From Promethearchaeota archaeon (GTDB taxonomy: Archaea; Asgardarchaeota; Thorarchaeia; Thorarchaeales; Thorarchaeaceae), in the NCBI GenBank assembly GCA_014728035.1, contig WJMJ01000011.1, forward strand, positions 1 through 16,518: a stretch of DNA of 16,518 nt, read 5' to 3'. The notes beneath the pieces were generated by a model, which saw only the letters and a program-made list of their open reading frames with translations, ran no database searches and was not told the origin of the DNA. Every line of letters starts with the position of its first letter. The first letter of the stretch is position 1. A program made the translations under genes and the position numbers. This document shows, piece by piece, positions 1 to 16,518 of the stretch.

Positions 1-642
1 AGAAATGTGGATGTTGGAATGAGTGCATTTCTGATTTTTGCACTAACCTTTGTTGGATATATCGTGTTAGGATCTCTGGGGACAACGTATAGTGAGCCAT
101 TGGGAGCAACTATACTCACCGCATTGTTCACGATAGTTCTTATCCTAGTTATCCAGATGTTAAGTAAAAGACCAAAAGAAGAAGAAGTGACGAAAACAAA
201 TCACTATGCAAATGTAGGAATCATCATAGCTATCCTCATTGCACCATTATTCATAGCAATGAATGTGGGAGCAGCAATTGGTCCAGTGCTATCAATAGTG
301 ATATGGCAATTCGTGTTTTCTGGTTTTGGAGAGGAAACCTTCTACCGAGGTTACATGCAATCTAGATTGAACGATGCCTTTGGACGACCATATGAGATTC
401 GCGGAGTCCGGTTTGGATTTGGACTTATCATATCCGCCCTGATGTTTTCACTTGCACACATACTTAATCCATTTGACCTCTGGACATTGACGGGAGAATT
501 AGCCATCTGGTGGGGCACATTTACCTTTGTTGGAGGATTAATATTTGGACTACTAAGAGAATGGAGTGGAAGCATTGTCCCAGGAGGACTTGTTCACGGG
601 CTTGAGGCCTTTGGTGAGGCGTTAGGTGTCATTTTTTCGTAG
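1..642 (+). CDS. CPBP family (CAAX protease/Abi) intramembrane glutamic endopeptidase, probably 5'-truncated by the window edge
   Basis: Multiple TM helices; motifs GFGEETFYRGYMQ (EExxxR), FSLAH and HGL; the frame is open to position 1. Confidence 0.9.
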   Translation, partial: RNVDVGMSAFLIFALTFVGYIVLGSLGTTYSEPLGATILTALFTIVLILVIQMLSKRPKEEEVTKTNHYANVGIIIAILIAPLFIAMNVGAAIGPVLSIVIWQFVFSGFGEETFYRGYMQSRLNDAFGRPYEIRGVRFGFGLIISALMFSLAHILNPFDLWTLTGELAIWWGTFTFVGGLIFGLLREWSGSIVPGGLVHGLEAFGEALGVIFS

Positions 643-651
643 AGTGTGAAA

Positions 652-687
652 CGCAAGATGGACAATCTTGCGCGAGCCTCTTCTTTT
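652..687 (+). terminator. Hairpin plus pyrimidine/U tract after the CPBP gene
   Basis: Perfect 8-bp stem CGCAAGAT(652-659)/ATCTTGCG(665-672) with a 5-nt loop, 10 nt after the stop, followed by CCTCTTCTTTT. Confidence 0.5.
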
Positions 688-694
688 ATAGAGG

Positions 695-714
695 AACTGT
701 ACTTTAATACAGTT
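695..714. promoter_or_regulatory. Palindromic operator candidate overlapping a TATA-like element upstream of the nitroreductase
   Basis: AACTGTA-CTTTAA-TACAGTT is a perfect 7-bp inverted repeat about 30 nt before the start codon. Confidence 0.55.
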
Positions 715-746
715 ATACTGGCTGTAAAAATACCATGTGATTGGTG

Positions 747-1514
747 ATGTCCGTGAATTACGAGGAAGAGATTCTAAAAAGAAGAAACCTATTGAAAGCA
801 AGTAACTGGCGAATTGAAAAAGAAGGAGACTGGTGGAAATCACATCAACAAAAGGGAATACCAGCTCCGCCAATTGTAAAACCAGTCCCTGAAAATGCCA
901 TGCTGATCGATTTGGTGCAACCTGAAGAATTGACCATCAAGGACATTCCATTATTTGATGCAGTTTCATCACGAAAGAGTCATCGAGCATTTACTGACGA
1001 GAAGATTTCACTTGAAGAGCTTTCCTTTCTGTTATGGACAACGCAAGGAGTTCACGAAGTTGATAAGAAGAAGATTTGGACCAAACGAGTAGTTCCTTCA
1101 GGAGGCGCCCGTCATCCATTCGAAACCTATCTTCTGATTAACCGAGTTGAAGGAATCAAAGAAGGAGTGTATCGATACCATCCCATCGAAAATAAATTGA
1201 TTCTTATAAATTCCCAGATAGACCAAGAAACTGTCAAGAAGGCATGGTATCAGGACTTCATTGGAAAGTCTGCAGTTATATTCATCTGGACAGCAATACC
1301 GTATCGAACTGAATGGAGGTACAGTTTGATATCGTACAAGGACATTCTGATTGAAGCTGGACACATCTGTCAGAATCTCTATCTCGCATGTGAGGCAATC
1401 AATGCTGGAACCTGTGCAATTGCTGCTTATGAACAAAAAGTAGTTGATTCATTGATTCAGGTTGATGGAAAAGAGGAATTAGCGGTATATCTAGCACCAG
1501 TAGGAAAAATCTAA
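747..1514 (+). CDS. SagB/ThcOx-family FMN-dependent nitroreductase/dehydrogenase
   Basis: SRKSHRAF FMN-binding motif, PSGGARHPFETY, GVYRYHP, EAGHICQNLYLACEA. The start is ATG747, or GTG753 after GGTGA. Confidence 0.9.
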   Translation: MSVNYEEEILKRRNLLKASNWRIEKEGDWWKSHQQKGIPAPPIVKPVPENAMLIDLVQPEELTIKDIPLFDAVSSRKSHRAFTDEKISLEELSFLLWTTQGVHEVDKKKIWTKRVVPSGGARHPFETYLLINRVEGIKEGVYRYHPIENKLILINSQIDQETVKKAWYQDFIGKSAVIFIWTAIPYRTEWRYSLISYKDILIEAGHICQNLYLACEAINAGTCAIAAYEQKVVDSLIQVDGKEELAVYLAPVGKI

Positions 1515-1526
1515 GGATGTCAAAAA

Positions 1527-2501
1527 ATGGAATCTACAATAACAGAGTGTGGGGAGTCAGATTGGGAGCATTTTGTAAGCCTTGAATTTGAAACAATGAA
1601 GACATTGAGTGATACACATTACAAAAAACTCGTCGAGGAAAATCCGGGAAAAACAGAGAGTGAATTGATTCAAGTCTATGGGAAATCCCTCAAAGAGGAC
1701 TTTGATTTTACCAGCCCAGATTGTAGAATCTTTGTTGCAAAAAATGACGAATCCTACGCGGGCCATGTGTGGATTGCCTATCGGAATAGTGAAGACCCTT
1801 GGGATTTTGAATGTCCAGTCTGGATATACGACATCACAATTCATCCAGACTTTCGTAGACAAGGTCTCGGAAAGCGTCTGATGGAGCAAGCTGAATTATG
1901 GACTAAAGAGAGAGGTCGTAATATCGGTCTTTTCGTGCACTATCAGAATGAAGCTGCGATTTCATTGTATAAGACCACAGGATATCGTATCAAGATGATT
2001 CCGATTTCGAAGGCACTATCGAACATTCGAGGTCTTCTAGATAGTAGCATCGAGTTTAGAAAGGTAACAAAAGAAGACCAAGCTTGGCTAGAAAAGATTG
2101 GATTTGAAGTATTCAAGAAAAAAGTGCAATATAGTATCAATAAGGATGAAACTACAATTCTGAACAAGTATCGTGAACTCTGTAAGAAAATTGAAGAAAA
2201 AGAAAACCAAGTGAGATATGTCGGAATCAACAATCAACAAGAACTGGTAGTTTCAATATGGGTATCGGAGGCCGAATTCAATGAAGATTTTGCTTATGTT
2301 CATGAAGTTGTATTTGACGAGAAAATAAGTAGTGACACAATTCACAAGGAAATACTTCATCAACTAGAGGAAGCAGCAGCAGCAATTGGAAAGAAGAAGC
2401 TGTATGTTCTTCTTCATGACGCAGACGGTATTGATTGGACGACATTCCAAAAATATGGTTATAAGATACCAGGATTCTTCATGGAAAAACGTTTGAAATA
2501 A
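1527..2501 (+). CDS. Tandem GNAT acetyltransferase (second domain degenerate)
   Basis: N-domain has YDITIHPDFRRQGLGKRLM (acetyl-CoA motif A) and NEAAISLYKTTGY; the C-half repeats the fold pattern (AYVHEV...FQKYGYK) without the RxxGxG motif. Confidence 0.85.
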   Translation: MESTITECGESDWEHFVSLEFETMKTLSDTHYKKLVEENPGKTESELIQVYGKSLKEDFDFTSPDCRIFVAKNDESYAGHVWIAYRNSEDPWDFECPVWIYDITIHPDFRRQGLGKRLMEQAELWTKERGRNIGLFVHYQNEAAISLYKTTGYRIKMIPISKALSNIRGLLDSSIEFRKVTKEDQAWLEKIGFEVFKKKVQYSINKDETTILNKYRELCKKIEEKENQVRYVGINNQQELVVSIWVSEAEFNEDFAYVHEVVFDEKISSDTIHKEILHQLEEAAAAIGKKKLYVLLHDADGIDWTTFQKYGYKIPGFFMEKRLK

Positions 2502-2568
2502 AAATATTCAGAAATATTCAAAGGGCTGAAACGAATATACGTCACTAAACATACTTGGAGGCCATAGC

Positions 2569-4701
2569 CTGCCCAAACGTGCCATAGAAGAAAGATTTCC
2601 TGTGTCAGAAGTTAACAAAATTGCAGAACGAGAGTCCACGGGATTTGGAAGACGCCATTATAGACCAGTCTATGTAATGCACAAGTGGTGGGCAAGAAGA
2701 CTGGGGTCAATTTTTAGAACAATTGTCCTGTATTCACTATTGAGTTCAAATGCGTCAGAAATTTGGAATAAATATGGAGAAGACATAGATCTCTCGGATA
2801 AGGTGATTTTGGATCCCATGATGGGTGGAGGAACAACAATCGTAGAGAGCTTACGTTTTAGTTGTAATGTGATTGGTGTTGACTTGAACCCAGTGGCATG
2901 GTTTGTTGTTAAGAAGCAAATAGAAGATATCGACCCATTAAGAGTAATGGAACTTCTTAAAAAAATGGATAAAGCCCTTGGAGATAAACTCAGAAGATAC
3001 TATTATACTACCTGTCCATATTGTGAAGAACCTTCTACTGGCATATACTATTTCCATGTAAAAGAGATTGAATGCAAGCGTTGCAAAGAAAATGTACCAT
3101 TAATGAGAAATTACATTCTTGCAAAATCTAGGTCAAAAAACTGCACATTTGTTGTCTGTCCAGGTTGTTATGAAGTGTTTGAAGTGGACAACGTAGATCA
3201 GGTTCTGAACTGCCCGAGATGCAACAGTGGGTTTAATCCTAAACGGAGCGGAAATATTAGAGGAAGAAGCTATGTCTGTCCAAATTGTGGGATTAGAGAA
3301 GGAATTGTGGAAGCAATCAGAGAACGTGGGAAACCAAAGGAGAAAATGTACGCTATCGAATACTACTGCAGCAAATGTGATGCTAGTAAAAACGACGATT
3401 TGGCTAATGGAAGGGGATACAAAGCTAGTACTCACGAAGACTTGGAACTCCAACTCAGAGCTGATGAAGAATATCAAAAAGTGAGAGGGGATTTACCCAT
3501 TCCTGCTATAGAGATTCCAAAGGGTGTAGAAACCAAGAGAGCATTGAATCATGGCTATAGAAGATTTAGTGACATGTTCAGTTCAAGACAACTCCTAACT
3601 CTTGGAAAAATTTTGAAATGGATTATAGAAATTGAAGAGGGAAATGTGAAAGAATTCTTCCTGTTAGCATTTTCCAACTGCCTCAAATACAATAATACAT
3701 TCTGTAAATACAATGCGACACAAGGATTCATTACAGATATTTTTAGAACGCATTCGTTCTCTCCGTCAATGGCACCTGTTGAAGGTAATGTGTATGACAT
3801 TCCCAAAGGAAGAGGCGCATTCACTGCGTTTGTAAAACTCATAATAGAGGGGAAAGAATATTGCAGAGCGCCCTTTGAACGAATCTTTGAGGAGGGAAAG
3901 ATGCACAAGAGAAAGCTTGCAACTTCAATCGATGCCGAACTTGTACAAGATCCAACACAATTGATAGGGGGGAAGAAAGCAATCCTGAGATGTGGTTCCT
4001 CACATACTCTGGATATTCCTTCAAAATCAGTTGATGCAGTCATAACCGACCCTCCATATGCAGACAATGTGATGTATTCTGAACTATCCAATTTCTTCTA
4101 TGTATGGTTGAAACCAGTCCTTTCTGAGAAATATGAATGCTTTAGAACAGAATTGGTACCCTGGGAAGAGGAGATTATTGAAAATGAAACACAAGGTAAA
4201 GGTGCTGAAGAGTTTCTTGAAAGTCTCATTACAGTCTTCTCGGAATCAAAAAGAGTACTCAAAGAAAATGGAATTCTAGTATTCACTTTCCATCATAAGA
4301 AGATTGAGGCATGGAAATCAATTCTTAGGGCAATTCTTCAGGCGGGTTTCACCATTTCAGCAACACATCCGGTGAGAAGTGAGATGAAAGCCTCAACACA
4401 TCTCTATAAGGTAAATAACATTACCATCGATATGATTATCGTGTGTAGAAAGAGGACAGAAGAAAGAAAGATGGAGTCGATAGATAAGCTTAGGAAATCA
4501 ATTAGTAAGGAATCAAGGAAACTGCTTGCAAAACTCAAGGCTTCAGGAAAGAAGATTGAAGAGCCAGATATTAGGGCATTGGTACTAGGGAAGTGTATGG
4601 AGGTCTATTCAAGGTACTATTCAGAAGATAACCAATGTATTTCGAAAATTCAAGAGGTTCTTAGTCTATCGGAGGATATTACAAAGAGACTATCAAAATA
4701 A
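2569..4701 (+). CDS. DUF1156/COG1743-type Zn-ribbon-containing amino (N6-adenine-type) DNA methyltransferase
   Basis: HKWWARRLGS, motif I DPMMGGGT, DLNP, catalytic TDPPY, six CxxC pairs. Start extended from GTG2602 to CTG2569, where GGAGG lies at 2557-2561 and the added peptide KRAIEERFP matches the family N-terminus. Confidence 0.88.
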   Translation: MPKRAIEERFPVSEVNKIAERESTGFGRRHYRPVYVMHKWWARRLGSIFRTIVLYSLLSSNASEIWNKYGEDIDLSDKVILDPMMGGGTTIVESLRFSCNVIGVDLNPVAWFVVKKQIEDIDPLRVMELLKKMDKALGDKLRRYYYTTCPYCEEPSTGIYYFHVKEIECKRCKENVPLMRNYILAKSRSKNCTFVVCPGCYEVFEVDNVDQVLNCPRCNSGFNPKRSGNIRGRSYVCPNCGIREGIVEAIRERGKPKEKMYAIEYYCSKCDASKNDDLANGRGYKASTHEDLELQLRADEEYQKVRGDLPIPAIEIPKGVETKRALNHGYRRFSDMFSSRQLLTLGKILKWIIEIEEGNVKEFFLLAFSNCLKYNNTFCKYNATQGFITDIFRTHSFSPSMAPVEGNVYDIPKGRGAFTAFVKLIIEGKEYCRAPFERIFEEGKMHKRKLATSIDAELVQDPTQLIGGKKAILRCGSSHTLDIPSKSVDAVITDPPYADNVMYSELSNFFYVWLKPVLSEKYECFRTELVPWEEEIIENETQGKGAEEFLESLITVFSESKRVLKENGILVFTFHHKKIEAWKSILRAILQAGFTISATHPVRSEMKASTHLYKVNNITIDMIIVCRKRTEERKMESIDKLRKSISKESRKLLAKLKASGKKIEEPDIRALVLGKCMEVYSRYYSEDNQCISKIQEVLSLSEDITKRLSK

Positions 4702-5511
4702 TGCAACCGGAAATTGAAGCAGACCAAATGAAAGCAAAAAGCAGATGCAAAGATAGGCGAACAGTGATACAACTAAGATTGTATCTTGGAAGCGCCATTC
4801 TGCGTTCCTAACATAAGTACGATCTGAAGCATATCCAAATCCTCTGCCATCCATAGACATAGATAAAGCATCTACTCGAGACAACGCGGAAACTAGTAAC
4901 GGGCGAAATGTATACCTCAGTAATTTAGAAATTCCGCGAATACTCCGAATTTCAGTTGTGATACCACGGGATTGTTGAGCCATTCGAATCATTTCAGATT
5001 CTGTGTCAAATAGAGGTAAGAATCTTAGTGCAATAATCAATGCAAAACTATAACGGTATGAAACTCCGCATTTTGCAAAGGAGTGAGCTAATAGAGTGGG
5101 ATCTGTTATTGAAACAAACAACATACTAGACAATACAATAAGTAAGAAGCGCAGGGAAAAAATTAGGCCTAGTGAAACACCGTAGTCAGTAATTGGGACG
5201 AACGGACCAAGTCCGTTAATTTCTGGAATGAGATAGACAAGAATATTCCCGTTGGGGGTCACAAGTACTTGAAGAGCAAATAGTAACAGGCCAAAAACAA
5301 AAATGAATTGTACACGTTTTTGATTCACTTTAAAGGAAATACCTGCAGCAAAGAAACCAATGATTAGAGAAATGAGAAAAAGAATGGAAACAACGATACT
5401 CGGATAAATCAAAATACCAAGTAGCATTAACATTAAAGATAGAAATTTGGCAAGAGGATTCAGTCGATGGAGAATACTGTTGCCCTCATGAAATCCAAAC
5501 TGATCTGTCAA
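4693..5511 (-). CDS. ecfT: ECF transporter transmembrane T component
   Basis: LHRLNPLAK N-terminus, ALRFLP, and the two conserved Arg motifs AQQSRG and MDGRGF; GGAGGT SD before the TTG start, which overlaps the ATPase stop. Confidence 0.93.
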   Translation of the reverse strand: MTDQFGFHEGNSILHRLNPLAKFLSLMLMLLGILIYPSIVVSILFLISLIIGFFAAGISFKVNQKRVQFIFVFGLLLFALQVLVTPNGNILVYLIPEINGLGPFVPITDYGVSLGLIFSLRFLLIVLSSMLFVSITDPTLLAHSFAKCGVSYRYSFALIIALRFLPLFDTESEMIRMAQQSRGITTEIRSIRGISKLLRYTFRPLLVSALSRVDALSMSMDGRGFGYASDRTYVRNAEWRFQDTILVVSLFAYLCICFLLSFGLLQFPVALF

Positions 5512-6962
5512 ATATGGGTACCTCCAGATTTACAATATTCATCTTTTCCAAGTGTTCTAAGACGCTTGAAGACAGAAGTTGGAGAGCCATCTAGAACTAT
5601 TTGACCAGAATCAAGAAAAAGCAGACGTGTGCAAACGCGTTCACAAAATTCTGCATTGTGTGTCACAATTATACACGCACCCCCAGATATACTGTGATTA
5701 GAAAGAGATTTTGTAATTAATTCCCGCCCTATCAAATCTTGGCCAATAAAAGGTTCATCAAATAATAAAATTTCAGGACTGTGAATTAGAGAAGATAGAA
5801 CAGTAAGGCGTCGTTTCTGGCCATGGCTGAGAGAAAAGGGATTACTCTCTTTTTTCTCAAAGAGTCCAAATTCTCTGAGCGCTAGTTCTGCTTGTTCATA
5901 CCATGAGATTTCTTGAAGGCTAAGGGCATTAATACTTAGAGTGGATTCTTTCCATACTGAACTCTCGAAAATTTGATGAACGGGATTTTGAAAAACTATT
6001 GCAATATGTTTCGCTATTTCTTTTATGCCAAGATTCTGAAGAGATTTTCCGCTAATCTGGACTTGTCCACTATTTCCAACAAGAAGACCACAAAGTAATC
6101 GAAGCAAAGTTGTCTTACCTGATCCGTTATCACCCATAAGTCCGATAATTTCTCCGGGATAGACACTTAGACTCACATTACGAATAACTTTGCCTAATTC
6201 ATAAGAGAAGCAAAGCCCCTTTGTTGATAGTAAAGGAGGTAAGGAATAATCAAGTTTACTTTTTTGAATAGGAGCTAGTTTTGATTCATTCACAGAATCA
6301 TAGGGAGATAGAATTCCTTGTTTCAATAATAAGGCTCTATCGGCCACAGGAAGAATGGCATCAATATTATGCGCGATACAGAGAATTCCATATCTTTTTT
6401 CTTTTAATTCGACTAATAATGATAGTAATTGTTTGATGCCTAGAGGGTCAAGATTTGAAGTTGGTTCATCTAAGAGAATATATCTGGGTTTAGCTGAAAG
6501 AATTGATGCAATTACTATACGTTGTTTTTCTCCACCGGATAGGGCGAGTGTACGACGATTCCTTAAGTGTAGTGATTTTACGGATTTCAAAGATTCATAT
6601 ATTCGATCTTTGATTTCCTCTATAGAAACTAGAAAATTCTCAGGACCAAATGCAACTTCATCTAAGACATTTAGTGTGCAAATTTGACTTTCAGTGTCCT
6701 GCTGCACAATACCAACCTTCTGTGAAACATCCACCAATGACATGTTTTTTGTATCATGACAATCAATAGTAATAGACCCAGAAAAGTCACCTTTGATATG
6801 ATGAGGAATAAACCCAGCCAAACACTTGGCCAAAGTCGATTTTCCAGAACCAGTGGGACCAGTTATTAACACAATCTCTCCAAGATTTAATTCGAAATTC
6901 AAACCTTCAAATACAGGTGAAGAAGACGGATAGGAGAAGGTCAGATTCTTAACTGTAATCAA
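5508..6962 (-). CDS. ECF transporter duplicated (A-A' fused) ATPase, YkoD-like
   Basis: Two ABC cassettes: GPTGSGKST/LSGGEKQR/LLDEP and GDNGSGKTT/LSHGQKRR/FDEP; DEVAFGPEN motif; GGTGA SD before TTG. Confidence 0.95.
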   Translation of the reverse strand: MITVKNLTFSYPSSSPVFEGLNFELNLGEIVLITGPTGSGKSTLAKCLAGFIPHHIKGDFSGSITIDCHDTKNMSLVDVSQKVGIVQQDTESQICTLNVLDEVAFGPENFLVSIEEIKDRIYESLKSVKSLHLRNRRTLALSGGEKQRIVIASILSAKPRYILLDEPTSNLDPLGIKQLLSLLVELKEKRYGILCIAHNIDAILPVADRALLLKQGILSPYDSVNESKLAPIQKSKLDYSLPPLLSTKGLCFSYELGKVIRNVSLSVYPGEIIGLMGDNGSGKTTLLRLLCGLLVGNSGQVQISGKSLQNLGIKEIAKHIAIVFQNPVHQIFESSVWKESTLSINALSLQEISWYEQAELALREFGLFEKKESNPFSLSHGQKRRLTVLSSLIHSPEILLFDEPFIGQDLIGRELITKSLSNHSISGGACIIVTHNAEFCERVCTRLLFLDSGQIVLDGSPTSVFKRLRTLGKDEYCKSGGTHI

Positions 6963-6972
6963 GATCTTTCAC

Positions 6973-8031
6973 CTAATACACTTCTAGACTAGATACTTGG
7001 TGAACCCAATATGCACCATCATATTCTGCTGCAATAAGCCAGAGTTCATCTTCAGCTACAGAGAGAATCAATCTATTATCAGTCATTACATCTGAAAGTC
7101 TAAACACTACCGAGTACCCATCACGAGCAGCAACCTTGAGCATAGAAGCTTCAGTGGATGGAGAAGCTTCATGTAAAATTCGACTAAGGGGAATCCCAGT
7201 ATAGTTTGCAGGAGGAAGATGAGTATACGCCCCTTGCAGCTCGGCTTCAATAGTTATTTCGGAATCGGAAAACATACCTGAAGTGTAGGTATATGGATGT
7301 TCCACAAGGCCTGTTACTTCACAAGAATAGGGGTCTACGAATGCACGAGCAACAAAACCAACATAATACACAGAGCCGATTGCGAGAAAGAGAACAAATG
7401 CAATAGCAGGTAGATTCCTGAAAAAACTCCTTCTTGGAGTTGATGGTTTTAATTTGGGGGATTTAGCATCAATAATTCCGGTTTCTTGGATGAATTCAAG
7501 TGTTTCCCATGCAAAGTACCCCGAAAAAATAATTCCAGAACAGAATGCAAGGACAGCTATTAATCCAATATAAACCCAAGGAGCACCTGAAAAGTACACA
7601 AACTGAAAGACCAGTACATTTGACGCTGAAGCAATACCACCAATCATCCACCAAGAGAATCGAGTAAAAACATCTGATTCGGAGGATTCGTTTATCACAA
7701 TCCCACCTAAATCAATTAAAACACCTTGAACCAGAGAAACCAATACAATAACAACCCCATGAGTGCTACCTGTGAACAATTCTACTAGACCCTTGAGAAA
7801 TCCTCCAAAAGTTCCTGAACCGGTTCGAGGAACAAGAATACGAATCAAAACTAACCAGAAAACATGCAAGCCCGCCATGAATTGTCCAGCACCAAAAGGA
7901 ACACCCAATGCCAAATTGATTAAATTCCCTAAATATCCAATGAAAGTACTCAAGGCACCTCCTAACGAACCAAGTATTGCAATCGTAACAATATCACGTG
8001 TATTCAGATGAGGAGAATCTTGATTTTGCAT
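6973..8031 (-). CDS. ECF S component (YkoE/ABC_cobalt-like) fused through a 7th TM to a C-terminal molybdopterin-oxidoreductase-like (SUOX-fold) domain
   Basis: LNTRDIVTIAILGSLGG start and about 6 TMs; basic linker plus an extra TM; C-domain with EVTGLVEHP, YTGIPLSRIL, AARDGY and GAYWVHQVSSLEV, and no Mo-ligating Cys. Confidence 0.82.
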   Translation of the reverse strand: MQNQDSPHLNTRDIVTIAILGSLGGALSTFIGYLGNLINLALGVPFGAGQFMAGLHVFWLVLIRILVPRTGSGTFGGFLKGLVELFTGSTHGVVIVLVSLVQGVLIDLGGIVINESSESDVFTRFSWWMIGGIASASNVLVFQFVYFSGAPWVYIGLIAVLAFCSGIIFSGYFAWETLEFIQETGIIDAKSPKLKPSTPRRSFFRNLPAIAFVLFLAIGSVYYVGFVARAFVDPYSCEVTGLVEHPYTYTSGMFSDSEITIEAELQGAYTHLPPANYTGIPLSRILHEASPSTEASMLKVAARDGYSVVFRLSDVMTDNRLILSVAEDELWLIAAEYDGAYWVHQVSSLEVY

Positions 8032-9581
8032 TACACAATCACCTCAATTAATAACACGAATCGAACCCATCTCGCACCAGCAGATGGATATAGATGATAG
8101 CCCATACCAGGAGGGGAAGTCTGCTGGCAATCAGAATTACTATAAGCCTCATCCTCTGGCATCATGACTATACGGAACCCATCATGCCATTCAGGAACTT
8201 TGGTACCATTGTATTCATACGCTAATACCATATCGCCCTGTTTCGAATACCAACTCTCATTAGGATATATATTATCGTATGAGAACATTTGACCAAATCC
8301 ATCATGAGCTATTATCCGAATCTTTGCACTAGAAGATATACCACCCACAATATCCAATAAATTGGACAGCTTTACACCAATATACTCACCATAACCTCGC
8401 CAGTTATCATATTGATTCTGAAAAGATGAGAACCCAGAAATTTTTGTTAGCTGTTGTAAATCGTTAATTGAAAGTGTGACATCCTCATCAATTCCTCTAA
8501 CTACCAGCATATTATTTTGAAATGAGGGGGCTTCAAGTTCAATCGGACCAATATCAAATCCAGTTGTACGGATGGTCACATTTGTGTAATGGTAAAACCC
8601 ACCATTTTCTGGGGAAGCATATAGACTCGCACCAGCACCACCGGAAATAACATGAGTAACATCGTTTTTTACGACCAAACTGAACATATGAATGTGCCCA
8701 GAAAATAACACATTTACTCGATATTCTTCAAAAATTGCGAGAATTGCACTAGCTGTAGCCGAGTCAATAAGGGAGTGATTACCGCCAGGACGTGGATCGA
8801 ATAGTGGCATGTGAGTGATTGCAATTTTTTTCTCATAAGGAGTTGCAGAAAGAGTGTTCTCAAGCCAGACAATATCATCTTGCGAAACAGTACCTGAAGA
8901 TGTATCAAAAGAGAGGAATAAGACCTGTTTATAGACAAACGAAAACCTTGTTGGTCCAAAAAAGTCATCAAACCGTTCTAATCCTCCTAAACGTATATCA
9001 TGATTGCCCGGGGTTGTAAATACAGGGACTGTTGATTTTGAAAGAGCAGATGAAACTGATTCGTATTGGTTCTTTTGACCGAAGGGGGTTAAATCTCCAC
9101 AATGGAGCAGAAAATCAGGATGAAATTCATTTGCATCAGATACGATTTGTTCAATCCCACCTTGAAAGCCCTGAGAGTCTCCAAACACAAAGAAATTCAG
9201 TGGAGTGCTATCATCTACCGTAGAAAATTCCAATGAAACATCTAAATTGGTAGGGTTAATCTCAATAATCGTTGAAATAGATGTATTTCTAATAAACAAA
9301 TAGTCAGTGGTGCTCTCTACATTCAACTGAGTAGGGATGATATTGGTGACATTCATATGAAAAACACCAAGATCATAAGAACCATTCCAACTGAGATGAA
9401 TCATAAAGTCTAAGCTAGATGCCCTAACTATGGCAGAATCGGATTCAATATGTAGTACATGACCCCCTTCCACAGATATAGTAGGAGGAGATCGAAATGG
9501 ATTAATTATAGTTACAACTATGATAAATCCGGTCAATATGACCAATACTGAAATACCAAGGGCAACGGTTCTTTTTTCCAT
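8031..9581 (-). CDS. Membrane-anchored calcineurin-like metallophosphoesterase fused to a C-terminal molybdopterin-oxidoreductase-like domain
   Basis: N-terminal signal anchor; motifs GDSQ, GDLT, GNHD, THMP, GHIH; C-domain YIGVKLSNLL, AHDGF, LAYEYNG, GFRIVM, RWVRFVLLIEV; TAATG coupling to the S gene with a GAGGTGA SD. Confidence 0.85.
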   Translation of the reverse strand: MEKRTVALGISVLVILTGFIIVVTIINPFRSPPTISVEGGHVLHIESDSAIVRASSLDFMIHLSWNGSYDLGVFHMNVTNIIPTQLNVESTTDYLFIRNTSISTIIEINPTNLDVSLEFSTVDDSTPLNFFVFGDSQGFQGGIEQIVSDANEFHPDFLLHCGDLTPFGQKNQYESVSSALSKSTVPVFTTPGNHDIRLGGLERFDDFFGPTRFSFVYKQVLFLSFDTSSGTVSQDDIVWLENTLSATPYEKKIAITHMPLFDPRPGGNHSLIDSATASAILAIFEEYRVNVLFSGHIHMFSLVVKNDVTHVISGGAGASLYASPENGGFYHYTNVTIRTTGFDIGPIELEAPSFQNNMLVVRGIDEDVTLSINDLQQLTKISGFSSFQNQYDNWRGYGEYIGVKLSNLLDIVGGISSSAKIRIIAHDGFGQMFSYDNIYPNESWYSKQGDMVLAYEYNGTKVPEWHDGFRIVMMPEDEAYSNSDCQQTSPPGMGYHLYPSAGARWVRFVLLIEVIV

Positions 9582-9602
9582 AATGTTTCACACACAAGAG
9601 AT

Positions 9603-9640
9603 AGTGATATGCATGACGATATACTTCGGGCATTTAAAAG
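9603..9640 (-). promoter_or_regulatory. Putative TATA box (TTTTAAAT, 9639-9632) with a downstream TATAT-N7-CATAT element
   Basis: TATA-like element about 50 nt upstream of the phosphoesterase ATG; imperfect palindrome at 9603-9625. Confidence 0.4.
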
Positions 9641-9665
9641 AACATTAAGATTTGGGAAATGACGA

Positions 9666-10427
9666 TTACTGTTGCGGAAGGCCAGATATACGAATGGTAC
9701 GAGCAAGGGACAGCAATTCAGTGCTCTTTCTCCACAAGGCGGTTTTTTCGAGTGTGTTTGCAATAACACCAGAATAAACAGTTTTCAGATGAGGAGTTAA
9801 CTCCAATTTTGATAGTGACAGATAGGTTTCAAAAAGATTCCAAACAAGTTGATACTTTCGAGCATCTCCAATTGGATCAGTGTCAAGAATACTAGCTGCG
9901 ACGCCACCAATGTCTTTAATCCAGCTACCCGATGATGATTCTTCAAAATCAATTCCAATGATGCTATCATCAAAGATGAAATTACGTAATCGAGGGTCTC
10001 CCTTAATACGACCAGATACACTATGATATTCGTTGTACCATTCAGCTAGAAGTTTGGTTGTGTTTACAGAGAAGGTTTCATTTAGAACATCAACCAAAGG
10101 ACGGCCTGCCACATAGGACATCAAGATAACACCATCTTCAGCACCTAAGACAGTAGGGACAGAAACTCCGTTCTTGGCACACAGTAGAAGCTGCTCTAAC
10201 TCCTTTGTAAAAAATTCAGTCAGAAAGAGCTTGGCAACCAGATGATCATTACCAACTCGAAATGAGAAGACTATATTCTTTTTGCTTCTGAATCGCTTCA
10301 CATCAGCAGCCTCGGCAACAACCCCATACCTCTTTGAGAGAAGAGTTTCAAGAACTTCGAATCGGTCGAGAGGTGCTACAGCTCCATCCAATCCAGTTTG
10401 GAGCGCGTCATTCTCAATAAGTCGCAT
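9666..10427 (-). CDS. Atypical kinase of the protein-kinase-like superfamily (RIO/Bud32/Kdo/APH-like)
   Basis: VAKLF (beta3 Lys), KELEQL (helix C Glu), GVSVPTVL, LMSYVAG hinge, catalytic loop KGDPRLRNF, DFE. Start taken at ATG10427; the track start is 10466. Confidence 0.8.
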   Translation of the reverse strand: MRLIENDALQTGLDGAVAPLDRFEVLETLLSKRYGVVAEAADVKRFRSKKNIVFSFRVGNDHLVAKLFLTEFFTKELEQLLLCAKNGVSVPTVLGAEDGVILMSYVAGRPLVDVLNETFSVNTTKLLAEWYNEYHSVSGRIKGDPRLRNFIFDDSIIGIDFEESSSGSWIKDIGGVAASILDTDPIGDARKYQLVWNLFETYLSLSKLELTPHLKTVYSGVIANTLEKTALWRKSTELLSLARTIRISGLPQQ

Positions 10428-10515
10428 ATCAATCGTAAATGATATTCTGTTATTAGAGATTATCATTTACCAATTAAATTAAAACAACATGAACCCATTA
10501 TGTCCTGAACGAACC

Positions 10516-10734
10516 ATGACAGGCAGAATCTGTAATGTTGAACGGAACAAGGAACGCTGTGGATGTACATATCCCGGATGCTCAAGACAAGGCTATTGTT
10601 GTGATTGTCTCCACTACCACTGGAAAAACCGAGAATTACCTGGGTGCCTATTTCCAAAAGATGCCGAAAAAACGTATAATAGATCACTCGAAAAATTCAT
10701 TGAAGTATGGAGCGAAAAATTAGGAAAGAAATAG
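10516..10734 (+). CDS. Small Cys-rich protein, DUF6485-like
   Basis: C..N...CxCTY..C.R.G.CCxC..YH....LPxC.F....EKTY.RS pattern; start ATG10516 or ATG10489. Confidence 0.8.
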   Translation: MTGRICNVERNKERCGCTYPGCSRQGYCCDCLHYHWKNRELPGCLFPKDAEKTYNRSLEKFIEVWSEKLGKK

Positions 10735-10744
10735 ACTAAAAATG

Positions 10745-10822
10745 TGGCGGGCACGCCAGGATTTGAACCTGAGATACCCTGCTCCGAAGGCAGGTGCCTT
10801 ATCCATACTAGACTACGTGCCC
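10745..10822 (-). tRNA. tRNA-Arg(UCG), CCA encoded, no intron
   Basis: Reverse complement GGGCACG-TA-GTCT AGTATGGATA AGGC-A-CCTGC CTTCGGA GCAGG-GTATC-TCAGG TTCAAAT CCTGG-CGTGCCC-G-CCA folds as a full cloverleaf. Confidence 0.97.
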
Positions 10823-10883
10823 GACTCAATCGGGAGAAATTTACTCTTAAGCACTTCCTTTTCGGACAAGCTAAATCAAGTTT

Positions 10884-11750
10884 TCAGAAGAGAACATAGG
10901 AAGAGTAATCGTTGATGAAGTCATCTGAGAGGGGATTTCCAGACAATAGGACTTCCTGCATATCCGAAAGATAGGAAAGTACAGATAATTCGATATATGA
11001 AAGATGATTATCAGAAAGGTCCAAGATATTTAGTGAGGGCAGCTCAGCTAAAGGACGAAGGTCTATTTTCGACAAGTTATTTGCTCCAAGAACAAGAGAA
11101 TGAAGCGATGAGCATTCTGCTAAAGGTGACAAATCAACGGTGTTAAGCTGATTATCACTGAGATTTAAAATCCGTAGTTCTCTACAGGCAGATAATGAAG
11201 TCAAATCAATTTCTCTTATTTGATTTCGATTTAGAAGAAGAATCCGAAGTTCAGAACAGGTATTCAAAGGATCAAGAACAACATGGGATAAGGCATTGAA
11301 AGCAATCGAAAATTCTCTGAGACGTTCTAGTGATTGTAAAGGGCTCAAATCAATCTGTTCCAAGTACGTTCGAGTTAACCGTATAGATTCCAGACATTGA
11401 ATCGAAGAAATAGGCCCCAAATCAATAGTGTGAAGAGGATTGTATGAAAGAGAAAATCTCTGAAGGGAAGGATGATACATTAGAGGCGTCAAATCAATAT
11501 TCAAGAGAGAATTGTGACTCAAATCAAGCCACTCTAGTTCTTTACATTCAGTCAACGATTCAAGGTCTAATTTTACCAAGTTATTTCTCGAAAGAACTAA
11601 CTTACTTAGATTTGAGAAATTAGCAAGTGCAGAAAAATCTAATTCGTAAATGTCCATATTTCGCAGATTGATTGTCATGGAATCAATTGGAAAGCTGATG
11701 ACACCAATTGTGCCATCAGTTTTTATAAAATCCAATTGAATGGTCTTCAA
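10884..11750 (-). CDS. Leucine-rich repeat protein (about 10 repeats of 24 aa)
   Basis: Repeated LxxLxLxxNxLxxIDLxPLxxCxxL. Likely TTG start at 11750 after GGTGG; the alternative TTG11768 overlaps the mtnA stop. Confidence 0.92.
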   Translation of the reverse strand: MKTIQLDFIKTDGTIGVISFPIDSMTINLRNMDIYELDFSALANFSNLSKLVLSRNNLVKLDLESLTECKELEWLDLSHNSLLNIDLTPLMYHPSLQRFSLSYNPLHTIDLGPISSIQCLESIRLTRTYLEQIDLSPLQSLERLREFSIAFNALSHVVLDPLNTCSELRILLLNRNQIREIDLTSLSACRELRILNLSDNQLNTVDLSPLAECSSLHSLVLGANNLSKIDLRPLAELPSLNILDLSDNHLSYIELSVLSYLSDMQEVLLSGNPLSDDFINDYSSYVLF

Positions 11751-11764
11751 ATCTATGCCACCAA

Positions 11765-12799
11765 TCAAGCTTCATAGAGCTTGCGCATCTTCTCTTCAGT
11801 AGGGGCCTTTACCACACCTTTATCGGTAATGATAGCCTCCACCAAATCTGGGGGAGTCATATCAAATGCAGGATTATACACCTTGGCAGTAGGTACGGTA
11901 ACATATTCATCATTGATAATACGAATTTCATCTTCATTGCGTTCTTCAATAATCACATCTTCAGGATTTGTTTCCATATCTATTGTTGACCAAGGAGCTA
12001 CTGTATAGAAGGGGATGTTATGATATTTTGCGGTTATGGCCATTGTGTATGTTCCGATCTTATTTATCACATGGCCGGTGCGAAGAATTCGGTCAGCACC
12101 AACGACACAACAATCAACCCGCCCCTGTCTGAAAACAGTACCAATCATTCCGTCCGTGATTAGCGTAACATCAATGTCATCCTCCATAAATTCAAAAACG
12201 GTTAGCATTGCTCCTTGCATTCGAGGACGTGTTTCTACTGCATATACTTTGATATCAGAATATTCTTCATGTGCAACTCGAACAACTCCACCAACAGTGC
12301 CAAGATGAACTGTAGCCAGAGAACCAGCATTACATATGGTCTGAATTGTGTAGCCAGGTTTTATCAAAGATAATGCATGCTCACCCATTTGCCTACACAT
12401 ACGAACATCTTCTTCTGCAATTTCTTTAGCCTCCTCTATCAACTGCTGAATTATATCCTCTGCAGTACCAGCCAAGGATCTAGCTTTGTTGAGCATTCGT
12501 CTAGTGGCCCATGTTAGATTGTAAGCAGTAGGACGGGTATTCAGAGTGTCTGCAGCTTTTTCTAAATATGATATGATCTCATCTTTTGTCCGTGCATTGC
12601 TCTCAATGGCTGCTAATGCCATTCCCATACCAGCTGCAGCACCAATTGCTGGAGCTCCTCGAATTTCCATGATTTTTATTGACTTGGCAATTCTTTTGTG
12701 GCTATCAGTAACCACATGTTCAACCTTCAAAGGTAACTTTGTCTGATCAACAAGACGAACCTGATTTGATTCATCAAGCCATTCAATTGTTCTAAACAT
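11765..12799 (-). CDS. mtnA: S-methyl-5-thioribose-1-phosphate isomerase (eIF2B-related family)
   Basis: DQTKLP, MEIRGAPAIG, TRPTAYNL, CNAGSLAT, ETRPRMQG, VGADRI, NKIGTY, NPAFDMTP. Confidence 0.92.
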   Translation of the reverse strand: MFRTIEWLDESNQVRLVDQTKLPLKVEHVVTDSHKRIAKSIKIMEIRGAPAIGAAAGMGMALAAIESNARTKDEIISYLEKAADTLNTRPTAYNLTWATRRMLNKARSLAGTAEDIIQQLIEEAKEIAEEDVRMCRQMGEHALSLIKPGYTIQTICNAGSLATVHLGTVGGVVRVAHEEYSDIKVYAVETRPRMQGAMLTVFEFMEDDIDVTLITDGMIGTVFRQGRVDCCVVGADRILRTGHVINKIGTYTMAITAKYHNIPFYTVAPWSTIDMETNPEDVIIEERNEDEIRIINDEYVTVPTAKVYNPAFDMTPPDLVEAIITDKGVVKAPTEEKMRKLYEA

Positions 12800-12810
12800 A
12801 GTAAATCATC

Positions 12811-13299
12811 TCATCTATTTTTCAAGACCCGTTTCAGCATTTTCACGATGCCAATTGCGACCTCATATATCTTTGGAGTCAAGCCCTCTCCAAATTGAAG
12901 ATTTTGAGGTTGAATACCAAGTAGAACTGTTTGTGCTCCTGTTTCTTGTTCTAAATATAACATCAACAAAGAAAGAGGCATACTATGAGTACTTATTGTA
13001 ATACCCTTAATTCGATCTTTAGTGACAAGTTCAATATGTCCAACTTGCTTTTGCATATCAGCAGCATCTATCATGATAATCCGTTCTGCACCAAATTCTG
13101 CCAGGGGTCTTGCAAACGCTTCTGGAACGGAACCAACATTTTCAACTAGAACATCAGAATCATCGATAGATAGATTCTTCACAATATAAGGACCAACCCC
13201 ATCATCAGTACGAAGGTCATTCCCAATACCGAGTATCGCAATCTTATGTATACCCTGAACAAAATGTTTCAATTCAGATTCTACACCGAAGTCGTTCAC
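12811..13299 (-). CDS. hycI: Hydrogenase maturation endopeptidase, HycI type
   Basis: ILGIGNDLRTDDGVG, VPE, IDAAD, STHSMPL, LLGIQP. Confidence 0.9.
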   Translation of the reverse strand: MNDFGVESELKHFVQGIHKIAILGIGNDLRTDDGVGPYIVKNLSIDDSDVLVENVGSVPEAFARPLAEFGAERIIMIDAADMQKQVGHIELVTKDRIKGITISTHSMPLSLLMLYLEQETGAQTVLLGIQPQNLQFGEGLTPKIYEVAIGIVKMLKRVLKNR

Positions 13300-13393
13300 A
13301 AAGAATCATTAATAGTATAACCTATAGTTCTTACTCTTTGTCAGGTCGAAGGATTTTTCTCGGATAGGAAATGCAAATAATAAGGCGAGAATA

Positions 13394-13996
13394 ATGTCAG
13401 AAGAATCCGAAGTGATGGAAAATGTACAAGATGAAGAGGAGGAGGAGGATCCAGCTTACGTCATTTATAAAGACGGAAAGGGTTATGTTCCAAAGGAAGA
13501 ATCTGACAGAATTTCTCAACAAGGCTTCTATGGAACTCGGCTTGATAGTGGAGAACTTGAACTCAAACCAATAGAAATTCTCCACCTAATAGAGAGAAAA
13601 AGAATAGTCATAGCTACTGATGACAGCAAAGAAATTCTTGCAAAAGACATAGTAAGTGATAGAATTCAAGATGATGAGGACATATGGGTTAAATATTTGG
13701 TTTTTCGGGACCTCAGAAGTAGAGGGTATGCAGTACGAGAAGGATTTGGAGGGGGTATCGATTTTCGAGTATATGCAAGGGGAGAGAAGCCAGGTCAATC
13801 CAATGCAAACCTTTTGATCTATGTAATGCGTGAAGGAGTTGCAATCTCACTAACTGACTTAGATATGGTAACTGAAGCAGCGTCTGCTTCAAGAAAGAAA
13901 CTTATCTTCGCTCTTGTAGACCAAAATGGAGAAGTCAATTATTACAAAGTCGCACAATCGAAACTTAAAGGAGAAACAGATATAGAAAATGAATGA
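13394..13996 (+). CDS. endA: tRNA splicing endonuclease subunit, likely structural (beta-type)
   Basis: L..IE.LHL N-domain; KYLVFRDLRSRGY.VREG..G.DFRVY; SRKKL..A.VD..G.V.YY. The KYG motif and catalytic His are absent. Confidence 0.88.
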   Translation: MSEESEVMENVQDEEEEEDPAYVIYKDGKGYVPKEESDRISQQGFYGTRLDSGELELKPIEILHLIERKRIVIATDDSKEILAKDIVSDRIQDDEDIWVKYLVFRDLRSRGYAVREGFGGGIDFRVYARGEKPGQSNANLLIYVMREGVAISLTDLDMVTEAASASRKKLIFALVDQNGEVNYYKVAQSKLKGETDIENE

Positions 13997-15260
13997 TGAT
14001 TGGGATGAGGATTTCGAAGAGCACATCACAGCACTAGAGAAATTCTTTGATGAACGTACAATGAGTGTGCATCTAGTTGAGAGAAATCCACCTCGAGCGA
14101 AACGAGGAGGCCCTGGAAATTGGGAGCTTGTATCACTCTCAGAAAGAATCCTCACCTACGAGGAATTAGATATACTAGCAGAAGCAATAATCGAAACTGC
14201 AAGATATGATCAGGACTCATTCATAGAAATTGATGAGGAGGGTGCTGCGGTAGTTCAATTGCGAAACTTCAGAATAGCTATAGCTAGAAGACCCTTTGCG
14301 GATAAAATGGAGATATCAGCAATTCGCCCAATAACTAAATTGGACATTAATGAATATCATCTTAGTACAAAACTAATGAAGCGACTTGAAACACGAGCTG
14401 AAGGCATCTTGATTTCAGGCTCACCAGGTTCTGGAAAGAGTACATTCGCAGCTGCCTTAGCAGAATTTTACAGCCAAAAGGGGAATGTTGTAAAAACACT
14501 GGAACAGCCGAGAGATTTACAAGTTTCTGAAGAGATTGTACAATACGCACCACTAGATGGGAGTATGGAAAAGGCCGCTGATGTATTACTACTGGTCCGA
14601 CCTGACTTTGTATTTGTTGATGAACTTCGAAAGGACCGAGATTTTGCAATTTACTCAGATTTGCGGTCAGCAGGAACAGGTATGGTCGGTGTGGTTCACG
14701 CGGGTTCTGCAATTGATGCAATACAGAGACTGATTCATGGTGGAAGAGTTGAACTTGGTCAAGTTCCAAGTACCGTTGACACGGTGCTTCAAATAGAAGC
14801 AGGACGTGTTGCCAAAGTCATCTCACTCACCCTTAAGGTTAAACTGCCTACTGGAATGAGTAGTTCGCAACGAGACCTCGCCAGACCAGTTGTGGAAATT
14901 CGGGACTTTGAACAGGGATATCTTGAGCATGAGATATTTATGTTCGGTGGCGAAAAAGTAGTTGTTCCTGTAAGGGGAGGAACAAGTCAGACACCATCAA
15001 CACAATTCCGAAGTAAACGTGGGACACCAGGAGAATCAGTACCAGTATCTGTTAGTTACTCAAAAAAGAAAGTTAAGGTCTATGCAGGTCGTAAATATTC
15101 AAAGACCCGCCTTGAAATTTTCGCAGATGAACAATATCTCTTCACAACAGTTATCGGAAGAAATGGAGAGAGCTCAATACGAATCAAAACGCGCCAAGGA
15201 AGTATGCTTGTTGATGCAATGGAAGAGGGTGCTATTATCACTGCAAAAGTAGCTCAGTAA
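13989..15260 (+). CDS. PINA-family (PilT/VirB11-like) ATPase lacking PIN and KH domains
   Basis: FFDERTMSVHL, RAEGILISGSPGSGKSTFA, TLEQPRDL, LLVRPD...DELR, GVVHA...IDAIQR, DLARPV and the C-terminal YLFT domain; 8-nt overlap with endA. Confidence 0.85.
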   Translation: MNDDWDEDFEEHITALEKFFDERTMSVHLVERNPPRAKRGGPGNWELVSLSERILTYEELDILAEAIIETARYDQDSFIEIDEEGAAVVQLRNFRIAIARRPFADKMEISAIRPITKLDINEYHLSTKLMKRLETRAEGILISGSPGSGKSTFAAALAEFYSQKGNVVKTLEQPRDLQVSEEIVQYAPLDGSMEKAADVLLLVRPDFVFVDELRKDRDFAIYSDLRSAGTGMVGVVHAGSAIDAIQRLIHGGRVELGQVPSTVDTVLQIEAGRVAKVISLTLKVKLPTGMSSSQRDLARPVVEIRDFEQGYLEHEIFMFGGEKVVVPVRGGTSQTPSTQFRSKRGTPGESVPVSVSYSKKKVKVYAGRKYSKTRLEIFADEQYLFTTVIGRNGESSIRIKTRQGSMLVDAMEEGAIITAKVAQ

Positions 15261-15263
15261 GTT

Positions 15264-15280
15264 GGGCAAAAACTTTAACA
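15264..15280 (+). promoter_or_regulatory. BRE/TATA-like promoter of tRNA-Arg(CCU)
   Basis: GGGCAAAAA-CTTTAACA about 30 nt upstream of the tRNA 5' end. Confidence 0.55.
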
Positions 15281-15307
15281 ACATACACACCACTCAAGAA
15301 GCGCACT

Positions 15308-15404
15308 GGGCCCGTTGCCTAGCCCGGATAGGGCACCAGCCTCCTAATGGCATTCAAAGCATGGAGAGAGTTGGTTTTCGCCGGTTCGAATCCGGCCGGG
15401 CCCG
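15308..15404 (+). tRNA. tRNA-Arg(CCU) with a 22-nt intron at position 37/38; CCA not encoded
   Basis: Acceptor GGGCCCG/CGGGCCC plus discriminator G; anticodon stem CCAGC/GTTGG; loop CTCCTA^A; T arm GCCGG TTCGAAT CCGGC. Confidence 0.95.
15347..15368 (+). other. tRNA intron with a relaxed bulge-helix-bulge motif
   Basis: ATGGCATTCAAAGCATGGAGAG; central helix CTCC/GGAG, with 3-nt TA^A and AG^A at the splice sites. Confidence 0.9.
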
Positions 15405-16091
15405 CTACGGTCTTTTCAGAATATAAGACCCATCTTTCGTTCCGATATGTACCTCATCAGTCATTCCAACAAACAATCCAGTTTCCACAACACCAGGAAT
15501 CATTTTTAGATCTATGGCGACTTGATGGGGATTATCAATAGGATTGGAAAACTTCAAGTCAAGAAGAAAGTTACCATTATCCGTGACAACAGGGCCCATC
15601 TTCCTTGTTGCTTCTCTCACACTTGGTTCGATTCCCATAGCCTTAATTTTTCGAAGAACTACACCCATTGCAAATGGAAGCACTTCAATTGGAACTTCGA
15701 AACGAGTTGCAAGTCTATCAACAAGCTTGGACTCATCAGCTATAATAACCAGTTTTTCAGATGCAGAAGCAACAATTTTCTCCTGAAATAGGGCACCACC
15801 CCCACCTTTTGTCAAATTAAGGTTTTCATCAACTTCATCTGCACCGTCAACAGTAAGTACTAGTTGTGGATGCAAATCCAGATTTGTGAGGGGAATCTGA
15901 TATTGTACTGCTAGTTGATATGCTTGATAGGAGCTTGGCACTACGGAGATAGCAAGTTCTTCATCATTTACTCTTCGACCTAATTCTTTGGCAAAAATTG
16001 CAACAGTCGAACCGCTTCCGAGACCTAACGCACCATGATCAGGAATCAGGGCAACAGCACTTTTTGCAGCATTTAGTTTCGCATTGGGCAT
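15405..16091 (-). CDS. rpiA: Ribose-5-phosphate isomerase A
   Basis: GLGSGST, DGADEVD, KGGGGAL..EKIV, TDNGN, PGVVETGLF. Confidence 0.97.
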   Translation of the reverse strand: MPNAKLNAAKSAVALIPDHGALGLGSGSTVAIFAKELGRRVNDEELAISVVPSSYQAYQLAVQYQIPLTNLDLHPQLVLTVDGADEVDENLNLTKGGGGALFQEKIVASASEKLVIIADESKLVDRLATRFEVPIEVLPFAMGVVLRKIKAMGIEPSVREATRKMGPVVTDNGNFLLDLKFSNPIDNPHQVAIDLKMIPGVVETGLFVGMTDEVHIGTKDGSYILKRP

Positions 16092-16164
16092 AAGCTACAT
16101 CCTCTCAACAAGAAAGAAATGTAGAAGCAAAAAATGTTTCGAGAAAGGATTATGGGGAGACCGC

Positions 16165-16518
16165 CTAGTCTCCACTCATCAGTGCTTTGAGACGTTCCAT
16201 TTCTGCAAGCATCTCTGACTGTAGCGAGCTCTTCCCACCAGGTTTTGGCCCACCACTGGGACTGCTACCACCAGGAGGTCCACTACTCGGGGTACCTCCA
16301 CCAGGAGGTCCACCACCAGGACTACTTCCACCAGGAGGCCCGCCACTGGGACTACTTCCACCAGGAGGTCCACTACTCGGGGTACCTCCGCCAGGAGGCC
16401 CACCACTGGGTTTACCTCCGCCAGGAGGCCCACCACCAGGAGGCCCACCACCGGGGCTGCTCCCACCAGGAGGTCCGCCACTGGGTTTACCTCCACCAGG
16501 AGGCCCACCACCAGGAGG
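16165..16518 (-). CDS. C-terminal part of a Gly/Pro/Ser-rich repeat protein ending in an amphipathic helix (partial; not in the ORF track)
   Basis: Frame open from the window edge to TAG 16167-16165: PPGGGPPGGGKPSGGPPGGSSP...GGPKPGGKSSLQSEMLAEMERLKALMSGD*; many repeat differences are synonymous Gly codon changes in this frame. Confidence 0.8.
   Translation of the reverse strand, partial: PPGGGPPGGGKPSGGPPGGSSPGGGPPGGGPPGGGKPSGGPPGGGTPSSGPPGGSSPSGGPPGGSSPGGGPPGGGTPSSGPPGGSSPSGGPKPGGKSSLQSEMLAEMERLKALMSGD
16248..16518. repeat. Coding tandem repeat with 15/30-nt units (CCACCAGGAGG core)
   Basis: CCAGGAGG recurs at 15- or 30-nt spacing; a 32-nt block is identical at 16268-16299 and 16358-16389. 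Confidence 0.9.

Follow-up and report, generated by a model that had tools for sequence, protein, structure and literature searches.

The window, i.e., the whole stretch of 16,518 nucleotides analysed, carries on its reverse strand a group of closely spaced genes (Table 1). An uninterrupted open reading frame (6973-8031, minus strand) encodes a 352-aa S-component fusion protein made, in that order, of a YkoE-type six-helix S component, a Lys/Arg-rich cytoplasmic linker, a seventh transmembrane helix (TM7) and a 120-aa beta-rich domain (C-domain). The segment on which an earlier, sequence-only reading had focused (6973-7450) corresponds to residues ~195-352 of this protein. The stop codon of the phosphoesterase gene overlaps the start codon of the S gene (TAATG); the gene of the fused A-A' ATPase (TIGR04521 and TIGR04520, E ~1e-95) starts 10 nt past the S stop codon and is preceded by a GGTGA motif; the T and AA' genes overlap by 4 nt. 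An S fold, a fused AA', a T unit and overlapping or abutting genes are the marks of a dedicated group I ECF module. The lack of any extracytoplasmic binding protein or domain, also a mark of that group, does not hold here: a predicted outside domain is fused to S. The kinase-like gene lies 84 bp upstream of the operon and matches APH (E 2.8e-5) and RIO1 (E 4.7e-5) in Pfam and Bud32 in NCBIfam (E 1e-6, far below the cut-off). The named families nearest to the phosphoesterase are the CpdA and SpdA phosphodiesterases, far below their cut-offs. An Rfam scan of the window for an RNA leader or riboswitch (E <= 1) gave only two tRNAs.

Table 1. Features of the ECF locus (positions within the window; residues refer to the encoded proteins).
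Feature	Nucleotides	Strand	Evidence
ECF T component, 272 aa	4693..5511	(-)	PF02361 CbiQ, E 1.7e-26; TIGR02454, E 7e-18
Fused A-A' ECF ATPase, 484 aa	5508..6962	(-)	PF00005 in two stretches, E 6.9e-60
Predicted extracellular Cys-ligand-less SUOX/PruR-like domain of the fusion protein, residues 232-352	6976..7338	(-)	Domain model, structure comparison, profiles
Seventh TM helix, residues 207-231	7339..7413	(-)	Hydropathy peak, model helix
Flexible Lys/Arg-rich cytoplasmic linker, residues 187-206	7414..7473	(-)	K+R counts; pLDDT 50-60 (AlphaFold2 model)
S-component core, six TM helices, YkoE family, residues 1-186	7474..8031	(-)	PF09819 and 5edl matches
Surface metallophosphoesterase, 516 aa	8031..9581	(-)	PF00149, PF00174
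Phosphoesterase C-terminal Cys-ligand-less SUOX-like domain, residues ~341-516	8034-8561	(-)	PF00174, E 1.1e-3
Calcineurin-like phosphoesterase domain, residues 129-299	8685-9197	(-)	PF00149, E 6.3e-16, above cut-off
Phosphoesterase N-terminal TM anchor, residues ~5-27	9501-9569	(-)	
Atypical kinase-like protein, distant Bud32/RIO/APH fold, 266 aa	9666..10466	(-)	Pfam APH, RIO1; NCBIfam Bud32

The identification of the core as an ECF S component, made from the sequence alone, is confirmed: residues 12-109 match PF09819 (YkoE-type S component, E 4.6e-16), the core profile matches the YkoE structure 5edl (E 0.006) and the structural comparison with 5edl gives a Foldseek E of 1.9e-5 and TMt of 0.74. 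The AlphaFold2 model consists of six helices, a low-confidence linker, a helix at 207-231 and a beta-rich domain at 236-351. The proposed extra helix behind a Lys/Arg-rich linker (KSPKLKPSTPRRSFFRN, residues 190-206) is thus found in the model and also in the hydropathy plot (peak 2.26, residues 209-228). Among 32 homologues, the stretch equivalent to 181-206 has a length of 24-31 aa.

The charge distribution was counted on the same 32 homologues. The loops predicted as cytoplasmic have K+R values of 1.3, 1.6, 0.8 and 5.1, the last one being the mean for residues 177-206, versus 0, 0, 0 and 0.2 for the loops predicted as outside. The C-terminus of YkoE is described as cytosolic (PMC5037267); since the fusion protein adds one more TM helix after the K/R-rich linker, its C-domain is strongly indicated to be outside, and the positive-inside counts agree with this. 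The cytoplasmic placement that would have contradicted the sequence-only reading is not borne out. Two relatives of the domain (P0158 and P0124) are preceded by a lipoprotein-type signal peptide or by just one N-terminal anchor.

In Pfam, residues 271-325 give a weak match to PF00174 (Oxidored_molyb, E 1.4e-3). Searched against PDB, the C-domain profile reaches SoxC (E 2.6e-6) and SorA (E 5.9e-5); PruR is not reached by this search. Modelled alone, the C-domain has a pLDDT of 90.5 and a pTM of 0.83. The VIA-align Z values of this model are 14.7 for SorA (122 of 123 residues aligned at 2.6 A), 14.4 for SoxC, 13.7 for plant sulfite oxidase and 11.5 for YedY; 119-123 of the 123 residues are aligned with the SUOX Moco domains at Z 12-15. 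With the PruR structures 7kos, 7kou and 7rkb, 115/123 residues are aligned at 2.6-2.7 A (Z 13.1-13.2, 14-21% identity). In Foldseek, TMq is 0.72-0.81 for the SUOX enzymes, and all matches with E below 0.01 have the SUOX fold, except the integrative model 9a64. The SUOX-like domain of ~120 aa announced by the sequence-only reading is therefore real. It is not a full-size catalytic domain: the aligned spans are restricted to residues 63-223 of SorA and 145-309 of chicken sulfite oxidase, and the protein ends at residue 352, right after the ~120-aa core.

The motifs quoted in that reading are conserved in 79 full-length relatives, i.e., G241, V243, Y277-x-G279, D304-G305-Y306 and W342-V343, with D304 and W342 in 79/79 and Y306 in 76/79. 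The lack of a metal-ligand Cys also holds for the whole family: where SoxC has its Mo-ligand Cys («LEGC»), the aligned residue is Ser, Ala, Thr, Val or Gln, and the metal-ligand hairpin is without Cys in every member. Cys is wholly absent from 24 of the 79 C-domains, and the sole common one (C237) is found where the domain begins, next to the membrane. Close to the former Cys position, residue 268 is Ser in 35/79 and residue 271 is His in 58/79.

PruR has a Cys-less SUOX fold, in which the pterin ring lies between a Tyr and a Trp (Y104 and W160) and an Asn (N102) provides a hydrogen bond (PMC11194511). The C-domain is likewise a small Cys-less SUOX fold, and topology and signal-bearing relatives point to the same outside location. 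D304, Y306 and W342 would belong to motifs corresponding to the PruR pterin site, a correspondence drawn by motif and not by residue-by-residue structural alignment. The likeness to PruR (periplasmic pterin binder of Agrobacterium and other Proteobacteria; 7kos, 7kou, 7rkb, 7kom, 7kp2) concerns the small extracytoplasmic Cys-less fold and, putatively, an aromatic Tyr and Trp in the DGY and C-terminal W motifs. On the contrary, the «PW» motif at the former Cys position of PruR is absent from the C-domain, and PruR is a free periplasmic protein signalling to the DcpA diguanylate cyclase-phosphodiesterase, whereas the C-domain is fused to a transporter subunit. The neighbours here are ECF subunits, the phosphoesterase and the kinase-like gene, not DcpA-type GGDEF/EAL proteins. 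With the SUOX-family Moco enzymes (SorA, SoxC, YedY/MsrP, sulfite oxidase, nitrate reductase) the C-domain shares the core fold (Z 11-15) and a detectable sequence homology (E 1e-5 to 1e-6), but it lacks the Mo-ligand Cys, is about half as large as a catalytic Moco domain, is devoid of the dimerisation domain and of the haem or other redox partner domain, and is predicted to be held outside the cell by a Sec-type TM helix.

The pocket of the S core was compared with that of YkoE, in which thiamine is bound by Y46, W49, E77, Q95 and D131, E77 and Q95 being hydrogen-bonded to the aminopyrimidine ring (PMC5037267). Residues were paired through the HMMER alignment to 5edl, with the numbering of that paper: Y46 corresponds to A/S53, W49 to H56, D131 to Q143, E77 to E84 and Q95 to Q102. 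H56, E84 and Q102 vary little or not at all among the 79 relatives. Both pyrimidine ligands are kept (E84 invariant, Q102 in 78/79), whereas the Trp stacking on thiamine and the ligands of the thiazole have given way to other residues throughout the family; hence only two of the five residues of the YkoE thiamine site are retained. The likeness to YkoEDC, the group I ECF thiamine/HMP transporter of Bacillus subtilis, extends to the dedicated operon, the fused double ATPase (YkoD-like) and the CbiQ-type T unit, but YkoE ends after helix 6 with its cytosolic tail.

The fusion is neither a chance event nor an assembly artefact, since >600 database proteins contain it at full length, as do the genomes of 115 species, belonging to Thor-, Hermod- and other Asgard archaea and to Thermoplasmata (two phyla). 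Close homologues are always fused and never split into separate genes, as they would be if the sequence-only reading were wrong on this point. Synteny of the partner gene with S, AA' and T holds in almost every one of the 80 loci examined. The C-terminal domain of the partner is homologous to the C-domain of S (hhalign of the two profiles: probability 96.5%, E 8e-10); its assignment to the SUOX fold is based on this result and on Pfam, the search of PDB with the partner profile giving no match at E <= 10. In Hermod-type operons, the partner contains two to three SUOX-like domains and no detectable phosphoesterase. Large surface proteins also carry domains of the same type, arranged in tandem.

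The distribution of the system was then compared with that of Moco biosynthesis. In five system-bearing genomes (the source genome being 97.9% complete and G001 a closed chromosome), MoaC, the MoaA C-domain, MoaE and MoeA were each found in 0/5, with controls positive in 11/14 genomes. All five nevertheless contain tungstopterin AOR genes (4-9 copies each) and Mo/W-bisPGD enzymes. No WtpA/ModA-type tungstate-binding protein was found in them at E <= 1e-3. Among 101 Asgard genomes, the system is present in 27 and MoaC in 55 with an overlap of 0, i.e., MoaC is found in 0/27 genomes with the system versus 55/74 without it; among 101 Thermoplasmata genomes, MoaC is found in 3/15 system-bearing genomes versus 57/86 others. 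In both samples related genomes do not represent independent observations. The three Thermoplasmata genomes having both consist of two full matches and a partial one. MoeA follows MoaC in all Asgard genomes except one, and AOR is present in 98/101. Moreover, the system and MoaC alternate within three Asgard families: the system-negative genomes of system-bearing families f1, f12 and f21 (G009, G020, G057, G074, G067 and G095) are all MoaC+ and MoeA+. The system is thus almost confined to genomes that use the Mo/W cofactor and are unable to make it. The absence of Moco genes from the carriers and the zero overlap with MoaC are reported here for the first time.

ThiC, taken as a control, does not switch with the system within families. 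At the phylum level it is absent from all 27 system-bearing Asgard genomes, in which the system hence co-occurs with a general auxotrophy; two of the Thermoplasmata carrying the system have ThiC. The system is not the sole answer to cofactor auxotrophy. In 19 of the 101 Asgard genomes (several of them ~100% complete) AOR is present without MoaC/MoeA and without the system, therefore another source of cofactor must exist. A divergent copy was searched for in five AOR+ MoaC- genomes and not found in four; the fifth (G034) has only a bare 216-aa S-like ORF (E 5e-8).

On balance, the system is somewhat more likely than not a salvage importer for the Mo/W pterin cofactor, equipped with a tethered capture domain. 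As it occurs almost only in genomes using but not making the cofactor, it is probably the first candidate microbial importer for the ready-made form. The broader claim, that this is the first prokaryotic uptake system for Mo/W pyranopterin, i.e., an ECF transporter having acquired extracellular cofactor-binding domains, and that large Asgard and Thermoplasmata groups are auxotrophs scavenging the cofactor of the community, is plausible while falling slightly short of an even chance. The fusion protein would act as the substrate-specific (S) subunit in a dedicated group I ECF importer (S, fused AA' ATPase, T), whose linker and TM7 would display on the cell surface a Cys-free SUOX-fold domain, the kind of truncated molybdopterin-site fold by which PruR binds free pterins. 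The two surface domains (those of S and of the phosphoesterase) would capture a pterin-type cofactor from the environment, most likely the molybdenum/tungsten pyranopterin cofactor or its breakdown form; for the C-domain, substrate capture was already suggested in the sequence-only reading. The phosphoesterase may trim the ligand, e.g., by dinucleotide cleavage or phosphate removal; Hermod-type partners have no phosphoesterase, therefore this step would not be universal. The tethered domain would then pass the ligand to the pocket of the S core, which would topple against T while the linker keeps TM7 and the domain upright, import being powered by ATP hydrolysis at AA'. The kinase-like neighbour may re-phosphorylate the product, and the supply would go to the many tungstopterin enzymes of archaea that lost cofactor biosynthesis. 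It counts against an importer of this cofactor that free Mo/W cofactor is chemically labile, although the carrier archaea live in anoxic sediments, that the ligands of PruR are simple pterins and not Moco, the C-domain being as truncated as PruR, and that a fold alone shows no function.

The same architecture could serve another heteroaromatic micronutrient, either a simple pterin (folate or methanopterin precursor), a 7-deazaguanine or a pyrimidine (e.g., HMP or thiamine), the SUOX-like domain being then a generic capture module for planar rings. This is rather unlikely, while deserving attention: the S core belongs to a thiamine/HMP family and keeps the two pyrimidine-binding residues, PruR, the nearest small structural relative, binds neopterin/monapterin, and Asgard carriers are without ThiC as well. 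However, the family-wide replacement of W49, Y46 and D131, the presence of ThiC in two carriers and its lack of switching with the system led to a lower weight for a thiamine/HMP importer. Within families the system tracks the loss of MoaC/MoeA and not the ThiC status, and import of another micronutrient would not lead one to expect that the system and Moco biosynthesis never coincide in the 101 Asgard genomes.

The occurrence of the same domain type on the partner and in tandem arrays would suit a protein-protein or envelope-binding module. The C-domain might then bind no ligand at all, and act as a docking or scaffold module towards the partner ectoenzyme or the envelope, or as a sensor or gate regulating transport. 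We consider this improbable, as the invariant residues cluster in the motifs that would correspond to the SUOX/PruR pterin site (DGY, W-V, Y-x-G) and not on a generic surface, and as the complementarity with Moco biosynthesis is left unexplained. The complex prediction of the S core (8-186) with the C-domain (233-352) has a score of 0.01 and weighs neither way on docking. Transport in the reverse direction is very improbable: an outward ECF module would deliver a cytoplasmic pterin cofactor to extracellular apo-domains, the SUOX-like domains being redox enzymes of the cell surface whose metal would be held by a residue other than Cys; Ser 268 or His 271 lie near the former Cys. A precedent exists in Listeria, where ECF subunits are described as supporting the trafficking of flavin for extracytosolic flavinylation (PMC9973259). 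The carriers nevertheless lack MoaA, MoaC, MoaE and MoeA and therefore have no cofactor of their own to export, and the C-domain has none of the Cys, dimerisation domain and redox partner domain of such enzymes.

ECF transporters are taught as ABC importers working without a binding protein, and it is on S units of six helices and nothing more that their toppling mechanism was established. In a conserved family that also has a seventh helix and a globular domain at the surface, it must be asked how capture is coupled to toppling; the linker may be the mechanical solution. The sequence-only reading had opposed the fusion to a transporter class defined by the lack of binding proteins. The fused domain does depart from that class, but the class is not strictly free of helpers: group I metal ECF systems have extracytoplasmic ones (CbiN, NikN, NikK/L), and natural CbiM-CbiN and NikM-NikN fusions exist. 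The likeness is that of extra membrane-anchored parts whose extracytoplasmic portions assist the S unit; CbiN, NikN and NikK/L serve metal loading as small proteins or short loops and have no SUOX fold. In the literature searched, of which the coverage was incomplete, no vitamin-type S component with a fused globular domain for ligand binding was described; likewise, none of the papers found there deals with a Moco or Wco importer of prokaryotes, which does not prove that there is none. Nematodes (C. elegans, Haemonchus) lacking or bypassing Moco synthesis take up dietary Moco (PMC7619442): here too a Moco-dependent organism obtains the ready-made cofactor from outside, but this is an animal system and its transporter is not defined.

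Several tungstopterin enzymes and none of the Moco biosynthesis markers searched are found in 46 of the 101 Asgard genomes, and the cofactor supply of these enzymes needs explaining. In the fermentation of peptides and aldehydes that has been proposed for these archaea, tungstopterin enzymes have a central role. If the salvage reading is true, the Mo/W cofactor would be a traded «vitamin» in anoxic sediments, its importer would help to explain the syntrophic dependence of these archaea, and the cofactor could be suggested as a supplement for their cultivation. The hypothesis is directly testable with the soluble 120-aa domain and the four-gene operon.

Among the relatives of the C-domain, the short «stand-alone» matches P0122 and P0123 are N-truncated fragments of fusions, and the giant Big_9/cadherin proteins P0146 and P0185 are discarded, their scores being judged to add up from weak matches to Ig-like repeats; P0124 and P0158 are true forms with an anchor or a lipoprotein-type signal. 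A homologue of the kinase-like gene adjoins the operon in most Thor loci (upstream, same strand) and in many Thermoplasmata loci (downstream, opposite strand).

The DNA is archaeal and Thorarchaeota-like by protein and genome searches, and the closest relative of the 352-aa S protein (76% identical) comes from a Thorarchaeota MAG. Five genes lie on the minus strand, all in the same orientation (see the table). The phosphoesterase, S, ATPase and T genes are tightly coupled: the S start codon overlaps the phosphoesterase stop (TAATG), 10 nt separate the S stop from the ATPase start, with a GGTGA motif ahead of the latter, and 4 nt are common to the ATPase and T genes. The closest named families of the phosphoesterase are cyclic-nucleotide phosphodiesterases, with scores well under their cut-offs. 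The system belongs to the ECF class, group I (YkoEDC-like), from which it departs by the fused domain of its S component, predicted to be extracellular.

Features of the window: the five co-oriented genes and their neighbours
Feature	Position	Strand	Remarks
Distant Bud32/RIO/APH-like kinase fold, 266 aa	9666-10466	minus	
Phosphoesterase, 516 aa: N-terminal membrane anchor, calcineurin-like metallophosphoesterase domain, C-terminal domain	8031-9581	minus	PF00149, E 6e-16; C-terminus weakly PF00174
S fusion, 352 aa	6973-8031	minus	residues 12-109 = PF09819, E 4.6e-16
A-A' ECF ATPase, fused	5508-6962	minus	
T component, CbiQ-type	4693-5511	minus	
699-aa protein, C-terminal N6/N4 DNA methylase domain	2602-4701	plus	operon neighbour, unrelated
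Leucine-rich-repeat protein, 294 aa	10884-11768	minus	operon neighbour, unrelated
HycI-type hydrogenase maturation protease	12811-13299	minus	operon neighbour, unrelated
tRNA-splicing endonuclease	13394-13996		
tRNA, 98 nt	15308-15405	plus	ARAGORN; Rfam tRNA score 44.8 bits

The sequence-only reading described an S component with an extra TM and a SUOX-like domain, and this architecture is borne out by the PF09819 match, by a modelled helix at 207-231 and by structural matches to SUOX-fold proteins. The AlphaFold2 model, built from 32 homologues (mean pLDDT 78), has six helices (11-184), a low-confidence linker, the helix 207-231 and a beta-rich domain (236-351); with Foldseek its top match is YkoE (5edl; E 1.9e-5, TMt 0.74), followed by SUOX-fold proteins. 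The isolated C-domain is modelled with a pLDDT of 90.5 and a pTM of 0.83. It is closest to SorA (Z 14.7, 122 of 123 residues aligned, rmsd 2.6 Å), SoxC (Z 14.4, 120 residues, 2.5 Å), plant sulfite oxidase (Z 13.7, 123 residues, 2.6 Å) and the pterin-binding PruR proteins (Z 13.1-13.2, 115 residues, 2.6-2.7 Å), and Z falls to about 7 beyond this SUOX block. By sequence, too, a profile made from 21 C-domains of three lineages reaches SoxC at E 2.6e-6 and SorA at E 5.9e-5.

In an alignment with SoxC, its «LEGC» segment faces «ELxG(A/S)» of the C-domain; judged by where it stands in the family motif, the Cys of «LEGC» is taken as the Mo ligand. The 79 full-length relatives have S, A, T, V or Q at this place, as expected from the claim that the metal-ligand Cys is missing, and 24 of the 79 C-domains contain no Cys at all; the hairpin thus offers none, whatever the alignment register. 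The C-domain also lacks a dimerisation or redox domain and is about half the size of the catalytic Moco domain, and a SUOX enzyme was rejected on these three grounds. In its use of a Cys-less SUOX fold, predicted to lie outside the cell, the C-domain resembles PruR, whose Mo-Cys is substituted and whose Moco cleft is truncated; PruR holds the pterin ring between Y104 and W160, with a hydrogen bond to N102 (PMC11194511). The C-domain is not an orthologue of PruR, from which it differs by its context, by the lack of the PW motif and by an identity of only 14-21%. In the C-domain family D304-G305 and W342 do not vary and Y306 is found in 76/79; they belong to the DGY motif and the C-terminal W-V motif, both of which align with SorA and SoxC. 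These residues may be equivalent to the pterin site of PruR, an equivalence drawn from motifs and not from a residue-level superposition.

Both termini of S components are cytoplasmic. The C-terminal helix of YkoE protrudes to the cytosol (PMC5037267). Over 32 homologues, the mean K+R number is 1.3, 1.6, 0.8 and 5.1 in the presumed cytoplasmic loops (5.1 being the linker) and 0, 0, 0 and 0.2 in the presumed outside loops; the C-domain itself is acidic (D+E 17 vs. K+R 4.6). Relatives of the C-domain are found behind a lipoprotein-type signal (protein P0158) and behind a single N-in anchor (P0124), and the phosphoesterase likewise has an N-terminal anchor. From these three lines, i.e., the YkoE termini, the loop charges and the signal-bearing relatives with the anchored partner, the C-domain is very probably extracellular, and the linker charge agrees with the positive-inside placement proposed earlier, itself a prediction.

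The pocket of the S core was mapped by HMMER alignment to 5edl, with residues numbered as in the YkoE publication. In YkoE, E77 and Q95 hydrogen-bond the aminopyrimidine ring of thiamine, W49 stacks, and Y46 and D131 are thiazole ligands (PMC5037267). Since E77 and Q95 are kept (E84 in 79/79 relatives, Q102 in 78/79) while W49 is replaced by His (79/79), Y46 by Ala or Ser and D131 by Gln, the pocket is conserved across the family and remains fit for a ring of the amino-pyrimidine type, and is predicted not to be a thiamine pocket.

The fusion is real and conserved. A protein search gave 646 matches, the best 120 of which are all 340-374 aa long and, over 95-100% of the query length, share 57-76% identity with it. 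An assembly artefact joining genes that are separate in close homologues is contradicted by relatives in 115 species (scan of one genome per species) and by the 80 loci kept, where the match is essentially full length, a few contig-end cuts excepted. These loci belong to Thor-, Hermod-, «Prometh-» and Odin-labelled Asgard MAGs, many Thermoplasmata and two Firmicutes/Bacillota-labelled MAGs. The order partner, S fusion, AA', T is found in nearly all loci with sufficient flank. The partner, i.e., the gene next to S, is a phosphoesterase with a SUOX-like domain in Thor and Thermoplasmata, and in the Hermod group a protein of 375 aa that carries two or three SUOX-like domains in tandem and has no detectable phosphoesterase. 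By hhalign, the C-domains of S and partner are homologues (probability 96.5%, E 8e-10); S units with two tandem C-domains exist (P0164), and Thermoplasmata have in addition an 819-aa PF00174 protein immediately upstream (L062:2032-4491).

It must be noticed that related SUOX-like domains occur in tandem arrays of 2-4 or more (P0157, P0160, P0165, P0172, L041:4852-5979 and the L062 protein), in proteins of 375-1556 aa, some with CARDB or Ig-like domains too; such proteins lie directly upstream of ECF genes in Thermoplasmata and Hermod loci. In the two Bacillota/Firmicutes-labelled MAGs (L058, L065) the archaeal-type operon is complete, with an identity of 44-45%, which could reflect misbinning or horizontal transfer.

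To test salvage of the Mo/W cofactor as the possible function, cofactor biosynthesis was searched in five carriers: the window's own genome (97.9% complete, 8.5% contamination), a closed Thermoplasmata-like chromosome (G001), a second Thor, a second Thermoplasmata and a Hermodarchaeum. None of the five gave a match to MoaC, the MoaA C-terminal domain, MoaE or MoeA_N, in searches positive in 11 of 14 control genomes; each carrier has 4-9 AOR-family tungstopterin enzyme genes and 2-3 Mo/W-bisPGD enzymes. Of 101 genomes drawn evenly from the window's phylum, with a completeness of 80% or more, 27 have the full-length system, 55 have MoaC and 98 have AOR. None of the 27 carriers has MoaC; genomes without the system comprise 55 with MoaC and 19 without. 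MoeA splits in the same way, except for one carrier with MoeA on a small contig. The switch occurs within families: (i) in the window's own, the system-negative G009, G020, G057 and G074 all have MoaC and MoeA; (ii) in f12, so does the lone system-negative G067, of the same genus as nine carriers; (iii) in f21, G095 has MoaC, and G062 and G099 are carriers. ThiC, the control for general auxotrophy, is in no member of these three families, carrier or not, and is found in both Thermoplasmata carriers. Among 101 genomes of the class of G001, MoaC is found in 3/15 carriers (one partial match) vs. 57/86 non-carriers (56/85 without the unpublished G193); in those three Thermoplasmata genomes system and MoaC occur together. 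Related genomes are non-independent observations. MAGs can miss genes, although assembly is unlikely to explain why four markers are jointly missing from a closed chromosome and from dozens of MAGs.

The system cannot be the sole cofactor route, since 19 Asgard genomes, several about 100% complete, have 3-16 AOR genes without MoaC, MoeA or the system (G007, G033, G034, G044, G048, G059, G065, G068, G071, G076, G078, G081, G083, G089, G091, G093, G097, G100 and G103); another route must exist. Direct searches of five of them confirmed absence of the system in four.

ThiS/MoaD-fold small ORFs, some adjoining AOR genes, are present in genomes without MoaE (G000:C151:107614-116084, G002:C5:63696-75132, G004:C18:25330-28718). 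Of Moco-pathway-like domains, the three Asgard carriers retain just one, a MoCF_biosynth domain (MogA/MoaB/CinA-type) in an ORF of 273-298 aa (G000:C94:69899-70414, homologues in G002 and G004) that is absent from both Thermoplasmata carriers searched; the ORF could encode a cofactor-handling or a CinA-like protein. Given these two kinds of ORFs, some intracellular cofactor handling is possible in carriers.

In the mechanism we propose, the SUOX-like surface domains of the S unit and partner would bind pterin cofactor shed by other cells, and the phosphoesterase, where present, would trim it. The tethered domain would raise the local ligand concentration at the S pocket, or pass the ligand on; a complex prediction of S core and C-domain gave no verdict on such a hand-over. 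The six-helix core would topple against T, like other ECF systems, while the flexible linker (24-31 aa in homologues) would keep TM7 and the domain upright. Re-phosphorylation of the product may fall to the neighbouring kinase-like protein, a role suggested by its conserved adjacency.

The papers searched describe neither a prokaryotic Moco/Wco importer nor an S component to which an extracellular domain is fused; Moco uptake is known for nematodes (PMC7619442). The system belongs to a known ECF class and may have a new function. The present analysis contributes the domain-only model with its Z-scores, the pocket mapping, the 79-sequence survey, the two 101-genome cross-tabulations with their ThiC control, and the caveat of the 19 genomes.

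Outside the operon, the tRNA has a putative CTA anticodon («tRNA-Pyl»), and its 98 nt point to an intron or a long arm; the tRNA-splicing endonuclease gene lies 1.3 kb from it.
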